Shown here: one piece after another, positions 1 through 64,000 of the stretch | How positions within the stretch are numbered: position 1 is the first letter of the stretch | Layout: each line of letters begins with the position of its first letter | Sequence record: PQ471460.1 | Reading direction: 5' to 3' (one strand) | DNA: 64,000 nucleotides | Source: Escherichia phage vB_EcoM_JE01 | Notes under the pieces: generated by a model | The model's input: only the letters and a program-made list of their open reading frames with translations | Database searches by the model: none | Told to the model about the DNA's origin: nothing | Program-made: the position numbers and the translations under genes

Positions 1-584
1 AAACTGCTGCGATTTTAATTACCATTGCTAAGAAAGATTTCATTACAGCTGCAGAAGTTCGTGAGGTGCATCCAGATTTAGGTAATGCAGTAGTTAATAG
101 TAATATTGGGGTATTGATTAAAAAAGGCCTGGTGGAGAAATCTGGTGATGGATTAATCATTACTGGTGAAGCTCAGGATATTATTTCAAATGCGGCAACT
201 TTATACGCACAGGAAAACGCTCCTGAACTGCTGAAAAAACGAGCAACTCGTAAAGCTCGCGAGATTACTTCTGATATGGAAGAAGATAAAGACTTCATGT
301 TAAAACTTTTAGATGAAAATGGATTTGTTCTTAAAAAGGTTGAAACTTATCGTAGTAACTATCTCGCTATTTTAGAAAAACGCACTCACGGAATTCGTAA
401 TTTTGAAATTAACAACAATGGAAATATGCGAATTTTTGGATACAAAATGATGGAACATCATATTCAGAAATTTACTGATATCGGAATGTCATGTAAAATC
501 GCTAAAAACGGTAATGTGTATCTTGACATTAAACGCTCGGCTGAAAACATTGAAGCTGTAATCACCGTAGCATCTGAACTGTGA
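1..584 (+). CDS. motA: MotA middle-transcription activator, 5'-truncated at window edge
   Basis: Translation matches T4 MotA C-terminal ~195 aa (…VREVHPDLGNAVVNSNIGVLIKKGLVEKSGDG…ITVASEL); reading frame is open from position 3. Confidence 0.9.
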   Translation, partial: TAAILITIAKKDFITAAEVREVHPDLGNAVVNSNIGVLIKKGLVEKSGDGLIITGEAQDIISNAATLYAQENAPELLKKRATRKAREITSDMEEDKDFMLKLLDENGFVLKKVETYRSNYLAILEKRTHGIRNFEINNNGNMRIFGYKMMEHHIQKFTDIGMSCKIAKNGNVYLDIKRSAENIEAVITVASEL

Positions 585-594
585 GGAATAAATA

Positions 595-924
595 ATGAAC
601 AAGTTAGAAATTATCAATGAACTTCGTCGTTGTGCAGAACCCACTCAAGAGGGGTGGGATATCTGGTACCATGGAGCTTATCTTGGAACTATCGTAAAGA
701 TTAAGACTGGTAAATACATGATTATTCGTGAAAGTAAAGATGCTCCAGTAGGTATTCGCAATAATTTCATGGCAGCGATAAGTTCCTTTACGGATTCAGC
801 TTACGAAATTTACCTTGCTGATTATAAAGAATTCCAGGAATCTCAACCAGTTATTCGCTCAATTGGTGTTAACAAAGCTCAACAGAAAACTTTATGGCAG
901 CGTATTAAAGGATGGTTTAAATGA
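595..924 (+). CDS. hypothetical early protein (motA/arn accessory block)
   Basis: 109 aa ORF, ATGA-type overlap with next ORF; no recognisable motif. Confidence 0.5.
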
Positions 925-1382
925 ACCCATTTATTAATCGTTTAAAAATGCTGAATGTTCCTTTATCTCGTGAAACTCCAGAAAGTCTTGTTGAAAAATT
1001 TAAAGCGCATGGTTATAAATGCACAGAAGAAGATATTCTTACAGAAGTTCCTGAAATCTGTTGGCAGACTGCATACTGGGATGAAAACCAAAAGTATCAA
1101 CGACGAATTGTTTGCGCAGCCAACCGTTTTAAATTAAAAGATGGACGAACTCTTGTTATTCCAGGTGCTCGTCATTATTCTAAAGATATGGCAGAAGTTT
1201 TAGATGTAGTTAAACCTCAATTAGTTACTCAACAAGTTTGTGATGATGACCAAGGGTTTATTGACCAATATAGTAATTATTGGACACGTGAAGAAGCAAT
1301 GATTATTGCAACTTACGCTGGACAAGTACGTATTGAACGCGGTGGTAGTGAAAAAGAACTTTACTCTGAGGACCTTTACTAA
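921..1382 (+). CDS. hypothetical early protein
   Basis: 153 aa ORF in operon-like overlap chain. Confidence 0.5.
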
Positions 1383-1678
1383 TGAATATTAAAAAGTTTC
1401 AAATTGATGGAATTATGAATCAAATCCAGGCATTGGAATATGCCAATAAAATGATGTCAACCAATTGGGGAATTTATGCCAATGAACCGGCATTTCAGTT
1501 CTGTAATATGGAATTCACTAAAAAGCTCGTAGGAAAAGATTATGTATGTCCATTTAGTTCCCCAATAAATGGAATGCTAAAGCCTGCTTTACGCGATCTT
1601 TATATTGCGATGAACGAAGAGATGATAAAAGAACTAAAACGTCAACTAAAGGTGATTCAATTTGGCCAGGGAAATTAA
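1382..1678 (+). CDS. hypothetical early protein
   Basis: 98 aa ORF, start overlaps previous stop. Confidence 0.45.
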   Translation: MNIKKFQIDGIMNQIQALEYANKMMSTNWGIYANEPAFQFCNMEFTKKLVGKDYVCPFSSPINGMLKPALRDLYIAMNEEMIKELKRQLKVIQFGQGN

Positions 1679-1880
1679 TTCAAAATCCGATTATTTTAAT
1701 TCTCTCAATGATAAAGATAAAAATTTAATACGGCACTTTATCGTTGAGATGGGATATACTGACACACGTGATTTAAGAGAACATATATTTGAATGTGGTG
1801 TAGCTAAAAAGTTTTCATTCACATGCAAATGTTTAAGAGAGGTGATTCAGCACTATGAACAATTTAGTCGCAAAACATAA
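1662..1880 (+). CDS. hypothetical early protein
   Basis: 72 aa ORF. Confidence 0.4.
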   Translation: MAREINSKSDYFNSLNDKDKNLIRHFIVEMGYTDTRDLREHIFECGVAKKFSFTCKCLREVIQHYEQFSRKT

Positions 1881-1963
1881 TTTTAATAAAGCTTCTGTTC
1901 ATAAAGATAAGAAGAAAGCGTTTAAAGAATCTAATCGCAAACAGAAACATAAGGGGAAGGTCT

Positions 1964-2242
1964 ATGATTATTGATTCTCAATCTGTGGTTCAATATACAA
2001 TCAAAATTGATATTCTAGAAAAGCTATATAAGTTTCTACCAAATTTATACCACTCAATTGTTAATGAATTAGTTGAAGAACTACATCTTGAGAATAATGA
2101 TTTCTTGGTTGGAACTTATAAAGACCTCTCAAAAGCAGGATATTTTTACGTAATTCCAGCTCCAGGAAAAAGTATTGATGATGTATTAAAAACTATAATG
2201 ATTTACGTCCATGATTACGAAATTGAAGATTATTTCGAATGA
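1964..2242 (+). CDS. arn: Arn-like anti-restriction protein (92 aa, position matches T4 arn)
   Basis: 92 aa ORF immediately upstream of asiA as in T4; assignment by size and synteny only. Confidence 0.5.
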   Translation: MIIDSQSVVQYTIKIDILEKLYKFLPNLYHSIVNELVEELHLENNDFLVGTYKDLSKAGYFYVIPAPGKSIDDVLKTIMIYVHDYEIEDYFE

Positions 2243-2391
2243 GTCATAATCTTGAAAAGGTAATCGAGCATAATGTAGCTCAGGAACGTGAGTCGTTCAA
2301 GGAATTCGTAGAAAAAATTTTTGAAGAAAATAACACAGACCAGTTTACAAATCAAACGTCTGATGATATTATAATAAAGTCAACTAATTGA
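2239..2391 (+). CDS. small hypothetical protein (50 aa), translationally coupled to arn
   Basis: ATG overlaps arn stop (ATGA); below the 60 aa cutoff of the ORF track; read directly from sequence. Confidence 0.3.
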   Translation: MSHNLEKVIEHNVAQERESFKEFVEKIFEENNTDQFTNQTSDDIIIKSTN

Positions 2392-2403
2392 GTGGTATAG
2401 TTA

Positions 2404-2676
2404 ATGAATAAAAACATTGATACAGTTCGTGAAATTATTACTGTTGCGTCTATTTTGATTAAATTTTCCAGAGAAGATATTGTTGAGAATCGTGCTAATT
2501 TTATCGCATTTCTGAATGAGATTGGAGTAACGCATGAAGGTAGAAAGTTAAATCAGAATTCATTCCGTAAAATTGTTTCTGAATTAACCCAAGAAGATAA
2601 GAAAACCCTCATCGACGAATTCAACGAGGGTTTTGAGGGTGTATATCGATATCTAGAGATGTATACAAACAAATAA
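2404..2676 (+). CDS. asiA: AsiA anti-sigma70 factor
   Basis: 90 aa, MNKNIDTVREIITVASILIKFSRED… matches T4 AsiA. Confidence 0.9.
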   Translation: MNKNIDTVREIITVASILIKFSREDIVENRANFIAFLNEIGVTHEGRKLNQNSFRKIVSELTQEDKKTLIDEFNEGFEGVYRYLEMYTNK

Positions 2677-3333
2677 TTATTTAGCCCTTCCTAATATTCT
2701 GGCCGCCTGAGAACATATTGATTCAAGGCGGTCATTACTTATATGATCATTTCTATACCAGTACATGGTTATCGTTCCAGCATAGATATTATCCAAATTA
2801 AAATATGGACAACTGTACATGTAGTTTATTTCGGGAGTAGGCTTTTTAGTTGGTAAAAAAGCAAATTTTGAGTTGGAATAATAATGACGTCCATTTAAAT
2901 GAACTGTATATTCATCCATAGTTTTATCAACAGGATATCCTCCAAGTGATTTTTCGCTTATTGTTGAAGGTAATTTTCCTTCATATGCTATAATATCAAC
3001 AAAATAGTTTAAGTTTTTAGGGCGGAAAGAATACACCGCACTAAAGTCTGCCTCAGATGATATATGAACTATCTGGAGTTGTTCCAGGGCGACAGATTCA
3101 AAGCGTGCATTTCTTTCCTTTTCAATAATTTCACTGTATGTTTCATACTTTGATTGCTTATAGTACTCAAAGAAACTATCTCCCCTATACCAAACAATCG
3201 CCATTATAAACAAAAGAATTACGACAGCTACTCGGGAAGCAAGAACCTTCCCGGTAGCGTTATCTTTGAACAAGCGATCTAGAACACCCAACAGAATATC
3301 AGAGGGCGAAAATGATATTCTAGGTGCTGCCAT
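2677..3333 (-). CDS. t: holin T
   Basis: 218 aa, single N-terminal TMD plus large periplasmic domain, matches T4 holin. Confidence 0.92.
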   Translation of the reverse strand: MAAPRISFSPSDILLGVLDRLFKDNATGKVLASRVAVVILLFIMAIVWYRGDSFFEYYKQSKYETYSEIIEKERNARFESVALEQLQIVHISSEADFSAVYSFRPKNLNYFVDIIAYEGKLPSTISEKSLGGYPVDKTMDEYTVHLNGRHYYSNSKFAFLPTKKPTPEINYMYSCPYFNLDNIYAGTITMYWYRNDHISNDRLESICSQAARILGRAK

Positions 3334-3363
3334 AGACCCTCCTTTTAAGGATATTTATTCAAA

Positions 3364-4143
3364 TTATACTCTTGGACCATATATTGCTCCAACGTTTTGC
3401 CATGTCGGTGTAGACCCTATGACGGCATAACCAGCAGCACCACCGTTATATTCTGTACCGTTCCCATGAATATTACATCTACCTCCTGCTGAGCCAACTT
3501 CACCGCCATTCCCGCCTGTATATACCCAAAGAGACCCCTCACCGACAGATCCTGCACCCGGAGCGGAAATGGTGCCAGCGGTTGCACCAGCACCCATATG
3601 AGAGGAAGACCCGCCAGCACCGAATGGGCGACCACCACCACCACCAAATGATAGTCTACCGTAGTTACCGCCGCCGCCACCGCCACCGCCGCCTGCAATA
3701 GCTCCACCATTATTAATTCTTAGTCTCCCACCAATATCGTTTTGAATACAATGACCTCCAGCTGAGCCAGGACTATTGCTACCGCCATTACCGCCACGTC
3801 CATACATCGTTACGCCGTGTATATTCAACTGAACATATTCATTCGGTGTATCTCCGTACATGAAGAATAAAGGAACATCTTTAGAATATGATACTAAATC
3901 TCCAGTGATATTAAACACTATAGGTGTACTACCTGCCTCAAAACATCTATCTCGGAACCATTGACCATTGAAGTTATGGTCTGCTCCAAGCGTGTGAATA
4001 ATTTCTCTTGAGCGACCTGCAAATTGACTCATCCAGCAAGGAACACCCAATCTTAATTGACCAGCTGCTTGACTCATCCAGCGCTGACCCGTTTCATTTA
4101 CGGCTGAACTTCCAATCCAGCCAGGAACTCCAACTACTGCCAT
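3364..4143 (-). CDS. 38: gp38 receptor-recognising adhesin, T2/T6 type (glycine-rich motifs)
   Basis: 259 aa; N-terminus [22 protein letters not shown]… and poly-Gly motifs typical of T2-type gp38. Confidence 0.9.
3630..3700 (-). repeat. poly-glycine codon repeat (GGN)n within gp38
   Basis: ccaccaccaccacc…gccgccgccaccgccaccgccgcc on + strand, encoding the GGGGGGGGG motif. Confidence 0.8.
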
Positions 4144-4158
4144 AATTTATACTCCAAA

Positions 4159-4173
4159 GGGGGCATTTCCCCC
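4159..4173 (-). promoter_or_regulatory. intercistronic hairpin between gene 37 stop and gene 38 SD/start
   Basis: GGGGGcatttCCCCC followed (on - strand) by GGAG and the gp38 ATG. Confidence 0.5.
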
Positions 4174-4179
4174 TTGTTG

Positions 4180-7100
4180 TTAGAATTTAAAATATTTACT
4201 AATTTTGCGAGCAATTTTAGTAAAGAGAGGCGTTTTCAATTCTTTAATTTCTTCACTCATTTCCTGAATAGCCTTAATTAAAAGCGCGTTCACAGCAGAG
4301 TTAGAAATTGTTAAAATTTCTTCCGGGTTATCCTGAGATCCGACACTAGAAGTGCTAACAGCTTCCGGTAATACTTCTTGCAAATCCTGTGCGATAATAC
4401 CAATCTCATGGCCGATAACTTCGCGGTCAGAAAGAGATTTAACTTTATCATAGGTTTTAACTTTGAGTTTATTTACCTTATCCACCGCATTTTCTTCGTA
4501 ATCTTCAACATTAATTTTCAGACGACGATCGGAACGAATATAAACATCGTTAAAGTTTCCGTTACCAGTGGCATGAAATTCTCCACTTGCATGGAATTGA
4601 TAATCAGCACCCTGAACATGAAGAACCGCTGCCGCAGTATTATTACTATCACCGGGACAATGAACGTCCATAGCAGCGATGTAGTTACGCCCCCAATCAA
4701 CCGCTTTCCAAATAGCATGAGCACTATCAACGCTTTGTTGACAGTCAACCAACAAACCAGCAGGTCGGTCTCTCCATGCAACATATGCACCACCAGAAAC
4801 CTCACCACGGATAAGTCCTTGATCTGCGGCATAAGGAACACGCCCTTCCAGTTGAATCATTGCGCCCTTAAAGTGATGACTAAATGGTCCACCGTGGTTA
4901 TTGCGAATATGTAAAATACCCTCATCTGTAGCCCAGATAACAGCCTTTTCTGCCTCGCTATCATCTCTAAACCAGACGCGGCGAGCACCAGCAGAGTTTT
5001 TGATAGTAATCCCGGAAGGTCCATGCACAGTAAAAGCGCCAGCAACATCAAACATCAAACTGTTATCTGTCCTACGTTCAGTATAGAAGTGATAACCTTT
5101 GGAATCACCGACTTCCATCACTGCCGAGCGACCAACTTCTGAATTTCCCCAATTATTGATATGGAATTGTTCAGAGCTATTATTCATCTGATTTAGGTAT
5201 AATGCACCATCAGTAAATGTTTCGCCAAAGAAACGAGTTTTAATTGCACCTGTCGCTAAAGTACGTTCAGTGGAAAAATGAGCGCCTTGACTATCTTCTA
5301 ACTGGATGATGTTATCACGAGCATTATTACTATCACCCCAATGGTTAAATTTAAAATAATCTCGTGATCCTAAACGTCCGGCGTCAAAAGTCATCACGCC
5401 TTTCATGTTAATATCACCGTCGACCAGAACATTATCCGGGAAGTTAACAGTACCGTCTTGATTAAAACGAGACGTATGGCCTTGTGAACCATCTTCTTTC
5501 AGATGATGAATAACGAATGTACCTGAACTAATCTCAGTACCTAAAGACCAAACGGCTTTACCATTTAAAAACTTCTGTTTAACAATAGGATAATATTTGC
5601 TTATAGCATCATCATCAATTTCCTGGAAAATAGGAGCCGCTTGAGCATATTGAATGTCATAACCACCAGCGCCTGCGCCATGACCAGTAAATTTAATATA
5701 GCCGTTTGCTGCGAACGTATTGTAACTTGATTGTAAATCTGGAATAGTAACTTTACCGGTATCTAAAGCCATACTAAACGGGCGAAGTGGACCGATATCG
5801 CCATGTTTACCTTCACCATAAGCAGTTGGAATAATATGAAGACTTCCTTCTGAACGTCTAAAAATGGCTCCATAATCTGCGTTCCAAATACGAAGAGCAT
5901 TCACTGCTCCAGATGAAATTTCACCTGTTGTGTGAACTCCTCTATCTCCAGCAGTAACACCAGATGATTCAAATGAACCATTAACGTTCATTTCTACTTC
6001 GCCAGTAGTAAGTCTTTGAATATAGCTCATCCAGCTAGTTGCATCAGAAATTTCCATAATGTTTTTACGGATACCTCCGCTTGGATCAACAAACGTATTA
6101 CCCCAAACTTTAATATCCATATTATCAACCGAGCTGTATCCTGTTGTGTTACCTCTAAACATCAGCGTAGAAGAATTATTACGACCATCAATATTAACAG
6201 AACCACCAATAACGTCAATATTACCAGGAGTGACTAACAAACCGCCGTGAGTATTAATGTTTGTAGTACCTTTACCACGGAAATAGTGATGATAATTACC
6301 GCCTTGGTAATATCCTAAAAGAGTTTGACCATCTCCAAACGCGTTATTATCGTGATATGTCACGACAGTAGCAAGAGCATAGTTTTCAGTTGGAGGAGTC
6401 GTTAAATCGGTTCCGTTAGTAGAATATCCAGCTACAAATTTTCTTAGGCTAGTTGTTTCACTAGGACTAAATAAAAATGTTTTCGTTCCATTATTGACGC
6501 TGAAATAATATCCATCCTGATGCCATTTAAATCCAGTATCATTATCTCCAAGAGAAATTGAAGCAGTCCCTAATTCAGAATATCCTTTAGAGCCACCTGG
6601 AAGACCTATAGAAACAGAATGGCCTGCTTTCAATCCACCAGACCAGGTAAACGACCAAAGATAGGCATCTAACCCGTCACCAGCGTACCAGGTTATCCCG
6701 TCGTTATCTTTAACTTCATGGAATATACCAGATCCTACGGCATTTCGCATAACACGGAGGTGGTTAATAGCCGTTTCGCTTTCTGCCAATGGAGTGTTAT
6801 TTGCTAATGAATAGATATCATAATCGCCTGTCTTCTTCCCATTTGTAATAACTTTATCGGTCAGAATTTGTGGAGACGAAATAGATTTCCATGCTGATAC
6901 TTCAGGTGAAGTAAATAGGCCACTACCTGAAAATGCATAGGTGCTTTCACTTCCTGCAGCATAATCTTGAACCCTGATATTAAGTACTTGTGTAGTTAAT
7001 CCATCATTAGCCGGGGCATAAATGATTCCGCGTTCGCGGTTATTGCCATCGAAAAAACGAACATGTGATGTACCTGAACTTTTTGTAATAAGTTCTCCAC

Positions 7101-7422
7101 CCTCAGTCATAATCTGCCCGGCAGCAATAATATCGCGAGTTACTCGAGCAATACCAGTTAAATTAAAATTACCTGTCTGAGTGAAAGTGCCATTTAAAGT
7201 ATAATCACCAGTTTGATTATAGTTTCCTATATGAATAACATTCCCGTCAATGCTACCACCTTTAGCAAAACCAAGATCAATGATATTTCCTTGGTCGTCT
7301 TTAGTAAAAAGTACGCGGTCTTTTAAGTTTATAGCCAATTCACCTTCGGCTAATACTGAAGCGGCAGGACGTGCTCCTGCAGTTTTGCTTCTTTTAAATT
7401 GTATTTGTTTTAAAGTAGCCAT
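4180..7422 (-). CDS. 37: gp37 long tail fibre distal subunit
   Basis: 1080 aa; conserved N-terminus and position upstream of gp38. Confidence 0.92.
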   Translation of the reverse strand: MATLKQIQFKRSKTAGARPAASVLAEGELAINLKDRVLFTKDDQGNIIDLGFAKGGSIDGNVIHIGNYNQTGDYTLNGTFTQTGNFNLTGIARVTRDIIAAGQIMTEGGELITKSSGTSHVRFFDGNNRERGIIYAPANDGLTTQVLNIRVQDYAAGSESTYAFSGSGLFTSPEVSAWKSISSPQILTDKVITNGKKTGDYDIYSLANNTPLAESETAINHLRVMRNAVGSGIFHEVKDNDGITWYAGDGLDAYLWSFTWSGGLKAGHSVSIGLPGGSKGYSELGTASISLGDNDTGFKWHQDGYYFSVNNGTKTFLFSPSETTSLRKFVAGYSTNGTDLTTPPTENYALATVVTYHDNNAFGDGQTLLGYYQGGNYHHYFRGKGTTNINTHGGLLVTPGNIDVIGGSVNIDGRNNSSTLMFRGNTTGYSSVDNMDIKVWGNTFVDPSGGIRKNIMEISDATSWMSYIQRLTTGEVEMNVNGSFESSGVTAGDRGVHTTGEISSGAVNALRIWNADYGAIFRRSEGSLHIIPTAYGEGKHGDIGPLRPFSMALDTGKVTIPDLQSSYNTFAANGYIKFTGHGAGAGGYDIQYAQAAPIFQEIDDDAISKYYPIVKQKFLNGKAVWSLGTEISSGTFVIHHLKEDGSQGHTSRFNQDGTVNFPDNVLVDGDINMKGVMTFDAGRLGSRDYFKFNHWGDSNNARDNIIQLEDSQGAHFSTERTLATGAIKTRFFGETFTDGALYLNQMNNSSEQFHINNWGNSEVGRSAVMEVGDSKGYHFYTERRTDNSLMFDVAGAFTVHGPSGITIKNSAGARRVWFRDDSEAEKAVIWATDEGILHIRNNHGGPFSHHFKGAMIQLEGRVPYAADQGLIRGEVSGGAYVAWRDRPAGLLVDCQQSVDSAHAIWKAVDWGRNYIAAMDVHCPGDSNNTAAAVLHVQGADYQFHASGEFHATGNGNFNDVYIRSDRRLKINVEDYEENAVDKVNKLKVKTYDKVKSLSDREVIGHEIGIIAQDLQEVLPEAVSTSSVGSQDNPEEILTISNSAVNALLIKAIQEMSEEIKELKTPLFTKIARKISKYFKF

Positions 7423-7430
7423 AAGTCCTC

Positions 7431-8108
7431 TTAATAATAGCCGAAATCTTGAACAGAATCCTTAATAACAATTTGATCAAATCGTGGAACATGTGAGGGT
7501 TGAGATGCAGGATTCTGTGAAAAAAGGTTTGGCGCAGTTAAATTTCCTGTCATAGTATCTCCAGAGCGTAATACCCTAGAGTTTGCGTTTACTGTAACAA
7601 TATTTATTGCTCCATCAACATAATCTTTACGAGTAAGATCGTTAACCGCAACAGGTGCAGCCATGTCTGAACGAACTTGTCCAGAGGCGTAAACACCGCC
7701 TTTAGTATTAATTGTGCCTGTACGAGTATTAATGGATATCGTATATCCTGAATTACCTAATGAAGATTTAAATCCAACACCATACCAAGAAACGATATCT
7801 AGGTTGTTTGCTGTAAAATCGGCCCCATCATCAACTCCAGGAAAAATACCATTAATGTTCCCTGTTTGAATTACGCCGTCTTTAGAAAACGGGATTTGTA
7901 CACCTGCATTAAATGATACTTTGTTTAAATATGTGCCACCTGATGCTTTAGAAACGAAATCGTTATCAGCAGCTTGTGGTTTATTGTATTCTGAATATAT
8001 TTTAAATGATTTATAGAGTACATCGTCACCGGCTGGATTCAATGGAAAATTTCCTTGATGCCAAATGACAGAGCCTCCTGTTGTTGAACCTACTTTTAAA
8101 TCAGCCAT
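7431..8108 (-). CDS. 36: gp36 long tail fibre hinge connector
   Basis: 225 aa, synteny 35-36-37. Confidence 0.85.
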   Translation of the reverse strand: MADLKVGSTTGGSVIWHQGNFPLNPAGDDVLYKSFKIYSEYNKPQAADNDFVSKASGGTYLNKVSFNAGVQIPFSKDGVIQTGNINGIFPGVDDGADFTANNLDIVSWYGVGFKSSLGNSGYTISINTRTGTINTKGGVYASGQVRSDMAAPVAVNDLTRKDYVDGAINIVTVNANSRVLRSGDTMTGNLTAPNLFSQNPASQPSHVPRFDQIVIKDSVQDFGYY

Positions 8109-8131
8109 TGTATGCCCCTTTATTTTAATAG

Positions 8132-8139
8132 TATTTATA
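8132..8139 (-). promoter_or_regulatory. T4-type late promoter (TATAAATA) for gene 36
   Basis: tatttata on + strand is TATAAATA on -, about 25 nt upstream of the gene 36 start. Confidence 0.6.
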
Positions 8140-8146
8140 AAGAAAA

Positions 8147-8166
8147 AGGGAACCCGAAGGCTCCCT
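8147..8166 (-). terminator. hairpin terminator after gene 35
   Basis: GGGAGCC-UUCG-GGUUCCC stem-loop followed by a U-run on the - strand transcript. Confidence 0.55.
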
Positions 8167-8170
8167 CAAT

Positions 8171-9289
8171 TTATACTTCTCTAAATTCTTGCCCAAACAC
8201 TTTACCAGTTTTAGACGATGCTTGTGTAGGAAGTACCATTATATCCGGAGGTGAAGCAGATTCACAGATATAATTAACACGAATACCGTTGACGCCAAAT
8301 TCAGCAGGTTTTGAAATGCCGCCATTTCTTGATACTTCAGAAAAGCTTAAATTTCTCATGCCTCCTTGACCTGCTTGGGCAGTTCTTTGTGCATATATCG
8401 TAAATCCTACCGCATTTTCAGGAACAACTACATAGTCTTCCTTTAATTCCCATGACCCAGCTTGACCAGTAAACTCAGCATATGTTGAAGAAATATATCC
8501 ATCCGATTCATTATAAAATCTAATGGATATATTCGTAGTTCCAAGAGCAAGTAAATCGGCATCAGCATATAGTTGTGCTTTAAGATAAAGAACATCGCCT
8601 GGAATTAAATTATAATCAGATAATTTACTTATAGCAGCTGAAGTTGGTAGACGTGCAATTTCGTTATTAGTTCCACCAACCGCTGACATAAACTGCTCAA
8701 CGCTTTCATATGTTCTTCTTGGAAACCCGGTAGCTCCGACGTCTTCTAAACTGTCAAATACAACATCTAAAACAGTTTGATAATCATCTGTGCTTTTTCT
8801 ATTGCTTAATTTAACATGCTCTAATGCGATAGCTCTTTTAGAAGAAGTATAAAAAGCAGCATATGATACGTCGAATCTTGACAATACAGAGTCAGATGGA
8901 AAAGCAGACGTTCCAGCGGCTCTTAGCCAAGATGCTACTTCAGGAGGAAAATTAACCTTTCCGTTAGTTAATATAGCAACAATTCGATTATTCGTCAAAG
9001 AATTCATGAAACTAACAAAGGCAGCTGATGTAGTATCATTTGAAGTCGAAAAAGCATATGACTTACTATCAACTAATGCTCCGGTGGAAGGGTCAAAAAC
9101 TCTTAAATGAAGGCCTGCGCTAAATGTTTGACTTCCTACAGGATTATCCTGAAATTTAACGTATGGTCCTTCTGCAGTAGAAAGCGGGCAAGAACCCGCT
9201 ATACTTATTTTGTATCTTACTGAATTGCTTTCCGATAAAAATGGCGTTTGGACATATCCTTGTCCAAACTCTGCCATAAATTTTTCCAT
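8171..9289 (-). CDS. 35: gp35 long tail fibre hinge protein
   Basis: 372 aa, same length as T4 gp35, synteny. Confidence 0.85.
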   Translation of the reverse strand: MEKFMAEFGQGYVQTPFLSESNSVRYKISIAGSCPLSTAEGPYVKFQDNPVGSQTFSAGLHLRVFDPSTGALVDSKSYAFSTSNDTTSAAFVSFMNSLTNNRIVAILTNGKVNFPPEVASWLRAAGTSAFPSDSVLSRFDVSYAAFYTSSKRAIALEHVKLSNRKSTDDYQTVLDVVFDSLEDVGATGFPRRTYESVEQFMSAVGGTNNEIARLPTSAAISKLSDYNLIPGDVLYLKAQLYADADLLALGTTNISIRFYNESDGYISSTYAEFTGQAGSWELKEDYVVVPENAVGFTIYAQRTAQAGQGGMRNLSFSEVSRNGGISKPAEFGVNGIRVNYICESASPPDIMVLPTQASSKTGKVFGQEFREV

Positions 9290-9297
9290 AATACCTC

Positions 9298-12200
9298 TTA
9301 TTCAACCCATTCAAATTTAACCGTTTTATTCACTGGGTCAGGAACAATGCGAACATTACCAATTCGTAAGAAATCACGAATAGTAAGATTACCCATTATA
9401 GCATTATCAGATGGTAAAGCACCAATATCAGATGGCTGAGGAGGGTTACCCCCATCAAATACCTGAACAAAACTTGACCAAGAGTTTTTGGTTTTCTGCC
9501 ATGTGCGCGTCCAGCGAGTGGTACGTGCTTCTGGCGTCGTTGGATAAGTAATCCAATCTTGGTAAAGCGAATCAAGTGTATTACCAAACTGAGTCAATGT
9601 ACCAGGAGATTTAACTTCTTCGCCACGTTCTAAGTATGGAAGTCCAGTCACTTCATTAGTTTTTTCAACCATTTTAAAATAACCCGGGAACTGGTTATAA
9701 GTGGCTGAATCGTTAATATCGATTGACCAGAATCCGACAGTATCAGATGTTGGTGCGCGGGTATATAAATCAGATGTTTTAGTGCCCTGAGAACGAATTC
9801 TCGAGTTAACAGTCAAACCGCCTGAATTTATAGTAGCACCTTTGGCAATAATTAAGCTTTCGCCAATCGTTACTTGGCCAGATGCATTATTAATAGCTAA
9901 AGGACGTAATCCATTAAATCCACCAGTCTGATCACCTGATGCAGTAAACATAAAATTCGTTACTGATCCATCATTGCGAACAATGAAACCATAATTTCCG
10001 TTAATAGCACGGAAAGCATTTGCACTTCGAGAAATAATTTCACCAGTTGCAGTGACTGAATTACCAAATGTTGCTACACCATTTGCATTCAATGTTCCTG
10101 AAGCATTAACATTTATAGGTGTTACTGTACCATTGATATTAAATGTTATATTTCCAGCTTTATTGCGCTGAGAATAAAAGTGATTAGACGTTTCATCACC
10201 AACTTCAAATACAGTCGAACGTGTTGTATCTGATTCCCCACTAAATTGATTACCCCACACTCTAATAGTCACCGTCTGTGCTTGGTTAGTTCCAGTTTGA
10301 GGTCCTTTCTCAAAAATCAGATGAGTTTCTGTTCCAGTATTAGAAATAGTTAGTACACTATTTGCCGAAACTGAACCACCAAACGTAGCAGTACTAGATG
10401 ATACAAGAGGGGCACTCAGATTCGTTTGTTGGGTTAAGGTTAGTGAACCATTAACCGTCTGCGCAATGTCCCTACGAATGAACTGAGATGAATCTAGACC
10501 ATCCAATAAATTACTATCTACAGCTTTTGCTTTTAATGGCAAATAATTTGCTAATACACGGTTTAATTCATATGGTGATACTGCATAACTATTTTTCTCA
10601 TACAGTTCTAAATCTTGGGTAGAACCGACTGTATCATTACCAACGAATGTAATTGAACCAGATGAAGTTTTAACAAAACCTCTTATCGCAGTAGTAGCTG
10701 CCCAGGTAGGTTCACTCTGCACAATCCATTTTAAATTTTTTGGAGATACAGCAGTATTTGCTGACGTTCCAGTCACAGTTTCAGACTGAGTTGCAACTTT
10801 AATAACACCTTCTTGTGCTTCAGTAGATTTAGTACCTAAAAGCTTTTTAGGAGTTATTAAAACATTATCTAATGTTCCTGTAGCAGCTTCGACTTGTGTA
10901 GCTACACGAAGTGTACCACGCTGTGTCTCATTTGCTTCAAGAATATTAAGGGTATAATGGTCCCAGAGAGTTCCTGATTCAACTAATCCAGATAGAGCAA
11001 CAACAGAAGTACGATCAGTACTATTAAATCTGGTTTTAATTTTTAATGGTGTAGAGATACGAGTATCGTCGACGCCTGCGTCGAATTCAACCTGTGTAGC
11101 AATTTCAGCTATACCACTTAAACTTTCAGTTGCTCTACGGTCATTTAAAGTTTTAGGAGTGACTGCACGAGTATAATCAGTTCCTGTATTAACTTCGCTT
11201 TGCGTAGCAATTTCAATTAAACCAATTCTTCCATCAGTTGATGTCTTTTTATGTAACGTTTCTGGCGTTACAACCGCATTTGCCCATCCTTCCTGACTTT
11301 GTCCAGCAATTACTTCACTTTCAACTGCTAAAATTACTGCACCTTGTTGGGTTGGAGTAGCTTTATACTGATCCAAAGCTTTAGGTGAAACAACTAAATT
11401 ATCAGTGTTTTTATTATAAACATTCGTACCATTTAATTCACGGCTAGAAGCTGGAGTAGCACCTGCAGTAGATACAAAGGTTACAATACCAGATAATGAT
11501 TCAGAACCTTGACGAGCTTGAAGCTTTTTAGGAGTGATGATTGTAGTATCATCGGTTCCTGCATTAGTTTCTTGCTGCGTAGCAATTTCAGCAACACCTC
11601 TGCGAGTTTCAGTAGCTGTTCTTTCATTCAGCTTTTTAGGAGTGATGATAATATCATCAGCAAAAGAGAATGTAGTATCCTGGTTAACTTGAGCAGTTGT
11701 TGCTATTCTTGCGATACCTCTACGAGTTTCTGTAGCAGTACGGTTAGCTAACGTTTCTGGAGTAATTGCCAATTCTTTTTGTGGAGAATTTTCTAAATCA
11801 GCATTAGCTTGAGCTTGTGTAGCTAAAGCAATTACGCCTAATCTTGCTCTAGTAGAATCATTTAAAGAATCTACTCTTTCTACGGTTGGAACGTTTTGCT
11901 GTACAACCCAATATTTTCCATCAGAATCTTCTATATAAGCAAGCTCCAAAACTGGAACATAATTAGTTTCACCGTTAAAAACTAATTCTTGAACTGTTAC
12001 CCATTCAGCTTCAGGCGGATATTCTGAGCGTTTTGGGAATTGCAACAATTGAACTGAAGAAGCAATTTTATCTTCACCTGCAGCTTTGATTTTAACTGTT
12101 TGTCCTTTTCTCATGTAATTCATGGAAATTTTGACAGTATCACCAACAGAAATATCAGTCGGAAGCTGAAGTTCAATTGTTTGGGTTGTTCCATTATTCG

Positions 12201-13167
12201 CGCCAAATACCATGACTTCTTCATTTGGACGAATATTAGAATTAGTTGTTATAATGCGTAAACGTGCTTTACTATCCCCGTCAAACAATCTCCACAATTT
12301 CTCATTATCATCAAACATCAAGAAACCGTCAATCGATGTACGGCCTTCAATGGAATGAGTTCCAACTTCTTGTACTGAAGTTGTTTCATCATATGTAGTA
12401 ACAATTGTGTGATAAAGAGGATTTAATTTATCCAAATCAACGAAATTAATAATATCGCCATGATTGGCAAATCTTGGAAGTTTAATATTAATTGCTGATG
12501 CAGAAGTAAATCTACGTACGATAAAATCGTTTGATTGCGCCTGATAGAGACTCGCAGGCGTTACAACTACAGCTTCTCTGCTATAATCAGCAACGTACAT
12601 TTGCCACAGACGATTACTAAAAATTAAAACTATCTGTGATTTTGGATGAGTCATTAGTACTGATCGTACTTGCTGACCTCTAAAATTTACAATGCTTTGT
12701 ACCGGAGCTGTAATTAAAACTTGATTAACTCCAGGTTTTCCTCCAATATCTTGGAGAACGATAGTATCACCGTCAATTGGGGTAGATGGTAAAGTAAATG
12801 TAATGTCATTACCAGCTGCAGTATCAACTGAAATTGATTCGCCTGATTTTAATTGATAAGGTCCTGATGAAACAGTTGTCCAGTTTGCATCAGTACGTAA
12901 TGCTCTCCAGCGTACGCTATTAAAAGCTCCTGCTGGTTTTGGAATATCATTTATAGCAGCCCAAAAGCGGTTATCATAAATGATTACAAAATCTTTTAAA
13001 TATCCACGAGTTGGATCGTATTGTTGAACTGTGTTTTCTTGAATTAAGTAATCAACGTTGACACCGTCAGTTCCTACGGTACGATCAGCTAAAGCTACGT
13101 TGATTATTTTATCGCCACCTGCGTCCAGACCGTCTTCTGCTCTGAACTTTCTTTTAATCTCGGCCAT
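9298..13167 (-). CDS. 34: gp34 long tail fibre proximal subunit
   Basis: 1289 aa, same length as T4 gp34. Confidence 0.9.
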   Translation of the reverse strand: MAEIKRKFRAEDGLDAGGDKIINVALADRTVGTDGVNVDYLIQENTVQQYDPTRGYLKDFVIIYDNRFWAAINDIPKPAGAFNSVRWRALRTDANWTTVSSGPYQLKSGESISVDTAAGNDITFTLPSTPIDGDTIVLQDIGGKPGVNQVLITAPVQSIVNFRGQQVRSVLMTHPKSQIVLIFSNRLWQMYVADYSREAVVVTPASLYQAQSNDFIVRRFTSASAINIKLPRFANHGDIINFVDLDKLNPLYHTIVTTYDETTSVQEVGTHSIEGRTSIDGFLMFDDNEKLWRLFDGDSKARLRIITTNSNIRPNEEVMVFGANNGTTQTIELQLPTDISVGDTVKISMNYMRKGQTVKIKAAGEDKIASSVQLLQFPKRSEYPPEAEWVTVQELVFNGETNYVPVLELAYIEDSDGKYWVVQQNVPTVERVDSLNDSTRARLGVIALATQAQANADLENSPQKELAITPETLANRTATETRRGIARIATTAQVNQDTTFSFADDIIITPKKLNERTATETRRGVAEIATQQETNAGTDDTTIITPKKLQARQGSESLSGIVTFVSTAGATPASSRELNGTNVYNKNTDNLVVSPKALDQYKATPTQQGAVILAVESEVIAGQSQEGWANAVVTPETLHKKTSTDGRIGLIEIATQSEVNTGTDYTRAVTPKTLNDRRATESLSGIAEIATQVEFDAGVDDTRISTPLKIKTRFNSTDRTSVVALSGLVESGTLWDHYTLNILEANETQRGTLRVATQVEAATGTLDNVLITPKKLLGTKSTEAQEGVIKVATQSETVTGTSANTAVSPKNLKWIVQSEPTWAATTAIRGFVKTSSGSITFVGNDTVGSTQDLELYEKNSYAVSPYELNRVLANYLPLKAKAVDSNLLDGLDSSQFIRRDIAQTVNGSLTLTQQTNLSAPLVSSSTATFGGSVSANSVLTISNTGTETHLIFEKGPQTGTNQAQTVTIRVWGNQFSGESDTTRSTVFEVGDETSNHFYSQRNKAGNITFNINGTVTPINVNASGTLNANGVATFGNSVTATGEIISRSANAFRAINGNYGFIVRNDGSVTNFMFTASGDQTGGFNGLRPLAINNASGQVTIGESLIIAKGATINSGGLTVNSRIRSQGTKTSDLYTRAPTSDTVGFWSIDINDSATYNQFPGYFKMVEKTNEVTGLPYLERGEEVKSPGTLTQFGNTLDSLYQDWITYPTTPEARTTRWTRTWQKTKNSWSSFVQVFDGGNPPQPSDIGALPSDNAIMGNLTIRDFLRIGNVRIVPDPVNKTVKFEWVE

Positions 13168-13201
13168 TCTCCCGGGCTCCTATTGTGTTTTCAATAATAA
13201 G

Positions 13202-13209
13202 TATTTATA
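13202..13209 (-). promoter_or_regulatory. late promoter TATAAATA for gene 34
   Basis: tatttata on + strand, upstream of the gene 34 start at 13167. Confidence 0.6.
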
Positions 13210-13213
13210 CTTG

Positions 13214-13242
13214 TTTACTTTAAGATTTGGATAGTATATAAT
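13214..13242 (+). promoter_or_regulatory. T4 early-type sigma70 promoter upstream of rnh
   Basis: GTTTAC -35, 17 nt spacer, TATAAT -10. Confidence 0.55.
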
Positions 13243-13271
13243 AGAAATCTCACTAATTGAACGAGGTTCAT

Positions 13272-14189
13272 ATGGATTTAGAAATGATGCTGGATGAAGA
13301 TTACAAAGAAGGAATTTGCTTAATTGACTTTAGTCAGATTGCGCTTTCAACTGCTTTAGTAAACTTTCCAGATAAAGAAAAAATTAATTTATCAATGGTT
13401 CGTCATTTGATATTGAACTCAATTAAGTTTAATGTCAAAAAAGCAAAAACTCTTGGATACACTAAAATTATACTGTGTATCGATAACGCGAAATCTGGAT
13501 ACTGGCGTCGTGATTTTGCTTATTATTATAAGAAAAACCGTGGAAAAGCACGAGAAGAATCTACTTGGGACTGGGAAGGTTATTTTGAATCCAGTCATAA
13601 AGTTATAGATGAATTGAAAGCTTATATGCCATACATTGTTATGGATATTGATAAGTATGAAGCAGATGACCACATTGCTGTTCTTGTTAAAAAATTCTCT
13701 TTAGAAGGACATAAGATTTTAATCATTTCGTCGGATGGTGACTTTACTCAACTTCATAAATACCCAAACGTTAAGCAATGGTCACCGATGCACAAGAAAT
13801 GGGTTAAAATTAAAAGCGGTTCTGCTGAAATTGACTGTATGACTAAAATCCTTAAAGGCGATAAAAAGGATAACGTTGCTTCAGTTAAAGTACGATCTGA
13901 CTTTTGGTTTACTAGAGTTGAAGGTGAACGAACTCCTTCAATGAAAACATCTGTTGTTGAAGCTATTGCTAATGACCGTGAGCAAGCTAAGGTGCTTCTC
14001 ACTGAATCTGAATATAATCGTTATAAAGAAAATTTAGTTCTAATTGATTTTGATTATATTCCTGATAATATTGCTTCAAACATTGTGAATTACTATAATT
14101 CATATAAATTACCACCGCGTGGCAAAATTTATTCATATTTTGTAAAAGCGGGTCTTTCTAAATTAACTAATAGCATTAATGAATTTTGA
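13272..14189 (+). CDS. rnh: RNase H (5'-3' exonuclease / flap endonuclease)
   Basis: MDLEMMLDEDYKEGICLIDFSQIALSTAL… matches T4 RNase H; 305 aa from second Met of the ORF. Confidence 0.92.
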   Translation: MDLEMMLDEDYKEGICLIDFSQIALSTALVNFPDKEKINLSMVRHLILNSIKFNVKKAKTLGYTKIILCIDNAKSGYWRRDFAYYYKKNRGKAREESTWDWEGYFESSHKVIDELKAYMPYIVMDIDKYEADDHIAVLVKKFSLEGHKILIISSDGDFTQLHKYPNVKQWSPMHKKWVKIKSGSAEIDCMTKILKGDKKDNVASVKVRSDFWFTRVEGERTPSMKTSVVEAIANDREQAKVLLTESEYNRYKENLVLIDFDYIPDNIASNIVNYYNSYKLPPRGKIYSYFVKAGLSKLTNSINEF

Positions 14190-14197
14190 GGTGAATA

Positions 14198-14467
14198 ATG
14201 GCTAAAAAAGAAATGGTTGAATTTGATGAAGCTATCCATGGCGAAGACTTGGCTAAATTTATTAAAGAAGCATCTGATCATAAACTGAAAATTTCCGGTT
14301 ATAATGAATTGATTAAAGATATTCGAATTCGTGCTAAAGATGAACTTGGCGTTGATGGAAAGATGTTTAATCGTTTATTAGCTTTGTATCATAAAGATAA
14401 CCGTGATGTGTTTGAAGCTGAAACTGAAGAGGTAGTTGAACTTTATGACACAGTTTTCTCTAAATGA
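14198..14467 (+). CDS. dsbA: DsbA dsDNA-binding late transcription enhancer
   Basis: 89 aa, position between rnh and 33. Confidence 0.8.
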   Translation: MAKKEMVEFDEAIHGEDLAKFIKEASDHKLKISGYNELIKDIRIRAKDELGVDGKMFNRLLALYHKDNRDVFEAETEEVVELYDTVFSK

Positions 14468-14783
14468 TATTCGTCCGGTCGATGAGACCGGTCTTTCAGA
14501 AAAAGAACTTTCAATTAAGAAAGAAAAGGATGAAATTGCAAAACTGCTTGATCGTCAAGAAAATGGATTTATTATTGAAAAAATGGTAGAAGAGTTTGGA
14601 ATGAGTTATCTTGAAGCTACAACAGCATTCTTGGAAGAAAATTCTATTCCTGAAACCCAATTTGCTAAATTTATTCCTTCGGGTATAATTGAAAAAATTC
14701 AGTCAGAAGCTATCGACGAAAATCTTTTACGTCCTTCTGTTGTTCGTTGTGAAAAAACTAATACATTAGATTTTCTACTATGA
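14445..14783 (+). CDS. 33: gp33 late transcription co-activator
   Basis: MTQFSLNDIRPVDETGLSEKELSIKKEKDE… matches T4 gp33 (112 aa). Confidence 0.9.
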   Translation: MTQFSLNDIRPVDETGLSEKELSIKKEKDEIAKLLDRQENGFIIEKMVEEFGMSYLEATTAFLEENSIPETQFAKFIPSGIIEKIQSEAIDENLLRPSVVRCEKTNTLDFLL

Positions 14784-15433
14784 TTAAACTCCGCATGCCT
14801 GCTGGTGGTGAAAGATACATTGATGGTAAATCAGTTTATAAATTATACTTAATGATAAAACAACATATGAATGGAAAGTATGATGTAATTAAGTATAATT
14901 GGTGCATGCGGGTGTCTGATGCCGCTTATCAAAAGCGAAGGGATAAGTATTTTTTCCAGAAGTTATCAGAAAAATATAAATTAAAGGAACTTGCTTTAAT
15001 CTTTATAAGCAATCTGGTTGCTAACCAGGATGCTTGGATTGGTGACATCTCTGACGCTGATGCACTTGTGTTTTATCGTGAATATATCGGACGCTTAAAG
15101 CAAATTAAATTTAAGTTTGAAGAAGATATTCGCAACATTTATTATTTTAGTAAAAAAGTTGAAGTTTCTGCTTTTAAAGAAATTTTTGAATATAATCCAA
15201 AAGTTCAATCAAGTTATATTTTTAAACTACTTCAATCGAATATAATTTCGTTTGAGACGTTTATCTTGCTTGATTCGTTTTTAAATATAATTGATAAACA
15301 TGATGAACAGACTGATAATTTAGTCTGGAATAATTATTCTATAAAGTTAAAGGCTTATAGAAAAATTTTAAATATTGATTCGCAGAAAGCCAAAAGTGTT
15401 TTTATTGAAACTGTGAAATCATGCAAGTATTAA
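14780..15433 (+). CDS. 59: gp59 helicase loader
   Basis: 217 aa, same length and position as T4 gp59. Confidence 0.88.
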   Translation: MIKLRMPAGGERYIDGKSVYKLYLMIKQHMNGKYDVIKYNWCMRVSDAAYQKRRDKYFFQKLSEKYKLKELALIFISNLVANQDAWIGDISDADALVFYREYIGRLKQIKFKFEEDIRNIYYFSKKVEVSAFKEIFEYNPKVQSSYIFKLLQSNIISFETFILLDSFLNIIDKHDEQTDNLVWNNYSIKLKAYRKILNIDSQKAKSVFIETVKSCKY

Positions 15434-15441
15434 TTGCTTAT

Positions 15442-15449
15442 TATAAATA
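15442..15449 (+). promoter_or_regulatory. late promoter TATAAATA upstream of gene 32
   Basis: exact TATAAATA about 90 nt upstream of the gene 32 ATG. Confidence 0.5.
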
Positions 15450-15532
15450 GATTATAATTATCTCACTGACCAGCTATGAGGTCATACATCGTCATAGCAC
15501 CAACTGTTAATTAAATTAAAAAGGAAATAAAA
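15450..15532 (+). promoter_or_regulatory. gene 32 autoregulatory translational operator (structured 5' leader plus AU-rich gp32 binding tract)
   Basis: leader ends …GUUAAUUAAAUUAAAAAGGAAAUAAAAAUG, the classic unstructured gp32-binding region. Confidence 0.65.
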
Positions 15533-16441
15533 ATGTTTAAACGTAAATCTACTGCTGAACTCGCTGCACAAATGGCTAAACTGGCTGGAAATAAAGGTGG
15601 TTTTTCTTCTGAAGATAAAGGCGAGTGGAAACTGAAACTCGATAATGCGGGTAACGGTCAAGCAGTAATTCGTTTTCTTCCGTCTAAAAATGATGAACAA
15701 GCACCATTCGCAATTCTTGTAAATCACGGTTTCAAGAAAAACGGTAAATGGTATATCGAAAATTGCTCATCTACCCACGGTGATTACGATTCTTGCCCAG
15801 TATGTCAGTACATCAGTAAAAATGATTTGTATAACACTGACAATAAAGAGTACGGTCTTGTTAAACGTAAAACTTCTTACTGGGCTAACATTCTTGTAGT
15901 AAAAGACCCAGCTGCTCCAGAAAATGAAGGTAAAGTATTTAAATATCGTTTCGGTAAGAAAATCTGGGATAAAATCAACGCAATGATTGCAGTTGATGTT
16001 GAAATGGGTGAAACCCCAGTTGATGTAACTTGTCCGTGGGAAGGTGCTAACTTTGTACTGAAAGTTAAACAAGTTTCTGGTTTTAGTAACTACGATGAAT
16101 CTAAATTCCTGAATCAATCTGCGATTCCAAACATTGATGATGAATCTTTCCAGAAAGAACTGTTCGAACAAATGGTTGACCTTTCTGAAATGACTTCTAA
16201 AGATAAATTCAAATCGTTTGAAGAACTGAGCACTAAGTTCAGTCAAGTTATGGGAACTGCTGCTATGGGTGGTGCCGCAGCAACTGCCGCTAAGAAAGCT
16301 GATAAAGTTGCTGATGATTTGGATGCATTCAATGTTGATGACTTCAAAACAAAAACTGAAGATGATTTTATGAGCTCAAGCTCTGGCAGTTCATCTAGTG
16401 CTGATGACACGGACCTGGATGACCTTTTGAATGACCTTTAA
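15533..16441 (+). CDS. 32: gp32 single-stranded DNA-binding protein
   Basis: [51 protein letters not shown]… near-identical to T4 gp32. Confidence 0.97.
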
Positions 16442-16463
16442 TAGATTATATTACTAATTAATT

Positions 16464-16490
16464 GGGGACCCTAGAGGTCCCCTTTTTTAT
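16464..16490 (+). terminator. rho-independent terminator after gene 32
   Basis: GGGGACC-CTAGA-GGTCCCC followed by TTTTTTATTT. Confidence 0.8.
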
Positions 16491-16513
16491 TTCAAAATTT
16501 TTTTCACAAAACT

Positions 16514-16543
16514 GTTTACAACCAAAGCATACTGTGGTACTAT
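16514..16543 (+). promoter_or_regulatory. early-type promoter
   Basis: GTTTAC…18 nt…TACTAT. Confidence 0.5.
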
Positions 16544-16589
16544 ACAACTATCGGCAATACTGCTGATGATGATTAAAGAGGAAAATAAC

Positions 16590-16817
16590 ATGGCTAAAAT
16601 TGATATTGATGTTGTTGATTTTGAATATATTGAAGAAATTATTCGTAATCGTTATCCTGAACTCCGTATCATAAGCGCACTAAATGATCCTAATTGCAAT
16701 GTTTCAGTTGTTATTGAAGGTCCTTTAAATCGTCTTAAACAATTTATGGTTAATGAATATTGTGACGGTATGGATGCTGAAGATGTAGAATTTTACACAG
16801 GATTTATTGAGCAGTAA
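16590..16817 (+). CDS. hypothetical protein (frd.3-like position)
   Basis: ORF with AGAGGA SD before ATG at 16590. Confidence 0.5.
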
Positions 16818-16823
16818 TTATTA

Positions 16824-16841
16824 AGGGGCTATCAAGCCCCT
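16824..16841 (+). terminator. hairpin, possible terminator/attenuator
   Basis: AGGGGCT-atca-AGCCCCT. Confidence 0.4.
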
Positions 16842-16861
16842 ATTAAAATGAGGAAAACACA

Positions 16862-17227
16862 ATGTATATTGGTAGAAAATATGAACTTGTTCCAAGACTT
16901 ATTGATACATTTATTAATTATCGCCCGCGTTCTAATTCATCAATAGTTAAAATTATTCAAGAAAATGGCGGATGGTTTGAAGTTAAAGAAGCTTTCTTTG
17001 CTGATGGATTTAGAGTAATAAAACACATTGAATGCGCTAATGGAAAGCATTTTTACTTCAACGTCTGTGAAGACGAATTTCATTGTTTCCGCGAGTATAA
17101 AGAACTGACTTCTGAAGAAGATGAAGTCGAAGACAAGATTTCTGGCGTAACAAAAATTCACTGCATTGTAGACGAAAACAATGTAGATGAAATCATTGAA
17201 CTTTTGCGAAAAACTTTCAAAAAGTAG
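16862..17227 (+). CDS. hypothetical protein (frd.2-like position)
   Basis: 121 aa ORF. Confidence 0.5.
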   Translation: MYIGRKYELVPRLIDTFINYRPRSNSSIVKIIQENGGWFEVKEAFFADGFRVIKHIECANGKHFYFNVCEDEFHCFREYKELTSEEDEVEDKISGVTKIHCIVDENNVDEIIELLRKTFKK

Positions 17228-17256
17228 TTTACAGAAGGGTAGTAGTGTGATACTAT
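17227..17256 (+). promoter_or_regulatory. early-type promoter with inverted repeat bracketing the -10
   Basis: GTTTAC…TACTAT; GGGTA/TACCC inverted repeat around -10. Confidence 0.5.
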
Positions 17257-17281
17257 TACCCTATCAACTAAGGAGAATAAA

Positions 17282-17524
17282 ATGAGATTACAACGTCAGA
17301 GCATCAAAGATTCAGAAGTTAAAGGTAAATGGTATTTTAATATCATCGGTAAAGATTCTGAACTTGTTGAAAAAGCTGAACATCTTTTACGTGACATGGG
17401 GTGGGAAGATGAATGTGATGGATGCCCTCTTTATGAAGATGGAGAAAGCGCAGGATTCTGGATTTACCATTCTGACGTTGATCAGTTTAAAGCTGATTGG
17501 AAAATTGTGAAAAAGTCTATTTGA
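17282..17524 (+). CDS. hypothetical protein (frd.1-like position)
   Basis: 80 aa ORF with AGGAG SD. Confidence 0.5.
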   Translation: MRLQRQSIKDSEVKGKWYFNIIGKDSELVEKAEHLLRDMGWEDECDGCPLYEDGESAGFWIYHSDVDQFKADWKIVKKSI

Positions 17525-17534
17525 GGAAAATAAT

Positions 17535-17777
17535 ATGATTTTTGTATTTGAATTTATGAATGATGAATTCGATTATGCAATTTTTAACGCATTGCATAAT
17601 CCTGATTTAAATGAATTTAATGAAATGTTTTCTGACGCTTTGAGTATGTCAGAAGAATACTGCGGAGAATGTCAACGTGTTTGTGTGACAGTCTTTGAAA
17701 ACAAAGAAAAGACATATGAAGAATTATTCTTTGACGCTAATAAAGCCACTGAATGGTTTATTGAAAGGGGATTTTGA
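17535..17777 (+). CDS. hypothetical protein
   Basis: 80 aa ORF, Cys-containing (CGECQRVC). Confidence 0.5.
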   Translation: MIFVFEFMNDEFDYAIFNALHNPDLNEFNEMFSDALSMSEEYCGECQRVCVTVFENKEKTYEELFFDANKATEWFIERGF

Positions 17778-18365
<588 letters not shown>

Positions 18366-18385
18366 AATAACACGTGGCGGAAAAT

Positions 18386-18733
18386 ATGAGCTTTAATTAT
18401 TACCCTATTCTATTAGAAAAAGACGCGAAACAACCAAAATGGCAGGGTCCTCAGTTTATTAAAGGTGTCTATCAATTAGTAGTTCCTAAAGACAAAATTT
18501 ATAGCAGTTGTTTCACTGAATCCGCTTGCAGTATTTTTGGTAATAGTTCTCCGTATTGGAATTTTGATATAAAGCTGGATAGAAATATCGATATTTGGTT
18601 GAAAGCTATGGATATTGGCAATATCACGTTTGATGAGAATAATTATCATATTATTGGTCGTTTTTCCAAACGTGGTAAAGAATTATATTTCATGCCTGAA
18701 ATTGAAAGAAAATTTGACGCTAAACCGTATTGA
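18386..18733 (+). CDS. hypothetical protein encoded by an insertion between frd and td
   Basis: 115 aa from ATG 18386 (ORF track gives GTG start at 18374); no recognisable motif. Confidence 0.5.
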   Translation: MSFNYYPILLEKDAKQPKWQGPQFIKGVYQLVVPKDKIYSSCFTESACSIFGNSSPYWNFDIKLDRNIDIWLKAMDIGNITFDENNYHIIGRFSKRGKELYFMPEIERKFDAKPY

Positions 18734-18778
18734 TTATTTAGCTTCATAAAATGTATTATAATTTATATAAGGTACTAA

Positions 18779-19327
18779 ATGAAACAATACCAAGATTTAA
18801 TTAAAGACATTTTTGAAAATGGCTATGAAACCGATGACCGAACAGGCACAGGAACAATTGCTTTGTTCGGTACTAAATTACGCTGGGATTTAACTAAAGG
18901 TTTTCCTGCGGTAACAACTAAGAAGCTCGCCTGGAAAGCTTGCATTGCTGAGCTAATATGGTTTTTATCGGGAAGCACAAATGTCAATGATTTACGATTA
19001 ATTCAGCATGATTCATTAATTCAAGGCAAAACAGTCTGGGATGAAAATTACGAAAATCAAGCAAAAGATTTAGGATACCATAGCGGTGAACTTGGTCCAA
19101 TTTATGGAAAACAGTGGCGTGATTTTGGTGGTGTAGACCAAATTGTAGAAGTTATTGATCGTATTAAAAAACTACCAAATGATAGGCGTCAAATTGTTTC
19201 TGCGTGGAATCCAGCTGAACTTAAATATATGGCATTACCGCCTTGTCATATGTTCTATCAGTTTAATGTGCGTAATGGCTATTTGGATTTGCAGTGGTAT
19301 CAAAGAAGTGTAGATGTTTTCTTGGGT
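18779..19327 (+). CDS. td: thymidylate synthase, exon 1
   Basis: MKQYQDLIKDIFENGYETDDRTGTGTIALFG…QRSVDVFLG; exon ends at GGGT, the T4 td 5' splice site. Confidence 0.95.
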
Positions 19328-20343
19328 TAATTGAGGCCTGAGTATAAGGTGACTTATACTTGTAATCTATCTAAACGGGGAAACTCTCTAGTAGACAATC
19401 CCGTGCTAAATTGTAGGACCACCCTTTAATAAATACCTTTATATTTAAAGAGGTATTTATGAAAAGTGGAATTTATCAGATTAAAAATACTTTAAACAAT
19501 AAAGTATATGTAGGAAGTGCTAAAGATTTTGAAAAGAGATGGAAGAGGCATTTTAAAGACTTAGAAAAAGGATGCCATTCTTCTATAAAACTTCAAAGGT
19601 CTTTTAACAAACACGGTAATGTGTTTGAATGCTCTATTTTGGAAGAAATTCCATATGAGAAAGATTTGATTATTGAACGAGAAAATTTTTGGATTAAAGA
19701 GCTTAATTCTAAAATTAATGGATATAATATTGCTGATGCAACGTTTGGTGATACATATTCTGTGCATCCATTAAAAGAAGAAATTATTAAGAAACGTTCT
19801 GAAACTGTTAAAGCTAAGATGCTTAAGCTTGGAACTGATGGTCGGAAAGCTCTTTACGGTAAACCCGGAAGTAAAAACGGACGATGGAATCCAGAAAAAC
19901 ACAAATTTTGTAAGTGCGGTGTTCGTATACAAACTTCTGCTTATACTTGTAGTAAATGCAGAAATCGTTCAGGTGAAAATAATTCATTCTTTAATCATAA
20001 GCATTCAGACATAACTAAATCTAAAATATCAGAAAAGATGAAAGGTAAAAAGCCTAGTAATATTAAAAAGATTTCATGTGATGGGGTTATTTTTGAATGT
20101 GCAGCTGACGCAGCTAGACATTTTGAAATTTCATCCGGATTAGTTACTTACCGTGTAAAATCTGATAAGTGGAATTGGTTCTACATAAATGCCTAACGAC
20201 TATCCCTTTAGGGAGTAGGGTCAAGTGACTCGAAACGATAGACAACTTGCTTTAACAAGTTGGAGATATAGTCTGCTCTGTATGGTGACATGCAGCTGGA
20301 TATAATTCCGGGATAAGATTAACGACCTTATCTGAACATAATG
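19328..20343 (+). mobile_element. td group I self-splicing intron (1016 nt) carrying the I-TevI ORF
   Basis: starts TAATTGAGGCCTGAGTATAAGGTGACTTATACTTGTAATCTATCTAAACGGGGAA…, ends …CTGAACATAATG; removal fuses td exons in frame. Confidence 0.93.
19459..20196 (+). CDS. I-TevI GIY-YIG homing endonuclease (intron-encoded)
   Basis: 245 aa, MKSGIYQIKNTLNNKVYVGSAKDFEKRWKRH… GIY-YIG motif. Confidence 0.93.
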   Translation: MKSGIYQIKNTLNNKVYVGSAKDFEKRWKRHFKDLEKGCHSSIKLQRSFNKHGNVFECSILEEIPYEKDLIIERENFWIKELNSKINGYNIADATFGDTYSVHPLKEEIIKKRSETVKAKMLKLGTDGRKALYGKPGSKNGRWNPEKHKFCKCGVRIQTSAYTCSKCRNRSGENNSFFNHKHSDITKSKISEKMKGKKPSNIKKISCDGVIFECAADAARHFEISSGLVTYRVKSDKWNWFYINA

Positions 20344-20655
20344 CTTCCATTCAACATTGCATCATATGCTGCATTAGTTCATATTGTAGCTAAGATGTGT
20401 AATCTTATTCCAGGAGATTTGATATTTTCTGGTGGTAATACTCATATCTATATGAATCACGTAGAACAATGTAAAGAAATTTTGCGTCGTGAACCTAAAG
20501 AGCTCTGTGAACTGGTAATAGGCGGATTGCCTTATAAATTCCGCTATCTTTCTACTAAAGAACAATTGGAATACATTCTTAAACTCAGGCCTAAAGATTT
20601 CGTTCTCAAAGATTATCAGTCCCATGGTGTCTTGAAAGGAAAAATGGCGGTGTAA
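20344..20655 (+). CDS. td: thymidylate synthase, exon 2
   Basis: LPFNIASYAALVHIVAKMCNLIPGDLIFSGGNTHIYMNHVEQC… continues the TS frame; total 286 aa. Confidence 0.95.
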   Translation, partial: LPFNIASYAALVHIVAKMCNLIPGDLIFSGGNTHIYMNHVEQCKEILRREPKELCELVIGGLPYKFRYLSTKEQLEYILKLRPKDFVLKDYQSHGVLKGKMAV

Positions 20656-20678
20656 TTTTAATTTAATTGAGAGGATAT

Positions 20679-20942
20679 ATGATTTTACGATTTAAGGATA
20701 CTTCTGGTGTCGTTCTTTTTACACTTCCTAACCCAAGTGAGTTAGAAGTTCCAGGACCAAATCAGCCTATTATCATTTATGGCAAAAAATATTATACTCA
20801 TAAAATGACCCGTGAGTATTTTGATAATAAAATTTCCACAGTTAAAACTTCTTCTGACTGTTATTATGATATTACTGTTTTAACGGAAAAACAATATGAC
20901 GAATTATCACCGCACGGGCCGTCTATGCCAGGTAGTGAATAA
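20679..20942 (+). CDS. hypothetical protein (nrdA.2-like position)
   Basis: ATG 20679 with GAGAGGA SD (ORF track gives TTG start at 20667). Confidence 0.5.
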
Positions 20943-21222
20943 ATATAAATCCGACTTTGATGTTAATATTCACCGTGGTACATTTTGGGGAAATTACGTC
21001 GGTAAAGATGCTGGCAGCCGGGAGGCTGCCATTGAATTATTCAAAAAAGATTTTATACGTCGAATTAAATCCGGAGAAATAACTAAAGCACATTTAGAGC
21101 CTTTACGTGGAATGAGGCTAGGATGCACATGTAAACCAAAGCCGTGTCATGGTGATATAATAGCTCATATAGTTAACCGATTGTTTAAAGACGATTTTCA
21201 AGTTGAGGACTTATGCAATTAA
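20896..21222 (+). CDS. DUF4326-like conserved hypothetical protein
   Basis: 108 aa with …[23 protein letters not shown]… and [13 protein letters not shown] motif. Confidence 0.5.
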
Positions 21223-23477
21223 TTAATGTTATCAAAAGTAGTGGTGTTTCTCAGAGCTTTGACCCGCAAAAAATTATTAAAGTTTTATCTTGGGCAGCTG
21301 AAGGAACATCTGTAGATCCTTATGAATTATATGAAAATATTAAATCATATCTCCGTGATGGAATGACAACTGATGACATTCAGACTATTGTCATTAAGGC
21401 TGCTGCGAATTCTATTTCAGTTGAAGAGCCTGATTATCAATACGTAGCCGCTCGCTGTTTAATGTTTGCTCTTCGTAAGCATGTTTACGGACAATATGAA
21501 CCACGTTCATTTATTGACCATATTTCTTACTGTGTAAATGAAGGTAAATATGACCCTGAACTGCTGTCAAAATATTCAGCAGAAGAAATTACATTTTTAG
21601 AATCAAAAATTAAGCACGAGCGGGATATGGAATTTACTTATTCCGGGGCGATGCAATTAAAAGAAAAATATCTCGTTAAAGATAAAACCACTGGTCAAAT
21701 TTATGAAACTCCGCAGTTTGCATTTATGACTATTGGAATGGCATTGCATCAAGATGAACCCGTTGATAGACTAAAACACGTTATTCGTTTTTATGAAGCA
21801 GTATCTACTCGACAGATTTCACTGCCAACTCCTATTATGGCTGGTTGTCGTACTCCAACTCGGCAGTTTAGTTCATGCGTTGTTATTGAGGCAGGTGATT
21901 CGCTGAAGTCTATCAATAAGGCTTCCGCTTCAATTGTTGAGTATATTTCTAAACGAGCTGGAATTGGCATTAACGTTGGTATGATTCGTGCCGAAGGTTC
22001 TAAGATTGGCACAGGTGAAGTGCGTCATACTGGTGTTATTCCTTTTTGGAAACATTTTCAGACTGCTGTTAAATCATGCTCACAGGGTGGAATTCGTGGC
22101 GGCGCTGCTACTGCTTATTATCCTATTTGGCATTTGGAAGTTGAAAATCTTCTCGTTTTGAAAAATAACAAAGGCGTAGAAGAAAACCGTATTCGTCATA
22201 TGGATTATGGCGTTCAACTGAATGACCTAATGATGGAACGATTCGGAAAGAACGACTACATTACCTTGTTCAGTCCGCATGAAATGGGTGGCGAGCTTTA
22301 TTATTCTTATTTTAAAGACCAAGACCGTTTCCGTGAATTATATGAAGCCGCAGAAAAAGACCCTAATATTCGTAAAAAGCGTATTAAAGCCCGTGAACTG
22401 TTTGAATTGCTCATGACTGAACGATCAGGAACAGCAAGGATTTATGTACAGTTCATTGATAATACGAATAACTATACTCCATTTATTCGTGAAAAGGCAC
22501 CTATTCGTCAGAGTAACTTGTGTTGTGAAATTGCTATTCCAACAAATGATGTGAATAGTCCTGATGCTGAAATTGGATTGTGTACCCTTAGCGCATTCGT
22601 GTTGGATAACTTCGATTGGCAAGACCAAGATAAAATTAATGAATTAGCAGAAGTTCAAGTTCGCGCTCTTGATAATCTTTTGGATTACCAAGGATATCCA
22701 GTTCCTGAAGCAGAAAAAGCTAAAAAGCGTCGAAATCTTGGTGTAGGTGTTACTAACTATGCAGCTTGGCTGGCAAGTAACTTTGCTTCTTATGAAGATG
22801 CTAACGATTTAACACATGAACTATTTGAGAGATTACAGTATGGACTCATTAAAGCATCCATTAAGCTCGCCAAAGAAAAAGGACCTTGCGAATATTATTC
22901 AGACACTCGTTGGTCTCGAGGCGAATTACCTATCGACTGGTACAATAAAAAGATTGACCAAATCGCAGCTCCAAAATACGTTTGTGACTGGTCGTCGCTG
23001 CGGGAAGACCTTAAGCTCTTTGGCATCCGTAATAGCACATTATCAGCACTTATGCCATGTGAGTCATCTTCCCAAGTTTCTAACAGTACAAACGGTATCG
23101 AGCCTCCACGTGGACCAGTCTCTGTTAAAGAATCAAAAGAGGGTTCCTTTAATCAAGTCGTGCCCAATATTGAGCATAACATAGACCTCTATGATTATAC
23201 GTGGAAATTAGCTAAGAAAGGCAATAAACCTTATCTTACGCAGGTAGCTATTATGCTGAAATGGGTATGTCAATCAGCTTCAGCGAATACATATTATGAC
23301 CCGCAGATTTTTCCAAAAGGAAAGGTTCCAATGTCTGTAATGATTGATGACCTTTTGTACTTTTGGTATTTTGGCGGAAAAAATTTCTATTATCATAATA
23401 CCCGCGACGGTTCTGGTACTGATGATTATGAAATAGAAACTCCAAAAGCTGAAGATTGTTCATCCTGTAAATTATGA
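21213..23477 (+). CDS. nrdA: aerobic ribonucleotide reductase large subunit
   Basis: 754 aa, same length as T4 NrdA; ATP-cone and catalytic Cys motifs. Confidence 0.96.
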   Translation: MQLINVIKSSGVSQSFDPQKIIKVLSWAAEGTSVDPYELYENIKSYLRDGMTTDDIQTIVIKAAANSISVEEPDYQYVAARCLMFALRKHVYGQYEPRSFIDHISYCVNEGKYDPELLSKYSAEEITFLESKIKHERDMEFTYSGAMQLKEKYLVKDKTTGQIYETPQFAFMTIGMALHQDEPVDRLKHVIRFYEAVSTRQISLPTPIMAGCRTPTRQFSSCVVIEAGDSLKSINKASASIVEYISKRAGIGINVGMIRAEGSKIGTGEVRHTGVIPFWKHFQTAVKSCSQGGIRGGAATAYYPIWHLEVENLLVLKNNKGVEENRIRHMDYGVQLNDLMMERFGKNDYITLFSPHEMGGELYYSYFKDQDRFRELYEAAEKDPNIRKKRIKARELFELLMTERSGTARIYVQFIDNTNNYTPFIREKAPIRQSNLCCEIAIPTNDVNSPDAEIGLCTLSAFVLDNFDWQDQDKINELAEVQVRALDNLLDYQGYPVPEAEKAKKRRNLGVGVTNYAAWLASNFASYEDANDLTHELFERLQYGLIKASIKLAKEKGPCEYYSDTRWSRGELPIDWYNKKIDQIAAPKYVCDWSSLREDLKLFGIRNSTLSALMPCESSSQVSNSTNGIEPPRGPVSVKESKEGSFNQVVPNIEHNIDLYDYTWKLAKKGNKPYLTQVAIMLKWVCQSASANTYYDPQIFPKGKVPMSVMIDDLLYFWYFGGKNFYYHNTRDGSGTDDYEIETPKAEDCSSCKL

Positions 23478-23528
23478 TATAATTTGACTCACGGACGAGT
23501 CACTATCTATTAACTAAGCGGAAAATTT

Positions 23529-24707
23529 ATGAGCACAGTTTTTAATACAAACCCAGTTGATGTTTTAAAAGAACCTATGTTCTTCGGTTCAGGTCTTGGT
23601 ATTGCGCGTTATGATATTCAACGTCATAAAGTTTTTGAAGATTTAACCGAAAAGCAGTTGTCATTTTTCTGGCGTCCTGAAGAAGTAAACTTAATGATGG
23701 ATGCTGCACAATTTAACAAGCTTCCTCAATATCAGCAAGATATTTTTACTAATAATCTGAAGTATCAATCACTTCTAGATAGCATTCAGGGTCGTGCGCC
23801 ATCTGCTGTACTTATGTCATTAATTTCAGACCCAAGTCTTGATACATGGGTTGCTACATGGACTTTTAGTGAAACTATTCACAGTCGTTCATATACTCAT
23901 ATCATGCGAAATCTTTATACTGATCCATCGAAGGTATTTGATGAGATTGTACTAGATGAAGCTATCATGAAACGTGCTGAATCTATCGGTCGCTATTATG
24001 ATGATGTTCTGACTAAAACCCGTGAATGGGAAAATGCTAAAGAATTTACAGAACTAGCTAAAGAATCTCCTGATGCTGTTTTTCGTTTAAATCGAGCTAT
24101 TAAACAAGAAGCCGAAGCTAAACGAGCACTAATGAAATCTCTTTACCTCTGTTTGCACGTTATTAATGCCTTAGAAGCTATTCGTTTTTATGTATCTTTT
24201 GCATGTACCTTTAACTTCCATAAGAACATGGAAATCATGGAAGGTAATGCCAAGATTATGAAGTTCATTGCACGTGATGAGCAGCTTCACCTTAAAGGCA
24301 CACAATATATTATTCGTCAACTTCAATCCGGTACTGATGGCGATGAATGGGTTAAAATTGCTCAAGAGTGTGAACAAGAAGCAGTTGATATTTTCATGGA
24401 AGTTAACCGCCAAGAAAAAGATTGGGCAGTTCATTTATTTAAAGATGGCGATGTTCCTGGATTAAATACAAATAGCATGTGGAGCTTTATTGATTACTTA
24501 ACTGTATCTCGTATGAAACAGTGCGGTCTTCCATGCCCAATTACCGATGCTCCGGTTAAACATCCATATCCTTGGATTCGTGAATATCTTAATTCTGATA
24601 ATGTTCAATCCGCGCCACAAGAAGTAGAACTGTCATCTTACCTTGTTGCACAGATTGATAATGATGTTGATGATAAAGTTATGATGAGTTTTAAAAAATA
24701 CTTTTAA
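23529..24707 (+). CDS. nrdB: aerobic ribonucleotide reductase small subunit (intronless)
   Basis: 392 aa continuous ORF; no intron interruption. Confidence 0.96.
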   Translation: MSTVFNTNPVDVLKEPMFFGSGLGIARYDIQRHKVFEDLTEKQLSFFWRPEEVNLMMDAAQFNKLPQYQQDIFTNNLKYQSLLDSIQGRAPSAVLMSLISDPSLDTWVATWTFSETIHSRSYTHIMRNLYTDPSKVFDEIVLDEAIMKRAESIGRYYDDVLTKTREWENAKEFTELAKESPDAVFRLNRAIKQEAEAKRALMKSLYLCLHVINALEAIRFYVSFACTFNFHKNMEIMEGNAKIMKFIARDEQLHLKGTQYIIRQLQSGTDGDEWVKIAQECEQEAVDIFMEVNRQEKDWAVHLFKDGDVPGLNTNSMWSFIDYLTVSRMKQCGLPCPITDAPVKHPYPWIREYLNSDNVQSAPQEVELSSYLVAQIDNDVDDKVMMSFKKYF

Positions 24708-24710
24708 GGA

Positions 24711-24733
24711 GTGGGCCGCAAGGCCCATTTTAT
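24711..24733 (+). terminator. GNRA-loop hairpin plus U-run after nrdB, immediately before the denA ATG
   Basis: TGGGCC-GCAA-GGCCCA TTTTATT. Confidence 0.6.
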
Positions 24734-24734
24734 T

Positions 24735-26322
<1,588 letters not shown>

Positions 26323-26325
26323 GCT

Positions 26326-26379
26326 GTTTACAAGTCCCTCGTGTTGTGTTATAGTAGACTTACTGACATAACATGAGGA
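26326..26379 (+). promoter_or_regulatory. early promoter plus leader cassette, copy A (upstream of alc)
   Basis: GTTTACAAGTCCCTCGTGTTGTGTTATAGTAGACTTACTGACATAACATGAGGA; 52/54 identical to 42019-42072. Confidence 0.6.
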
Positions 26380-26383
26380 CTTT

Positions 26384-26890
26384 ATGATGGATTTACAGCT
26401 TATTACTACTGAAATGGTCGTTGAAGCATATGGTGATACTACAGATGGGATTTCTGTATTTAAAGGAAATCGTCGAGTTGGATATATCACCGATCTTAAG
26501 AAAGATTTAGCTAAGCAAGTCAAGCGGAAAACGACCATTAAAGAATATCGAAATCGTCGTCTTGAGCAAGCCCGTGATATGCTTCCTGATGCGGTTGAGG
26601 AGATGAAAGTCTTTTTAGAAAATCAGCTTGCGAAATATGATTGTGATGTGTTCATTAATCAGACTCAACCTAATGTTCATATCAATAATTGTAAATGCTA
26701 CATCATCGTTAATCCTTTGACGGGAAAACATCGTCTTGGAATTAGTAATCCAAATCGTAGTGCATCAGATATGGCAGAAGATGTTGAGGCATGCTTTAAA
26801 ATTTCTAAATCTCCGGCTGAACATCATATTTTAATTAACGGTCTTTCTCAAGACGATATTGTAGAGGTTATTAAAACTTTATGCAATTAA
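26384..26890 (+). CDS. alc: Alc-like protein (host transcription shutoff), by size and synteny
   Basis: 168 aa ORF between rnlA and the spanin pair. Confidence 0.7.
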   Translation: MMDLQLITTEMVVEAYGDTTDGISVFKGNRRVGYITDLKKDLAKQVKRKTTIKEYRNRRLEQARDMLPDAVEEMKVFLENQLAKYDCDVFINQTQPNVHINNCKCYIIVNPLTGKHRLGISNPNRSASDMAEDVEACFKISKSPAEHHILINGLSQDDIVEVIKTLCN

Positions 26891-27234
26891 GTAATACGAC
26901 AGCAGGTTTGTTATTAATTGTAATTGCATTGGGCGGAACTTCTTTAATTTTAAAAAATAAAATTGAAAGATTAGAAACGTCTGTTGTAGAAATTACAAAA
27001 ACGGCCAATGAAAACGCTTTAGCATTAGATAATTTGCGAATTCAGTATAATTATATTGATGCGATGAATAATAAAAATCGTGAGGCAATTGCTGCTATTG
27101 AGCGTGAAAATGAAAAACTGCGCAAAGACGCAAAGAAGGCGGATGTGGTGGCTCATAAGCCAGGATTGGTTGAAAAACAAATCAACAACTCCTTCAACAA
27201 GTTCGCAGAAGACATCCAGGACCTTTCTAAATGA
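26881..27234 (+). CDS. i-spanin (Rz-like; T4 pseT.3 equivalent)
   Basis: N-terminal TMD (TAGLLLIVIALGGTSLIL) followed by predicted coiled coil. Confidence 0.75.
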   Translation: MQLSNTTAGLLLIVIALGGTSLILKNKIERLETSVVEITKTANENALALDNLRIQYNYIDAMNNKNREAIAAIERENEKLRKDAKKADVVAHKPGLVEKQINNSFNKFAEDIQDLSK

Positions 27235-27530
27235 TTAAACTATCGGCAGTAATATTATCTATTGGTCTTCTAGTTGGTTGTTCGACAAAGCCTCTAGAAG
27301 TAAAGAAAGAAACAGTTCATCCTAATTGGCCTGTGCAAATAAAGTCATATGACGAAGCTAAACTATCTTGGCAAGTTAAAGTTATTGATGGTAAAGCTTG
27401 GGTCGGTATGCCATTTGAAGATTCCCAGGAATTTCGCATTTGGCTTAATGATGTAAAACGATATGTACATGACCAGAAAACTATGATATGTTATTATCGT
27501 CAAGAGCTAAAAGAGGATAAATGTAAATGA
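27231..27530 (+). CDS. o-spanin lipoprotein (Rz1-like; T4 pseT.2 equivalent)
   Basis: signal peptide with lipobox LLVGC; C-terminal Cys residues; start overlaps i-spanin stop. Confidence 0.75.
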   Translation: MIKLSAVILSIGLLVGCSTKPLEVKKETVHPNWPVQIKSYDEAKLSWQVKVIDGKAWVGMPFEDSQEFRIWLNDVKRYVHDQKTMICYYRQELKEDKCK

Positions 27531-27753
27531 TTTCATGGCATCAATTTGAACATCTCAAAGGATTGATTTATGAATCCGAGATGGCTGCAATGATTTATGG
27601 ACGCCAGATTCAACGATTAGAATCTTTGCCTCCAACTAATGATGTTTTATTAGCTCAATCACGCGCTAATCTTAAAAATGAATACCAAAATAAGTGGGGT
27701 AAAGCATCTAAAGACCTGCATGATTATATTCAATCATTGGTTGAGAAAAATAA

Positions 27754-27757
<4 letters not shown>
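27527..27757 (+). CDS. hypothetical protein
   Basis: 76 aa ORF, overlapping start/stop with neighbours. Confidence 0.45.
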
Positions 27758-28975
<1,218 letters not shown>

Positions 28976-28976
<1 letters not shown>

Positions 28977-29173
28977 TGGCTTTGCATCATGAAACTTGGG
29001 CTATTGTTATTGTAAATAGCGGTTTAGTTGGTACTAGTAATGGGCAATTTTGTGTATTCACTAGTGAAATTAGAGCTTGGGAGGAATGTCTTAAATTAAG
29101 AGAAAAGAATCCTGATGTTGAACTAACAGTAAAGAAAACTAAACTGCCTTTACCATGGAAAACTTATGAATAA
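28976..29173 (+). CDS. hypothetical protein
   Basis: 65 aa ORF. Confidence 0.4.
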
Positions 29174-29366
29174 CATAGAAAAGATTTATCGACTTTGTGA
29201 TAAAATTGAAAAAGAAAAGAAATATCTATTTTGTTTATGGCCTATTGTTGATGGAAGAGTAGGCTTAGATGTTCTTGATTATGAAACAGAAGACAAAGTA
29301 GATGGTTCAGTTTTTGATAACGCTTTGGATGTTATTGATTGGCTTGAAGAAAATTATGTGAGGTAA
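29166..29366 (+). CDS. hypothetical protein
   Basis: 66 aa ORF. Confidence 0.4.
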   Translation: MNNIEKIYRLCDKIEKEKKYLFCLWPIVDGRVGLDVLDYETEDKVDGSVFDNALDVIDWLEENYVR

Positions 29367-29368
29367 AT

Positions 29369-29644
29369 ATGTTTCCGACTTATTCTAAAATCGTAGAAGT
29401 AGTGTTTAGCCAAATTATCGCTAATAATATGTTTGAAAAGCTTGATACCGCAGCTGAGCTTCGAATCCACGCTCAAGTGACTCATGTATTGAACGCTTTG
29501 CTTCCAGACCAAGTGGATTCTATTGCAATTACGCTGTATCCAGGTTCCGCGCATATCATTGTCGTATTTGGTCTTGATGCTGAGTTAGTTATCAAGGGCG
29601 ATATTCGCTTTGAATCACAGACATCAGAATTCAAAGCAATTTAA
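29369..29644 (+). CDS. hypothetical protein
   Basis: 91 aa ORF. Confidence 0.4.
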   Translation: MFPTYSKIVEVVFSQIIANNMFEKLDTAAELRIHAQVTHVLNALLPDQVDSIAITLYPGSAHIIVVFGLDAELVIKGDIRFESQTSEFKAI

Positions 29645-29706
29645 CAGTTTACTTTACGATAGAGTTGTGATATTATAGCTCTACCAAAACAAATGAGGAA
29701 ATTGAA

Positions 29707-30234
29707 ATGAGCGAATGGTTTGAAGAAGGTAAGGTTTATCGCTTTAAAGCTGGATATAAAGATATTTTTAATGAAACTTGCGGGGCTAATAAACGAATTG
29801 CCCAGTTTATTGGGGAAAATTCATTTAAAGTAAAAATAGATCCTGCGAAAAATGTTATTAGCATTAAACGCGAAATTGATGATTGTTGGTATAAAGCTGT
29901 TGATGTAATGGGTGAATCCTATAAAGTTAGCCCGTTATTTTCAATTGCCTATATGTTAGAATATTCTTTTTTCGAAGAAGTTCAAAAAGATGATTCTGTC
30001 AGTAAATTTGAAATTAAAGCTGATAAAGAAATTAAGTGGAAAGTAGTAGGTATTACTGGTTGTATGTTCTATATCTATGCTCAAACTGATACGAAGGAAG
30101 AAGCTAAACAGAAAGCTCTAGAATATCTTGAAGAGTATGAAGAAGGTCCGGTAATGATTACTCAAGATGCTGAATTAGTTTCTGTCAAATTAGTTAAAAA
30201 CGTTGAAAGTAAGGAGCTAGGATCAACATGCTAA
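29707..30234 (+). CDS. hypothetical protein
   Basis: 175 aa ORF with SD. Confidence 0.5.
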   Translation: MSEWFEEGKVYRFKAGYKDIFNETCGANKRIAQFIGENSFKVKIDPAKNVISIKREIDDCWYKAVDVMGESYKVSPLFSIAYMLEYSFFEEVQKDDSVSKFEIKADKEIKWKVVGITGCMFYIYAQTDTKEEAKQKALEYLEEYEEGPVMITQDAELVSVKLVKNVESKELGSTC

Positions 30235-30464
30235 GTGAAAAACCAATTACTGTTAAAGAATTCCAAGAAAAAGTTAAACTATTTGCTCAAGAATTGGTAA
30301 ATAAGGTTTCTGAACGATTTCCTGAAACGTCGGTTCGTGTTATTACCGAAACTCCTCGTTCAGTATTAGTAATTGTGAATCCAGGTGATGGTGACCAAAT
30401 AACACATCTTAAACTGGATTTTGATGGATTAGTTGAAGCACAAAGGGTGTATGGCGTACTATGA
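30228..30464 (+). CDS. hypothetical protein
   Basis: 78 aa ORF. Confidence 0.45.
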   Translation: MLSEKPITVKEFQEKVKLFAQELVNKVSERFPETSVRVITETPRSVLVIVNPGDGDQITHLKLDFDGLVEAQRVYGVL

Positions 30465-30799
30465 TGAATTTAACTGATATAATTGATAATTGTCTTGAAA
30501 ATGATACTGGCGATCATAGAGCGCTTGATTCTGAAACAGCTCAGTTCATTAGAATAACTTTAATGAACGATACTCTAGTGAATAGTATTCATCCTTCTGT
30601 GTATGATGCTATTATTGTGACGAAGTACCCAGTTGAGCTTCACAAAAAGATGGCTGGTGCAATTTTTATTGATAAGAAAAACCGCTTTAAAGACGGGCAG
30701 AATATAATTAGTTCTGTTATTAAAAGTATAACTAAACTTCGTCACGAAATTTATCGTGTTGAAACTGCTAAATCTGCTTATCTGGTGATTATGAAATGA
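30461..30799 (+). CDS. hypothetical protein
   Basis: 112 aa ORF. Confidence 0.45.
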   Translation: MMNLTDIIDNCLENDTGDHRALDSETAQFIRITLMNDTLVNSIHPSVYDAIIVTKYPVELHKKMAGAIFIDKKNRFKDGQNIISSVIKSITKLRHEIYRVETAKSAYLVIMK

Positions 30800-31377
30800 A
30801 AGCGAGTACAGTACTTCAAATTGCATATTTAGTATCACAAGAATCCAAATGTTGCTCCTGGAAGGTAGGAGCGGTAATTGAAAAGAATGGACGTATTATT
30901 TCTACTGGATATAACGGTTCTCCGGCAGGTGGTGTGAATTGTTGTGATTATGCTGCCGAGCAAGGTTGGTTGCTGAATAAGCCTAAATATACTATCATTC
31001 AAGGTCATAAGCCTGAATGCGTATCGTTTGGTTCAACTGACCGTTTTGTTTTGGCGAAAGAACACCGCAGCGCTCACTCTGAATGGTCGTCTAAAAATGA
31101 AATTCATGCTGAACTAAATGCGATTTTGTTTGCTGCACGAAATGGTTCTTCAATTGAAGGTGCTACTATGTATGTAACACTTTCTCCTTGCCCAGATTGC
31201 GCAAAAGCGATAGCTCAATCTGGAATTAAAAAGTTGGTTTATTGTGAAACATACGATAAAAATAAACCTGGCTGGGATGATATTCTGCGAAATGCGGGTA
31301 TTGAAGTGTTTAATGTTCCTAAGAAAAACTTGAATAAGTTAAACTGGGAAAATATCAACGAATTCTGTGGTGAATAA
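30796..31377 (+). CDS. cd: dCMP deaminase
   Basis: MKASTVLQIAYLVSQESKCCSWKVGAVIEKNGRIISTGYNGSPAGG… matches T4 Cd (193 aa); zinc motifs HAE…PCPDC. Confidence 0.95.
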   Translation: MKASTVLQIAYLVSQESKCCSWKVGAVIEKNGRIISTGYNGSPAGGVNCCDYAAEQGWLLNKPKYTIIQGHKPECVSFGSTDRFVLAKEHRSAHSEWSSKNEIHAELNAILFAARNGSSIEGATMYVTLSPCPDCAKAIAQSGIKKLVYCETYDKNKPGWDDILRNAGIEVFNVPKKNLNKLNWENINEFCGE

Positions 31378-31613
31378 TGAAATTTCGTTTGGTACAACTC
31401 ACAGCAATTAGTTCTTATTCCAACGAGAACATTTCATTTGCTGTAGAGTATAAGAAGTATTTTTTCTCTAAATGGAAGCAGTATTATAAGTCAAACTGGG
31501 TTTGTATTGATAGACCGCATAGTTGGAAGTCTGATTTAGAAAAATGCCAAAAATTGCTTTCCACTCTTAAAGAACGTGGAACAACTCATATTAAAACTGT
31601 AATAGGTAAATAA
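31377..31613 (+). CDS. hypothetical protein (31.2-like position)
   Basis: 78 aa ORF. Confidence 0.5.
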   Translation: MKFRLVQLTAISSYSNENISFAVEYKKYFFSKWKQYYKSNWVCIDRPHSWKSDLEKCQKLLSTLKERGTTHIKTVIGK

Positions 31614-31922
31614 ATGAAACTGACAACTGAACAGAAAGTAGCAATTCGTGAAATTTTGAAAACTAAATTGTCCATGGGTATTTCAAACGTGGTTTTTGAA
31701 AAGTCTGATGGTACTATTCGTACCATGAAAGGTACTCGTGATGCAGACTTTATGCCAACCATGCAAACTGGTAAATTGACTGAATCTACTCGGAAAGAAT
31801 CTACTGATATGATTCCAGTATTTGATGTTGAGCTTGGTGCATGGCGAGGTTTTTCTATTGACAAATTGATTTCCGTTAATGGTATGAAAGTTGAGCATTT
31901 GCTTCAATTTATTGGTAAATAA
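31614..31922 (+). CDS. hypothetical protein (31.1-like position)
   Basis: 102 aa ORF. Confidence 0.5.
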   Translation: MKLTTEQKVAIREILKTKLSMGISNVVFEKSDGTIRTMKGTRDADFMPTMQTGKLTESTRKESTDMIPVFDVELGAWRGFSIDKLISVNGMKVEHLLQFIGK

Positions 31923-31948
31923 ATGCTTTAAGAATTATTTGTTATTAT
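31922..31948 (+). promoter_or_regulatory. possible MotA-dependent middle promoter upstream of gene 31
   Basis: MotA-box-like AATGCTTTA, about 12 nt, then TATTAT. Confidence 0.4.
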
Positions 31949-31978
31949 TAATTCATCTGTTAACAAAAAGGAAAAACG

Positions 31979-32314
31979 ATGTCTGAAGTACAACAGCTAC
32001 CAATTCGTGCTGTCGGTGAATATGTTATTTTAGTTTCTGAACCTGCACAAGCCGGTGATGAAGAAGTTACAGAATCAGGACTTATTATCGGTAAACGTGT
32101 TCAAGGTGAAGTTCCTGAACTGTGTGTAGTTCACTCTGTTGGTCCTGATGTTCCTGAAGGTTTCTGTGAAGTTGGTGATTTGACTTCTCTTCCAGTTGGT
32201 CAAATTCGAAACGTTCCGCATCCTTTTGTAGCTCTGGGTCTTAAGCAGCCAAAAGAAATTAAACAAAAATTTGTTACCTGTCACTATAAAGCTATTCCGT
32301 GTCTTTATAAGTGA
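31979..32314 (+). CDS. 31: gp31 co-chaperonin (GroES analogue)
   Basis: [40 protein letters not shown]… matches T4 gp31 (111 aa). Confidence 0.93.
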
Positions 32315-32322
32315 TATAAATA
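32315..32322 (+). promoter_or_regulatory. late promoter TATAAATA immediately after gene 31 (upstream of rIII)
   Basis: exact TATAAATA. Confidence 0.45.
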
Positions 32323-32461
32323 ATAATATGAATTGGGTGTCGGAATAATAAGTTAACCGAACAATTCTATGTGGTAGTCTACAACTGAGAGATCTGTCGA
32401 AAGAAGATGAAATTCAGAAGAACGTGGCTACCGAGTTTTAATCTCTAACGAGAATTTTTAA

Positions 32462-32710
32462 ATGATTAAACAATTACAACACGCTCTCGAACTGCAACGA
32501 AACGCATGGAATAATGGTCACGAAAACTATGGCGCATCTATTGATGTTGAAGCCGAAGCTCTTGAAATCCTGCGTTATTTCAAACATCTGAATCCTGCTC
32601 AAACTGCACTAGCTGCTGAGCTCCAGGAAAAAGATGAACTTAAATATGCTAAGCCTCTGGCTTCTGCTGCACGAAAAGCAGTTCGTCACTTTGTGGTAAC
32701 ACTGAAGTAA
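32462..32710 (+). CDS. rIII: rIII lysis-inhibition accessory protein
   Basis: 82 aa, MIKQLQHALELQRNAWNNGHENYGASIDVEAE… matches T4 rIII. Confidence 0.9.
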   Translation: MIKQLQHALELQRNAWNNGHENYGASIDVEAEALEILRYFKHLNPAQTALAAELQEKDELKYAKPLASAARKAVRHFVVTLK

Positions 32711-32830
32711 TTATGTTGACGAGGTTTATGGTTATCCTGTCGGTAAATATTCAAAACCTAAGTACCCCTTTGAGGGCTTTCGCAGGCAATGCCAATAAGT
32801 CCTGCATTTTCATTTAAAAGAGAATTTATA

Positions 32831-33007
32831 ATGGCAAAACAAGCTAAAGCAAAGAAAGCAGTTGAAAAGAAAGTTGGTGATTCTAAACGCGCTGGTTACA
32901 AGCGTGGGTCGAACTCTCGTATCAATCAAACTGTTGAGAAGATCATGCGCCGAGCACGTGCGGTTCTTCGAGATGATGCTTCTCGTTTTGGTAAGCAGAA
33001 AGCATAA
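32831..33007 (+). CDS. small basic hypothetical protein (30.9-like position)
   Basis: MAKQAKAKKAVEKKVGDSKRAGYKRG…; 58 aa from internal Met of the ORF. Confidence 0.45.
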   Translation: MAKQAKAKKAVEKKVGDSKRAGYKRGSNSRINQTVEKIMRRARAVLRDDASRFGKQKA

Positions 33008-33011
33008 GTTG

Positions 33012-33039
33012 AGGACTCCTTCGGGAGTCCTTTTTTATT
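33012..33039 (+). terminator. rho-independent terminator
   Basis: GGACTCC-TTCG-GGAGTCC followed by TTTTTTATTTT. Confidence 0.8.
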
Positions 33040-33060
33040 TTCCAAAGATTGCACAAAGTT

Positions 33061-33090
33061 GTTTACAGTATGGTTCCTTTGTGATAGTAT
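33061..33090 (+). promoter_or_regulatory. early-type promoter
   Basis: GTTTAC…18 nt…TAGTAT, then AAGGAG SD and ATG. Confidence 0.5.
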
Positions 33091-33117
33091 TATCTTACAC
33101 AAACAAAGGAGAATAAA

Positions 33118-33450
33118 ATGAAAACGATTAATCTGAACGCTGCGGTTAAAACTAAATGCTTCAATGGTAAATATGATGAAACTATGTGGTTCTTAATGGC
33201 AGTTGAAGGTGATATTATTGAAGTAGAAACAACAGAAGGTATGGGAACAGATTTCACCTTTACAATTCAAGTTCATAATTTCTTTACTGGTTGGATTTAT
33301 GAATTGAATACAGTAATCGTTGGAAAAATTGAACAAAATGAATTAGGTGAATGGTATTATGTTACAGCTCGCCAACGTGCAGAACGCTTAATTGAGAAGA
33401 TGAAAAAAGTTGGCAAACTTGACATGCAGCACTGGAAAGTAGTAAAATAA
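33118..33450 (+). CDS. hypothetical protein
   Basis: 110 aa ORF with own promoter and SD. Confidence 0.5.
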   Translation: MKTINLNAAVKTKCFNGKYDETMWFLMAVEGDIIEVETTEGMGTDFTFTIQVHNFFTGWIYELNTVIVGKIEQNELGEWYYVTARQRAERLIEKMKKVGKLDMQHWKVVK

Positions 33451-33452
33451 TT

Positions 33453-33492
33453 GTTTACTTTGGTACAGGATATGATATTATATACCTGTACC
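33453..33492 (+). promoter_or_regulatory. early-type promoter with perfect 8-bp inverted repeat bracketing the -10
   Basis: GTTTAC…TATTAT; GGTACAGG / CCTGTACC. Confidence 0.5.
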
Positions 33493-33505
33493 GCAATTAA
33501 ACATC

Positions 33506-33883
33506 TTGGAGAATAAAATGAACTACATCAACTTTGAACGTAAATATGTTTCTAATGGTATTGCAGGTTCTATTGATACTATCTGCCTTTGGAAACATCA
33601 AAATGGATCAGTATGCGAAATTGAACAGTATATGACTCCTAACTACGTTTATATGCGATTTGAAAATGGCATCACGGTTTCAATCACGAAAGAAGGTTCT
33701 TCTTTTAAAATCGCATTAGATGATGATTTCCGTCAACGCGATTTAGGTACTCATCCTTGCTGGAATGGCGTCAATCGTAAGCTTCTGGTTAAAACTTGGA
33801 TTCGTCATATTCTGAGTAACAGAGCTAAACCTGAGCATCTTGAAGCAATCTTTGATGTAGTTCTTAACGAATTTGATATTTAA
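33506..33883 (+). CDS. hypothetical protein
   Basis: 125 aa ORF with GGAGA SD. Confidence 0.5.
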   Translation: MENKMNYINFERKYVSNGIAGSIDTICLWKHQNGSVCEIEQYMTPNYVYMRFENGITVSITKEGSSFKIALDDDFRQRDLGTHPCWNGVNRKLLVKTWIRHILSNRAKPEHLEAIFDVVLNEFDI

Positions 33884-33891
33884 AATAAAAC

Positions 33892-33908
33892 AGGGGCTTC
33901 GGCCCCTT
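33892..33908 (+). terminator. UUCG-loop hairpin
   Basis: AGGGGC-TTCG-GCCCCT. Confidence 0.4.
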
Positions 33909-33923
33909 ACTGAGGAAAATACT

Positions 33924-34211
33924 ATGTTTATGACTACTTATTTTGATACCCGCAAAAATTTCTGTGAAGTGGTTTTCTCTAAGGCACCTAAAGACCTTCC
34001 TGCTCATTTGCAACCTACCAGTGAATCAATTAAAAACTATGTTAATACAGTCTGCCCTTTAGAGTTTCGTACTGTAAATGGGCGTGATACTCTAGCTATC
34101 GCTAAACTCAATCGTGAAATTGACATTGACCCTTCAATTGCGCGTGAAATTAACATTTCTGACATTGGTGGCGGTAATGTTAAATCGCACGGTTTTCAGA
34201 TGAGGTTCTAA
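33924..34211 (+). CDS. hypothetical protein
   Basis: MFMTTYFDTRKNF…; 95 aa from Met after the hairpin and GAGGAAA SD. Confidence 0.45.
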   Translation: MFMTTYFDTRKNFCEVVFSKAPKDLPAHLQPTSESIKNYVNTVCPLEFRTVNGRDTLAIAKLNREIDIDPSIAREINISDIGGGNVKSHGFQMRF

Positions 34212-34408
34212 TGAAATTCTTTTTAGGTCAAACTGTTGAATTAAAGGGAGTCGGTATACCTGGATTAATTTCTAAGGTTTTGCCTGCATTTAAATGGAGA
34301 GACGTTCAAATAAAAGAAGCTTATATTGTTTCCTGGGTAGATGGAAATGAAGACCTTCGTATGGGTGATGAATTATCTCCTATTTACGGATTAAAGGAAT
34401 TAGTATGA
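34211..34408 (+). CDS. hypothetical protein
   Basis: 65 aa ORF. Confidence 0.4.
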   Translation: MKFFLGQTVELKGVGIPGLISKVLPAFKWRDVQIKEAYIVSWVDGNEDLRMGDELSPIYGLKELV

Positions 34409-34611
34409 ATATAATTAATAAGATTTTTGGAATTCAGTACATTAAGGTCACATATAAAGTAACGTATAAAGGTCCGTATACCGATGAATATGAAGAGCCA
34501 CAAGTTCAGTCTATTATATTAGAAAAGGACCCTAACTGGCCAGTTGAATTTCGTCTTCCTTGCTATGGTCATTGGGCTGATGTTGAAATTATAAGTATTG
34601 AAAATGTCTGA
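34405..34611 (+). CDS. hypothetical protein
   Basis: 68 aa ORF. Confidence 0.4.
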   Translation: MNIINKIFGIQYIKVTYKVTYKGPYTDEYEEPQVQSIILEKDPNWPVEFRLPCYGHWADVEIISIENV

Positions 34612-35062
34612 GCTAGAGATAAGAAGCAATTTTAGATGGCCATCATGTGCATTAAGCAATTTCGCCCAATGGCCTTTCGTTATGGATGGTATCCAATTTG
34701 GAGGTCTAGAAGGATTCCTCCAAGGATGTAAGGTGAAAAATGTTGAACAGCAAAGACGTATATTTGGGTTATCCGGGCTTGCCGCCCAACAAGCTGGAAG
34801 GTCTTATGCTAGAGCTCAGGACCGTGGCACGTTGTTCTGGCTTGGAACTCCGTTTTCAAGATATTCCGAAGCATGGAAAGAATTATACACAAATGCATAT
34901 TTTGAAGCAGCGATCCAAAACAGGGGTTTTCGTGATGCATTACAAGCCTCGAAAGGAAAAGTTTTGAAGCACAGCATGGCTAGTGGTCTAACAAAAGATG
35001 ATACAATACTAACCGAAGCTGAATTTATTGATGTGTTAAACCTATTAAGAGACTCTCTATGA
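34598..35062 (+). CDS. NADAR (YbiA/DUF1768)-like protein, putative ADP-ribose/NAD-derivative hydrolase
   Basis: motif …CALSNFAQWPFVMDGIQFGGLEGFLQGCK… resembles the LSNF…PF…DG…F…E…Q..K NADAR core; assignment from motif memory only. Confidence 0.5.
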   Translation: MKMSELEIRSNFRWPSCALSNFAQWPFVMDGIQFGGLEGFLQGCKVKNVEQQRRIFGLSGLAAQQAGRSYARAQDRGTLFWLGTPFSRYSEAWKELYTNAYFEAAIQNRGFRDALQASKGKVLKHSMASGLTKDDTILTEAEFIDVLNLLRDSL

Positions 35063-35898
35063 AGCCAACTATTTTGACTGATATTGATGGAGTATGTTTA
35101 AGCTGGCAATCAGGCCTTCCTTATTTTGCTCAGAAATATAATCTTCCATTAGAACATATTTTAAAAATGATCCAAGATGAGAAATTTATTTCTCCAGGTA
35201 AGCTCTTTAATTGTGATGAAGAACTTGGCGTCAAGTTAATTGAAAAATACAATCGTTCAGATTTTATTCGTTACTTGTCTCCGTATAAAGATGCCCTGTG
35301 TGTAATTAACAAATTAAAAGAAGATTATAATTTTGTAGCTGTTACAGCATTGGGTGATTCTATTGACGCTCTGTTGAATCGTCAATTTAATTTGAACGCT
35401 CTTTTTCCTGGTGCCTTCTCAGAAGTAATGATGTGTGGTCATGATTCTTCAAAAGAAGAGCTGTTCAAAAAGGCAAAAGAGAAATATAACGTAATTTGTT
35501 ATATTGACGATCTCGCCCATCACTGCGATCATGCGAGTGAAATATTAAATGTTCCAGTTTATTGGATGGCTCGAGGAGAGCGTGACAATATTCCAAAAAC
35601 TGCGCAGCGAGTTTATACATGGAATGATGTAGAAAATAAGCTTTTTTCGCCGAAGGAAAATAAAGAAAGTTTTGATAGTGAAAAAGCTATAAAAGATTTA
35701 ATTGAGAAGATGGTTAAAAACGATTCTTTTCCTTGGAACACTACCTGGAGAACGCCTGGATTTAATCCTTATAATCATCTATATCATCCATATCAGACAC
35801 ATCCGTTTCAGACATGGAACTATATTAAACCTGGTGGCATAGAGTATTTGTATAATAGACCTACTAGTGGTGATAATATTTTTCAAGGAGCATTCTAA
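35059..35898 (+). CDS. HAD-superfamily hydrolase, putative (deoxy)nucleotidase
   Basis: N-terminal LTDIDGV (HAD motif I DxDG), later VTALGDS and YIDDLAHH; aromatic-rich C-terminal extension. Confidence 0.55.
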   Translation: MKPTILTDIDGVCLSWQSGLPYFAQKYNLPLEHILKMIQDEKFISPGKLFNCDEELGVKLIEKYNRSDFIRYLSPYKDALCVINKLKEDYNFVAVTALGDSIDALLNRQFNLNALFPGAFSEVMMCGHDSSKEELFKKAKEKYNVICYIDDLAHHCDHASEILNVPVYWMARGERDNIPKTAQRVYTWNDVENKLFSPKENKESFDSEKAIKDLIEKMVKNDSFPWNTTWRTPGFNPYNHLYHPYQTHPFQTWNYIKPGGIEYLYNRPTSGDNIFQGAF

Positions 35899-36167
35899 TG
35901 TTTGTTGTTCATACTATTTATGAAAATGAAGGTAATACTACACGTGATTACGGTCACGTAAATCAATTTTTTAGATGCAATCCAGAATTCCGTGCTCAAA
36001 AAGACGAACGAATTTTTAAAAAATGTGTAGAACAAGGTTTCATTTACGTCAAGCATTGGATGCAAGGAAATAAAGTTAGAACTACATATCATAAGTCTTT
36101 GCCTGAGCTTAATGATGAATTGATTTATAATAGAGATGTAAATCAAACTCTGAAGGATGAACAATGA
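35898..36167 (+). CDS. hypothetical protein (30.1-like position)
   Basis: 89 aa ORF, ATG overlaps previous stop. Confidence 0.45.
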   Translation: MFVVHTIYENEGNTTRDYGHVNQFFRCNPEFRAQKDERIFKKCVEQGFIYVKHWMQGNKVRTTYHKSLPELNDELIYNRDVNQTLKDEQ

Positions 36168-37627
36168 TTCTTAAAATTCTGAATGAAATAGCATCTATTG
36201 GATCAACTAAACAGAAGCAAGCAATTCTTGAAAAGAATAAAGATAATGAATTGCTTAAACGAGTATATCGTCTGACTTATTCTCGTGGGTTACAGTATTA
36301 TATCAAGAAATGGCCTAAACCTGGTATTGCTACCCAGAGTTTTGGAATGCTGACTATTACCGATATGCTTGACTTCATTGAATTCACATTAGCTACTCGG
36401 AAATTGACTGGAAACGCGGCAATTGAGGAATTAACTGGATATATCACCGATGGTAAAAAGGATGATGTTGAAGTTTTGCGTCGAGTTATGATGCGAGACC
36501 TTGAATGCGGTGCTTCAGTATCTATTGCAAACAAAGTTTGGCCAGGTTTAATTCCTGAACAACCTCAAATGCTGGCAAGTTCTTATGATGAAAAAGGCAT
36601 TAGTAAGAATATCAAGTTTCCAGCTTTTGCGCAGTTAAAAGCAGATGGAGCTCGGTGTTTTGCTGAAGTCAGAGGTGATGAATTAGATGATGTTCGTCTT
36701 TTATCACGAGCTGGCAATGAATACCTAGGATTAGATCTTCTTAAGGAAGAGTTAATCAAAATGACTGCTGAAGCCCGCCAGATTCATCCAGAAGGCGTGT
36801 TAATCGATGGCGAATTGGTATACCATGAGCAAGTTAAAAAGGAACCAGAAGGCCTAGATTTTCTTTTTGATGCTTATCCTGAAATTAGTAAAGCTAAAGA
36901 ATTCGCCAAAGTAGCGGAATCTCGTACTGCTTCTAATGGAATCGCCAATAAATCCTTAAAAGGAACCATTTCCGAAAAAGAAGCCAAATGCATGAAGTTT
37001 CAGGTCTGGGATTATGTCCCGTTGGTAGAAATATACGGTCTTCAGGCGTTTCGTTTAAAATATGATGTACGTTTTTCTAAACTAGAACAAATGACATCAG
37101 GATATGATAAAGTAATTTTAATTGAAAACCAGGTAGTAAATAACCTAGATGAAGCTAAGGTAATTTATAAAAAATATATTGACCAAGGTCTTGAAGGTAT
37201 TATTCTCAAAAATACCGATGGATTGTGGGAAAATGCTCGTTCAAAAAATCTCTATAAATTTAAAGAAGTAATTGATGTTGATTTAAAAATTGTAGGAATT
37301 TATCCTCACCGTAAAGACCCTACTAAAGCGGGTGGATTTATTCTTGAATCAGAGTGTGGAAAAATTAAAGTAAATGCAGGTTCAGGCTTAAAAGATAAAG
37401 CCGGTGTAAAATCGCATGAACTTGACCGTACTCGCATTATGGAAAACCAAAATTATTATATTGGAAAAATTCTAGAGTGCGAATGCAACGGTTGGTTAAA
37501 ATCTGATGGCCGCACTGATTACGTTAAATTATTTCTTCCGATTGCGATTCGTTTACGTGAAGATAAAACTAAAGCTAATACATTCGAGGATGTATTTGGT
37601 GATTTTCATGAGGTAACTGGTCTATGA
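36164..37627 (+). CDS. 30: ATP-dependent DNA ligase
   Basis: MILKILNEIASIGSTKQKQAILEKNKDNELLKRVYRLTYSRG… matches T4 ligase (487 aa); KADG adenylation motif. Confidence 0.96.
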   Translation: MILKILNEIASIGSTKQKQAILEKNKDNELLKRVYRLTYSRGLQYYIKKWPKPGIATQSFGMLTITDMLDFIEFTLATRKLTGNAAIEELTGYITDGKKDDVEVLRRVMMRDLECGASVSIANKVWPGLIPEQPQMLASSYDEKGISKNIKFPAFAQLKADGARCFAEVRGDELDDVRLLSRAGNEYLGLDLLKEELIKMTAEARQIHPEGVLIDGELVYHEQVKKEPEGLDFLFDAYPEISKAKEFAKVAESRTASNGIANKSLKGTISEKEAKCMKFQVWDYVPLVEIYGLQAFRLKYDVRFSKLEQMTSGYDKVILIENQVVNNLDEAKVIYKKYIDQGLEGIILKNTDGLWENARSKNLYKFKEVIDVDLKIVGIYPHRKDPTKAGGFILESECGKIKVNAGSGLKDKAGVKSHELDRTRIMENQNYYIGKILECECNGWLKSDGRTDYVKLFLPIAIRLREDKTKANTFEDVFGDFHEVTGL

Positions 37628-37812
37628 AAGCTTACTTAGAAACAATTGTCGTGGCTCAAAAAGAAGGTGGAGATGTTTCTACTTCTGTATCACAAATCGT
37701 TCTCGAATTTGTAGATGCATATGCTTATAATAAATTTACAGAAACATTTGATGCCTATGAAAAAGGGCCAAAGTTTGAAATATATCGTACTCTCTTACCA
37801 TTAGATTATTAA
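37624..37812 (+). CDS. hypothetical protein
   Basis: 62 aa ORF overlapping ligase stop. Confidence 0.4.
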   Translation: MKAYLETIVVAQKEGGDVSTSVSQIVLEFVDAYAYNKFTETFDAYEKGPKFEIYRTLLPLDY

Positions 37813-37834
37813 AGGCCTTCGGGCCTTTAATTTT
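37811..37834 (+). terminator. rho-independent terminator
   Basis: AAAGGCC-TTCG-GGCCTTT followed by AATTTT. Confidence 0.65.
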
Positions 37835-37842
37835 ATAAATAG
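37835..37842 (+). promoter_or_regulatory. late promoter TATAAATA upstream of first Alt-like gene
   Basis: exact TATAAATA about 20 nt upstream of ATG 37862. Confidence 0.55.
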
Positions 37843-37861
37843 AATAAACACTAGAGAGGAT

Positions 37862-39958
37862 ATGATGGAACTTATTACAGAATTATTTGACGAAGATACT
37901 ACTCTTCCGATTACAAACTTAAATCCAAAGAAGAAAATACCGCAAATTTTTTCAGTTCATGTTGATGACGCAATTGAACAACCAGGCTTTCGTTTATGTA
38001 CCTATACATCTGGAGGTGATACTAATCGCGATTTAAAAATGGGCGATAAAATGATGCATATTGTTCCTTTTACATTAACTGCTAAAGGTTCAATTGCTAA
38101 ATTAAAAGGTCTCGGTCCAAGCCCAATTAATTACATCAATTCAGTTTTTACTGTTGCAATGCAGACGATGCGTCAGTATAAAATTGATGCCTGTATGCTC
38201 CGTATTCTTAAGTCTAAAACTGCTGGTCAAGCTCGACAAATTCAAGTTATTGCTGATAGACTTATCCGTAGTCGTTCAGGTGGCAGATACGTCCTTCTTA
38301 AGGAACTCTGGGATTATGATAAAAAGTATGCATATATTCTTATACATCGCAAAAATGTATCACTAGAAGACATTCCAGGAGTTCCTGAAATTAGTACCGA
38401 GCTCTTTACTAAAGTTGAATCGAAAGTCGGCGATGTTTATATCAATAAAGATACTGGAGCTCAAGTAACTAAAAATGAGGCAATTGCTGCTTCTATTGCA
38501 CAAGAAAATGATAAACGTTCTGACCAAGCTGTAATCGTTAAAGTTAAAATTTCCCGTAGAGCAATTGCACAAAGTCAGTCATTGGAATCTTCTAGATTTG
38601 AAAGTGAATTATTCCAGAAATATGAATCTACCGCAGCTAATTTCAATAAACCTGCTACAGCTCCTTTAATTCCCGAAGCAGAAGAAATGAAGCTTGGAAT
38701 TAATTCATTAGCTTCTAAAACTAAGGCAGCAAAAATTATTGCCGAAGGAACCGCAGATGAACTTCACTATGACTATAAATTCTTTTCAAAAAGTGAGGTT
38801 AATGAAGTTTCTGAAAAAATTAAAGATGTAATTCTCAATGCGATTAAAAATGAACCAACCACTTCAATAAAATGTTTAGAGAAATACGCAGCAGCTGTTA
38901 ATCAATTCTTTGAAGAATATAAAGATAATTGGCTTGATAAACATAATAAAACCCGTAAAGGACAGCCAGATGAAGTCTGGGAAGAAATAACTAAAAATTC
39001 CTGGAACGCAGCAAAAACTAAATTCCTCAAACGAATGATTTATAGCTTTTCTGGAATTGGTGCAGGTCCAATGATTGATATTACTATTGCCCGTGATGGT
39101 TCTAAATATACTCCATCGCAAAAGCGCGGCATTAGAGAGTATTGTGGATCAGGATATACTGACATCAATAATCTTCTTTTAGGCCGCTACAATCCAGAAC
39201 GATATGATGTAATGAGTGAAAAAGAAATTGAATCTGCGATAAATAATTTAGATTCAGCTTTTGAAAATGGTGACCGTATACCAGAAGGCATTACAGTTTA
39301 TCGTGCTCAAAGTATGACTGCTCCTATATACGAAGCGCTAGTTAAAAATAAAGTGTTCTATTTCAGAAATTTTGTATCTACTTCTTTAACTCCTATCATT
39401 TTTGGACGTTTTGGAATTACACATGCTGGCATCGGTCTTTTAGAACCAGAAGCTCGTAATGAATTAACAGTTGATAAAAATGAAGAAGGAATAACTATTA
39501 ATCCAAACGAAATAAGAGCGTATAAAGAAAATCCTGAATACGTTAAAGTTCAAATAGGATGGGCAATTGATGGAGCTCATAAAGTTAATGTTGTATATCC
39601 AGGAAGTCTCGGAATAGCAACAGAAGCTGAAGTTATTCTACCACGCGGATTGATGGTCAAAGTTAATAAAATAACTGATGCTTCTAATAATGACGGAACA
39701 ACATCTAATAATACAAAACTCATTCAAGCTGAAGTTATGACTACGGAAGAACTCACTGAATCGGTAATCTATGATGGAGACCATTTAATGGAAACTGGTG
39801 AAGTAGTTGCAATGACAGATGATATTGAAATAGAAGACAGAGTTGACTTTGCATCATTTGTTTCATCAAATGTTAAACAGAAAGCAGAATCATCTCTTGG
39901 AATTATTGCGTCTTGCATAGATATTACAAACATGCCTTACAAGTTCGTTCAAGGATAA
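37862..39958 (+). CDS. Alt-family ADP-ribosyltransferase paralog 1 (head-packaged)
   Basis: 698 aa; N-terminus MELITELFD…; C-terminal R…STS…E(AEVILPRG) ART signature. Confidence 0.8.
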   Translation: MMELITELFDEDTTLPITNLNPKKKIPQIFSVHVDDAIEQPGFRLCTYTSGGDTNRDLKMGDKMMHIVPFTLTAKGSIAKLKGLGPSPINYINSVFTVAMQTMRQYKIDACMLRILKSKTAGQARQIQVIADRLIRSRSGGRYVLLKELWDYDKKYAYILIHRKNVSLEDIPGVPEISTELFTKVESKVGDVYINKDTGAQVTKNEAIAASIAQENDKRSDQAVIVKVKISRRAIAQSQSLESSRFESELFQKYESTAANFNKPATAPLIPEAEEMKLGINSLASKTKAAKIIAEGTADELHYDYKFFSKSEVNEVSEKIKDVILNAIKNEPTTSIKCLEKYAAAVNQFFEEYKDNWLDKHNKTRKGQPDEVWEEITKNSWNAAKTKFLKRMIYSFSGIGAGPMIDITIARDGSKYTPSQKRGIREYCGSGYTDINNLLLGRYNPERYDVMSEKEIESAINNLDSAFENGDRIPEGITVYRAQSMTAPIYEALVKNKVFYFRNFVSTSLTPIIFGRFGITHAGIGLLEPEARNELTVDKNEEGITINPNEIRAYKENPEYVKVQIGWAIDGAHKVNVVYPGSLGIATEAEVILPRGLMVKVNKITDASNNDGTTSNNTKLIQAEVMTTEELTESVIYDGDHLMETGEVVAMTDDIEIEDRVDFASFVSSNVKQKAESSLGIIASCIDITNMPYKFVQG

Positions 39959-39961
39959 ATC

Positions 39962-42019
39962 ATGGAACTTATTACAGAATTATTTGACGGCGCTTCGGCG
40001 CCGGTTGTTAACTTAAATCCTAAGCATAAAATACCTCAAATTTTTGCTATTCAAGCAGGTGAAGAAAGCGTGCTTCCTGGATTTAGATTTTGTACATACA
40101 CCTCTGGCGGTGATACAAACAAAAACGTTAAGCCAGGCGATAAAATGATGCATATCGTAATGATAGGTGTTAATGAGAAACTATCATTAGTTAAACTTAA
40201 AAACTTGGGTGGAAATCCAATTGGTGTTATTAATGCAGTTTTTGATACTGCTCTTCAAACAATGAAACAGTATAAAATTGACGCATGCCTATTCCGCGTA
40301 CTAAAGAGTAAAACAAACGGTGCAGCTCGTCAAATGCAAGTTATTGCCGACCGTTTAGTACGTACTAAAGGAGCAGGTCGATATGTTCTTTTAAAGGAAA
40401 TCTGGGACTATGATAAGAAATATGCATATATTATGGTTTATCGTAAAAATGCCAATTTAGAAGACATTCCAGGTGTACCTCCTATTTCAACTGAGTTATT
40501 CACAAAGGTTGAATCAAAGGTTGGTGATGTTTATGTAGATGTTAAAACAGGTAATGCTGTTCCTAAAGCTGTTGCTGTTGCTGCTTCTATTGCTTTAGAA
40601 AATGATAAGCGCACGGATCAAGCTGTAATTCAAAAAACTAAAATTAGTCGTCGATTAGCAGCACAAGCTCAATATTCTACTGTCGATGCTTCACTTCAGG
40701 GTGATAGCTTCGCTGCTAAGAAATACCAAGAGTTTGAATCTAAAGTTCCGGTATATAAAGCAGAAGGACCAATGAACTCCGGCGTTATTCAGGTTGGTTC
40801 AAACTTCAGCAAAGGAGCTATCGGTGGTATGAGAAGTGCTTCTCGTTTTAAATCTAATGATTATGAACTAGAAAGCTTCCGAAATCATATTGCATTGGCT
40901 CATGCACGTTTACGTGATCCATCTATCAAGTTACAGAGCGATATAACATATCAAGGTTCTCAAGAATATTTAAAGAATAAAGAATTTTTTGATTATAAAA
41001 CTGATAAAATTTTAAGCGATCTTGCTGACATTAATATTTCTAATAGCTTTGATGTTATTAAGAAAATCGTCAATGATTTAGTTAAAGGTTCTAAAGCCAC
41101 GCCAGATGAAAAGGTAGCTATTGTTCAATTTGTCATGAATGGCGTGTATAAATTGATTAATGAGTCTGCTTCTCAAGCGTATGAATATGCAAGTACTGAA
41201 GTACCCCCAAAAGGATTAACTCAGGCTGAGTCTGATGTAATTGAAGATTATTGTGCAGATTCATATGTTGAAATGAACTCGTTCCTTTTAGGTAAACCGG
41301 ATTCTACCCGTGAAGAATATATGGAACGAGCTATTAAACACATCGAGACAATGGATTCTGCCTTTGCCAAAGGATCAGTTCTTCCTCCAGGAACTACACT
41401 TTACCGTGGGCAAGAAGTTACTTTTAAAACTTTACGTCATAATATTGAAAATAAAATGTTCTATTTCAAGAACTTCGTATCCACATCGCTTAAACCAAAT
41501 ATCTTCGGTGAGTATGGTAAAAACTATATGGCTCTAGATGATTCCAGTACAGTATTTTCTGGTGAAGGAGAAGGTTCAGTTGATGCTGAAGATTTAATGC
41601 ATATGGGTAGTCACTCTGCTTATGCGAATGAAGATGCTGAAACTAGCGTAGGTATGGTAATTAAAGGGGCTGAGCGAATTAAAGTTATCGTTCCAGGTCA
41701 TTTATCAGGATTTCCATCAGAAGCTGAAGTTATTTTACCACGTGGAATTTTGCTGAAGATTAATAAAGTGAGTACGTACATGATGAAAGAAACTGCTTAT
41801 AACAAGTATCTAATCGAAGGCACAATCGTTCCTCCTTCTGAACAATTAGAAGAATCGGTATATGATGGCGACCACCTGATGGAAACTGGTGAAGTTCGTC
41901 CAATGACTGGGTTTAATCAATTCCTTGTAGAAGAATCAAAAGAAGAGGAAAACGAAGTTTCTCAAATCTTGGCTTCTTTGATTAACATCAACGGAATGTC
42001 TAAAAAGTTCAAAATGTAG
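39962..42019 (+). CDS. alt: Alt-family ADP-ribosyltransferase paralog 2
   Basis: 685 aa; N-terminus MELITELFDGASAPVVNLNPKHKIPQIF…; R-S-E motif region (LYRGQ…FVSTSL…SEAEVILPRG). Confidence 0.8.
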   Translation: MELITELFDGASAPVVNLNPKHKIPQIFAIQAGEESVLPGFRFCTYTSGGDTNKNVKPGDKMMHIVMIGVNEKLSLVKLKNLGGNPIGVINAVFDTALQTMKQYKIDACLFRVLKSKTNGAARQMQVIADRLVRTKGAGRYVLLKEIWDYDKKYAYIMVYRKNANLEDIPGVPPISTELFTKVESKVGDVYVDVKTGNAVPKAVAVAASIALENDKRTDQAVIQKTKISRRLAAQAQYSTVDASLQGDSFAAKKYQEFESKVPVYKAEGPMNSGVIQVGSNFSKGAIGGMRSASRFKSNDYELESFRNHIALAHARLRDPSIKLQSDITYQGSQEYLKNKEFFDYKTDKILSDLADINISNSFDVIKKIVNDLVKGSKATPDEKVAIVQFVMNGVYKLINESASQAYEYASTEVPPKGLTQAESDVIEDYCADSYVEMNSFLLGKPDSTREEYMERAIKHIETMDSAFAKGSVLPPGTTLYRGQEVTFKTLRHNIENKMFYFKNFVSTSLKPNIFGEYGKNYMALDDSSTVFSGEGEGSVDAEDLMHMGSHSAYANEDAETSVGMVIKGAERIKVIVPGHLSGFPSEAEVILPRGILLKINKVSTYMMKETAYNKYLIEGTIVPPSEQLEESVYDGDHLMETGEVRPMTGFNQFLVEESKEEENEVSQILASLININGMSKKFKM

Positions 42020-42072
42020 TTTACAAGTCCCTCGTGTTGTGTTATAGTAATCTTACTGACATAACATGAGGA
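42019..42072 (+). promoter_or_regulatory. early promoter plus leader cassette, copy B
   Basis: 52/54 identical to 26326-26379. Confidence 0.6.
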
Positions 42073-42079
42073 ACACAAA

Positions 42080-42370
42080 ATGAAATCTTCTTTGCGCTTT
42101 TTAGGTCAAGAACTTGTAGTTGAAGGCGTTATTCCTGCTGATAACGCCTTTAATGAAGCAGTTTATGATGAATTTATCAAAATTTTTGGAACAGATAAAA
42201 AGTTCGGAATTTTTCCTTCTGAAAATTTTTCAAAGCCAGAGCAGACTGAAAGTATTTTCCAAGGTGTAGTAACAGGTAAATTTGAGTCAGAAGCTCCAGT
42301 AAAAATTGAAGTTTATATTGAAGACAGTTTAGTTGCTTCAGTTTCTGCTTTTATTTCATTCCGTAAATAA
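42080..42370 (+). CDS. hypothetical protein
   Basis: 96 aa ORF driven by cassette copy B. Confidence 0.5.
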   Translation: MKSSLRFLGQELVVEGVIPADNAFNEAVYDEFIKIFGTDKKFGIFPSENFSKPEQTESIFQGVVTGKFESEAPVKIEVYIEDSLVASVSAFISFRK

Positions 42371-42376
42371 AAATAT

Positions 42377-42394
42377 GGGGACCTTTCGGTCCCC
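42377..42394. terminator. bidirectional hairpin terminator between convergent genes
   Basis: GGGGACC-TTTC-GGTCCCC. Confidence 0.65.
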
Positions 42395-42398
42395 ATTG

Positions 42399-43364
42399 TT
42401 ATATTGCTCCTAATATTTTACTTTGCGAATTGACAATTCCCGTCATAGTATTAATGTTTGAAATGCTTCCTGCAGTTCCTCCTAATCTACTAAGTCGTGA
42501 AAGCGAATTAGATAGTCCAGTAACACCTCCACTATTTCCGAGAACGCTTTGAATGCCATTTATAGCAGCAGATTCAAGCCACTCAAGCGCAGCCTGTCTA
42601 TCAACTGACCCAGCCTGCATGACTCTATACGCAAAAGTAACATCAAATGTAGTTATTTGGTTATCTCCATCATATGATAACTCAGGAGCGCTCACTGACA
42701 CTGGAATGCATCCAGTGAACATCACCGCAGTATGAGGTAATCCATTACGAGCATGAAGATTAACCTGAATATCTGCCTCGACATCTTGTGGCAAAGCACG
42801 CAATCCAGTTACTGGGTCTTGAACAGCGTTAACCCAGTCTTGCATTGCACGATAATTACATGCTTCTGAATCCATTCTAAATGAAATAACCAAAGGGTCT
42901 AATTCTCTCCCAGTTATACGAATATTAGGAGAATTATAGTTCCAGTCAGTTTCATAGGATAATCTATTCTCTGGCATTTTTACAGAATATATCATCAATC
43001 CAGATGAGTTATATGCCATGTTAAAGAAGTCAATTAAATATGTACCAACTGTAAATGAGCCCAATAAACTTTGAACTGTACGTTGACTCATGGCACCAAT
43101 AAGATATTTACTAACCCCTGATTTTCTTATCAGTTTTTGTGTGCCAGCAGTAATTAGCGTGGTAATTCCCTGATTAATATCGCCTTGAGTCAATCCTAAC
43201 CATTCTGAATTTAGACCCAAGTTATTATAAGAAAAGTTGCTAATTGAACTTATCAACGAAGAGCTTTTAGTTGATGGAGTTGTCGCAAAAACGCAGCTAA
43301 ACATATTATTACGTTGGAAATCTGCGTTTATTGCTTGATTATTAAATTCCTCTAAAGAATACAT
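42399..43364 (-). CDS. 54: gp54 baseplate tail-tube initiator
   Basis: 321 aa, synteny 54-48-29. Confidence 0.88.
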   Translation of the reverse strand: MYSLEEFNNQAINADFQRNNMFSCVFATTPSTKSSSLISSISNFSYNNLGLNSEWLGLTQGDINQGITTLITAGTQKLIRKSGVSKYLIGAMSQRTVQSLLGSFTVGTYLIDFFNMAYNSSGLMIYSVKMPENRLSYETDWNYNSPNIRITGRELDPLVISFRMDSEACNYRAMQDWVNAVQDPVTGLRALPQDVEADIQVNLHARNGLPHTAVMFTGCIPVSVSAPELSYDGDNQITTFDVTFAYRVMQAGSVDRQAALEWLESAAINGIQSVLGNSGGVTGLSNSLSRLSRLGGTAGSISNINTMTGIVNSQSKILGAI

Positions 43365-44458
43365 TAAAAAGTCCCCGCATATAAAGAAGCACGGTTTAAC
43401 GTGATAATTTCTCTCATAGTAATCTCAAGGGTAAATGTACTAGGGAGGTTTGGAGCAATAGCTAATCCGTTAAAGTTACCATTAGGTGTTTTATCAAATC
43501 TGATACTCTGTATTTGACATGGACCAAATATTTCCGTTTTTCCATCAAACTTAGATGTTGCACCAAAGTTTTTCACCATCCAAATTGTCGGGTTTGAAAC
43601 TACTAGAACGTTAGTTAAACTCGATGTCATTTTCTCAAATAGTGTTTTATTTTTAGCTGCGTCTTCCGGAGATAAAGGTTCAATTAATGTAGAACGATAC
43701 CAATCATCTAAATACCCCTTTATTTCAGCAGCATATTGAGATTTGCCCGTTTCACCATAAGAAAAATAGTTAAAATATTGATAGATATTAATAATAGCCA
43801 TTAAATCTTCTGTGGAACGTGGAGTCAAATCCCATGTGAACACTTTAGTTCTATTTTCAGCACCACCATACATACTTCTGGCTGTCGTATAAATCTGTTC
43901 ATTATTATCAGCCATTATACCTTGCGTTATACTTTCTAGCGCACCAAATACTGCAGTTGAAGCAATATTACTTAGCACACCAGTGGCAGTACCTCCACCT
44001 CTGCTGATAAGACTTTCTTGAACATCATTAAATCTATGTGATGATGTATCAACATCGGATTTAGATCTTGGTAAAAGAATATTTGCAACAGGTGCTTTAC
44101 TTATTGTTCCTGAATTATTATCTGATATTAATCCATTTGATAGTTTTGATACTGTACTACTAATAGTGTTTCTGGCTGTACGTAAAATACTCGAAGATGA
44201 AGAAGAGTAGTTAGATCTCATCGATCTAAGACTTCCAGAATCCCTAGATGACATATTGTATGCAGTAAATAATAATCCATTCTTATATAGATCTGTTACC
44301 TGGAAGTCCCCTGTAGTGTCATTACCACTAGCACGCCCAGTTGGAAACTGGGCAGTGTATGTTTTAGTTGCTACTTCTGATTTAGTACTCTGTCCGGCTG
44401 AAATTTTCTCACCGGACTTTTTAATTAAATCAGCAGTTATTTCTTTAACAATTGCCAT
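43364..44458 (-). CDS. 48: gp48 baseplate tail-tube cap
   Basis: 364 aa, same length as T4 gp48. Confidence 0.88.
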   Translation of the reverse strand: MAIVKEITADLIKKSGEKISAGQSTKSEVATKTYTAQFPTGRASGNDTTGDFQVTDLYKNGLLFTAYNMSSRDSGSLRSMRSNYSSSSSSILRTARNTISSTVSKLSNGLISDNNSGTISKAPVANILLPRSKSDVDTSSHRFNDVQESLISRGGGTATGVLSNIASTAVFGALESITQGIMADNNEQIYTTARSMYGGAENRTKVFTWDLTPRSTEDLMAIINIYQYFNYFSYGETGKSQYAAEIKGYLDDWYRSTLIEPLSPEDAAKNKTLFEKMTSSLTNVLVVSNPTIWMVKNFGATSKFDGKTEIFGPCQIQSIRFDKTPNGNFNGLAIAPNLPSTFTLEITMREIITLNRASLYAGTF

Positions 44459-44466
44459 ATTATTCC

Positions 44467-46239
44467 TTAATTAACTCCAGTCGCATCAAATACACCAGGA
44501 GCAGTCGTGCTCGTTACGGGTGTCATATTATGAACGACAGTATTTTTCTTAACAACATTATTAGTATTATTGATCGAAGGAGATGCTTGTTGAACAGGAG
44601 CTTGTTGTGCTTTGTTCTTTTCAATAACCTGGACTTGTTTTGCTTCTGGCGATTTAGCAGAAGTTTCAGGTTTGGCATTAGGCTGATTTTTCTTGAGCTC
44701 TTGATAAGTAGCATCAATTTTAGAAAATCTAGCAGCAAGCTCTTTTTTAACTGCCGGTGAATTATTTAAATCCGGATCATCCATCCGTTTTTTAAGGTCT
44801 TCATAGGCAGCTTCAACTGATTTAACTGTTGAGTCTTTACTCATATCAGCTGAATCGGCATATTGATCAAAACGATTCATAGCAGCACGAGCTTCATTAG
44901 CTTTCATTAAAGCAATTTTAGCTTCCTCCGGAGAAAGTTGCTTTAATTTTTCTTCTTCCTCTGCCCTCTCTTCATCAGTCGTTAGTGCTTCTTTATTATC
45001 AACACCACGAATCCAGTTAGATGCACGAGTTTTCCAGTTCGCAATTTTGTCTAGTCCTTTTGCTATCGGACCAAGTTCTCCATTCATTCTTTTATATTGA
45101 TAGTTTGCAACTTTTTCTTGGTCTTCTTTGTTAAGAGAAGCATTTGTAGTATTTTGGAAATTTTCTAGTGCTCTTCCTTCTACTTCATCAGCGGTATCCT
45201 TCATGCCAGGAATGACTCGAAGAATTGCAGCAGATAATTTAGCCATACCTAATTGAATAAGCTCTCCTAAATTAAAAAGAACCTTTCCAAGCCCTTCTAC
45301 AATAGCTACAGTCAAACCACCCCAGTCTCCCGCTTCCCAGAATTTTTTAATTTCATCGATAGAACTAAAGATGCTTTGTAATAAAGGACCCCATGTTCCG
45401 GTTTCGCTAGAGAATTTAGTAAAGTCTGTACTAAACAAATCCCAAGCTTGCGAAAATTTATCTGACCAATATTTAAAGTGAACCATCAGCAGGTCTATTC
45501 CGACAACAACAGCCAATATCATTGCTGTCATTTTAGCAGCTTCAATAGCAGCACTGACGGTATACTTAAATAACATGCTTGATATTTTATCAGTAATTGA
45601 AATGGATTTCTTAAATCCAAAATCAACAGTCTTTGTTAATTTATCTAAAGCTTGAGATAATTTTAAGTTAAATGCGTCTTTTTTCTGTTTTTCTTCTGGC
45701 GATTCTTGTTTGGGCTCAACTGGCTGAGGGGTAGGGAAAAAATCAGCATCAGGATCATTATTAACTGCTTCAGGAGCTGGTAATAAAGGACCCACAGATT
45801 CAGCTGTATCGTCCTCAACAACTTTAACAGGAATAGCGCTTTCAACTGTGGCTAAACTAGTTCCAGTCTGTTGAATTCCAGCTGTCTGAATTTTTTGCTC
45901 TAGTAAACTTGTTAATTTATCTAATTTGCTCCCGAGTGATTCACCAATTTCTTTATTAATATTGTTGCCAATTTCGACAGTTTCAGCAATTAACTCAGAA
46001 CCAGCAGTAGTATCACTCACTGCGCTTTCTACGTTGTCAATTGCTCCAATTATTTCATTCGATTTTTCTTCGACAGTTTGAGCAATTAATTCAGAAGCAG
46101 CTTGAGCATCATCCAATTTCGTAGATATATCGTTAAGTCCAGATAAAGTGTTAGAAGCGGATTTAGCCGCTTCCTGTGTTGGTTTATTATCTGAAATAAC
46201 TTTTCTACGCATCGTTTGCATTTCTTGTGGCTTTTTCAT
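44467..46239 (-). CDS. 29: gp29 tail length tape-measure / baseplate hub
   Basis: 590 aa, same length as T4 gp29. Confidence 0.88.
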   Translation of the reverse strand: MKKPQEMQTMRRKVISDNKPTQEAAKSASNTLSGLNDISTKLDDAQAASELIAQTVEEKSNEIIGAIDNVESAVSDTTAGSELIAETVEIGNNINKEIGESLGSKLDKLTSLLEQKIQTAGIQQTGTSLATVESAIPVKVVEDDTAESVGPLLPAPEAVNNDPDADFFPTPQPVEPKQESPEEKQKKDAFNLKLSQALDKLTKTVDFGFKKSISITDKISSMLFKYTVSAAIEAAKMTAMILAVVVGIDLLMVHFKYWSDKFSQAWDLFSTDFTKFSSETGTWGPLLQSIFSSIDEIKKFWEAGDWGGLTVAIVEGLGKVLFNLGELIQLGMAKLSAAILRVIPGMKDTADEVEGRALENFQNTTNASLNKEDQEKVANYQYKRMNGELGPIAKGLDKIANWKTRASNWIRGVDNKEALTTDEERAEEEEKLKQLSPEEAKIALMKANEARAAMNRFDQYADSADMSKDSTVKSVEAAYEDLKKRMDDPDLNNSPAVKKELAARFSKIDATYQELKKNQPNAKPETSAKSPEAKQVQVIEKNKAQQAPVQQASPSINNTNNVVKKNTVVHNMTPVTSTTAPGVFDATGVN

Positions 46240-46769
46240 TCAAATAATCCAATAATATTGCCAATTCCGGTTATTGGACCATTAGGGCCAGGAATTGCTA
46301 AAGTTGTAAAAATATCATTTGCCCATTTTAAAACGAATGCTGGCATCTCAAGAAAATTAATTTCTTTAACTTCATCATTGACCTTAAGCAAGCACTTGGA
46401 TAACATATCGCTCACCGTTAAAAATTGTTCAAATTTTCCAGGAGGTCTAAAATAAAATGTATTTCCTTGGTATTGAAATTCCAATCTTTGGCATACATAA
46501 ACATCATTAATGTCATAAGTATAACCATCTATTTCTTTACGAGATTTAATCTTTCCATTAAATTCCAATAAATGAATAGAAACGAAATCAACTTCTGCCG
46601 GTGATAAATTTGGACAAATAGAATCGATCAAAAGTTTTAAATTTTCATCGGGTCCTTTAACATCTTTTAAAATGTTATAATGTTTAAGACCCATTTTAGG
46701 AATAGAAACTTCTTTATTGCTTATTGGAAGAACTACTTTCTTCAGTGGTAGTATCAGATTTAAATTCAT
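46236..46769 (-). CDS. 28: gp28 baseplate hub distal subunit
   Basis: 177 aa. Confidence 0.85.
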
Positions 46770-47889
46770 TTTTAACCTTAACTGGGTCTATTGTTTCCAG
46801 TTTCGTTGCATTAGTGAACATATATAGATGAGTTACTGAATTATTATTGGATAATTCATGGATGACTTCATCAACGTAAAATTCTGTTTTAAATTGGTTT
46901 TTACTATCATTAAAAATAATTTTAACGCCAGGAGTCAAGTTAAAATTACCGACAGTAGAACATTTAGCATAGCCGTCATATTGTGCCATAGTTTGAAGAC
47001 GAATAGCTTCTTCATATCCATTCCTATAAGTCATTTCAGAATAAGCACCTGACCTTGACACTACAATAGAGTTTTCGCCTTTTCCTGTAGTAATCATTGG
47101 CAATGAAGAATCTAAAAATGAATGCGCGTAGATAGTAGCGTTTTTCATTGGGTCACGTTTGTGAGGATTCGATTTAGTCAACCAAACGAAATCATATGCT
47201 AATGGATATTTTAATTCTTGGATGAATTGACCTATTAAAGATGGCTCACCGACAATCATTGGATACGGTTCTTGATTTATCATCATATCATAGTCCATCA
47301 TGTTAACTCCCATGATGTCTTGCCATACAAATACAAATTTGTCACTTCCTACAGCTAGAGCAACTTCTCTGACATATGACAAATAGTTTTCAAATGTACT
47401 AGTCCATGGAATATCAGGAACATAAGCATTTATAGCATTTATCGCTGGAGTTAATAGTGTGCGATCTTGATAAATGACACCAAGCATTTCTTTTATAGAT
47501 TCACCTGCATCAGGGAAAAACGGTCTGCCAAATTTAAGATTTTCTATAGAATGAATAGTTCCCAATTCAATAGCAATGATGTTATCACCTTTTGAATCTA
47601 CTGACACTGAAAAATGCTTACATCCATAAATTCTTGTTTTAACATTATTAATATCGTTTGCATTAGCTACAGAAATCTGAATTATTTCATTTCCATCCAT
47701 TTTTGTATGGATATTTTTAGAATCATAAAACTGCAACATTCCTTCATTTCGGCCATAAAGAGAATCCCGCATAGTTAATGTGGTAATAGTAGCAGCTAAT
47801 TCAACAAATCTATTATTACTCCAAGCGTCGTAGCTATCAAACAATTTAACGCTGAGATTTGGATATCCTGGGCGTTGCAACATACTCAT
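46714..47889 (-). CDS. 27: gp27 baseplate hub subunit
   Basis: 391 aa. Confidence 0.88.
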
Positions 47890-48638
47890 TATTGTTTATC
47901 CTTCTCAATCAGTTTTAATACGAATCCGCGCTCGGCAGGAATCATTTTCATTATTGAATTTAAGCTATAATTACTTTTTACAAGTGTGTGATTAATTTGA
48001 TAAAAAGTAAATATCTCATCTGGGTTAACTAATAGCTTAAACACATCTACTATATCAGTGTATTTTTTTACATACTTATCACAGCATGACATGTGTAGCG
48101 TTAAATTAATAGGATTCATTGCATCGAGAATTTTTTCTAATGTTTCTATCTCGATGGCGTCAACAAGCTCTATTTGACTTGATTCGCTAATTTCCTTCCA
48201 ATCATACCATGTTTCATCTACTTGAACAGAATGAATATTTTCAGTAATCATCTTTGCTTTATTTTCATAAAACTCAGAAGGAAACTTTAATTTAATTTTA
48301 ACATTAGCTACATCAAAAACAGGTTCCTTTAATTCTTTTTGATATATTTCAAATGGAACTGTCTTTTCTTTTTTACATTTTGGACATACAAATGTGACCG
48401 GTACTTTAGTTTTACCTATTGACCCTACAAATACCTGCAAAAATATAAATGGTTGCCAAGTCTTCGGATAGTCTCCAAAATAATCAGCAATTAAATCAGC
48501 AATTATTTCTTTTTGTTCTTGTGGTGACCGATGTTCTATATCGTTTCGAACTAACAAAAAATCTCGATAATCTTCTACCGTAAATGGTTTAAAACGATGA
48601 ACACCATCTGGTAATTTACAACGAATAATGTTTGCCAT
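47889..48638 (-). CDS. 51: gp51 baseplate hub assembly catalyst
   Basis: 249 aa. Confidence 0.85.
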
Positions 48639-48655
48639 AGATGCTCCTTTTATTC

Positions 48656-48667
48656 TATTTATAAATA
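48656..48667. promoter_or_regulatory. overlapping divergent late promoters for gene 51 (-) and gene 26 (+)
   Basis: TATTTATAAATA contains TATAAATA on both strands. Confidence 0.55.
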
Positions 48668-48688
48668 TGATAAATAAAGGAGCTAAAT

Positions 48689-49315
48689 ATGTATGAATAC
48701 AAATTTGACGTGAGAGTTGGTTCTAAAATAATCAACTGTCGCGCATTTACTCTTAAAGAATATCTAGAACTTATTACTGCTAAAAAGAATGGTTCAGTCG
48801 AAGAGATCGTTAAAAAGCTAATTAAAGACTGTACAAATGCAAAAGATTTGAACCGCCAAGAATCAGAACTCTTGTTGATTCATTTATGGGCGCATTCTCT
48901 TGGGGAAGTTAATCACGAAAACTCCTGGAAGTGCACCTGCGGAACTGAAATACCAACCCATATAAATCTATTACATACGCAAATAGATGCACCAGAAGAC
49001 CTCTGGTATACACTGGGTGACATTAAAATTAAGTTCCATTACCCTAAAATTTTTGATGATAAAAATATAGCCCACATGATAGTATCATGTATAGAAACAA
49101 TTCATGCTAACGGGGAAAGCATTCCAATTGAAGACTTAAATGAAAAAGAGTTGGAAGATTTATATTCTATCATCACAGAGTCAGATATTGTAGCTATAAA
49201 AGATATGCTTTTAAAGCCTACTGTTTATTTGGCTGTTCCAATTAAATGTCCAGAGTGTGGAAAATCTCACGCTCATGTAATAAGAGGACTCAAAGAATTC
49301 TTTGAGCTATTGTAA
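48689..49315 (+). CDS. 26: gp26 baseplate hub subunit
   Basis: 208 aa. Confidence 0.85.
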
Positions 49316-49713
49316 TGGCAAATATTAATAAGCTTTATTCTGACATTGACCCAGAAATGAAAATGGATTGGGACAAAGATGTTTCTAGATCCCTTGGATT
49401 AAGGTCAATCAAAAATAGCCTTTTGGGAATTATTACAACCAGAAAAGGGTCAAGACCATTTGACCCAGAATTTGGATGTGATTTATCTGATCAACTTTTT
49501 GAGAATATGACTCCTCTTACTGCTGATACAGTTGAGCGTAACATTGAAAGCGCAGTAAGAAACTACGAGCCACGTATTGATAAATTAGCAGTTAATGTAA
49601 TACCGGTTTATGATGATTATACTCTGATAGTAGAAATACGCTTTTCAGTCATCGATAACCCTGATGATATTGAGCAGATAAAACTACAACTGGCTTCCAG
49701 TAACAGAGTATAA
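49315..49713 (+). CDS. 25: gp25 baseplate wedge (lysozyme-like fold)
   Basis: 132 aa, [29 protein letters not shown]…. Confidence 0.88.
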   Translation: MANINKLYSDIDPEMKMDWDKDVSRSLGLRSIKNSLLGIITTRKGSRPFDPEFGCDLSDQLFENMTPLTADTVERNIESAVRNYEPRIDKLAVNVIPVYDDYTLIVEIRFSVIDNPDDIEQIKLQLASSNRV

Positions 49714-49739
49714 TGCTTCACGTATAAACGTGGTATAAT
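49712..49739 (+). promoter_or_regulatory. possible MotA-dependent middle promoter upstream of uvsY
   Basis: AATGCTTCA, 13 nt, TATAAT. Confidence 0.45.
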
Positions 49740-49779
49740 GAATCTAAGTCCATCCAATAACAATTGAATAGAGAACAAT

Positions 49780-50193
49780 ATGAGATTAGAAGATCTTCAA
49801 GAAGAATTGAAGAAAGATGTGTTTATAGATTCGACTAAATTACAGTATGAAGCAGCTAATAATGTGATGTTATATAGTAAATGGCTTAATAAGCATTCAA
49901 GTATTAAAAAGGAAATGCTTAGAATTGAAGCACAGAAAAAAGTTGCTCTTAAAGCTAAATTAGACTACTACTCGGGACGAGGAGATGGTGATGAATTTAG
50001 TATGGATCGTTATGAAAAATCAGAAATGAAGACAGTTCTATCAGCTGATAAGGATGTTTTAAAAGTTGATACTTCATTACAATATTGGGGAATTTTATTG
50101 GATTTCTGTAGCGGAGCTCTTGATGCTATTAAATCACGTGGATTTGCTATTAAGCATATTCAAGACATGCGAGCATTTGAGGCTGGAAAATAA
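49780..50193 (+). CDS. uvsY: UvsY recombination mediator
   Basis: 137 aa, same length as T4 UvsY. Confidence 0.9.
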   Translation: MRLEDLQEELKKDVFIDSTKLQYEAANNVMLYSKWLNKHSSIKKEMLRIEAQKKVALKAKLDYYSGRGDGDEFSMDRYEKSEMKTVLSADKDVLKVDTSLQYWGILLDFCSGALDAIKSRGFAIKHIQDMRAFEAGK

Positions 50194-50417
50194 TGAAATA
50201 TAGCATTGATGATGCTTTTAATTATGAAGAAGAATTCGAAACGGAAATTCAATTCTTAATGAAAAAGTATAATCTCAAGCGTCAGGATATTCGTATCCTG
50301 GCCGACCACCCATGCGGTGAAGATGTCCTTTATATTAAAGGAAAATTTGCCGGATATCTTGATGAATATTTTTATTCTAAAGATATGGGCATTGATATGC
50401 ATATGAGAGTTATATAA
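50193..50417 (+). CDS. hypothetical protein (uvsY.-1-like)
   Basis: 74 aa ORF overlapping uvsY stop. Confidence 0.5.
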   Translation: MKYSIDDAFNYEEEFETEIQFLMKKYNLKRQDIRILADHPCGEDVLYIKGKFAGYLDEYFYSKDMGIDMHMRVI

Positions 50418-50420
50418 ATA
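50413..50420 (+). promoter_or_regulatory. late promoter TATAAATA
   Basis: exact TATAAATA about 25 nt upstream of ATG 50446. Confidence 0.5.
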
Positions 50421-50445
50421 GATATATAATTTAGAGGAGACAATC

Positions 50446-50613
50446 ATGTCAGATAAGATTTGTGTTGTCTGTAAAACTCCAATCGATTCTGCATTGGTTG
50501 TTGAAACAGACAAAGGTCCTGTACATCCTGGGCCTTGCTATAATTATATTAAAGAACTACCAGTTTCAGAAAGTTCGGAAGAACAATTAAATGAAACTCA
50601 ACTTTTGCTATAG
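50446..50613 (+). CDS. small Cys-containing protein (55 aa; uvsY.-2-like)
   Basis: MSDKICVVCKTPIDSALVVETDKGPVHPGPCYNY…; AGGAGA SD; below ORF-track cutoff. Confidence 0.4.
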   Translation: MSDKICVVCKTPIDSALVVETDKGPVHPGPCYNYIKELPVSESSEEQLNETQLLL

Positions 50614-50636
50614 TGTGACCTTTAGTCTATAGTTTT

Positions 50637-50667
50637 GGCCCTTCCTTTTTGGTTGGGCCTTTTTTAA
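50637..50667 (+). terminator. hairpin plus T-run
   Basis: GGCCC…GGGCC followed by TTTTTT. Confidence 0.5.
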
Positions 50668-50668
50668 T

Positions 50669-50899
50669 TTAAAAGCTTTCTTCTACTTCATCGTCTGAAT
50701 CTTCTAATTCAGCTCTTTTTCCTGCCAAAGCATCTCTCACAGAGATGTCATCAGTATCTTTTAATTCAGTTTCTTTAACTCTTTTCTTGTAATAAGCTTC
50801 AAGTTCTTCTAGACCTTCTAATGTTTGACAAGAGGCAATTTTACCCATAAATTCATCAATAGAAGCTTCATAAAGAAATTGTTTAAATTCTAGTAACAT
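50669..50899 (-). CDS. uvsW.1: UvsW.1
   Basis: 76 aa from ATG with GGAG SD (ORF track extends to a TTG start). Confidence 0.75.
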   Translation of the reverse strand: MLLEFKQFLYEASIDEFMGKIASCQTLEGLEELEAYYKKRVKETELKDTDDISVRDALAGKRAELEDSDDEVEESF

Positions 50900-50910
50900 C
50901 TTTTTCTCCA

Positions 50911-50926
50911 AAGGGCCGAAGCCCTT
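50911..50926 (-). promoter_or_regulatory. hairpin between uvsW stop and uvsW.1 SD
   Basis: AAGGGC-CGAA-GCCCTT overlapping the uvsW stop codon. Confidence 0.45.
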
Positions 50927-52433
50927 ATAAATTAACTGTTTTCATTACGTAATTAAATTTTTCATCTGCGTAGCGCTGAATACGATCAATGCCGTGTTTT
51001 AAAAGATAGTTCAAATGAACATATTTCTTTTTCGTATTAGCAGATTTTGGCTTGACGCCACAATCATCAATGAGGTCCCAGACCGTTGCGATTGTTTTAG
51101 AACCATGCTTACGTAATACACGACCTATTGTTTGCAATACAATAATTTTAGATTTAACGCCGTGCGCTAAAACAACGTGATGCAGATTTTTAACTGAAAT
51201 ACCAGTAGAAAATACACCATAACTAGCTACTATAATTATTCCTTTACCGTTTTCAGCTAAGGTTTTCATTACGTTGCGTGTTTCAGTATCAACTTCCCCT
51301 GATACGTAATAAACTTTATCGTATTCATTTTTAATTAAATCGAAAATAGCTTTACCATGTGATACATGTTTAAACATGACAAAAGCGTTTTCATCTTTTT
51401 GTGCAAGTTTAATAGCTAATTTAGCGATCCATTTATTTCTTTTACTGAGCCCAGTAATAATTTTTATTTCTTCTTGGTAAGTTTTTCCCTTTAATTTAGT
51501 AGTGAACTCATCAGGATAGCGAAGAAAAATACTATTAATTTTTAACTCAGTTACTTGTCCATCTTCCATTAATTTAGAAGTCGTTACTGGCTTAAATATT
51601 TCACCAAACATTCCAACATACTGCATGATATTAGCTTTGCCATCACGCAATGAACCCGATAGACCAAATTTGAACATGCAGTTATTTAAACCTGATATGA
51701 TAGATGAAATACTTTTTCCTGTGGCAAGATGGCATTCATCATTCATCATCATTCCAAACTGCGAGAACCATTCTTTTGGTTGTTTTACTACAGTTTGCCA
51801 TGTACCAACAATTACCGGTGCATCATTTTTATATTTATCATCTTTTGATGCTCCGCCGCCGATTTTCTTTATCATTGCATGACTGAATAAACGATAATCA
51901 ACAAAGTCATCAGCCATCTGAGTTGTTAAAGCAGTTGTTGGAACAATGATAAGAATTTTACCTTCATAATTTTCCAAATAATAACGTGCAAGCAAAGCTT
52001 GAATTAAAGATTTACCTGCGGATGTTGGAAGATTAAGAATTCTACGACGATTAACTAACCCTTCGAACACTGCATCTTTTTGATACCAATGCGGTTCAAT
52101 TCTTTTATTTCCTGAATAGATTTCTAACTTAGAAAGCCATTCATCAAAATCTTTTCTTGATAATTCTTCTTTTTCGTTAATTTGCGGGTCAATCCAAGCT
52201 TTATAGCCAAAGTTATCACAGAACTTTTTAATTTGTCCGACTAAACCAAACGGAAGAAGGCGATTATAATCTAAAAGACGGATTCGTCCATCCCAGTTGC
52301 CATATCTGAAGCGAGGATTAAACCTATATCCATCGGCCTCAAACGAAAAGAAATCTCTTAATTCGTGGAACGTGCTCTCTTCACAATCGATGCGTACATG
52401 ACTGAAGTCGTGAAAATGTACTTTAATATCCAT
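50925..52433 (-). CDS. uvsW: UvsW SF2 DNA helicase
   Basis: 502 aa; helicase motifs (Walker A-like TSAGKS, DECH box). Confidence 0.93.
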   Translation of the reverse strand: MDIKVHFHDFSHVRIDCEESTFHELRDFFSFEADGYRFNPRFRYGNWDGRIRLLDYNRLLPFGLVGQIKKFCDNFGYKAWIDPQINEKEELSRKDFDEWLSKLEIYSGNKRIEPHWYQKDAVFEGLVNRRRILNLPTSAGKSLIQALLARYYLENYEGKILIIVPTTALTTQMADDFVDYRLFSHAMIKKIGGGASKDDKYKNDAPVIVGTWQTVVKQPKEWFSQFGMMMNDECHLATGKSISSIISGLNNCMFKFGLSGSLRDGKANIMQYVGMFGEIFKPVTTSKLMEDGQVTELKINSIFLRYPDEFTTKLKGKTYQEEIKIITGLSKRNKWIAKLAIKLAQKDENAFVMFKHVSHGKAIFDLIKNEYDKVYYVSGEVDTETRNVMKTLAENGKGIIIVASYGVFSTGISVKNLHHVVLAHGVKSKIIVLQTIGRVLRKHGSKTIATVWDLIDDCGVKPKSANTKKKYVHLNYLLKHGIDRIQRYADEKFNYVMKTVNL

Positions 52434-52435
52434 AA

Positions 52436-53053
52436 TTATGCCTTACTAAATTTGCCTTTAGAGTCTCTTTTCATGAGACGACCTTTAATAAATCCGTCGG
52501 GAATAATACCGTCTGGTTGTATTAATTTATTTATTGCTCCATTATTGACCCAAAAAGTTCCTGTGGTAGTCGGTTTGACTTTACATCCTTTTCTGGACTT
52601 TCTATTAAGATGAACCATCCCTTTTACAAATCCTTCTGGAACAAGTTCTCCAGGTTTAATAAAAATATTTTTAGTTCCATTGGTGTAACAAGTTGTACCT
52701 AATACCGTGCCCGGTGAGTTTTCAAATCTCTTAGCGGAAGATTCTTTCATCTTTGCTATAACCTCTGCAGTCATAACAATTCCACCAATTCCACCAGGTT
52801 TCATATTATAATAATTTTTGCTTTTTATTAGTTCAGGAGTTATAATTTCTTCTTCATACATGTACGCTTCTTCGGAAGTTTTAAACTCTTTTAGTATTGT
52901 TCTAGAGAAATTCTTTTCACCATATTTCTTTATAGCCTGCTGAATTGCTTTACCGGAACCAAGGTAGCCATCATTCAAGTCATCAGTAGAGTGTTTTCCT
53001 ATATACTTTTTACCATTTATTAGATTTGTCGTTTCATATACAAAGTGGTACAT
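52436..53053 (-). mobile_element. segE: SegE-like GIY-YIG freestanding homing endonuclease gene
   Basis: 205 aa; N-terminal YHFVYETTNLINGKKYIGKHS GIY-YIG motif; position next to uvsW as in T4. Confidence 0.8.
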
Positions 53054-53102
53054 ACTATTTTCCGAGTAATAAATATATCTATATTTATACTGAGGAAATA
53101 TT

Positions 53103-53783
53103 ATGATAGATAAAGATTATATTGCAGAGCTGAAGGCTCTTGATGATAATAAAGAAGCTAAGGCTAAATTAGCTGAATATGCTGAACAGTTTGGTATAAA
53201 GGTCAAAAAGAATAAATCTTTTGATAATATCGTTATTGATATTGAAGAAGCCCTCCAGAAGCTCGCTAGTGAACCTATGCCAGAGACTGATGGGTTATCT
53301 ATTAAAGACTTAATCAATGCTGCTGATGCCGCAGAGGGATTAAAATATGACGATGAAGAAGTCAATCCAGAAGCGGCACTTCTGATTGATTCTCCGGTTA
53401 AATCTGACATTAAAATTGAAGTAGTAGAAACGGATAAAATTCCCGAAAATACCGATGTTTTGATTGAAGATACTCCTTTTGTTGAAGAAAAATTTGAACA
53501 GGCTGTAGCTGAGATTATTGAATCTGAAAAGCCGTCTGTATTTACTCTTCCGGAAAACTTTAGCCCGAATCTTCAGTTGATTGGAAAAAATCCAGGATTC
53601 TGTACTGTTCCTTGGTGGATTTATCAATGGATTGCTGAAACTCCGGATTGGAAATCTCACCCAACTAGTTTTGAACATGCGTCGGCGCATCAAACTTTGT
53701 TTAGCTTAATTTACTACATTAATCGTGACGGATCAGTTCTAATTCGTGAAACACGTAATTCTTCTTTCGTAACATTAAAATAA
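53103..53783 (+). CDS. hypothetical protein, possibly Inh-like
   Basis: 226 aa acidic protein between segE and hoc; assignment by synteny only. Confidence 0.45.
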   Translation: MIDKDYIAELKALDDNKEAKAKLAEYAEQFGIKVKKNKSFDNIVIDIEEALQKLASEPMPETDGLSIKDLINAADAAEGLKYDDEEVNPEAALLIDSPVKSDIKIEVVETDKIPENTDVLIEDTPFVEEKFEQAVAEIIESEKPSVFTLPENFSPNLQLIGKNPGFCTVPWWIYQWIAETPDWKSHPTSFEHASAHQTLFSLIYYINRDGSVLIRETRNSSFVTLK

Positions 53784-53792
53784 GGATAACTT

Positions 53793-54923
53793 ATGGCTTT
53801 TACAGTTGATATAACTCCTAAAACACCTACTGGAGTTATAGATCAGACTCAGCAGTTTACTGCTACACCCAGTGGTGAAACTGGAGGTGGAACTATTACC
53901 TATGCTTGGACTGTAGACGACGCTCCACAGGAAGAAACGTCAGCAACTTTTAGTTATGTACTAAAAGGACCTGCCGGGCAAAAGACCATTAAAGTAGTTG
54001 CAACCAATCAAGTTGCCGATAGTAGTCCCGAAACAGCTGAAATTAGTACAACTATCACAGTTCAAAATAAGACACAGACAACTACCTTAGCTGTAACTCC
54101 TGATAGTCCTGCTGCTGGAGTGATTGGAACTCCTGTTGAATTTACTGCTGCTTTAGCTTCTCAACCACCAGGCGCATCTGCTACGTATCAGTGGCATGTA
54201 GATGATTCTCCTGTTAGTGAAGCAACTTCCGCTACATTTAGCTATACTCCAACTACAAGTGGAGTAAAAAGAATTAAATGCGTAGCCCAAGTAACAGCGA
54301 CAGATTATGATGCAAAGGAAGTTACTTCTAATGAAGTATCACTGACTGTTAATAAGAAGACAATGAATCCACAAGTTACATTGACTCCTCCTTCTATTAA
54401 TGTTCAGCAAGATGCTTCGGCTACATTTACTGCTAACGTTACGGATGCTCCGGAAGAAGCACAAATTACGTATTCATGGAAGAAAGATTCTTCTCCTGTA
54501 GAAGGGTCAACTAATGTATACACCGTTGATACATCATCTATTGGAAGTCAAACTATTGAAGTTACTGCAACTGTTACAGCAACTGACTATGATAGCAAAA
54601 CTATTACAGCAGAAGGTCAAGTTCAGGTAACTGATAAAGTTGCTCCGGAACCGGAAGGTGAATTGCCTTATGTTCATCCTCTTCCACATCGTACTTCAGC
54701 TTATATCTGGTGCGGTTGGTGGGTTATGGATGAAATCCAAAAAATGACTGAAGAAGGTAAAGATTGGAAAACTGACGATCCAGATAGTAAGTACTACTTG
54801 CATCGTTACACTCTTCAGAAGATGATGAAAGACTATCCAGAAGTTGATGTTCAAGAATCGCGTAATGGATACATCATTCATAAAACTGCTTTAGAAACTG
54901 GTATCATCTATACCTATCCATAA
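53793..54923 (+). CDS. hoc: Hoc highly immunogenic outer capsid protein (Ig-like domains)
   Basis: 376 aa; repeated Ig-like segments and conserved C-terminal capsid-binding domain. Confidence 0.93.
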   Translation: MAFTVDITPKTPTGVIDQTQQFTATPSGETGGGTITYAWTVDDAPQEETSATFSYVLKGPAGQKTIKVVATNQVADSSPETAEISTTITVQNKTQTTTLAVTPDSPAAGVIGTPVEFTAALASQPPGASATYQWHVDDSPVSEATSATFSYTPTTSGVKRIKCVAQVTATDYDAKEVTSNEVSLTVNKKTMNPQVTLTPPSINVQQDASATFTANVTDAPEEAQITYSWKKDSSPVEGSTNVYTVDTSSIGSQTIEVTATVTATDYDSKTITAEGQVQVTDKVAPEPEGELPYVHPLPHRTSAYIWCGWWVMDEIQKMTEEGKDWKTDDPDSKYYLHRYTLQKMMKDYPEVDVQESRNGYIIHKTALETGIIYTYP

Positions 54924-54927
54924 TCTC

Positions 54928-54950
54928 AGGGGCTTCGGCCCCTTTCTTCA
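54928..54950 (+). terminator. rho-independent terminator after hoc
   Basis: AGGGGC-TTCG-GCCCCT followed by TTCTTCATTTT. Confidence 0.7.
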
Positions 54951-55011
54951 TTTTGAAAGCACACAAAACACAATCAGAAAACGATGTATATAATGGCACC
55001 AACTCGATAAC

Positions 55012-55227
55012 ATGAGATTGATTATGAGAACTGAGGTTGTGGTGTTTACACTCCATGAGTCTGGAAAGTCATTCATTGAAATTGCTCGTGAATTGAACTT
55101 ACAGGCAAAGGAAGCGGCTGTATTATGGGCTCGAGCTATGACTGCTAAGAATAAATTTGAGACTCGAGAAAAAGTTGTCTATAGAAAAAGACATATTAAT
55201 AAGAAGGTGAAAAATGGAACAGTATGA
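55012..55227 (+). CDS. hypothetical protein with possible helix-turn-helix
   Basis: 71 aa; …SGKSFIEIARELNLQAKEAAVLW…. Confidence 0.45.
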   Translation: MRLIMRTEVVVFTLHESGKSFIEIARELNLQAKEAAVLWARAMTAKNKFETREKVVYRKRHINKKVKNGTV

Positions 55228-55492
55228 TCTTTATGAAAATGAATCTTTTGCTAATCAATTACGCGAAAAAGCACTTAAAAGCAAACAGTTTAAGCTAGAG
55301 TGTTTTATTAAAGATTTTTCGGAACTTGCTAATAAAGCAGCTGAACAAGGTAAAACATATTTTAGTTATTATTGCACTGCTCGTGATAAATTGATTACTG
55401 AAGAAATTGGTGATTGGCTGAGAAAAGAAGGATTTAGCTTTAAAGCCAATAGTGACCAGCGTGATGGTGATTGGTTAGAAATTACATTTTGA
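55214..55492 (+). CDS. hypothetical protein
   Basis: 92 aa ORF. Confidence 0.45.
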   Translation: MEQYDLYENESFANQLREKALKSKQFKLECFIKDFSELANKAAEQGKTYFSYYCTARDKLITEEIGDWLRKEGFSFKANSDQRDGDWLEITF

Positions 55493-55501
55493 GGATTAAT
55501 T

Positions 55502-56500
55502 ATGTTTAAAAAGTATAGCAGTCTTGAAAATCATTACAATTCTAAATTCATTGAAAAACTTTACAGTTTAGGATTGACTGGCGGCGAATGGGTAGCTCGT
55601 GAAAAGATTCACGGTACAAACTTTTCATTGATTATTGAGCGTGATAAAGCAACTTGTGCTAAACGTACTGGACCGATTCTTCCTGTTGAAGATTTCTTTG
55701 GGTATGAAATTATTCTAAAGAATTATGCTGATTCCATTAAAGCAGTACAAGATATCATGGAAACTTCAGCAGTTGTATCTTATCAAGTCTTTGGCGAATT
55801 TGCTGGACCTGGCATTCAGAAGAATGTCGATTATGGTGATAAAGATTTTTATGTATTTGACATTATTGTTACTACCGAAAGTGGTGATGTGACTTATGTC
55901 GATGATTATATGATGGAATCATTCTGTAATACATTTAAAATGGCTCCACTTTTGGGTCGCGGTAAATTTGAAGAGCTTATTAAATTGCCAAATGATTTAG
56001 ATTCTGTCGTCCAAGATTATAATTTTACAGTAGACCATGCTGGATTAGTTGATGCAAATAAATGTGTTTGGAATGCCGAAGCAAAAGGCGAAGTATTTAC
56101 CGCTGAAGGTTATGTATTGAAACCTTGTTATCCTTCTTGGATGCCTAATGGCAATCGCGTAGCAATTAAATGCAAGAACTCTAAATTTAGTGAAAAGAAA
56201 AAGTCTGATAAGCCTATTAAAGCTAAAGTTGAATTGTCAGAAGCTGATAACAAGCTGATGGGAATTTTAGCTTGCTACGTTACACTGAACCGAGTAAATA
56301 ACGTTATTTCTAAAATTGGAGAAATTAGTCCAAAAGATTTTGGAAAGGTGATGGGACTAACTGTTCAAGATATTTTGGAAGAAACTTCTCGTGAAGGTAT
56401 TACTCTAACTCAAGCGGATAATCCTTCTTTAGTTAAAAAGGAATTAGTTAAAATGGTACAAGATGTACTTCGTCCGGCTTGGATTGAATTGGTAAGTTAA
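55502..56500 (+). CDS. rnlB: RNA ligase 2
   Basis: [20 protein letters not shown]…[11 protein letters not shown]… (KxHGxN ligase motif I). Confidence 0.93.
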
Positions 56501-56506
56501 ATAAAA

Positions 56507-56524
56507 AGGGACCTTTCGGTCCCT
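56507..56524. terminator. bidirectional hairpin terminator between rnlB and gene 24
   Basis: AGGGACC-TTTC-GGTCCCT followed by TTGTTTTATT. Confidence 0.65.
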
Positions 56525-56529
56525 TTGTT

Positions 56530-57813
56530 TTATTCATCAACGATAATTTTTGGTAGCTTAACACCCAATAAAACAGACAGATCTGAACGACCCGCCATTT
56601 TATCCATGTCTCCGCCATCAATTATTCTTGCTTCTTTTTCATCTTTTGCTACAGTGTAAGGATTTGCAGATAAAGCATATCTAACTAATAAACCGATAGA
56701 TGGCTGCAAACTTTCTGGATCAACTACAACTTTAAATGCACCTACATGTTCAGGGTCATCTAAGTCAAGACCTTCTGTATACGGAGCATAGAAAATTGAT
56801 CCAACAATTTCTTTTTCGCCAATATTTTCTACCACGCCAACGATTACATAATCTAATGGGCTGTTAGTATCGCAATAAAGCGGTAAACCATTAGCTAAGA
56901 ACCCGTAGGCATTTTGTGAAAGATATTTATCATCTTCTGGTTTATGTTTTAACCAACCTGATGCAGCAAGAATCGCAGCAGCACGAGCTGAAGCAACACA
57001 GAACGTTGCTGTATAAGTTGATTCTTTTTGGATATGTGAAACCATTTCACATACCATTCGGTATAATGAACGACCGGCTTCAGGTGCAGATGCATAGCTC
57101 AAATCAATGAATCCAGTATCAGTAATTCCTGTAACTTTATATCGTTTTGATACTGTAATCAAAGACTGTAAAATATCTTTATTGATTTCATCCGCCATTT
57201 CAGTTGCAAGCAAATCTTCCAAGAAATTAGGAGCATCGAATCCATTTGCTTCTAAATCTTGTGCCAATTCAACTGTGATGCCAGTTTTAAGTTTACGAGA
57301 TTTAACTGCGGTTTGCCATTTATTAATCTGGAATCTAGCATCCGCAATTTCGCTATCAGAGCTTTCAAATTTGCTCGTTGACGCTGCGTCAGAAAATAGA
57401 CGAACCTTTAAAAGAACAATTGCAATCTGAAGAGCTAATTCTAAATCGCTTTCTTCAATAGTAGCAAATGGTGTATCTTCTAATACTTTATAGACGATAT
57501 TATTGTATTTGAATAAATCGCCTTTATTGAGAGTTAATTTAGACTCTTCTGTTAATTCTGTGATTTGTTCTCGGTCTACATACCCAGCTTCGCCAGCGTA
57601 AGTAGCACCAGTTTTAAAAGTAAATTCGTTATCTGGATTAAGGTATTTGATACCATAAAAAGCAGCAACAGGTTGATTAGTTCTTTGCGTTGCTACAATG
57701 TCAGAATATATTAATTTAGTGGTAGCGCGAGTCAAAGCAACGAGATTTGGGCGACCGATTGAGTTGCTATTCGTTGTGGTTGATTCGCGCAAAAGTTCGT
57801 TGATTTTAGCCAT
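56530..57813 (-). CDS. 24: gp24 capsid vertex protein
   Basis: 427 aa, same length as T4 gp24. Confidence 0.93.
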   Translation of the reverse strand: MAKINELLRESTTTNSNSIGRPNLVALTRATTKLIYSDIVATQRTNQPVAAFYGIKYLNPDNEFTFKTGATYAGEAGYVDREQITELTEESKLTLNKGDLFKYNNIVYKVLEDTPFATIEESDLELALQIAIVLLKVRLFSDAASTSKFESSDSEIADARFQINKWQTAVKSRKLKTGITVELAQDLEANGFDAPNFLEDLLATEMADEINKDILQSLITVSKRYKVTGITDTGFIDLSYASAPEAGRSLYRMVCEMVSHIQKESTYTATFCVASARAAAILAASGWLKHKPEDDKYLSQNAYGFLANGLPLYCDTNSPLDYVIVGVVENIGEKEIVGSIFYAPYTEGLDLDDPEHVGAFKVVVDPESLQPSIGLLVRYALSANPYTVAKDEKEARIIDGGDMDKMAGRSDLSVLLGVKLPKIIVDE

Positions 57814-57841
57814 TGCGCTTTCCTTGTTGAGAGTATATGTT

Positions 57842-57849
57842 TATTTATA
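57842..57849 (-). promoter_or_regulatory. late promoter TATAAATA for gene 24
   Basis: tatttata on + strand about 30 nt upstream of the gene 24 start. Confidence 0.55.
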
Positions 57850-57855
57850 AAAGTT

Positions 57856-57885
57856 GTTTACAGCAAGGTTATCACATGTTACTAT
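57856..57885 (+). promoter_or_regulatory. early-type promoter driving the 23/24 intergenic ORF
   Basis: GTTTAC…18 nt…TACTAT, then GAGGAG SD. Confidence 0.5.
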
Positions 57886-57915
57886 AGACCTATCAAAAAC
57901 ATGAGGAGATTAAAA

Positions 57916-58182
57916 ATGAACAAGTTAAACTTTATTCGTACTACTCTGTCCGCTCTTGATAAAGACATCAAAGCCCTGGTAGAAAAATATGGTTCCAATC
58001 CTAACGGTAATGCAGTGAATGCCCTAGTTAAGAAATATGAAACCATGGCTTATGCTACTGACTTCTGGTGGAACGGTGAATATTCTACCCATACCAAAGA
58101 CAAATCTGGTAACTGGCTGAAAATCCAAGAAAATCGTATTGACTTCCGTGACATCATCAACCGTCGAGTTAAGATTGCGTAG
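57916..58182 (+). CDS. hypothetical 88-aa protein in the 23/24 intergenic slot (moron)
   Basis: ATG 57916 with GAGGAG SD; opposite strand to the flanking head genes. Confidence 0.5.
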   Translation: MNKLNFIRTTLSALDKDIKALVEKYGSNPNGNAVNALVKKYETMAYATDFWWNGEYSTHTKDKSGNWLKIQENRIDFRDIINRRVKIA

Positions 58183-58197
58183 TATAGAAACAAGAAT

Positions 58198-58215
58198 GGG
58201 AGACCGAAGTCTCCC
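58198..58215. terminator. bidirectional hairpin terminator
   Basis: GGGAGAC-CGAA-GTCTCCC. Confidence 0.6.
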
Positions 58216-58231
58216 ATAATAAGGTTATATC

Positions 58232-59797
58232 TTAGATACCTTTAACATATACACGGCGGAAGTAAGCGTTTTTACCAAGGCTATTCAGAATAGAAGGCAT
58301 ACCGCTCTGGATGCGAGAAGCCGGAGCCTGAGCAGCGGATTCTGCAAATGGGTTGATACCGATACCGTAACGAGTTTTGAATCCCATTACTGGTTGGAAG
58401 TTCTTCGGATCGGAACCACGCAGCGGAGTCAGAGCTACATATGGAGCGTAGTAAATACCAGCATCCATTTCGTTCGGACCTTTATAACCTACAGTGAAAT
58501 AATCCTGTTTAGCATACTGGTCGATATATACACGATATTTACCACCCAGAACACCAGCAAATACTGACTTGGTAGTATCAGTGTTAAAGCCGGTAGCCAG
58601 ACCCTGTGCAGCATAAGAAATGCCAGTATCAACTGAAGCCAGAACGTTAACTACGTTACGGGAAGCGATAATGAAGTTACCTTCACCACGACCGGTCTGA
58701 CGAGCAATTTCAACTGCTTCTTTGTCAATCTGGAACAACAGAGCTTTAAAGGATTCACCCGCCCAGCGAGCACCACGAATATCAATCGGATCCTGGAAGT
58801 CAAATACACCAGCTTTAGAACCTGGAGTCAGGGTCATACCAGATTTACCAACCTGAGCTGAGTAGTTAATCCAATCAACAACTTCGCGGTTGATTTCCAG
58901 CATGATTTCGGTAGCTAGAATACCAGACAGTTCAGCATCAGCATCCATACCGTGAACAGCGCGGAGGTCTTGTGCTAATTCGATAGAGTAAGCAGCTTTC
59001 AGCTGGCGAGATTTAGCTTCGATAACTTGTTTATCGATACGGAAGCCCATTTCATTCCATGGGTTATCGGTAGAACCGTTGAAACCTTCCTGAAGTTCAG
59101 CGATAGAAGTAGCCATACCTTCAGCGATTTCTACTAGTACACCAGCTTCCATTTGTTTCTTAATTTCAGCATCTAATTTAGCTGCATCAGTTGCGCTTGC
59201 ACTAATTGTTACTTGAGCAGAAGCCTGCAGATACACAGTACCAGTGTCCTGGAAGAAGTGAGTATAGATATCACCTACTGTGGTTTCTGTGCTAGCAGCC
59301 AGCGCCGGGAATTTCTTAGCAGCACCCTGACCAGAGAACATTGCATCTGGACCATACATTGGGTGGAATGCTTCTTTAGCGCCGGCAGCGATTGGGTCTT
59401 TACCATATACTGCGCGCAGTGCGAATACCTGACCAGTTGGGCTGTTCATCGGCTGAACACCGCAAATATCAAAAGCAATCAGGTTAGGAATAGCACGACG
59501 TACCATACCCATAACAGCTGGGCCAATCTGAGTTACTGCGCCAGAAGTCTGACCAGCAGCGATGTTAGTAGCGTTGTAACCGTGGTCACCACCGATTTCA
59601 GCTTCTGTTAAGAAAGAACCGAACGCCTGAGCGATTTTTTCGTCTTTGTACTCTGGAGCTGTCTGGAAATCTTTTTCCTGGTTTTCAAAGATTTTAGCGA
59701 TAATCGCTTGTTTGCTATTAGCAATTTCCGGTAAACCTTCACCTTCCAGTAATGGCTTCCATTTGTTCAAAAGTTCAGCTTTAGTTTTGATAGTCAT
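58232..59797 (-). CDS. 23: gp23 major capsid protein
   Basis: 521 aa, MTIKTKAELLNKWKPLLEGEGLPEIANSKQAIIAKIFENQEKDFQTAPEYKDEKIAQAFGSFLTEAEIGGDHGYNATNIAAGQTSGAVTQIGPAVMGMVRRAIPNLIAFDICGVQPM…. Confidence 0.97.
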   Translation of the reverse strand: MTIKTKAELLNKWKPLLEGEGLPEIANSKQAIIAKIFENQEKDFQTAPEYKDEKIAQAFGSFLTEAEIGGDHGYNATNIAAGQTSGAVTQIGPAVMGMVRRAIPNLIAFDICGVQPMNSPTGQVFALRAVYGKDPIAAGAKEAFHPMYGPDAMFSGQGAAKKFPALAASTETTVGDIYTHFFQDTGTVYLQASAQVTISASATDAAKLDAEIKKQMEAGVLVEIAEGMATSIAELQEGFNGSTDNPWNEMGFRIDKQVIEAKSRQLKAAYSIELAQDLRAVHGMDADAELSGILATEIMLEINREVVDWINYSAQVGKSGMTLTPGSKAGVFDFQDPIDIRGARWAGESFKALLFQIDKEAVEIARQTGRGEGNFIIASRNVVNVLASVDTGISYAAQGLATGFNTDTTKSVFAGVLGGKYRVYIDQYAKQDYFTVGYKGPNEMDAGIYYAPYVALTPLRGSDPKNFQPVMGFKTRYGIGINPFAESAAQAPASRIQSGMPSILNSLGKNAYFRRVYVKGI

Positions 59798-59815
59798 TTG
59801 TGTTAACCTTTAAAA

Positions 59816-60625
59816 TTAGAAACGAGATGCGACTTTCGCATATACACTTACAATATCTTCTGCACCAGGTGCAGCTTTATCTTCTACAGCTTCAGTGACG
59901 AAATTCAGTCCGGCTGCTTCAGTATCAGGAGTATTTATACCCTCAGTAATAGTGCTTTCATCTTTATTAGACTTCTTCACCATTTCTACGATGGCACTCA
60001 ATTTATTTGAGAATTCATCTGAATAATCCATACCTTCGACCAGAGCAGAGACTTTTTCTTTTTGAGACTCAGTCAGATCTTTAGTACTTTCGCTCAATGC
60101 CACTTCACGCTGCACATAATTGATATATGCGTCACGCTTATTGAGTTCTTCGAACAGACGAGCTGATTCTTCTTTATGTTCTTGCAGCTCTTCTTCCATT
60201 TCAGCCACAACATCAACTGATTCTTCTGGAACAACAACGTTGTGTTCAACAAAGAGCTCTTTTAATCCACCAAGCATGGATTCAAACAGTTCGGCTTTGA
60301 TGCCTTTATCAACTGCTAATTTATTTTCAGCGAGCCATTCTTTCGCAAGATGGTCGATGAATTTAGAAGCTTGCTCAGCGATTTTCTTCTCAGCTTTTTC
60401 TTCGGCTTCTTCTTTATTTTTTTCTACTTCTTCTTCTGCTTTTTCAGCAATTTTAGCGATATGAGATTCAGCTAATTTAACGGCGTGCTGCTTGACGGTA
60501 GCTTCGAATACAGTGCCGAAAGTTTCTTTTGCTTCCGGAGAAATATTAACTGATTCGAAAATACTATCAAGAGCAACGGAAGCATCAATTTTTTGCGCTT
60601 CAGCAATCAGTTGTTCTTTAAGCAT
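59816..60625 (-). CDS. 22: gp22 prohead core scaffold protein
   Basis: 269 aa, highly charged coiled-coil-like. Confidence 0.9.
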   Translation of the reverse strand: MLKEQLIAEAQKIDASVALDSIFESVNISPEAKETFGTVFEATVKQHAVKLAESHIAKIAEKAEEEVEKNKEEAEEKAEKKIAEQASKFIDHLAKEWLAENKLAVDKGIKAELFESMLGGLKELFVEHNVVVPEESVDVVAEMEEELQEHKEESARLFEELNKRDAYINYVQREVALSESTKDLTESQKEKVSALVEGMDYSDEFSNKLSAIVEMVKKSNKDESTITEGINTPDTEAAGLNFVTEAVEDKAAPGAEDIVSVYAKVASRF

Positions 60626-60655
60626 TTTGTAGTCCTGTTGTTTAGATAATAATAT

Positions 60656-61294
60656 TTATAACGCTTTTTTCATGGCCTCTGCGAGAGCCATATAGGCGTC
60701 ATCGGCACTTGTATCGGCTTCCGCCGTCTGTGATTCGGTAATTTCCTTAGGAGTTACCCATGCATCTGGAGCACTTGGACCCCATACTGCATCAACACCT
60801 ACAGTTAATTTGAATCCTTCGTTTACGATACGATAACCTTTATTTGTGTCAGTCAATGAACCTAATCCACGAGAAGAAACTCCTGGAATCCATCCGGCAC
60901 GAATATTAGCTGCTAATTTATCTCCAGGACCGTGGTCACCTTCAATAACACGAGCTCGTCCGTATACGTCATTTCCTTTCCACCACATATCTTCTATAAT
61001 GATAGCGGCTTGCATCGGGTCAACATTAGCGCGTGGAGGATGATTTAATTCTCCGAGAGCTTGTTTAGTTAAAACTTGCTCATTAATATAGTCTTTTACC
61101 GCTTTTTCTAATATGCGTTTTGGATAAAGACGTTTATTTCTATTGACGACTTCTGCTTGCATGAATATTCCTTCGATGTATAAACCAGGTTTTAAACCTA
61201 AGTCTTTTCCATCGTGGGATTCAAGCATTGGCACACCATCAATAATTTCGCCAGGTTGACCCCAAGTTTCAATTAGTAATTGGGGTTCATTCAT
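60656..61294 (-). CDS. 21: gp21 prohead protease
   Basis: 212 aa, [34 protein letters not shown]…. Confidence 0.93.
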   Translation of the reverse strand: MNEPQLLIETWGQPGEIIDGVPMLESHDGKDLGLKPGLYIEGIFMQAEVVNRNKRLYPKRILEKAVKDYINEQVLTKQALGELNHPPRANVDPMQAAIIIEDMWWKGNDVYGRARVIEGDHGPGDKLAANIRAGWIPGVSSRGLGSLTDTNKGYRIVNEGFKLTVGVDAVWGPSAPDAWVTPKEITESQTAEADTSADDAYMALAEAMKKAL

Positions 61295-61719
61295 TAGCTT
61301 AATCCTAATGCTTTACGGCGTTTAAGAGCTTTTTTACGCTTACGCTGAGCACGAGATTGACCTGCTGGATTGGCAATCTTCGTTTTGGTAGCTTTGCGAG
61401 CAATTTGTCTACGTTTTGCTTTAGACAGCCCAGTGGTTTGAAATGCATTACGTTCGCGTGTTTTGCGATCTTTAGTACGTGTAATTTCACCACGAGCTGA
61501 AACGTGCTTAACAATGAATTCATTTAACGGCATGTTTTCATTAATAGAAGCTAATGCAACTGCTAAATCAGTTTCATCATCAAGCATATTCTCGACAATT
61601 GTATTTATATCGTCTTTATTTAAAGCAGAAGACAATTCGTCAAAGCGACCCTGTGCTTCAGGAATAAGTGCTTCGACATTCTCGAGAACTAATTCATGAG
61701 TTTCAGGGATCAGAAGCAT
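61294..61719 (-). CDS. 68: gp68 prohead core protein
   Basis: 141 aa, basic C-terminus. Confidence 0.8.
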
Positions 61720-61960
61720 TATTCATCATCCTCGTCTTCGTCATCTTCGTCAGAGTCTTTGTCTTTTTTGTCGTCTTTATCATCACCGTCTTCGTCATCA
61801 TCCTCGTCTTTAGGTTCTTCACCTTCGATTAAGAAATTACGAGCGATAGCGATTTTTTCTTCTTTAATTAAATCAATCGTTCTTGCAGCCATGGCTTCAG
61901 CAAATAATTTACGAGCGGCTACGAGGTCGTTTGATTTAATAGCTTCAATTAAACCTTCCA

Positions 61961-61961
<1 letters not shown>
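61719..61961 (-). CDS. 67: gp67 prohead core protein with acidic tract
   Basis: 80 aa ending …[33 protein letters not shown]. Confidence 0.8.
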
Positions 61962-63586
<1,625 letters not shown>

Positions 63587-63618
63587 TTAAGCAGGATGGG
63601 GATTTCTCCCCATTCATT

Positions 63619-64000
63619 TTATTCCCAATAATCGAGAGCGAGAGTTACTTCAAAGGTTTGGATTTCATTGTTTGAATCCCAATCTAACTGAAGTTCACCC
63701 ACGTTAGTAGGCCACAGGCCTTTAATTTCGACTTCTTTTGTTACAGTTTTAGCGTCACGAGCATATTGGCGTACAATAGCACTCTTTTTATACTCTGCTG
63801 GTTTTCCACCAGTAATTTCGTTTCCTTGTCCAGCAGCGATGCTTTGCCAGTCAACAAACTTCTGGCGTGCATCATGCGCCTCATCATTCATTACTGTAAT
63901 AGTCCAGTCATCGAATGTACGATCGCCTGCTACGTTAATTTTACGGTTCATAAATCCGACTGGAATTTTTTCTACAATACCAGCTGGTAAAGCAGTGGCT
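63619..64000 (-). CDS. 19: gp19 tail tube protein, truncated at window edge
   Basis: C-terminal part …MNRKINVAGDRTFDDWTITVMNDEAHDARQKFVDWQSIAAGQ…LALDYWE; ORF open to window end. Confidence 0.9.
   Translation of the reverse strand, partial: ATALPAGIVEKIPVGFMNRKINVAGDRTFDDWTITVMNDEAHDARQKFVDWQSIAAGQGNEITGGKPAEYKKSAIVRQYARDAKTVTKEVEIKGLWPTNVGELQLDWDSNNEIQTFEVTLALDYWE

Follow-up and report, generated by a model that had tools for sequence, protein, structure and literature searches.

A predicted early promoter set in a hairpin and duplicated between the alc and alt.-3 loci of T4-like phages

A 54-bp promoter and leader unit in front of two genes

Why does a T4-like phage carry the same 54 bp of promoter and leader in front of two genes that lie 15.7 kb apart, and what might the shared stretch do there? 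We addressed this question in 64,000 nucleotides of Escherichia phage vB_EcoM_JE01 (PQ471460.1; this whole stretch is referred to as the window), a Tequatrovirus (T4-like) segment in which the + strand is the direction of early transcription. A preliminary description of this DNA had proposed that a 54-bp unit is present twice, that it comprises an early promoter, a leader, and a Shine-Dalgarno sequence placed before alc and before a 96-aa ORF, and that it is a mobile cassette of the kind that shuffles genes. The repeat itself is real: the 54-mer is found at 26326-26379 with 0 mismatches (copy A) and at 42019-42072 with 2 mismatches (copy B; GA>AT at unit positions 32-33), i.e., the copies are identical at 52 of 54 positions, and none of 100 dinucleotide shuffles matched the 54-mer. 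Moreover, the pair is the sole long near-identical non-coding direct repeat within the window, the remaining long repeats being tandem alt paralogs. The identity has exact edges, on the left at the G of GTTTAC and on the right at the A of GAGGA. Each cassette is packed between an upstream stop codon and the next start codon, and the interval between the copies carries conserved genes, such as ligase, gene 31, cd, and pseT. Both cassette regions are matched by ~500 T4-like phage records at 90-99% identity. The features relevant to the two loci are as follows.

25162-26322, + strand: rnlA (gene 63, RNA ligase 1), upstream of copy A
26326-26379, + strand: cassette copy A, 54 bp, between the rnlA stop codon (26320-26322) and the alc start
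26327-26355, + strand: copy A promoter, with -35 TTTACA (26327-26332), a 17-bp spacer, TG (26347-26348), and -10 TATAGT (26350-26355)
26384-26890, + strand: alc (inhibitor of host transcription; Pfam PF17527), served by copy A; its start is ATGATG at 26384/26387
39962-42019, + strand: second alt paralog, immediately before copy B; full-length form of T4 alt.-2
42019-42072, + strand: cassette copy B, 54 bp, overlapping the TAG stop codon (42017-42019) of the second alt paralog and preceding alt.-3
42020-42048, + strand: copy B promoter, with -35 TTTACA (42020-42025), TG (42040-42041), and -10 TATAGT (42043-42048)
42080-42370, + strand: alt.-3 homolog, 96 aa, function unknown (Pfam DUF5498; homology to T4 alt.-3), served by copy B

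The layout at both copies is that of a sigma-70-type early promoter, the same as in the 34 candidate early promoters (GTTTAC, N17, -10) listed in the complete relative ES21 (MN508617) that served as our comparison set. The copy A promoter has 10 of 12 consensus matches with the TG present, and in each copy the Shine-Dalgarno sequence GAGGA lies ~20 nt past the -10; transcription is predicted to start (+1) near 26362 at copy A and near 42055 at copy B. Upstream of the -35 the DNA is coding; as for an UP-like region, the A/T content is high at copy A (AAAAATTATAAAAAATTTAT) and lower at copy B, and the 'TTTTCACAAAACT'-like block present at many other early promoters is absent upstream of both copies. 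No TATAAATA late-promoter motif was found inside either cassette. Alc has been described as an immediate-early product (review, PMC2988021); the literature searched, with the T4 promoter tables and the PST PeSL figure outside its scope, contained no mention of these two promoters and no T4 start-site dataset. Judged by these motifs, the description of a duplicated early promoter, leader, and Shine-Dalgarno unit before alc and the 96-aa ORF appears to be correct.

Two further observations concern the surroundings of the cassettes. Elsewhere in the window, 33419-33481 (+ strand) holds tandem promoter-like sites 35 nt apart (TTGACA N18 TAAAAT followed by GTTTACT N16 TATTAT), the second with an inverted repeat, GGTACAGG...CCTGTACC, across its -10. 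Upstream of copy B, two full-length alt paralogs lie in tandem at 37862-39958 and 39962-42019 with a repeat spacing of ~2097 bp; in T4 (L001, 5566-5951) the second alt is internally deleted, leaving the fragments alt.-1 and alt.-2, and its last codons, AAAAAGTTCAAAATGTAG, and cassette B are intact despite the deletion, while RB69 and VR7 have a single alt gene.

Our working hypothesis, which we regard as fairly probable, is that an early promoter located inside a ribosome-site-masking hairpin was copied from alc to alt.-3 by ectopic recombination and that the two copies are still exchanging sequence. The repeat, its boundaries, the promoter motifs, the hairpin with its conservation, and the population pattern were computed; the start site, the masking, and the direction and mechanism of the copying are what we infer.

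A hairpin that encloses the -10 element

Folding of the sense RNA returned a hairpin of 20-22 bp between spacer and leader at both copies.

26332-26382, + strand: copy A hairpin in the sense RNA, 5' arm 26332-26350, 3' arm 26365-26382
42027-42074, + strand: copy B hairpin, 5' arm 42027-42043, 3' arm 42058-42074, containing the Shine-Dalgarno sequence at 42068-42072

At copy A, the 5' arm is the promoter spacer and the 3' arm is the leader including the Shine-Dalgarno sequence GAGGA (26375-26379), and an inner 4-bp stem with its loop (26353-26364) spans the -10 and the predicted +1. The predicted energies are -24.4 kcal/mol (z -4.5) for copy A and -23.0 kcal/mol (z -5.3) for copy B, and in neither case did any of 200 shuffles fold as stably. 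The predicted structures pair 3-4 of the 4 Shine-Dalgarno nucleotides with the spacer. An earlier reading of a short TGTTAT/ATAACA stem was superseded by this much longer helix from spacer to Shine-Dalgarno sequence. RNA made from the cassette's own promoter, with the predicted +1 in the loop, does not contain the 5' arm of the hairpin, and RNA folded from the predicted +1 is unstructured (-1.8 kcal/mol, z -0.8 at copy A; -1.0 kcal/mol, z +0.8 at copy B). At copy A the sense strand folds at -24.4 and the antisense strand at -15.4 kcal/mol; in Tequatrovirus generally, three G-U pairs give the sense strand an advantage of 6-10 kcal/mol over the antisense strand. Some copies of B carry C11T, C15T, and G16A, which give a bulge-free stem together with B's own downstream GGAAC (-25.7 kcal/mol), and these variants hint that the structure is maintained at copy B too.

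Neither hairpin is followed by a T-run or U-tract and neither was called terminator-like in the terminator scan; an intrinsic terminator was rejected on both grounds. Similarly, neither cassette had a match in Rfam, even at E <= 1. Apart from the cassettes, the Rhizobiales sRNA Atu_C8 of Rfam matched weakly at 32963-33046 (+ strand; 31.4 bits, E = 0.006, the gathering score being 50). A terminator-like hairpin at 33011-33032 lies within the matched stretch, and the match is most likely due to chance or driven by that hairpin. A core, GGGACCTTTCGGTCCC, is common to the terminator-like hairpin at 42375-42396 and a site at 56508-56523, 14 kb away (repeat family D8).

Conservation of the hairpin was examined at two depths. 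Among 21 distinct cassette sequences from Tequatrovirus, 97.7% of cells are paired, variation falls mostly on loop or wobble positions, and a single compensatory series (CG>UG>UA) is present; at so shallow a depth statistical support is weak, with 51 of 500 shuffles doing as well. For a comparison across genera, we fetched the alc and alt.-3 loci from other Tevenvirinae. In most of the lineages sampled, the alc promoter has the same hairpin architecture built from different sequence (z -3.5 to -7), with stems such as TCTCCTCAT/ATGAGGAGA, CATTTGGTT/AACCAAATG, CGTTTAGTT/AACCAAACG, CATTTTGTT/AACAAAATG, and CATTTCGTT/AACGAAATG, and in most lineages the 3' arm terminates on the Shine-Dalgarno sequence. 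RNAalifold, applied to 16 alc cassettes in a plain MAFFT alignment, recovered the spacer-to-Shine-Dalgarno helix, with compensatory changes in 9 of 10 pairs and 89% of cells paired. None of 500 shuffles reached the percentage paired, the compensatory counts, or the covariation score; the count of further pair types was attained by 22 of the 500. Slid controls of the same alignment were 31-54% paired. We conclude that the helix at alc is kept across genera through compensatory changes. The hairpin is absent from alc in RB69-like phages, and in a few lineages it stops short of the Shine-Dalgarno sequence. At alt.-3, promoters outside Tequatrovirus had no significant structure (z -1.5 to +0.4). 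As a separate observation, alc in VR7-type phages (L035, VR7, 17011-17244; L047, L048, L071) is immediately preceded by a partial duplicate of itself, and the alc-side promoter there has the variant -35 GTGTACAAG and a leader-internal hairpin in place of the spacer-to-Shine-Dalgarno hairpin.

Based on this structure, we suggest the following arrangement. The spacer would form the 5' arm of the hairpin and the leader with the Shine-Dalgarno sequence its 3' arm, and the -10 would lie in the loop together with the start site. Because read-through RNA carries both arms, the ribosome site of alc or alt.-3 would be masked in it; its source would be rnlA in the case of copy A and the late-transcribed alt genes in the case of copy B. 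A transcript from the cassette's own promoter would begin in the loop, would not contain the 5' arm, and would be translatable. The outcome would be that translation of alc and alt.-3 is tied to the early burst from their own promoter. Two features bear on the supply of read-through RNA at copy B.

37834-37841, + strand: late-promoter consensus TATAAATA, 20 nt before the first alt gene (motif match only)
42375-42396, both strands: terminator-like hairpin between alt.-3 and gene 54

Alt is among the proteins packaged in the capsid and hence is made late. There is no terminator-like site before alt.-3, the first one downstream of copy B being that at 42375-42396, and because a late motif precedes alt and no terminator precedes alt.-3, late alt RNA should run through copy B. 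Because the motif scan revealed no late promoter near rnlA, the need for gating is less obvious at alc than at alt.-3. Conversely, because other genera manage without a hairpin at alt.-3, the hairpin of copy B could be a passenger of the conversion that brought it there.

The most serious rival to our working hypothesis accepts the same duplication history and denies the masking: the stem-loop would act in attenuation or termination, in RNA processing or stability, or as an inverted repeat in the DNA that affects promoter opening or early-promoter shut-off. We take such a role to be possible. A PeSL (promoter-early stem-loop) hairpin is reported to have cut downstream reporter expression about as much as a strong terminator did (PMC2839356), and early promoters as a class are structured across the -10: in ES21, the 62 nt from the -35 fold at a mean of -12.9 kcal/mol as against -7.9 (sd 0.36) with spacers shuffled. 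This folding energy is the only clearly non-random property of the ES21 promoters, and many of their stems end before the Shine-Dalgarno sequence. The Shine-Dalgarno sequence is paired to the spacer in 12 of 30 ES21 promoters as against 10.3 (sd 2.2) with shuffled and 11.2 (sd 1.8) with swapped spacers; because this crude pairing count is no higher than in the controls, we do not claim masking as a general trait of early promoters. In addition, because alc stems outside Tequatrovirus are almost purely Watson-Crick, a role of the RNA and a role at the DNA level cannot be distinguished there, which leaves room for the latter. Against a role other than masking stand the lack of a U-tract or terminator-like call at either hairpin, the termination of the alc 3' arm on the Shine-Dalgarno sequence in most lineages, and the three G-U pairs in Tequatrovirus that favor the sense RNA. 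As an observation on the class, many ES21 promoters (e.g., those on the reverse strand at 157145, 156516, 40781, and 5799) have near-perfect inverted repeats flanking the -10, e.g., AGATAGGGTA...TACCCTATCT.

Origin of the second copy and exchange between the copies

To place the duplication in time, we compared the loci across genera. Homologs of alc were found in 1137 records and of alt.-3 in 836 records, in several genera. In the four other genera whose promoters were legible in full, alc has one early promoter and alt.-3 another, located as in Tequatrovirus; these promoters likewise abut the upstream stop codon, and the similarity between the alc and alt.-3 promoters is only at background level. 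Because the hairpin at alt.-3 exists only in Tequatrovirus, we suggest that the Tequatrovirus cassette is of the alc type and probably overwrote an older, resident alt.-3 promoter. Sequence similarity to the outgroups is ambiguous as to which copy was the donor, and it is from the presence and absence of the hairpin that we infer the direction alc to alt.-3. According to our working hypothesis, then, the hairpin promoter would be ancestral at alc, would have replaced an unstructured alt.-3 promoter in the Tequatrovirus lineage by ectopic homologous recombination, and copies A and B would have continued to exchange sequence afterwards. Both promoters already had the motifs that delimit the replaced tract, GTTTACA on the left and ACATGAGGA on the right, and recombination was probably seeded there.

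The two loci have exchanged sequence in another lineage as well, if a block in a VR5-like phage (IMG/VR contig IMGVR_UViG_2706795356; L057, L080) is read correctly. In this phage, the leaders of alc and alt.-3 have a block of 32 identical nt (CCTTACACAAACATGAGGAGAACATTATGAA), ~30 nt ahead of the respective start codon, and the block is absent from the alc leader of the sister JS98-like phages. Going by the sequence, this is an independent second exchange between the same two loci, in the opposite direction.

For exchange within Tequatrovirus, we compared both copies from 22 genomes, a non-random sample partly picked for divergence. There are 0 fixed differences between A and B, with 10 polymorphic sites in A and 13 in B. 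At eight sites A and B have the same two alleles, and three whole haplotypes, as well as all three states of positions 32-33, are common to the two loci; the variant T19C occurs in one sampled genome only, whose two copies both carry it. The distance between A and B is 2.18 within and 2.47 between genomes, and diversity is 2.00 within A and 2.46 within B. This pattern is that expected of ectopic gene conversion and points to recombination as what keeps the copies alike, with homogenization visible more at the level of the population than within single genomes. The overlap of polymorphic sites has P = 1e-6 when all 54 sites are counted and loses most of its force if only ~14 sites are free to vary.

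The same data can be read without exchange, as selection on both copies for a shared property (strength, timing, or a binding factor) with the shared variants being recurrent mutations. We consider this unlikely. Because only 14 of 54 cassette positions vary and these are mostly loop or wobble positions, parallel hits are plausible, and the association of variants within genomes is weak (permutation P = 0.04). However, per-site diversity in the cassette is 0.037-0.046, and because this is as high as in the flanks the constraint is not extreme; the absence of fixed differences, the three whole haplotypes at both loci, and T19C in both copies of its single genome also weigh against independent selection. 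Likewise, the other genera do not keep their two promoters alike, and the 32-nt transfer in the VR5-like phage is a separate event.

Less likely still, to the point of being improbable, is insertion of a mobile PeSL cassette at the second site, e.g., via a mini-circle, with shuffling of the adjoining genes, as the preliminary description had proposed. The order of stop codon, early promoter, stem-loop, Shine-Dalgarno sequence, and ATG matches the PeSL layout (PMC2839356, PMC4122927), and the copy number of alt varies upstream of copy B. Yet in the genera examined the two genes and the positions of their promoters are conserved, each genome has two copies only, the 15.7-kb interval consists of conserved genes, and no change in gene content goes with the cassette. 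The variability of downstream genes that a shuffling cassette would predict was not seen: alc and alt.-3 are conserved well beyond Tequatrovirus, and only the upstream alt copy number varies. Thus, of the preliminary interpretation we retain a duplicated unit that extends beyond the promoter consensus and the fit to the PeSL idea, given a strong stem-loop that the preliminary description had not noticed in the unit, but because both genes and both promoter positions are conserved, the mobile, gene-shuffling part is not borne out and the interpretation is only partly supported. What the evidence fits is that one resident promoter was overwritten by the other and that gene conversion then went on, rather than that a mobile unit was inserted.

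Finally, that the likeness is ordinary conservation of the T4 early-promoter consensus is hardly credible: such promoters have GTTTAC, TGn, the -10, and GAGG in common and their sub-families are alike past the -10, but in an all-against-all comparison of the 34 ES21 promoters the alc/alt.-3 pair is the top pair with 52/54 identical positions, ~5 sd above the mean of the 561 pairs (26.8/54, sd 4.9), its 15-nt, non-consensus spacer is identical at 15/15 positions, and no third copy was found in any of 499 genomes. The last result comes from blastn against 50,697 phage records, in which the 54-mer matched 499 Tequatrovirus records, T4 included, at 997 places, i.e., two per genome, with no third copy in the 499 matching records and nothing outside Tequatrovirus. 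The 54 bp are consequently not shared by many T4 early promoters, the observation that, according to the preliminary description, would have turned the repeat into ordinary promoter conservation. In T4, copies A and B differ at 1 position, and an exact-pattern scan of IMG/VR for the 54-mer returned 9 loci only. The next-best ES21 pairs reach 49, 46, and 45 of 54 because early-promoter sub-families share sequence from the -10 into the leader. We conclude that the alc/alt.-3 pair is a true duplicate and yet, because families of similar promoter-leader units abound in these genomes, marks the extreme end of a continuum of such units. The three next-best pairs are on the reverse strand of ES21 (35062/161263, 10016/63441, and 8577/62927 for 49, 46, and 45 identical positions, respectively) and have unrelated ORFs downstream; in addition, a block, TGGTACTATACAACTATCAAC, running from the -10 into the transcript, is common to several ES21 promoters.

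Implications and relation to known systems

If the working hypothesis is true, the two loci would offer a natural example of a promoter-plus-leader module that was copied onto the promoter of another gene and then homogenized by recombination. They would also give support at the population level to the idea of recombination between PeSL elements, which so far comes from genome comparisons and mini-circle PCR, and would represent an early-promoter version of T4 ribosome-site masking in read-through RNA, conserved at alc. A broader reading is that regulatory modules rather than genes move, with a portable switch that allows translation from the own promoter only being pasted over resident promoters by ectopic gene conversion. 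Its cases would be alt.-3 in Tequatrovirus and, in part, alc in the VR5-like phage; we put it forward tentatively and hold it to be rather doubtful. If it were true, stem-loops that straddle the -10 might separate immediate-early from read-through translation genome-wide or, alternatively, might contribute to the still unexplained shut-off of early promoters.

Among known systems, the PeSL elements of T4-like phages (Arbiol et al. 2010, PMC2839356; Comeau et al. 2014, PMC4122927) are an obvious comparison. The PeSL promoter of the T4/PST type is TTTACW N17 TAYWAT, and stem-loops that overlap the -10 are one described subclass (PMC2839356, PMC4122927). Like these elements, the alc/alt.-3 unit is a compact intergenic unit of stop codon, sigma-70-like early promoter, stem-loop, Shine-Dalgarno sequence, and start codon, and both the layout and a stable stem-loop are present at both copies; because of this strong stem-loop, the unit fits the PeSL idea. 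It is also repeated in the genome, and recombination between copies, proposed for PeSL, is suggested here by the population signature and the VR5-like transfer. Unlike PeSL elements, it exists in two copies only, 15.7 kb apart and around conserved genes, and the downstream genes are the conserved alc and alt.-3 rather than ORFans in a hyperplastic, variable setting. The unit abuts coding sequence and has no AT-rich intergenic stretch of its own, its stem is neither of the Gn/Cn type nor of the upstream AGNA/TCNT type, and its 3' arm includes the Shine-Dalgarno sequence, with no U-tract and no intrinsic-terminator signature. Moreover, its own signature is one of gene conversion and promoter replacement, not of gene gain or loss.

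A second comparison is with T4 e, soc, 49, and I-TevI, for which ribosome-site-masking hairpins with an internal promoter are established (PMC3014915); alc and alt.-3 are not among the examples in that review. As in those genes, the Shine-Dalgarno sequence is predicted to lie in a helix whose 5' strand is upstream of an internal start site, and long transcripts would be silent and promoter-proximal ones translatable. The difference is that the internal promoter is an early sigma-70 promoter and not the late TATAAATA, and because it is early, translation is predicted to be confined to the early rather than the late phase.

That dispersed repeats evolve in concert through ectopic gene conversion is a general phenomenon, seen for example in duplicated bacterial genes. 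The two cassettes resemble such repeats in having no fixed differences, polymorphisms and whole haplotypes that cross between loci, and a divergence between copies about equal to allelic diversity; they differ from the usual cases in that the tract is non-coding and only ~54 bp long and resides in a lytic phage with very active recombination. We conclude that the alc/alt.-3 pair belongs to kinds already known, the PeSL elements and the ribosome-site-masking hairpins, and is not a new kind of system.

Follow-up and report, generated by a model that had tools for sequence, protein, structure and literature searches.

An AdfN orthologue and a neighbouring HAD-type phosphatase encoded upstream of the DNA ligase gene in a T4-like coliphage

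NADAR enzymes and the DarTG1 resistance of T-even phages

The resistance of T-even phages to the DarTG1 defense was mapped by Johannesman et al. (Nat Commun 2025, PMC11825919) to gene 30.3, which they renamed adfN and the product of which has a NADAR fold in its predicted model. In that work, adfN restored plaquing of RB69 on DarTG1 hosts, purified T4 AdfN stripped ADP-ribose from DarT1-modified DNA, and the protein was impaired by E36A, by K43A, and by a C-terminal truncation like that of RB69. T4 AdfN does not neutralize DarT1 in uninfected cells, where it cannot replace DarG1, and it rescues T5 and Bas25 only slightly; the authors suggest that it may depend on a further T-even protein. According to a study in Toxins (2024, PMC11125620), the T4 phage NADAR hydrolyzes guanosine-ADPr and not thymidine-ADPr, and the last strand of phage NADARs has a histidine at the position of the Glu or Asp of other NADARs. 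The construct is described there as ‘E. coli T4 phage NADAR (gp30.3; residues 1-208)’, as against 152 aa in the T4 reference genome, and could be a homologue from another phage, a tagged construct, or a typo.

Transposon insertion sequencing (Tn-seq) of T4 further showed that DarTG1 selects specifically against insertions in 30.3 (log2FC = −7.25, adjusted P about 0; bioRxiv 10.1101/2025.11.20.689424). T4 also carries AdfM (Tk.4), an anti-DarTG2 macrodomain that is, like AdfN, an orphan antitoxin-like ADP-ribosylglycohydrolase (bioRxiv 10.1101/2025.11.20.689424); its fold is unrelated to that of AdfN, and its proposed target is the thymidine ADP-ribosylation made by DarT2. No copy of AdfM was found near the adfN locus described here.

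That locus lies in a 64,000-nt window (the whole stretch of DNA that was analyzed) from Escherichia phage vB_EcoM_JE01, and all features discussed below are on the + strand. The segment 34000-37700 is 97 to 99% identical to the corresponding DNA of many T4-type phages of Escherichia, Shigella, and Yersinia, and by its sequence the phage is a Tequatrovirus, a T4-like coliphage. The gene order 31, rIII, 30.9...30.1, 30 (ligase), alt.1, alt is as in T4, with the orientation reversed with respect to the T4 map. A first-pass annotation, made from the DNA sequence alone, had pointed to two ORFs at 34598-35062 and 35059-35898, and we find both of them, together with the motifs that it quoted. Our preferred explanation, to which we give a probability of about 0.88, is that AdfN is an anti-DarT1 orthologue, that 30.2 encodes a separate HAD phosphatase, and that their gene order is inherited and does not amount to a module.

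The adfN orthologue and its junction with gene 30.4

The adfN gene (T4 gene 30.3; 34604..35062) encodes a 152-aa protein that, by orthology to T4, is a probable NADAR-fold DNA ADP-ribosylglycohydrolase. It is identical to T4 gp30.3 at 148 of 152 positions (97%), with the same length and the same position between 30.4 and 30.2, and the four substitutions (V82T, P89E, K107R, and I125M) fall at none of the known functional residues. Public records already contain identical proteins, among them that of Escherichia phage GEP001.

Its sole Pfam match is PF08010 (Phage_30_3; E = 4.5e-69), which scores 231 bits, where the cut-off is 36, and spans the entire profile (positions 1-138 of 138). A match to the Pfam DUF1768/NADAR profile, proposed earlier as a check on the NADAR/YbiA core read from this ORF, did not materialize, with no PF08719 match at E ≤ 1 in the Pfam search (gathering score, 35.1 bits). 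A single-sequence search of PDB sequences likewise gave no match, and NCBIfam and PADLOC scans of the 30.3, 30.2, and 30.1 proteins returned nothing useful. Distant AdfN homologues give co-linear, sub-threshold PF08719 matches of 14 to 19 bits, and the family profile, when compared with PDB sequences, has YbiA as its best, weak match (E = 0.056), with the E..Q..K segment aligned. Comparison of the AdfN model with known structures returned three solved NADARs as the only significant neighbors, and it is this comparison that settles the NADAR assignment. The relation of AdfN to PF08719 is one of remote homology, backed by structure and literature, and the fold proposed in the first-pass annotation is borne out, along with the catalytic residues E36 and K43.

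The catalytic segment E36...K43 (EGFLQGCK; 34709..34732, with E36 at 34709-34711 and K43 at 34730-34732) aligns with SEHYFQAQK of YbiA, and E36, Q40, K43, and H123 are all present and invariant among the AdfN homologues aligned. H123 (34970..34972) is located in the last beta-strand, residues 120-123 of the model. The C-terminal helix (residues 138-152, 35015..35059; helix 138-151 in the model) is intact here, unlike in the truncated RB69 allele, and the alignment with T4 runs over the full length of the protein. AdfN therefore has the same E36, K43, H123, and intact C-terminal helix as its T4 counterpart, from which it differs at four residues. With the NADARs of Geobacter lovleyi (DarG1-type, 8bat) and Phytophthora (8bau) and with E. 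coli YbiA (2b3w) it shares 14 to 21% identity, and its last-strand histidine stands in place of the Asp or Glu of these three proteins. In a further difference, its gene is an orphan that has no DarT linked to it.

In the mechanism that we propose, host DarT1 would ADP-ribosylate guanine bases in replicating phage DNA, and AdfN, a small stand-alone NADAR-fold protein expressed from the 30.x-ligase gene string, would cleave the ADP-ribose off the base, upon which replication would continue and the DarTG1 defense would fail. E36 and K43 would hold the ADP-ribose, H123 would replace the Glu/Asp of other NADARs, and the C-terminal helix would be needed for full activity. This scheme has been shown for T4 only, and from the 97% identity and the intact key residues we infer it for this copy, including the removal of the DarT1 mark and the DarTG1 resistance. 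For the anti-DarTG counter-defense function that the first-pass annotation put forward, there is experimental proof in the T4 orthologue, which is 97% identical (PMC11825919, PMC11125620, bioRxiv 10.1101/2025.11.20.689424). AdfN might alternatively act mainly on soluble immune signals derived from ADP-ribose or on intermediates of the riboflavin pathway, like YbiA, with its DNA role being secondary. We find this quite improbable, as the removal of ADP-ribose from DNA is direct in vitro, the specific DarTG1 phenotype comes from two independent studies, and another AdfN phenotype has not been reported. The biology of AdfN as an anti-DarT1 enzyme was already published for T4 in 2024-2025, and the present copy adds nothing new to it.

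With respect to the start of the gene, the 154-aa ORF described in the first-pass annotation is real, but its TTG start at 34598 adds two codons that are probably unused. Translation most likely begins with the ATG at 34604, for a product of 152 aa, since this is the length annotated in T4, the numbering of E36 and K43 fits the ATG start alone, and close homologues begin with MSELEIRS. Gene 30.4 (68 aa; 34405..34611) overlaps the adfN start with its last 8 nt, and the adfN stop in turn overlaps the 30.2 start by 4 nt (ATGA); both overlaps are the same in T4. Inspection of the upstream DNA revealed no obvious Shine-Dalgarno sequence ahead of the adfN ATG. Under DarTG1, 30.4 is the sole significant gene besides 30.3 in the T4 Tn-seq data (log2FC = −1.79, adjusted P = 0.014; bioRxiv 10.1101/2025.11.20.689424), and since adfN starts inside the 3' end of 30.4, a polar or coupling effect is the simplest account of this depletion. 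Judging from the overlap, 30.4 is probably translationally coupled to adfN, and gp30.4 may have its own role in the DarTG1 response.

The internal ORF 30.3' (75 aa) annotated in T4 is also open here (34740-34967), in the +1 frame inside adfN. Relative to T4, 14 of its 75 residues are changed (81% identity), compared with 4 of 152 in the overlapping AdfN frame, which indicates that most nucleotide changes leave the AdfN protein as it is and alter 30.3'. In Karamvirus and KVP40 the frame is closed, and in Acinetobacter phage DLP2 it is open (77 aa). By these comparisons, 30.3' looks like a non-coding overlap and not a real gene.

Gene 30.2 and its HAD-type product

Gene 30.2 (35059..35898) is a 279-aa ORF that we assign to the HAD-type phosphatases from its motifs and its fold model. 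The protein is 97% identical to T4 gp30.2 and falls into PHROGs family phrog_420, which is listed as being of unknown function; the name ‘gp30.2’ is absent from the literature searched, and a broader search gave irrelevant results only. All four HAD motifs are found in the catalytic domain (residues 1-195; 35059..35643): motif I as DIDGV at residues 8-12 (D8/D10/V12; 35080-35094), motif II at T96 (35344-35346), motif III at K132 (35452-35454), and motif IV at D150-D151 (35506-35511). Across 48 homologues, no variation is seen at D8, D10, K132, D150, or D151, and conservation of T96 is at least 90%; D8, D10, and K132 are still invariant in 104 remote relatives. In an AF2 model, confident over residues 1-190, the motifs lie where strands 4-7, 91-96, 120-125, and 145-150 end, and a helical insertion after motif I (residues 16-65) corresponds to a C1-type cap. 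In a Foldseek comparison with the PDB, only HAD enzymes were returned (E about 3e-8, probability 1.00), and the best target coverage among them was that of deoxyribonucleotidases (3bwv, TM 0.71; 4yih, 0.68; 2i7d, 0.66). The motifs and the fold agree with the first-pass annotation, which had called a HAD-superfamily hydrolase from DIDGV, and membership of gp30.2 in this superfamily is secure.

The HMM match of gp30.2 itself to HAD families that had been anticipated is missing, as neither Pfam nor NCBIfam gave any match at E ≤ 1 (nor did PADLOC give any), and it is the remote relatives that match. Among the 104 remote relatives, the Pfam matches comprise NT5C (PF06941) in 41 (best E = 4.2e-10), Hydrolase in 21, and HAD_2 in 20. 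An exhaustive profile search with the family yielded 1,366 cluster representatives, and most of the 150 listed are stand-alone proteins of 190 to 230 aa without the tail described below. The top match of the family profile among PDB sequences is the mouse cytosolic 5'(3')-deoxyribonucleotidase 2jao (E = 0.063), in an alignment that includes DxDGV and an aromatic residue 8 positions past the nucleophile. The closest described enzymes are the 5'(3')-deoxyribonucleotidases of the NT5C family (mouse/human cdN/mdN 2jao, 2i7d, and 4yih; Staphylococcus epidermidis 3bwv), and an NT5C-like nucleotidase activity is the best, as yet unproven, lead that sequence and model provide. As a HAD-superfamily phosphatase, gp30.2 would follow the standard Mg2+-dependent mechanism with an Asp nucleophile, in which D8 would act as the nucleophile and D10 as the acid/base, T96 and K132 would bind the phosphate, and D150/D151 would bind Mg2+. 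The helical cap indicates a small-molecule substrate, which would most likely be a (deoxy)nucleoside monophosphate.

It is rather doubtful that gp30.2 is a DNA-end phosphatase, comparable to the 3'-phosphatase of polynucleotide kinase and serving the ligase by preparing nicks, instead of a small-molecule nucleotidase. Its helical cap after motif I (helices 16-65) is as in HADs with small substrates, capped enzymes are numerous among the better matches, and NT5C is the prevailing Pfam match of the relatives (41 versus 1). T4 already encodes PseT and, moreover, 30.2 is fully dispensable in T4 Tn-seq, whereas the ligase is essential.

The catalytic domain is followed by a C-terminal extension (residues 196-279 plus the stop; 35644..35898) consisting of one helix followed by an aromatic- and proline-rich tail. 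The unusual aromatic richness remarked on in the first-pass annotation is real, with F/W/Y/H making up 30% of the last 57 residues versus 14% of the catalytic domain. The tail is predicted to be disordered, with pLDDT values below 50 over residues 229-231, 242-261, and 267-279, and most relatives lack it or have another one in its place. It contains GGIEYLYNRPT, and a G(I/V)EYL..(Q/R)PT motif is found in 15 of 100 homologues, the catalytic domains of these 15 being 45 to 98% identical to that of gp30.2 here; other lineages have unrelated tail endings (L(R/K)AYY, LLGM..LPIITG, and LNKV.ANDS). The motif could be a lineage-specific docking motif. The C-terminus ..NIFQGAF was considered as a clamp-binding motif and dropped, because homologues differ at their extreme C-terminus.

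In T4 Tn-seq, 30.2 is non-essential, with 72 of 72 TA sites hit, and it shows neither an effect of DarTG1 (log2FC = −0.12, P = 0.61, 71 sites) nor a conditional phenotype in M9 versus LB (−0.10; bioRxiv 10.1101/2025.11.20.689424), so that the conditions LB, M9, and DarTG1 are all without a 30.2 phenotype. Gene 30.2 is dispensable, and a part in DarTG1 counter-defense is ruled out by these published data. This bears on the idea that gp30.2 is the Tevenvirus partner that AdfN needs for full in vivo activity, for which one could cite the failure of T4 AdfN in uninfected cells, its slight rescue of T5 and Bas25, the suggestion of an extra T-even protein, and the overlap of the 30.2 start with the adfN stop. 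Such a partnership is hardly credible given that T4 30.2 transposon mutants are without a DarTG1 defect and that adfN and 30.2 are unlinked in Karamvirus and KVP40, and we rejected it on the Tn-seq data and the lack of conserved linkage. As a tentative and rather unlikely suggestion, gp30.2, a divergent NT5C-like HAD phosphatase whose gene has stayed beside that of the ligase throughout Straboviridae, could be a counter-defense or nucleotide-pool enzyme. It might dephosphorylate an immune signal of nucleotide origin or a (d)NMP that is unwanted, and the tail might dock the enzyme onto a partner from phage or host.

Gene order and transcription units around the ligase gene

Gene 30.2 is followed by gene 30.1 (DUF3045, 89 aa; 35898..36167; PF11243, E = 4.7e-62), which overlaps both 30.2 and the ligase gene, and by gene 30, encoding the ATP-dependent DNA ligase (36164..37627; PF01068, E = 3.2e-32, in agreement with the T4 annotation). 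Successive overlaps of 1 to 8 nt run through 30.4, 30.3, 30.2, 30.1, 30, and alt.1, and this arrangement suggests that these genes form a translationally coupled string. Two Alt-type ADP-ribosyltransferases come next, copy 1 at 37862..39958 (PF03496, E = 1.8e-37) and its paralogue, copy 2, at 39962..42019. The ligase and the Alt paralogs are located downstream, as the first-pass annotation had stated. Both Alt paralogues are full length and in tandem, with 41% identity to each other and 42% identity of the second to T4 Alt; T4 keeps only fragments of such a duplication, alt.-1 and alt.-2, according to a note in its annotation.

Between alt.1 and alt (37808..37841), there is a hairpin with a GC-rich stem of 10 bp (37808-37831; −13.9 kcal/mol, z = −3.3), followed by TATAAATA at 37834-37841, which we take to be the T4 late-promoter consensus. 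The terminator scan did not report a hairpin after alt.1, probably because the stem extension uses up the T-run, and the hairpin was folded separately. Together, hairpin and consensus match suggest that alt is a late transcription unit apart from 30.x/30/alt.1. Elsewhere in the region, the best sigma-70-like promoter match is found just upstream of 30.7 (33419-33448; TTGACA, 18-nt spacer, TAAAAT, 11/12), and downstream of 30.9 there is a hairpin with a T-run that resembles a terminator (33011-33032). As consensus matches alone, this promoter and the hairpins after 30.9 and alt.1 would bracket an early unit 30.7...30...alt.1.

The first-pass annotation had read the NADAR, HAD, ligase, and Alt genes as one cluster that writes (Alt) and erases (NADAR) ADP-ribose marks and processes nucleotide products (HAD). 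These genes do lie within 8 kb, an association of T4-like NADARs with ARTs was already noted by Iyer et al. (2022), and Acinetobacter phage DLP2, which belongs to a different subfamily, likewise has the order YbiA-like, HAD-like, ligase, ADP-ribosylase. Several observations nevertheless make such a cluster very unlikely. DarTG1 Tn-seq in T4 depletes 30.3 and the upstream 30.4 only, with alt (log2FC = −0.01), alt.1 (0.02), and 30.1 (−0.01) all neutral (bioRxiv 10.1101/2025.11.20.689424), as is 30.2. In Karamvirus Pet-CM3-4, adfN is embedded in the tRNA cluster, with about 59 kb between it and 30.2, ligase, and Alt, and in KVP40 it is found beside genes 47 and 46. The hairpin and the late-promoter consensus part alt from the 30.x unit. 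The substrates also differ, as the NADARs tested have guanine-ADP-ribose in DNA as their target (PMC11125620) and the T4 record describes Alt as an RNA polymerase (protein) ADP-ribosyltransferase. A co-regulated module of Alt, NADAR, HAD, and ligase was rejected on the hairpin and late-promoter consensus and on the Tn-seq data. Adjacency of HAD and ligase was seen in 4 of 4 genera checked, where the Tulanevirus ligase is unannotated and was called from its size and position. The recurrence of the order in DLP2 makes an ancestral gene order probable, and the adjacency of adfN, 30.2, ligase, and alt is probably an ancestral T4-type gene order and not a functional module.

Both adfN and 30.2 are real, conserved genes, found in about 1,500 phage records each (about 1,450 for 30.2). 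Gene 30.2 is widespread and dispensable in the laboratory. For its neighbor adfN, the step from a NADAR core to an anti-DarT function, taken from sequence only, proved correct: AdfN is an orphan antitoxin-like enzyme that erases the DNA ADP-ribose mark of a bacterial toxin-antitoxin defense.

Follow-up and report, generated by a model that had tools for sequence, protein, structure and literature searches.

Alt and Alt2 of Escherichia phage vB_EcoM_JE01: a tandem pair of predicted, probably head-delivered ADP-ribosyltransferases

Alt serves as the textbook case of a ready-made phage enzyme that is injected into the cell and rewires the host ahead of phage gene reading, and knowledge of it is mostly T4-based. 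About 40 copies of T4 Alt are present in each mature head and are injected with the DNA, and the enzyme's substrates for ADP-ribosylation include RNA polymerase alpha among other host proteins. Expression of T4 alt is late (PMC9697503), and the gene product is cleaved at ITE-6 and LTE-619 (PMC5694885). Annotations and printed mentions of a tandem pair of alt genes go back to 2006; the pair is already known rather than new, and our literature search for "Alt2", "altB" or "second Alt" returned genome-description remarks only. Here we analyzed this pair in a 64,000-nucleotide stretch of vB_EcoM_JE01 (PQ471460.1; hereafter the window) and compared it with its closest described relatives.

The two genes occupy a slot between gene 30/alt.1 and alt.-3/gene 54, behind a late promoter (Table 1). 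The alt.1 homolog is the final gene upstream of the alt transcription unit, and the hairpin that follows it looks terminator-like and may close the upstream early/middle unit; it was not among the terminators called by the consensus scan. The + strand from 32315 to 48660 contains a single exact copy of TATAAATA, upstream of alt only. The alt2 ATG lies 3 nt past the alt TAA and its ribosome-binding site (AAGGA) lies within the 3' end of alt; translation of alt2 is probably coupled to that of alt. As part of the joint best explanation, both genes very likely share a single late message from the one TATAAATA promoter. Candidates for an internal alt2 promoter were rejected: there was no second exact TATAAATA, sites with one mismatch were intragenic (coding) and unremarkable, and the sole MotA-box-like site, at 40687, falls within alt2 itself. 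The T4-early-type site directly 3' of the alt2 stop was the top sigma-70-type match in the region, as a consensus match only, and the alt.-3 homolog closes the + strand gene block.

Table 1 Features of the alt/alt2 region, in window coordinates.
Feature	Coordinates	Strand	Basis or comparison
alt.1 homolog, 62 aa	37624..37812	+	Pfam PF24647 Phage_blade, 1e-29; position as T4 alt.1
GC-rich hairpin AAGGCC-TTCG-GGCCTT, then AATTTT	37812..37833	+	Direct sequence reading; kept in T4
T4-type late promoter TATAAATA	37834..37841	+	T4 has the same element in the same place
alt, upstream copy, 697 aa	37865..39958	+	T4 alt positional ortholog; 693/698 identical to Bas37 Alt
N-terminal propeptide MELITE, Alt (prohead-protease motif ITE-6)	37865..37882	+	Identical to T4 Alt
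Alt-specific N-domain, Alt aa 7-245, alpha/beta fold	37883..38599	+	100% identical to T4 Alt, 67% to Alt2
Variable effector cassette, Alt	38600..39730	+	DNA identity to T4 drops within these bounds and recovers beyond
Alt catalytic residues	R480 39302-39304; STS (505-507) 39377-39385; EAE (587-589) 39623-39631	+	
L-T-E (E632), predicted C-terminal prohead-protease site, Alt	39752..39760	+	Context as T4 LTE-619
C-terminal propeptide, Alt, 65 aa, acidic	39761..39955	+	Opens with the invariant YDGDxLMETGE block
alt2, downstream copy, 685 aa	39962..42019	+	672/685 identical to Bas37 Alt2
Segment missing from T4, 1,699 bp, alt2 codons 114-680	40301..41999	+	blastn and junction alignment vs NC_000866
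Imperfect 9-bp direct repeats at deletion ends	CTAAAGAGT 40301-40309; CTAAAAAGT 42000-42008	+	
Alt2 catalytic residues	R482 41405-41407; STS (507-509) 41480-41488; EAE (587-589) 41720-41728	+	
LEE, predicted cleavage motif, Alt2	41846-41854	+	
C-terminal propeptide, Alt2	41855-42016	+	
T4-early-type promoter-like site GTTTACA-N17-TATAGT	42019..42048	+	10/12 plus TG extension
alt.-3 homolog, 96 aa, DUF5498	42080..42370	+	Pfam 5.4e-64; 1 residue differs from T4 Alt.-3
Bidirectional hairpin terminator between alt.-3 and convergent gene 54	42375..42396	both	Terminator scan

Alt and Alt2 shared 41% identity over their full length (BLASTP, E = 4e-160), a similarity that is therefore not due to chance. 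Both begin with MELITELFD and both contain the Pfam domain PF03496 (ADPrib_exo_Tox; 1.8e-37 in Alt and 2.6e-20 in Alt2). The R, S-T-S and E-x-E signature stands in the contexts YRAQ, FVSTS and EAEVILPRG in Alt and YRGQ, FVSTS and EAEVILPRG in Alt2, and these columns were invariant across the 19-20 diverse homologs in each alignment. Values of dN/dS were ~0.05 in both genes and 0.00-0.04 in their ADP-ribosyltransferase (ART) domains, indicating purifying selection. Identity between the two was 67% in the N-terminal 240 aa, 18% in the central region and 36% in the catalytic domain. An initial annotation had described two adjacent Alt-family ORFs with this common start, this signature at these places and a late promoter before the first copy only, all of which we found, and the architecture fits its suggestion of head-packaged, injected enzymes. 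It had also reported divergent central regions, which is correct, but the catalytic domains have diverged as well. Its length for the downstream ORF (685 aa) holds, while that for the upstream ORF (698 aa) reflects an ATG one codon earlier, at 37862 (MMELITELFD...); the likely start is the second ATG at 37865, because the GAGG of its ribosome-binding site ends at 37859 (5 nt spacing) and the same start is annotated in T4 and T2. The start it gave for the region, 37835, falls one base into the promoter octamer at 37834-37841.

The Alt-specific N-domain and the two prohead-protease cleavage motifs are common to both proteins, the second motif being an L-x-E site ~55-65 residues before the C-terminus; Alt2 retains MELITE, N-domain, L-x-E site and YDGDxLMETGE block along with an intact catalytic domain. 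The Alt effector cassette consists of a helical central domain (aa 246-415) and the ART domain (aa 416-625). AlphaFold models, built from 19-20 sequences, were moderate (mean pLDDT 72-74), with ~70-88 in the N-domain and a poorly modelled C-terminal propeptide, most so in Alt2, and the predicted ART fold of both proteins was confidently matched to known ART structures. Searching 1.84 billion representative clusters with the N-domain gave 71 matches, always N-terminal and nearly all carrying an ART, and we therefore rejected the idea that the N-domain serves generally to deliver other cargo. Four weak N-domain matches (P0179, P0183, P0184 and P0187) had no Pfam ART match. PF26846 was precomputed on every full-length homolog. 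Three chimeras with an Alt-type N-terminus and an Alt2 body (P0004, P0006 and P0007) were not counted as evidence of unequal crossing-over because each is a singleton of an automated assembly and may reflect a collapsed assembly. The features of the Alt family (T4 Alt-like virion ADP-ribosyltransferases; PHROG 802) were present here, namely the PF03496 R-S-E-type domain with its catalytic residues, the N-domain, the gp21 motifs, and the late promoter and slot.

T4 Alt (gpAlt, NP_049811) has the same position, promoter and gp21 sites as the window Alt, and the two are 100% identical in the N-domain and 92% in the C-propeptide. T4 Alt is nevertheless a different effector allele, since the central domains are only 31% and the ART domains 65% identical; at the DNA level, identity was 95-98% outside the cassette and 40-73% inside. 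The larger difference lies downstream, where a 1,699-bp deletion plus a frameshift disrupts T4 alt2 and the window alt2 is intact. T4 alt.-1 and alt.-2 (NP_049810 and NP_049809) match Alt2 aa 1-54 and 62-117 almost exactly, and the tail of alt.-2 crosses the deletion junction into sequence just 3' of the window alt2 stop. The T4 record describes alt.-1/alt.-2 as a duplicated initial portion of alt, whereas these alignments identify them as the remnant of the full-length paralog alt2. Judged by the same comparison, T4 is evidently an unusual deletion variant that lacks Alt2 and whose Alt is one allele out of at least two. The initial annotation had left open whether the upstream copy was the extra gene, possibly an expansion specific to this phage. 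Position, N-domain and C-propeptide instead make the upstream copy alt, and the extra copy is the downstream one, of which T4 keeps just the two fragments. Nor is it specific to this phage: the pair was found in at least 351 phage records at ~90% identity or more, T2 included, is the majority state in Tequatrovirus, and occupies the same slot in Dhakavirus.

Dhakavirus IME08 (JS98 group) carries the tandem pair AltA/AltB between alt.1 and alt.-3. AltB is the Alt2 ortholog (47% identity in the central domain and 56% in the ART domain), and the AltA ART domain is 96% identical to that of the window Alt, with 84-98% identity at the DNA level. N-domains were 42-47% identical between the window phage and IME08 and 66-67% identical within each genome. 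The catalytic cassette of the window Alt is thus 65% identical to that of T4 but 96% identical to that of AltA, which points to cassette exchange, with a T4-type N-domain joined to a Dhakavirus AltA-type cassette.

Phenotypes are available from the BASEL phage Bas37 (Escherichia phage KarlGJung, MZ501089), in which the two genes are annotated as Alt (bas37_0033) and Alt2 (bas37_0032) and have the same order and context. These proteins are 99.3% (693/698) and 98.1% (672/685) identical to those of the window, with 5 and 13 substitutions, none of them structural, and the mature part of Bas37 Alt (aa 34-640) is identical to that of the window Alt. In a 2025 transposon screen (HIDEN-SEQ), alt and alt2 were each dispensable on E. 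coli K-12 with differing baseline fitness, and Alt was required against the Mokosh type I defence despite the presence of Alt2. Under Mokosh type I, alt2 insertions were enriched and alt insertions eliminated, opposite shifts taken from a table that we assigned to Mokosh by sheet order, distinct control means and agreement with the Supplementary Discussion. Lower alt2 insertion counts could stem from toxic truncated products and not from loss of function. A T4-type Alt complements the Mokosh type I defect and the Bas37/window-type Alt does not. Alt and Alt2 are, on the phenotypes of these 98-99% identical proteins, not redundant. The second target set proposed in the initial annotation gains backing from this differing behavior, and it is the distinctness of the targets themselves that we infer.

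We favor the reading, at a probability of roughly 80%, that Alt and Alt2 are paralogous late Alt-family mono-ADP-ribosyltransferases that are delivered from the head and most likely have different host targets. Each protein would combine a delivery part (the 6-residue N-terminal propeptide, the alpha/beta N-domain and the acidic C-propeptide led by YDGDxLMETGE) with an effector part (the helical central domain and a C3/iota-type ART domain). On the model of T4 Alt, both would be incorporated into the prohead core and the gp21 prohead protease would cut after ITE-6 and after LTE-632 in Alt or LEE-631 in Alt2. The mature products (~70 kDa for Alt and ~69 kDa for Alt2) would be retained in the head, enter the cell with the DNA and ADP-ribosylate host proteins ahead of any phage gene expression. 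Since the effector parts are very different, Alt and Alt2 most likely hit different host targets, and the effector cassette would be the evolutionarily mobile part. Our literature search yielded neither virion proteomics nor mapping of N- or C-termini for Alt2 or the non-T4 Alt allele, and packaging and processing of both proteins therefore rest on motif conservation; arginine specificity is likewise a presumed property.

The architecture, catalytic motifs and promoter that the two have in common, their shared predicted delivery route, and the individual dispensability of each gene on E. coli K-12 in Bas37 would also suit redundancy, with two copies boosting the dose of a single activity on the T4 Alt targets, RNA polymerase alpha included. 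This is improbable given how little the central and catalytic domains of the two proteins have in common, the separate positional ortholog of each cassette in another genus, and the Bas37 screen, in which Alt was needed with Alt2 present and the two genes differed in the direction of their shifts and in baseline fitness. It is less probable still that one of the genes encodes an inactive relic that persists purely as a structural or packaging protein. T4 tolerates the loss of alt2, and alt is non-essential in both T4 and Bas37, yet the catalytic residues, whose loss from one copy the initial annotation had named as the sign of such a relic, are intact in both proteins and invariant across their homologs, and both have confident fold matches and a low dN/dS.

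Alternatively, Alt2 might be made late but not delivered by the virion, acting in the producing cell or competing with or regulating Alt packaging. The enrichment of alt2 insertions under Mokosh would fit a protein that mainly lowers packaged Alt, and direct evidence of Alt2 in virions was not found in the literature. We consider this unlikely, as MELITE, the N-domain, the L-x-E site and YDGDxLMETGE are all kept in Alt2 under purifying selection together with an intact catalytic domain, conservation that is hard to square with a pure competitor. A more speculative reading, which we regard as possible though doubtful, is that the alt locus is a two-slot, pre-loaded anti-defence effector system. 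Its constant scaffold (N-domain plus C-propeptide) would co-evolve with the head and its cassettes would be swappable even between genera, with Alt and Alt2 competing for limited places in the prohead core and Alt2 neutralizing a different host factor. Loss of alt2 would then raise the dose of injected Alt, which would explain why alt2 insertions were enriched, and alt eliminated, under Mokosh type I in Bas37. The same arrangement might help account for the T4 lineage managing without alt2.

Most T4 relatives, T2 included, encode two different enzymes and may inject both; Alt alleles differ in defeating Mokosh type I defence, and Alt2 behaves unlike Alt. The practical import is modest: a gene pair that is known and annotated was correctly recognized.

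Two other groups of ADP-ribosyltransferases resemble the pair. ModA and ModB are single-domain proteins of ~200 aa made early after infection. They share an ART clade with Alt and occur in the same phages, and are neither packaged nor injected (PMC5512222). The window proteins do not match that type, being of 697 and 685 aa with three domains and a late promoter, and the N-domain search recovered only Alt-sized proteins and short fragments. The C3-like and binary toxins (Vis, C3bot, iota Ia, CDTa and VIP2) share the catalytic fold with Alt and Alt2 at 15-23% sequence identity. The PDB holds no solved Alt structure; its best sequence matches were CDTa and iota Ia, over short stretches at E ~1e-3 to 1e-4, and the Alt-family R and ExE align to those of CDTa. 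Those toxins are secreted, or delivered by a B component, and have no Alt N-domain, phage-protease propeptides or capsid delivery, whereas the context of Alt and Alt2 is a phage late operon and not a toxin locus. From sequence and gene context, Alt and Alt2 appear to work chemically like the C3-like and binary toxins without belonging to those toxin families.

The searches bore out the recognition, in the initial annotation, of a tandem pair of Alt-family ADP-ribosyltransferase (ART) genes. Both ORFs matched Pfam ADPrib_exo_Tox (ORF1, 1.8e-37; ORF2, 2.6e-20) and PHROG 802, "Alt-like RNA polymerase ADP-ribosyltransferase", and their full-length protein alignment had 41% identity (E = 4e-160). 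The R / S-T-S / E-x-E signature read earlier in each translation was found where it had been placed, and its R, S-T-S and E-A-E columns were invariant in alignments of 19-20 diverse homologs. A late promoter had been proposed before the first copy only, and TATAAATA, preceded by a GC-rich hairpin at the end of the alt.1 homolog, was indeed the sole exact plus-strand copy within 32315-48660. Only 3 nt separate the ORF1 stop from the ORF2 ATG, and the ORF2 ribosome-binding site, AAGGA, is located within ORF1. The second ATG of ORF1 (37865, 697 aa) is the more likely translation start because of its better GAGG spacing and its agreement with the annotated T4 and T2 starts. The single MotA-box-like match within ORF2 is probably due to chance. 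The alt.1 homolog matched "Phage blade protein" (PF24647, 1e-29), a recent Pfam family.

Features of the Alt/Alt2 region (window coordinates, or protein residues where indicated)
Feature	Position	Strand	Detail
alt.1 homolog	37624-37812	+	62 aa
Late promoter TATAAATA	37834-37841	+	exact sequence match
ORF1	37862..39958	+	698 aa, ORF list
ORF2, adjoining ORF1	39962..42019	+	685 aa, ORF list
MotA-box-like middle-promoter match	40687-40720	+	TGCTTCA-N11-TAGCTT
T4-early-type promoter-like site	42019-42048	+	GTTTACA-N17-TATAGT
alt.-3 homolog	42080-42370	+	96 aa, DUF5498
ORF1 catalytic motif	R480, S-T-S 505-507, E-A-E 587-589 (residues)	+	located in translation
ORF2 catalytic motif	R482, S-T-S 507-509, E-A-E 587-589 (residues)	+	located in translation
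Part 1, both proteins	to ~residue 240		short propeptide, then alpha/beta N-domain; models and alignments
Part 2, both proteins	to ~residue 415-470		all-helical central domain; models and alignments
Part 3, both proteins	to ~residue 625		ART domain; models and alignments
Part 4, both proteins	C-terminal		acidic tail, poorly modelled; models and alignments
YDGDxLMETGE block	39761-39793, 41855-41884		

Gene order in the window is that of T4: 30 (ligase), alt.1, alt, [alt.-1, alt.-2], alt.-3, and convergent 54, 48 and 29. ORF1 is alt. It differs from T4 Alt by one substitution over residues 1-245 and shares 92% identity with it over the last 65 residues. The initial annotation had considered the upstream copy as the potential extra gene relative to T4; it is instead most of ORF2 that T4 is missing. 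ORF2 (alt2) is the intact form of the small T4 ORFs alt.-1 and alt.-2, the former matching ORF2 residues 1-54 and then ending in a frameshifted tail, and the latter matching residues 62-117 before its tail runs into the sequence immediately beyond the window ORF2 stop. The T4 genome lacks window 40301-41999 (1,699 bp, ORF2 codons 114-680), with the deletion junction within an imperfect 9-bp direct repeat (CTAAAGAGT / CTAAAAAGT). The T4 genome record explains alt.-1/alt.-2 by an old duplication covering the start of alt, but the comparison identifies these ORFs as what is left of a whole paralog.

Downstream, the alt.-3 homolog is one residue off T4 Alt.-3 and is preceded by an early-type promoter-like site of its own, directly 3' of the alt2 stop. 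C-terminal extension mutants of T4 alt.-3 evade CmdTAC defence (PMC11618068). Insertions in the homolog (bas37_0031) of BASEL phage Bas37 (KarlGJung, MZ501089) were depleted on E. coli CFT073 (log2FC -2.70, adj p 0.020).

AlphaFold models (mean pLDDT 72-74) and alignments predict a common four-part plan for Alt and Alt2. The prohead protease cleaves T4 Alt after ITE-6 and LTE-619 (PMC5694885). Both window proteins keep MELITE and an L-x-E site (LTE-632 in ORF1, LEE-631 in ORF2) directly before the YDGDxLMETGE block. The computed mass of T4 Alt after both cuts, 68.2 kDa, equals the published mature mass, and the same cuts would give 70.1 kDa for ORF1 and 69.2 kDa for ORF2. The YDGDxLMETGE block was invariant in every homolog examined and sits in the C-terminal piece that T4 cuts off mature Alt; its strong conservation despite this removal suggests that it acts in targeting, tethering or auto-inhibition. 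The N-domain is specific to the Alt family: out of 1.84 billion representative clusters, 71 contain it, N-terminal in every case and nearly always accompanied by an ART domain. Four distant representatives (P0179, P0183, P0184 and P0187, one of 1,142 aa) resembled the N-domain (window 37865-38599) at their N-terminus, with E 3e-10 to 2e-6, but had no Pfam ART match, and may carry alternative cargo on the Alt N-domain or an ART too diverged for detection.

Similarity was strongly domain-dependent. Protein identities for the N-domain, central and ART domains were 67%, 18% and 36% between ORF1 and ORF2; about 100% (one substitution), 31% and 65% between ORF1 and T4 Alt; 47%, 66% and 96% between ORF1 and AltA of Dhakavirus IME08; and 46%, 47% and 56% between ORF2 and IME08 AltB. 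At the DNA level, identity to T4 fell sharply near 38600 and recovered near 39730, and identity to IME08 altA reached 84-98% over the ART domain with only ~40-60% in the flanking N-domain. This pattern therefore points to exchange of the effector cassette (helical central plus ART domains) between genera, with the N-domain and C-propeptide held constant. N-domains were more alike within one genome (66-67%) than between positional orthologs across genera (42-47%), a pattern that gene conversion, or co-evolution with a phage-specific head partner, may explain. Strong purifying selection acts on both genes (dN/dS vs T2 of 0.047 for alt and 0.055 for alt2). Three metagenomic homologs of ORF2 (P0004, P0006 and P0007), singletons from automated assemblies, had ORF1-type sequence at the N-terminus and an ORF2-type body, with the switch at a different position in each (~residues 105, 195 and 225); they could be the expected product of unequal crossing-over between tandem N-domains, or assembly collapses.

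In the literature, T4 Alt is present at ~40 copies per head, enters with the DNA, ADP-ribosylates RNA polymerase and other proteins, regulates MazF, and is non-essential. It is required for evasion of Mokosh type I; Bas37 Alt is also conditionally essential against this system, but "weaker", and upon ectopic expression T4 Alt complements and Bas37 Alt does not (HIDEN-SEQ preprint, 10.1101/2025.11.20.689424). The main text of that preprint makes no mention of Alt2. Its supplementary tables do hold insertion data for both Bas37 genes, whose products are nearly identical to those of the window (693/698 residues for Alt, 672/685 for Alt2). In the reference library on K-12, 164/179 TA sites were hit in Alt (mean 203.6, non-essential) and 116/164 in Alt2 (mean 44.5, "Intermediate"). 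The log2FC values for Alt and Alt2 were 0.01 and 0.11 on CFT073, -0.06 and 0.19 on CFE299, -0.24 and 0.00 on CFE303, and -1.56 (adj p 0) and +0.12 on CFE331. They were -7.74 and +1.32 (both adj p 0) in the last table, which is probably that for Mokosh type I, judging by the order of the sheets, its distinct control values and its consistency with the Supplementary Discussion. Given these divergent effects, Alt and Alt2 are non-redundant; the opposite signs could mean that they compete for common packaging places. The suggestion of a second target set is reasonable and indirectly supported by experiment.

The pair is neither new nor specific to vB_EcoM_JE01, as an expansion particular to this phage would be. 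At least 351 phage records contained the 4.8-kb stretch nearly full-length, with ≥90% identity in almost every one, and ORF2 was found at ≥95% protein identity in 396. A 121-bp probe spanning the T4 deletion junction matched 497 records, only 91 of them end to end; the rest matched as two separate halves, so alt2 is intact there. T2 has the same pair (697 and 685 aa), Yersinia phage PYPS2T combines a T4-type alt with an intact alt2, and altA and altB occupy the corresponding slot in IME08. The pair is already known, since besides being widespread it is annotated in Bas37 as "ADP-ribosyltransferase Alt" and "ADP-ribosyltransferase Alt2", and alt duplications were mentioned in print in 2006 (PMC1524935) and 2014 (PMC4177764).

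Follow-up and report, generated by a model that had tools for sequence, protein, structure and literature searches.

The 64,000-nt stretch of Escherichia phage vB_EcoM_JE01 analysed here (PQ471460.1; hereafter the window) carries a 96-aa open reading frame (ORF) between an Alt-like ADP-ribosyltransferase gene and the convergent baseplate gene 54. The promoter-leader cassette in front of this ORF recurs upstream of alc. The features concerned are listed below with coordinates and strand.

26326–26379, + strand: cassette copy A, a repeat of copy B, between the rnlA stop, which it follows directly, and alc
26384–26890, + strand: alc, inhibitor of host transcription (ORF; gene order rnlA-alc-pseT.3 as in T4)
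37814–37841, + strand: terminator with a UUCG loop, then the T4 late promoter TATAAATA (37834–37841), by sequence match
39962–42019, + strand: second Alt-like ADP-ribosyltransferase paralog, 685 aa (ORF; annotation of matching records)
42019–42072, + strand: cassette copy B, promoter-leader from GTTTACA to GAGGA, identical to copy A at 52 of 54 positions
42020–42048, + strand: early sigma-70-type promoter
42030–42071, + strand: long hairpin of copy B
42080–42370, + strand: alt.-3 coding sequence (96 aa, ATG start, 10.7 kDa, pI 4.7; Pfam DUF5498)
42375–42396, both strands: two-way intrinsic terminator hairpin between alt.-3 and gene 54, ATGGGGACC-TTTC-GGTCCCCAT
42399–43364, − strand: gene 54, baseplate tail-tube initiator, a convergent late gene (321-aa ORF; T4 annotation and synteny)

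The 685-aa Alt paralog and the first paralog (37862–39958) share 41% identity, and the late promoter at 37834–37841 precedes and drives the alt genes. Cassette copy B overlaps the 685-aa paralog by one base: its first G (42019) closes the paralog's TAG stop codon. At the other copy, the alc start annotated in T4 corresponds to the second ATG, at 26387. The gene 54 product matched 1422 records.

The stop codons of alt.-3 and gene 54 (the latter at 42399) are separated by 28 nt, in which the hairpin at 42375–42396 lies; it has a 9-bp stem with six GC pairs, and a terminator scan found it on both strands. Folding gives −18 to −20 kcal/mol whichever strand is used (z −3.9 to −4.9). On the − strand, towards gene 54, the hairpin has a good U-tract; on the + strand the tract is weak. 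The hairpin carries a terminator annotation in several phage records. An Rfam scan of the window returned no family at threshold, and the sub-threshold matches over the terminator are attributable to chance. On the + strand, the terminator scan of 37500–43500 reported no terminator between alt and 42375.

Identity and conservation of alt.-3

The product of the ORF at 42080–42370 matched the Pfam profile PF17602 (DUF5498) with an E value of 5e-64 and 213.2 bits, against a curated cut-off of 27 bits, and its residues 1–96 align to profile positions 1–96, the full length. It also matched phrog_1739 (E 2e-44). At the amino-acid level the product is 99% identical to T4 Alt.-3 (NP_049808, UniProt P39493), whose gene has the same place in the T4 annotation, following alt and converging on gene 54. 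By homology and synteny, the 96-aa gene is T4 alt.-3, a long-annotated early gene that is conserved rather than inserted. Its identity adds little as such, since alt.-3 has been annotated in T4 for decades.

At 90% identity or more, alt.-3 is matched in 498 records, always as a single copy, compared with 499 records that encode gp54 at 95% identity or above; of the 499 Tequatrovirus records, about 498 carry the gene, once each. The order alt/alt.-3/54 is kept in all eight lineages examined, which comprise Tequatro-, Dhaka-, Gelderland-, Mosig-, Marfa-, Kanagawa- and Kagamiyamavirus and phage Ursula. The GC content of alt.-3 (0.32–0.34, versus 0.31–0.40 in the flanks) matches its surroundings, and its coding sequence differs from that of T4 by a few synonymous and rare non-synonymous changes. 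The T4 locus shares the gene, its position, the promoter-leader and the terminator with vB_EcoM_JE01. It differs upstream, where T4 has the remnants alt.-1 and alt.-2 and vB_EcoM_JE01 an intact second alt paralog, and in the terminator, whose stem is 2 bp longer in vB_EcoM_JE01. Evolutionary change at this locus concerns the promoter-leader and the adjacent alt duplicate, whereas the presence of the gene is constant.

In Table S2 of PMC9697503, T4 alt.-3 and alc are of the early class both as transcripts and as proteins. The alt transcript is classed as middle and its protein as late, and the transcripts of alt.-1 and alt.-2 are middle. In the DksA RNA-seq supplement, the read counts of individual genes show no clean step at alt.-3.

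A duplicated promoter-leader and its hairpin

Apart from the cassettes at 26326–26379 and 42019–42072, which lie 15.7 kb from each other, the window has no pair of long non-coding sequences that are nearly identical; the 63-nt repeat pattern has 0 occurrences expected by chance. T4 itself has the cassette upstream of both alt.-3 and alc. Among phage records, it was found at 997 places in 499 records (every Tequatrovirus record), or two per genome. The copies, exactly two per genome in these 499 records, stand ahead of conserved genes and show no indel polymorphism. Scanning IMG/VR for further cassette variants yielded five loci, too few for a phylogeny of gene conversion versus selection.

T4 early promoters have a long consensus in common. 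Over 42019–42048, copy B displays each of its elements, namely GTTTAC(A), a 17-nt spacer, TAnnnT and a preceding TG. The −35 box is TTTACA (42020–42025) and the −10 box TATAGT (42043–42048), with the TG at 42040–42041, and the promoter is the best sigma-70 match in 37500–43500 (10/12). The strict early form GTTTACA-N17-TANNNT occurs seven times in the window versus 0.17 expected, always on the + strand. T4 GenBank records contain no promoter features at these loci. The usual 7-nt distance predicts that transcription from copy B would start near A42055, upstream of the alt.-3 Shine-Dalgarno (SD) sequence GAGGA at 42068–42072. The cassette contains no late promoter TATAAATA, the nearest one upstream on the + strand being that at 37834.

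Much of the initial annotation of this locus was borne out. It had placed a second copy of the 54-bp promoter-leader right after the alt stop, and the 52/54 match begins on the last base of that stop. It had also predicted an early promoter ahead of the 96-aa ORF, in agreement with the sigma-70 match and with the early class of T4 alt.-3 (PMC9697503), and a strong bidirectional hairpin common to gene 54, which is the terminator at 42375–42396. Its overall reading therefore stands for the duplicated early promoter-leader, the ORF of unassigned function and the two-way terminator, but not for the moron-like character that it gave to the gene.

The −35/−10 spacer of the cassette is complementary to the cassette's own SD. 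In copy B, the 5′ arm of the resulting hairpin (42030–42043) lies upstream of the −10 box, which it overlaps by one base, and the 3′ arm (42058–42071) contains the SD core GAGG; an apical stem pairs 42046–42049 with 42054–42057. The copy B hairpin folds at −23 kcal/mol (z −5.3), with none of 200 shuffles as good, and the copy A hairpin at −24.4 kcal/mol (z −5.3). The duplex of spacer and leader in copy B reaches −20.8 kcal/mol, matched by none of 2000 spacer shuffles.

The predicted cost of opening the SD-AUG region of alt.-3 is 14.5 kcal/mol in readthrough RNA versus 2.2 kcal/mol in RNA from its own promoter. The corresponding predictions for alc are 18.4 and 3.4 kcal/mol. Among 46 + strand genes in the window, whose median is 4.7, alc ranks first and alt.-3 third. 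I-TevI, whose ribosome-binding site is published as sequestered (PMC3014915), serves as the positive control in the same window and ranks fourth at 13.5. Rank 2, at 24735, was disregarded as an internal ATG of denA, not the annotated GTG start.

Pairing of the alc spacer with the SD is found in five of six genera despite differing sequences, with p of at most 0.0015 for the spacer/leader pairing in these five. The spacer/SD pairs by genus are CCCTCGTG/CATGAGG, TCTCCTCAT/ATGAGGAGA, ATCTCCGTTT/AAACGGAGAT and ATCCTCATTTTGTTG/CAACAAAATGAGGAT, together with ATCCCATTTTGTTG/CAACAAAATGGGGAT, in which the SD core has one G more than the spacer has C, leaving a one-base bulge. Across genera the helix has 12 pairs, 5 of them changed on both sides, and the spacer tracks the SD variants GAGG, GAGGAG, GGAG and GGGGA. 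Covariation inside Tequatrovirus amounts to a handful of one-sided changes. Most of these variants keep the pairing (G16A, G-U to A-U; C15T, C-G to U-G; G40A, U-G to U-A), and C12A and G40T each break a pair.

At alt.-3, the long spacer/SD pairing is confined to Tequatrovirus. The alt.-3 promoters of other genera keep GTTTACA...ATGAGGA around a different promoter body and mostly have no long hairpin; in the Kanagawavirus leader, an occlusion of different construction amounts to 14.7 kcal/mol. Because the pairing is present at alc in five of six genera and at alt.-3 in Tequatrovirus only, comparison of the six to eight genera suggests that alt.-3 probably received its copy from alc in the Tequatrovirus ancestor. 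Mosigvirus alc lacks the proposed translational gate, as do most alt.-3 leaders outside Tequatrovirus, indicating that it is dispensable for both genes.

A proposed translational gate and alternative readings

We consider it probable that alt.-3 is an ordinary conserved early gene on which the cassette copied from alc acts as promoter and built-in translational gate. Recombination in an ancestral Tequatrovirus between the GTTTACA −35 box and the ACATGAGGA ribosome-binding stretch, both already common to the two promoters before copying, would have pasted the cassette onto alt.-3. The −35/−10 spacer would then serve as an anti-SD sequence. RNA initiated upstream, namely transcripts of alt begun at the late promoter (37834) in the case of alt.-3 and rnlA and nrd transcripts in the case of alc, would have both arms and form a 14 + 4 bp stem that buries the SD. 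RNA from the gene's own promoter would start inside the hairpin, near A42055, and lack the 5′ arm, leaving the ribosome-binding site open. Alt.-3 and Alc would thereby be made solely from their own immediate-early transcripts. Three steps of this scheme are conditional: the start site is predicted from promoter spacing, the absence of a terminator between alt and alt.-3 suggests that alt transcripts may read through into alt.-3, and the folding energies suggest that the hairpin may affect translation.

This scheme resembles what is known for T4 e, soc, 49 and I-TevI, in which the SD is buried on upstream-initiated RNA and RNA from an internal promoter, free of the 5′ arm, is translatable (PMC3014915). 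The cassette likewise has its SD in a predicted helix and a promoter placed to omit the 5′ arm, and the opening energy of I-TevI is comparable to those of the cassette genes. However, the known genes use an internal late promoter, and early or middle readthrough is blocked. The cassette would be the mirror image, with an early sigma-70-type promoter whose spacer is the anti-SD and with middle or late readthrough blocked. With such a gate, a classic T4 regulatory theme known from late promoters would apply to early ones too. Neither alc nor alt.-3 is on the list of genes with hidden ribosome-binding sites in PMC3014915, the source used for this comparison.

A second point of comparison is the PeSL, a unit for which recombination between copies has been proposed to move regulatory modules (Arbiol 2010; Comeau 2014; PMC2839356, PMC4122927). 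The cassette is likewise a repeated unit of about 50 bp with early promoter, stem-loop, SD and start codon, and the copying from alc to alt.-3, if it occurred, would be an event of the PeSL-recombination kind. In PeSLs, however, the stem-loop precedes the promoter and is a terminator, whereas the cassette stem spans promoter to SD and has no terminator features. Moreover, the alt stop abuts the −35 box, so that copy B has no room for a PeSL-type upstream stem-loop. PeSLs also exist in many copies, concentrated in hyperplastic regions and flanking variable ORFans, in contrast to two copies at conserved genes.

The moron reading of the initial annotation, in which a mobile promoter cassette brought an accessory gene into the boundary between alt and the baseplate genes, can draw on several features of the locus. 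Like phage morons, alt.-3 is small, has its own promoter and terminator and sits between two functional blocks; its promoter unit is repeated elsewhere in the genome, and PeSL-type promoter cassettes shuffle ORFs in T4-like phages (PMC2839356, PMC4122927). Homology and presence/absence checks nevertheless identified the ORF as T4 alt.-3, invariant among Tequatrovirus records and found at this position in eight lineages, most of which have no cassette there. A conserved, invariant T4 ORF here is the very outcome that the initial annotation had named as refuting its reading. The gene has neither the presence/absence variation among relatives nor the compositional anomaly of a moron, and the genera differ in the promoter-leader only. 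Refuted by synteny, this reading is highly improbable. Scarcely credible is the idea that the two promoters resemble each other without copying, simply by fitting the strong T4 early consensus. Seven strict early promoters do occur in the window, but the other five share the hexamers alone and differ in spacer and leader, while the cassette pair is near-identical through non-consensus spacer, loop flanks and leader. The differing alt.-3 promoter body in other genera also contradicts it.

Other readings give the inverted repeat a different role. The hairpin might act on the upstream alt or rnlA message, through RNase III-type processing, as a 3′-end stabiliser or as an attenuator, its overlap with the SD being incidental. 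At both loci it starts about 10 nt past the upstream stop codon, its 18-bp imperfect stem is within the size range of RNase III substrates, and PeSL stem-loops terminate upstream transcription. We nevertheless regard this as unlikely. The stem has no U-tract, for which reason the cassette hairpin was rejected as a terminator, and it was not reported by the terminator scan. Furthermore, the 3′ arm is always the SD in five genera and the spacer covaries with the SD variants, the pattern expected from selection on SD occlusion. The same covariation makes a DNA operator, with a palindrome over the −10 box to which a protein dimer would attach and shut both promoters together, very doubtful: across genera the arms change and their complementarity stays, the signature of an RNA helix and not of a protein-recognised sequence, and one arm is always the ribosome-binding site. 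We know of no candidate protein that binds the palindrome. Such an operator would suit two promoters that are 96–98% identical over 54 bp in about 500 genomes, an inverted repeat that overlaps the −10 box and the common early class of alc and alt.-3; on this reading, the copies would be so alike because they hold one and the same binding site.

Beyond the two genes, an early promoter with its spacer as anti-SD could be a conserved T4 translational gate and a module copied between genes; we offer this wider proposal tentatively. If true, the gate would limit Alc to promoter-proximal immediate-early transcripts in most Tevenvirinae genera, and would place the same restriction on Alt.-3, and possibly 30.8, in Tequatrovirus. 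The reviews consulted gave no description of an early-promoter spacer/anti-SD gate. The cassette hairpin suggests a simple way of tying translation to one promoter and hence to one time window.

The Alt.-3 protein

The AlphaFold2 model of Alt.-3 has a pLDDT of 96.1, a confident predicted fold, and comparison of this fold with solved structures gave zero matches. Alt.-3 is predicted to be a small, acidic, stand-alone alpha/beta domain and is restricted to T4-like phages. In a defence-escape screen, C-terminal extensions of Alt.-3 blocked CmdTAC (PMC11618068); wild-type Alt.-3 neither triggers nor blocks CmdTAC. Our best guess, a weak one, is that Alt.-3 may be a non-essential early effector acting via binding of a host protein. 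Its confident fold without a solved relative, its confinement to T4-like phages and its appearance in the defence-escape screen make it a reasonable target for functional work.

Identity and layout of the alt.-3 locus

JE01 is a T4-like phage of the genus Tequatrovirus, and 500 phage records match the 1.4-kb stretch around this locus at 90–99% identity. Judged by homology, the 96-aa ORF is the known and conserved T4 gene alt.-3. The Pfam profile DUF5498 covers the whole ORF (213 bits against a cut-off of 27), phrog_1739 also matches, and T4's reference annotation places alt.-3, 291 nt long, between alt.-2 and gene 54; every test applied for membership in the DUF5498/alt.-3 family was positive. 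Alignment with T4 showed that promoter-leader, coding sequence and terminator are all shared.

Features of the alt.-3 locus
37814–37841: UUCG-tetraloop terminator AAAGGCCTTCGGGCCTTT, with late promoter TATAAATA (37834) immediately after, preceding the alt genes
37862–39958 and 39962–42019: tandem full-length alt (ADP-ribosyltransferase) paralogs, 41% identical
42019–42072, + strand: copy B of the 54-bp promoter-leader cassette, 52/54 identical to copy A (26326–26379)
within copy B, + strand: early promoter (TTTACA, 17 nt, TG, TATAGT), the best sigma-70-type match in a 6-kb scan
42080–42370, + strand: alt.-3 ORF, 96 aa, ATG start, GAGGA ribosome-binding site
42375–42396, both strands: terminator hairpin, 9-bp GC-rich stem, occupying the 28-nt gap ahead of the convergent gene 54 stop

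The initial annotation's observations were confirmed: the promoter-leader is duplicated, a promoter in it precedes the ORF, and the hairpin common to alt.-3 and gene 54 scores as a terminator on each strand. Its interpretation of the gene as moron-like was largely refuted. Tblastn located the protein in 836 phage records, always single-copy and full-length, with 498 at ≥90% identity; gp54 (at ≥95%) and the 54-bp unit are each found in 499 records, so presence or absence of the gene essentially does not vary within Tequatrovirus. The alt/gene 54 slot also holds alt.-3 in Dhakavirus, Gelderlandvirus, Mosigvirus, Marfavirus, Kanagawavirus, Kagamiyamavirus and phage Ursula. A conserved T4 ORF in a fixed position, near-universal in the genus and with the GC content of its surroundings, rules out a moron; because the annotation itself had set such a conserved, invariant ORF against its moron-like reading, that reading is unsupported. 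By record counts, variation at the locus lies in the second alt paralog, which is intact here and present at ≥90% identity in 398 records versus 499 Tequatrovirus records; in T4 only the remnants alt.-1 and alt.-2 survive, fused to the paralog's last ~20 nt. At another gene end 14 kb away (56508–56523, GGGACCTTTCGGTCCC then TTTGTTTTATT) lies a terminator nearly identical to the alt.-3/54 one.

The strict early-promoter pattern GTTTACA-N17-TANNNT has seven matches in the window against 0.17 expected by chance, and because all are on the + strand, this is the early strand. Between the upstream early unit of ligase and alt.1 and the late alt unit, the UUCG terminator and late promoter act as an insulator. 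As the terminator scan found no + strand terminator between the late promoter at 37834 and 42375, alt transcripts should continue into alt.-3. Time-resolved omics of T4 class alt.-3 and alc as early at the RNA and the protein level alike, alt as middle RNA and late protein, alt.-1 and alt.-2 as middle RNA, and rnlA, upstream of alc, as early RNA and late protein (PMC9697503 Table S2). These data, which bear on expression rather than on any translational gate, fit a picture in which alt.-3 is expressed early and independently by its own promoter.

A duplicated cassette predicted to gate translation

Copy A directly follows the rnlA stop codon and precedes alc; copy B starts on the final base of the stop codon that ends a 685-aa Alt-like ADP-ribosyltransferase ORF. 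T4 carries the same pair (53/54 identical), and the phage collection holds the unit at 997 places in 499 records, two per genome, with the best copy in every record ≥92.6% identical to the query. Identity begins exactly at GTTTACA and stops exactly at GAGGA, with unrelated flanks. Similarity through promoter consensus alone was rejected, since the cassette has only the hexamers in common with the other five strict early promoters of the window; together with the sharp edges, this marks the pair as a true duplication.

Folded, the unit forms a 14-bp stem with a 4-bp apical stem (−23 to −24 kcal/mol, z −5.3, 0/200 shuffles as good), and the −10 box falls in the stem's upper part.

Hairpin arms in copy B
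42030–42043, + strand: 5′ arm, the −35/−10 spacer
42058–42071, + strand: 3′ arm, including the SD (Shine-Dalgarno) GAGG

We infer a transcription start at A42055, ~7 nt past the −10 box; because this is downstream of 42030–42043, own-promoter transcripts would lack the 5′ arm, which RNA arriving from upstream contains.

Cost of opening the SD-AUG region (with 150 nt of upstream context; own-promoter transcript)
alt.-3: 14.5 kcal/mol; 2.2 kcal/mol
alc: 18.4 kcal/mol; 3.4 kcal/mol

Among the 46 + strand genes of the window (median 4.7 kcal/mol), alc ranked first and alt.-3 third. The positive control was I-TevI, whose ribosome-binding site is sequestered (PMC3014915); its intact homing endonuclease ORF (19459–20196, 245 aa) was strongly occluded, at 13.5 kcal/mol (rank 4/46). 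An Rfam scan of the whole window at gathering threshold found no group I intron and no other family. A promoter-embedded anti-SD gate common to alc and alt.-3 is a well-supported prediction from thermodynamics and from covariation at alc, and it gives the locus its value for follow-up.

At the gene 30.8 early promoter (33061–33120), the spacer is also complementary to its own SD (UCCUUUGU/ACAAAGGA; 10.3 kcal/mol, rank 5/46), a case suggesting that such gates may extend beyond the alc/alt.-3 cassette. The strict early promoter at 17227–17265 carries a 12-bp hairpin over its −10 region (GGGTAGTAG...CTATTACCC) that leaves the ribosome-binding site uninvolved.

Comparison across genera and with known systems

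At alc, the spacer is complementary to its own SD region in five of six genera despite differing sequences.

Pairing arms at alc (spacer arm; SD arm)
Tequatrovirus: CCCTCGTG..; ..CATGAGG
Dhakavirus: TCTCCTCAT; ATGAGGAGA
Gelderlandvirus: ATCTCCGTTT; AAACGGAGAT
Kanagawavirus: ATCCCATTTTGTTG; CAACAAAATGGGGAT (one-base bulge, four G in the SD core versus three C in the spacer)
Kagamiyamavirus: ATCCTCATTTTGTTG; CAACAAAATGAGGAT

RNAalifold gave 12 consensus pairs, five changed on both sides, and the spacer-by-leader duplex was better than with shuffled spacers (p ≤ 0.0015 in 5/6 genera). Opening costs at alc were 7–18 kcal/mol in the readthrough context versus 1–3.5 in own-promoter transcripts. Mosigvirus alc lacks the long spacer/SD pairing. 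Within Tequatrovirus, cassette differences mostly fall in the apical loop or preserve pairing (G16A, C15T, G40A); the variants C12A and G40T cost one pair each.

At alt.-3, the alt stop is followed at once by an early promoter in every genus, and ATGAGGA is retained as the ribosome-binding stretch. In genera other than Tequatrovirus the spacer carries a small hairpin and long-range occlusion is mostly absent; one exception is Kanagawavirus (14.7 kcal/mol, differently built). The simplest history, read from these comparisons, is that a gated cassette was old at alc and was then copied to alt.-3 in the Tequatrovirus ancestor, the copying being bounded by GTTTACA and ACATGAGGA motifs already common to both promoters. 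The stem of the small spacer hairpin covaries at alt.-3 outside Tequatrovirus (CCACA/UGUGG, CACAC/GUGUG, CAUCC/GGAUG, UCCAC/GUGGA); it occurs at six alt.-3 comparison loci (L003, 3443–3475; L004, L005, L006, L008, L009) and at Mosigvirus alc (L020). The alt.-3 promoter body is near-identical in Dhaka-, Marfa- and Kagamiyamavirus, and the proteins are far more diverged.

The cassette is predicted to work like the T4 occluding hairpins of e, soc, 49 and I-TevI, but each of those contains a late promoter (PMC3014915), the one feature in which it differs; a variant on that theme is the better description. Neither alc nor alt.-3 is in that paper's list; older literature may mention the gate, and we claim no novelty. 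PeSL cassettes resemble it as a repeated, exchangeable early promoter and SD module, but it lacks their defining upstream terminator stem-loop, high copy number and tie to variable genes.

The Alt.-3 protein

Alt.-3 is a 10.7-kDa protein of pI 4.7 in an entirely acidic family, and a C-terminal F..FR(K) is invariant in an alignment of 36 homologues. The gene is deletable, and its wild-type product neither triggers the CmdTAC defence system nor inhibits it; C-terminally lengthened mutants (110 or 117 aa) do escape, because they keep CmdA from being degraded in a ClpP-dependent manner (PMC11618068). As a weak guess, Alt.-3 may be a non-essential immediate-early protein that binds a host factor. 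In JE01, loss of the alt.-3 stop (42368–42433) would add 21 residues, the stop-replacing residue and then KYGDLSVPIVILLLIFYFAN, giving a hydrophobic tail and 117 aa, the length of one published T4 escape allele; the added codons lie in the terminator hairpin and, antisense, in the end of gene 54.

Follow-up and report, generated by a model that had tools for sequence, protein, structure and literature searches.

The 88-amino-acid open reading frame (ORF) that lies between the head genes 23 and 24 of Escherichia phage vB_EcoM_JE01, on the strand opposite to both, is a genuine gene, accessory and dispensable in T-even phages, and belongs to the family PHROG 6003. It was studied within a 64,000-nucleotide stretch of record PQ471460.1, referred to here as the window. 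The initial annotation, made from the letters of this stretch, had taken the ORF for a genuine gene in a variable slot, and the PHROG match, the substitution pattern, the predicted fold and the comparison of the slot between phages all bear this out. As to its function, we lean towards a protein made early that would bind a target in the host or its defences without acting as an enzyme, and that would be useful on some hosts only.

The window comes from a T4-type genome (Tequatrovirus): its genes 23 and 24 are ~96% identical to those of T4 (96.4% at the nucleotide level for gene 23), which places the locus on a Tequatrovirus backbone. Its closest relatives over the locus, at 99.7-99.8% identity, are vB_EcoM-G28, GEP001, EP01 and KIT06. 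Reading along the window, hoc, 24.3, 24.2 and rnlB on the + strand precede gp24 on the - strand, which is followed by the ORF (+), gp23 (-) and then 22, 21, 68, 67 and 20, all on the - strand. All sequence features that the initial annotation had listed are present where it placed them. The locus comprises the following elements:

56505-56526, both strands: bidirectional terminator with the symmetric stem AAAGGGACC/GGTCCCTTT and T-runs on either side.
56530-57813, - strand: gp24, capsid vertex protein, the left flank of the slot (Pfam Gp23, E 2e-97); its counterpart in vB_EcoM-G28, 98.9% identical, is annotated as capsid vertex protein.
57814-58231: the whole intergenic region between genes 23 and 24, a cassette exchanged with JS98-type phages of Dhakavirus.
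57849-57842, - strand: late promoter of gene 24, TATAAATA, an exact match to the T4 type and an element of the backbone.
57850-58183, + strand: 334-bp segment absent from empty-slot Tequatroviruses, which holds the ORF together with its ribosome-binding site and early promoter.
57856-57885, + strand: early-type sigma-70 promoter, with the -35 element GTTTAC at 57856-57861, TG at 57877-57878 and the -10 element TACTAT at 57880-57885.
57903-57908, + strand: Shine-Dalgarno sequence GAGGAG, 7 nt before the ATG at 57916 and conserved in JS10 and PNJ-9.
57916-58182, + strand: the 88-aa ORF, PHROG 6003, with its ATG at 57916 and its stop codon at 58180-58182.
58196-58217, - strand: hairpin GGGAGAC-CGAA-GTCTCCC of the gene 23 intrinsic terminator, with a C(UUCG)G tetraloop and a U-run.
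58232-59797, - strand: gp23, major capsid protein, the right flank of the slot (Pfam Gp23, E 3e-121), which like gp24 bears this annotation in near-identical phages.

The ORF is a real gene under purifying selection. In the ORF list the frame opens at an upstream ATG (57901, giving 93 aa); all homologues begin with MNK or MTK at the position of 57916, and the GAGGAG ribosome-binding sequence noted earlier precedes this start. The product is a full-length match to PHROG 6003 (E 5.8e-50), residues 1-88 aligning to positions 1-88 of a 90-position profile. By tblastn it occurs in ~237 phage records, and annotated members of the family include JS98 orf173 (EpJS98_gp173) and VR7ORF190c, each a conserved hypothetical protein. 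The protein shares 98.9% of its amino acids with JS98 orf173, the two genes differing by 1 non-synonymous and 8 synonymous changes, and the comparison with JS10 gives 7.5 and 20.5, respectively. Pairwise dN/dS (Nei-Gojobori, unsaturated pairs) is 0.03-0.14, which indicates that selection acts on the protein. The product is a hydrophilic, basic protein of 10.3 kDa (pI 9.6), which AlphaFold2 models with a mean pLDDT of 89.9 from a 9-sequence alignment and 93.9 from an 18-sequence alignment. Both models predict the same helix-helix-beta hairpin-helix topology (H3-25, H31-48, E52-61, E67-71, H77-87). Across 16 relatives, down to 30% identity, M1, K3, F6, N30, G31, N32, A45 and Q71 are invariant, and N35, L14 and L21 are almost so. 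Could the frame nevertheless be a chance opening in an intergenic region? It is short and has no annotated function anywhere, but its presence in so many phage records, the purifying selection, the confident fold, and the conserved promoter and ribosome-binding signals make this barely credible. With regard to codon usage, third-position GC is 42.7% in the ORF, 23.4% in rnlB and 35.8% in gp23, which is odd for a small early gene.

A comparison of the 23-24 region across T-even genomes, as the initial annotation had proposed, revealed four states of the slot: empty, segD, ORF, and ORF with segD. Homology to the empty-slot phage RB27 ends at 57849 and restarts at 58184 (blastn), so that the variable module is made up of exactly three parts: promoter, ribosome-binding site and ORF. 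RB27 lacks the GTTTAC promoter, and 17 nt separate its gene 24 late promoter from the hairpin. The promoter thus lies inside the insertion and moves together with the ORF. An evenly spaced sample showed an empty slot, with a match 335 bp shorter, in 26 of 30 Tequatrovirus rows; T2 and HY01 also belong to this group. T4 and T6 hold segD alone, in the same orientation as the ORF. Some Mosigviruses (PNJ-9, F2, LF82 series) carry both genes, segD beginning 3 nt past the ORF stop, while most carriers have the ORF without segD: Dhakavirus, Gaprivervirus, a Mosigvirus branch at 37% identity, and the window itself. A PHROG 6003 gene on the opposite strand between genes 23 and 24 was found in vB_EcoM-G28, PNJ-9, JS10, Shf125875, VR26 and JS98, and also in MN04, CJ20, vB_YenM_P8 and three metagenomic contigs (L026, L032, L035). 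Two tandem gp24 paralogues adjoin the slot in Dhakavirus and Gaprivervirus (JS10, VR26, JS98, L026, L032); the window, T4 and the Mosigviruses have a single gp24. In base composition, the insertion (37.7% GC) and the ORF (39.7%) are not distinct from the window (36.2%) and the flanking genes (36.8% in gp24, 45.3% in gp23).

At the left edge of the module, two promoters stand back to back, as the initial annotation had described: the late promoter of gene 24 at 57842-57849 and the early-type promoter of the ORF at 57856-57885. The late promoter is invariant in 6 of 6 aligned genomes, is present in empty-slot RB27 as well, and is carried as an annotated late promoter in fPS-65. In the early-type promoter, GTTTAC and TACTAT are 18 nt apart (the scan tool counts TTTACA-17-TACTAT with TG), and the transcription start would fall near 57892. 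Neither the -10 hexamer, TACTAT, nor the spacing of 18 nt (17 by the scan tool) reaches consensus. The promoter belongs to a class, GTTTAC...TGnTAnnnT, that is enriched in the window: GTTTAC-N17-19-TANNNT occurs at 11 sites against 2.75 expected, a count reached in 0 of 100 shuffles. All but one of the sites (10 of 11) lie on the + strand, and nearly all carry the TG extension. Moreover, when six genomes representing four genera (Dhaka-, Mosig-, Gapriver- and Tequatrovirus) are aligned, the region upstream of T4 segD included, the positions of the late promoter, TTTACA and the -10 element are kept and the spacer diverges. Conserved hexamers around a freely diverging spacer are the footprint of a functional promoter. 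The early timing proposed before fits this promoter class, and the ORF is probably expressed early in infection. Two other promoter types for the ORF were considered by eye and dropped: a MotA-type middle promoter, as no good MotA box was found, and a late promoter on the + strand, as TATAAAAG is off-consensus.

The same layout of a late (-) and an early (+) promoter recurs at 13202-13242, where TATAAATA serves a 1289-aa gp34-like gene (9298-13167, -) and GTTTAC-17-TATAAT an rnh-like gene (from ~13272, +); back-to-back late and early promoters are a normal design of T4 junctions. Elsewhere on the + strand, an identical 30-nt early-promoter-like sequence, GTTTACAAGTCCCTCGTGTTGTGTTATAGT, occurs at 26326-26355 and 42019-42048, ~15.7 kb apart, which suggests a repeated promoter or a duplicated segment.

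The right edge of the module required a correction. The initial annotation had given the ORF its own terminator, a hairpin that would also serve gene 23. The hairpin folds at about -16 kcal/mol on either strand (-16.4 on the + strand), but a terminator scan accepts it on the - strand only, where the UUCG loop is followed by UUCUUGUUUCU; on the + strand the tail is AUAAUAAGG, with no U-run. The hairpin is kept alike in empty-slot, segD-only and ORF-plus-segD genomes, and its stem shows compensatory changes (GGGAACC/GGTTCCC in T4, GGGACC/GGTCCC in RB27 and VR26). Since it is present in every state of the slot and has its U-run on the - strand only, it is the terminator of gene 23 and lies outside the ORF unit: its role for gene 23 stands, and that for the ORF falls. 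At the other end, the bidirectional terminator at 56505-56526, between the convergent rnlB and gp24, should stop + strand read-through from rnlB, and the ORF therefore needs a promoter of its own.

The missing U-run on the + strand also means that early transcripts may read into gene 23 in antisense. This would suit a role of the unit at the RNA level, in which the ORF is incidental and what counts is either an early antisense transcript of the gene 23 3' end or the spacing or insulation of the gene 23 terminator from the gene 24 promoter. We consider this very unlikely, since the low dN/dS reveals selection on the protein, which is found at 30-40% identity in unrelated genomic contexts and has a strong ribosome-binding site and a confident fold; in addition, phages with an empty slot function without the unit.

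Is the unit then a moron? In temperate phages, a moron is a gene that comes with its own promoter and terminator and has been inserted between two genes which are neighbours in related phages. The ORF unit resembles this in being present or absent between two conserved neighbours (RB27, T2 and HY01 being empty), in carrying its predicted promoter inside the insertion and in being exchanged horizontally. It differs in having no terminator of its own, the hairpin being that of gene 23, in a GC content that is not distinctive (39.7% against 36.2% for the window), and in its carrier, a virulent phage, which implies that there is no prophage-expressed function. Of the promoter-gene-terminator unit proposed initially, the promoter and the gene thus hold, while the terminator is the backbone's.

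The slot had also been described as a place of mobile insertion, and here the comparison is clear. The cassette at 57814-58231 is 94-99% identical in nucleotide sequence to those of JS98 and MN04, while the flanking genes reach 61-77% (gp24) and 79-87% (gp23), a jump which indicates that the cassette has been exchanged between genera. JS98 orf173 has the same slot, strand, promoter and hairpin as the ORF, and differs in its host backbone only, which here is that of a Tequatrovirus. The likely direction is from Dhakavirus (JS98-type) into a minor Tequatrovirus lineage, as all sampled Dhakavirus genomes carry the cassette. Tequatrovirus carriers are rare, at 8 of ~500 Tequatrovirus-like records, 2 of the 8 being the same G28 genome.

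Two carriers hold broken copies, from which it follows that the ORF is dispensable, as is also seen in the empty slot of most sampled Tequatroviruses. In RB69 (NC_004928, 5292-5532), the gene is split into ORF188c and ORF189c by two frameshifts, which are single-base indels relative to Shf125875; this copy is either a pseudogene or an error in an old sequence. In the Tequatrovirus 310Ecol104PP (L015, 2001-2290), the same cassette has lost 10 bp and, 64 bp further on, carries a tandem duplication of 10 bp; the two changes together truncate the protein to 64 aa. The pseudogenised copies show that selection favours the gene under some conditions only, or just weakly in laboratory lineages.

Outside the T-even phages, distant relatives at 33-41% identity occur in ABPH49 (Vequintavirinae; L029, 4995-5261) and in metagenomic phage contigs (L025, 4001-4264; L030, 4001-4267; L034, 4001-4264). 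They match reciprocally, up to E 4e-8, and every one of them matches PHROG 6003; for the divergent relatives P0011, P0013, P0017, P0021 and P0022, this is the only PHROG matched. Around the distant relatives, small ORFs on one strand and without Pfam matches form long arrays, the one in L025 lying near a homologue of T7 gene 0.6; this arrangement is typical of an early accessory region. An IMG/VR scan gave T-even genomes only, and the window itself contains no paralogue of the ORF. Two database labels deserve comment: ABPH49 is labelled an Acinetobacter phage but classified in Vequintavirinae, and P0021, a 90-aa family member on a 173-kb T-even-like contig, bears the JGI name 'NADPH-dependent curcumin reductase CurA', an evident mis-annotation.

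This distribution bears on the possibility that the ORF helps in head assembly, be it in the folding of gp23 or gp24, in vertex assembly or in capsid decoration. Its place within Tevenvirinae, always between genes 23 and 24, would fit such a role, as would the duplicated gp24 beside it in Dhakavirus and Gaprivervirus carriers. However, the gene runs against genes 23 and 24 and its promoter is of the early, not the late, type, and it is absent from most Tequatroviruses, although their gp23 and gp24 are 96-98% identical to those of the window. Considering further that the RB69 copy is broken and that the rV5-like relatives are found in small-ORF arrays, not in head modules, we regard a head-assembly role as quite improbable.

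The closest parallel at the same position is segD. That T4 keeps this homing endonuclease gene in the slot had been stated in the initial annotation, and T4 indeed has it there, in the same opposite-strand orientation. The T4 sequence at 2734-2823 (NC_000866, L007) aligns to window positions 57814-57915. Upstream, the late promoter, the -35 element (ATTTAC in T4), the 18-nt spacer and the TG-extended -10 are homologous; downstream lies the same gene 23 hairpin, and in some Mosigviruses the ORF and segD form one operon. The proteins, in contrast, are unrelated: SegD is a free-standing GIY-YIG homing endonuclease of 223 aa, while the 88-aa ORF protein, for which the lack of this motif had been noted, has no Pfam GIY-YIG match even at E values up to 1, and its profile aligns to SegD with an hhalign probability of 0.7%, that is, no relation. 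The comparison has a consequence for T4 itself. A 2010 review stated that a segD-specific promoter could not be found and that very low expression was to be expected (PMC2988022). The homology suggests a candidate early promoter for T4 segD, composed of ATTTAC, 18 nt and a TG-extended TATTAT. In the supplements of a 2022 time-resolved omics study, segD falls into the early class by its RNA and the middle class by its protein, and intensities are given for the SegD protein (PMC9697503). As T4 segD is classed as early RNA behind a homologous promoter, the ORF promoter family would appear, by this indirect route, to fire early, in keeping with the early timing proposed for the ORF.

Might the ORF, then, be a passenger of the homing endonuclease, spreading by co-conversion next to a segD site, or regulating or protecting for SegD? 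Where both are present (PNJ-9, F2, LF82 series), the two genes are 3 nt apart and share a promoter, the same promoter region drives segD alone in T4 and T6, and the cassette has crossed genus boundaries. Furthermore, a 2026 paper reports that anti-defence loci in T6 are amplified with the help of SegB (PMC13096335). Yet most carriers of the ORF have no segD, including the donor-like JS98 cassette, and in segD-free lineages the ORF is under strong purifying selection. Its rV5-like phage relatives lie in unrelated contexts, and ORF and SegD have no sequence relation. On the whole, we judge a passenger role to be improbable.

What, then, do database searches say about the function of PHROG 6003? 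The homology and structure searches that had been suggested as a check returned full-length membership of this family, and neither a function nor an outside fold. Pfam, NCBIfam and PADLOC gave no significant match to the ORF protein; a Pfam match to DUF5380 (E 0.085) was taken as chance because it was seen for close family members only. No PDB entry scored below E 0.2 in either a sequence or a profile search, and Foldseek with a pLDDT-90 model found nothing in the PDB at E below 2 and a single match in BFVD, itself a PHROG 6003 member, with no outside relative. As there is no fold relative in PDB or BFVD, the structure gives no functional lead. By these searches, the protein has no sequence or fold similarity to any member of a characterised anti-defence or defence family. 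An exhaustive HMMER search of 1.84 billion representatives yielded a handful of true relatives; two of its hits, P0009 (1633 aa) and P0012 (772 aa), were discarded as artefacts, being repeat proteins in which many weak matches sum, and a third, P0010, looks like an assembly chimera. In the literature, a locus-tag search found no paper that mentions RB69ORF188c/189c, EpJS98_gp173 or phrog_6003, the preprint of the accessory-gene screen by Silas et al. makes no mention of JS98, RB69 or gp23, and the text of the PhageExpressionAtlas mentions no carrier genus. Identification as a known ORF with a described function would have spoken against a new host-takeover or anti-defence factor. The ORF is indeed known, being annotated in ~237 records, but as a hypothetical protein; since no function has been described for this annotated family, the proposal of the initial annotation is not overturned, and the ORF is a reasonable candidate for such a role.

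For the binding protein that we favour, we would propose the following course of events. The whole intergenic cassette would have been gained by recombination from a Dhakavirus (JS98-type) donor, and its 334-bp module sits between two backbone signals, the late promoter of gene 24 and the terminator of gene 23, without disturbing either. Host RNA polymerase would transcribe the ORF early from the module's own T4-early-type promoter. Late in infection, this promoter would be off and strong late transcription of genes 23 and 24 would run antisense to the ORF, which together would confine its expression to the early period. The product, modelled as a compact, soluble helix-helix-beta hairpin-helix domain without a catalytic motif, would bind stoichiometrically to some component of the host or of its defences, be it a protein or a nucleic-acid or nucleotide ligand, with K3, F6, N30-G31-N32, N35 and Q71 as its likely contact surface. 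The advantage would be conditional, felt on some hosts only. That the protein acts by binding is argued from its small size and its lack of catalytic motifs; the early promoter class, the invariant polar/aromatic patch, the patchy and mobile distribution, the dispensability and the early-array context in other phages point in the same direction.

Small early anti-defence and host-takeover proteins of T-even phages, such as Acb2/Vs.4, Dmd and AsiA, are the natural point of comparison. The ORF shares with them its size (60-100 aa), an early-type promoter, dispensability, a patchy occurrence and the lack of an enzymatic motif, and differs in that it matches none of them by sequence or fold. A more specific reading, which we consider possible though rather doubtful, is that PHROG 6003 is a new anti-defence family with an unseen fold, for example a small oligomerising sponge or inhibitor whose patch binds an immune nucleotide or a defence protein. 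The invariant K3/F6/NGN-x-x-N/Q71 patch may be the binding site, and such a protein may be expressed early from a self-promoted module that spreads among T-even genera and to rV5-like phages. In a narrower version, it may block an immune sensor of the neighbouring capsid proteins.

Finally, we would like to consider what the locus means for the T-even phages. In public genomes, the ORF already carries the label of a hypothetical protein, and it is an ordinary conserved hypothetical gene, albeit one with good credentials. It holds little to surprise a T4 specialist, and is a well-credentialed candidate for functional screening. The slot supplies natural controls in near-identical backbones, namely an empty slot, the ORF alone, the ORF with segD, and a pseudogenised copy. 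It also illustrates how an early gene can be accommodated within the late structural cluster of a virulent phage, exactly between a terminator and a late promoter. If a host or defence target proves true, PHROG 6003 would enlarge the set of phage counter-measures by a new family with a new fold.
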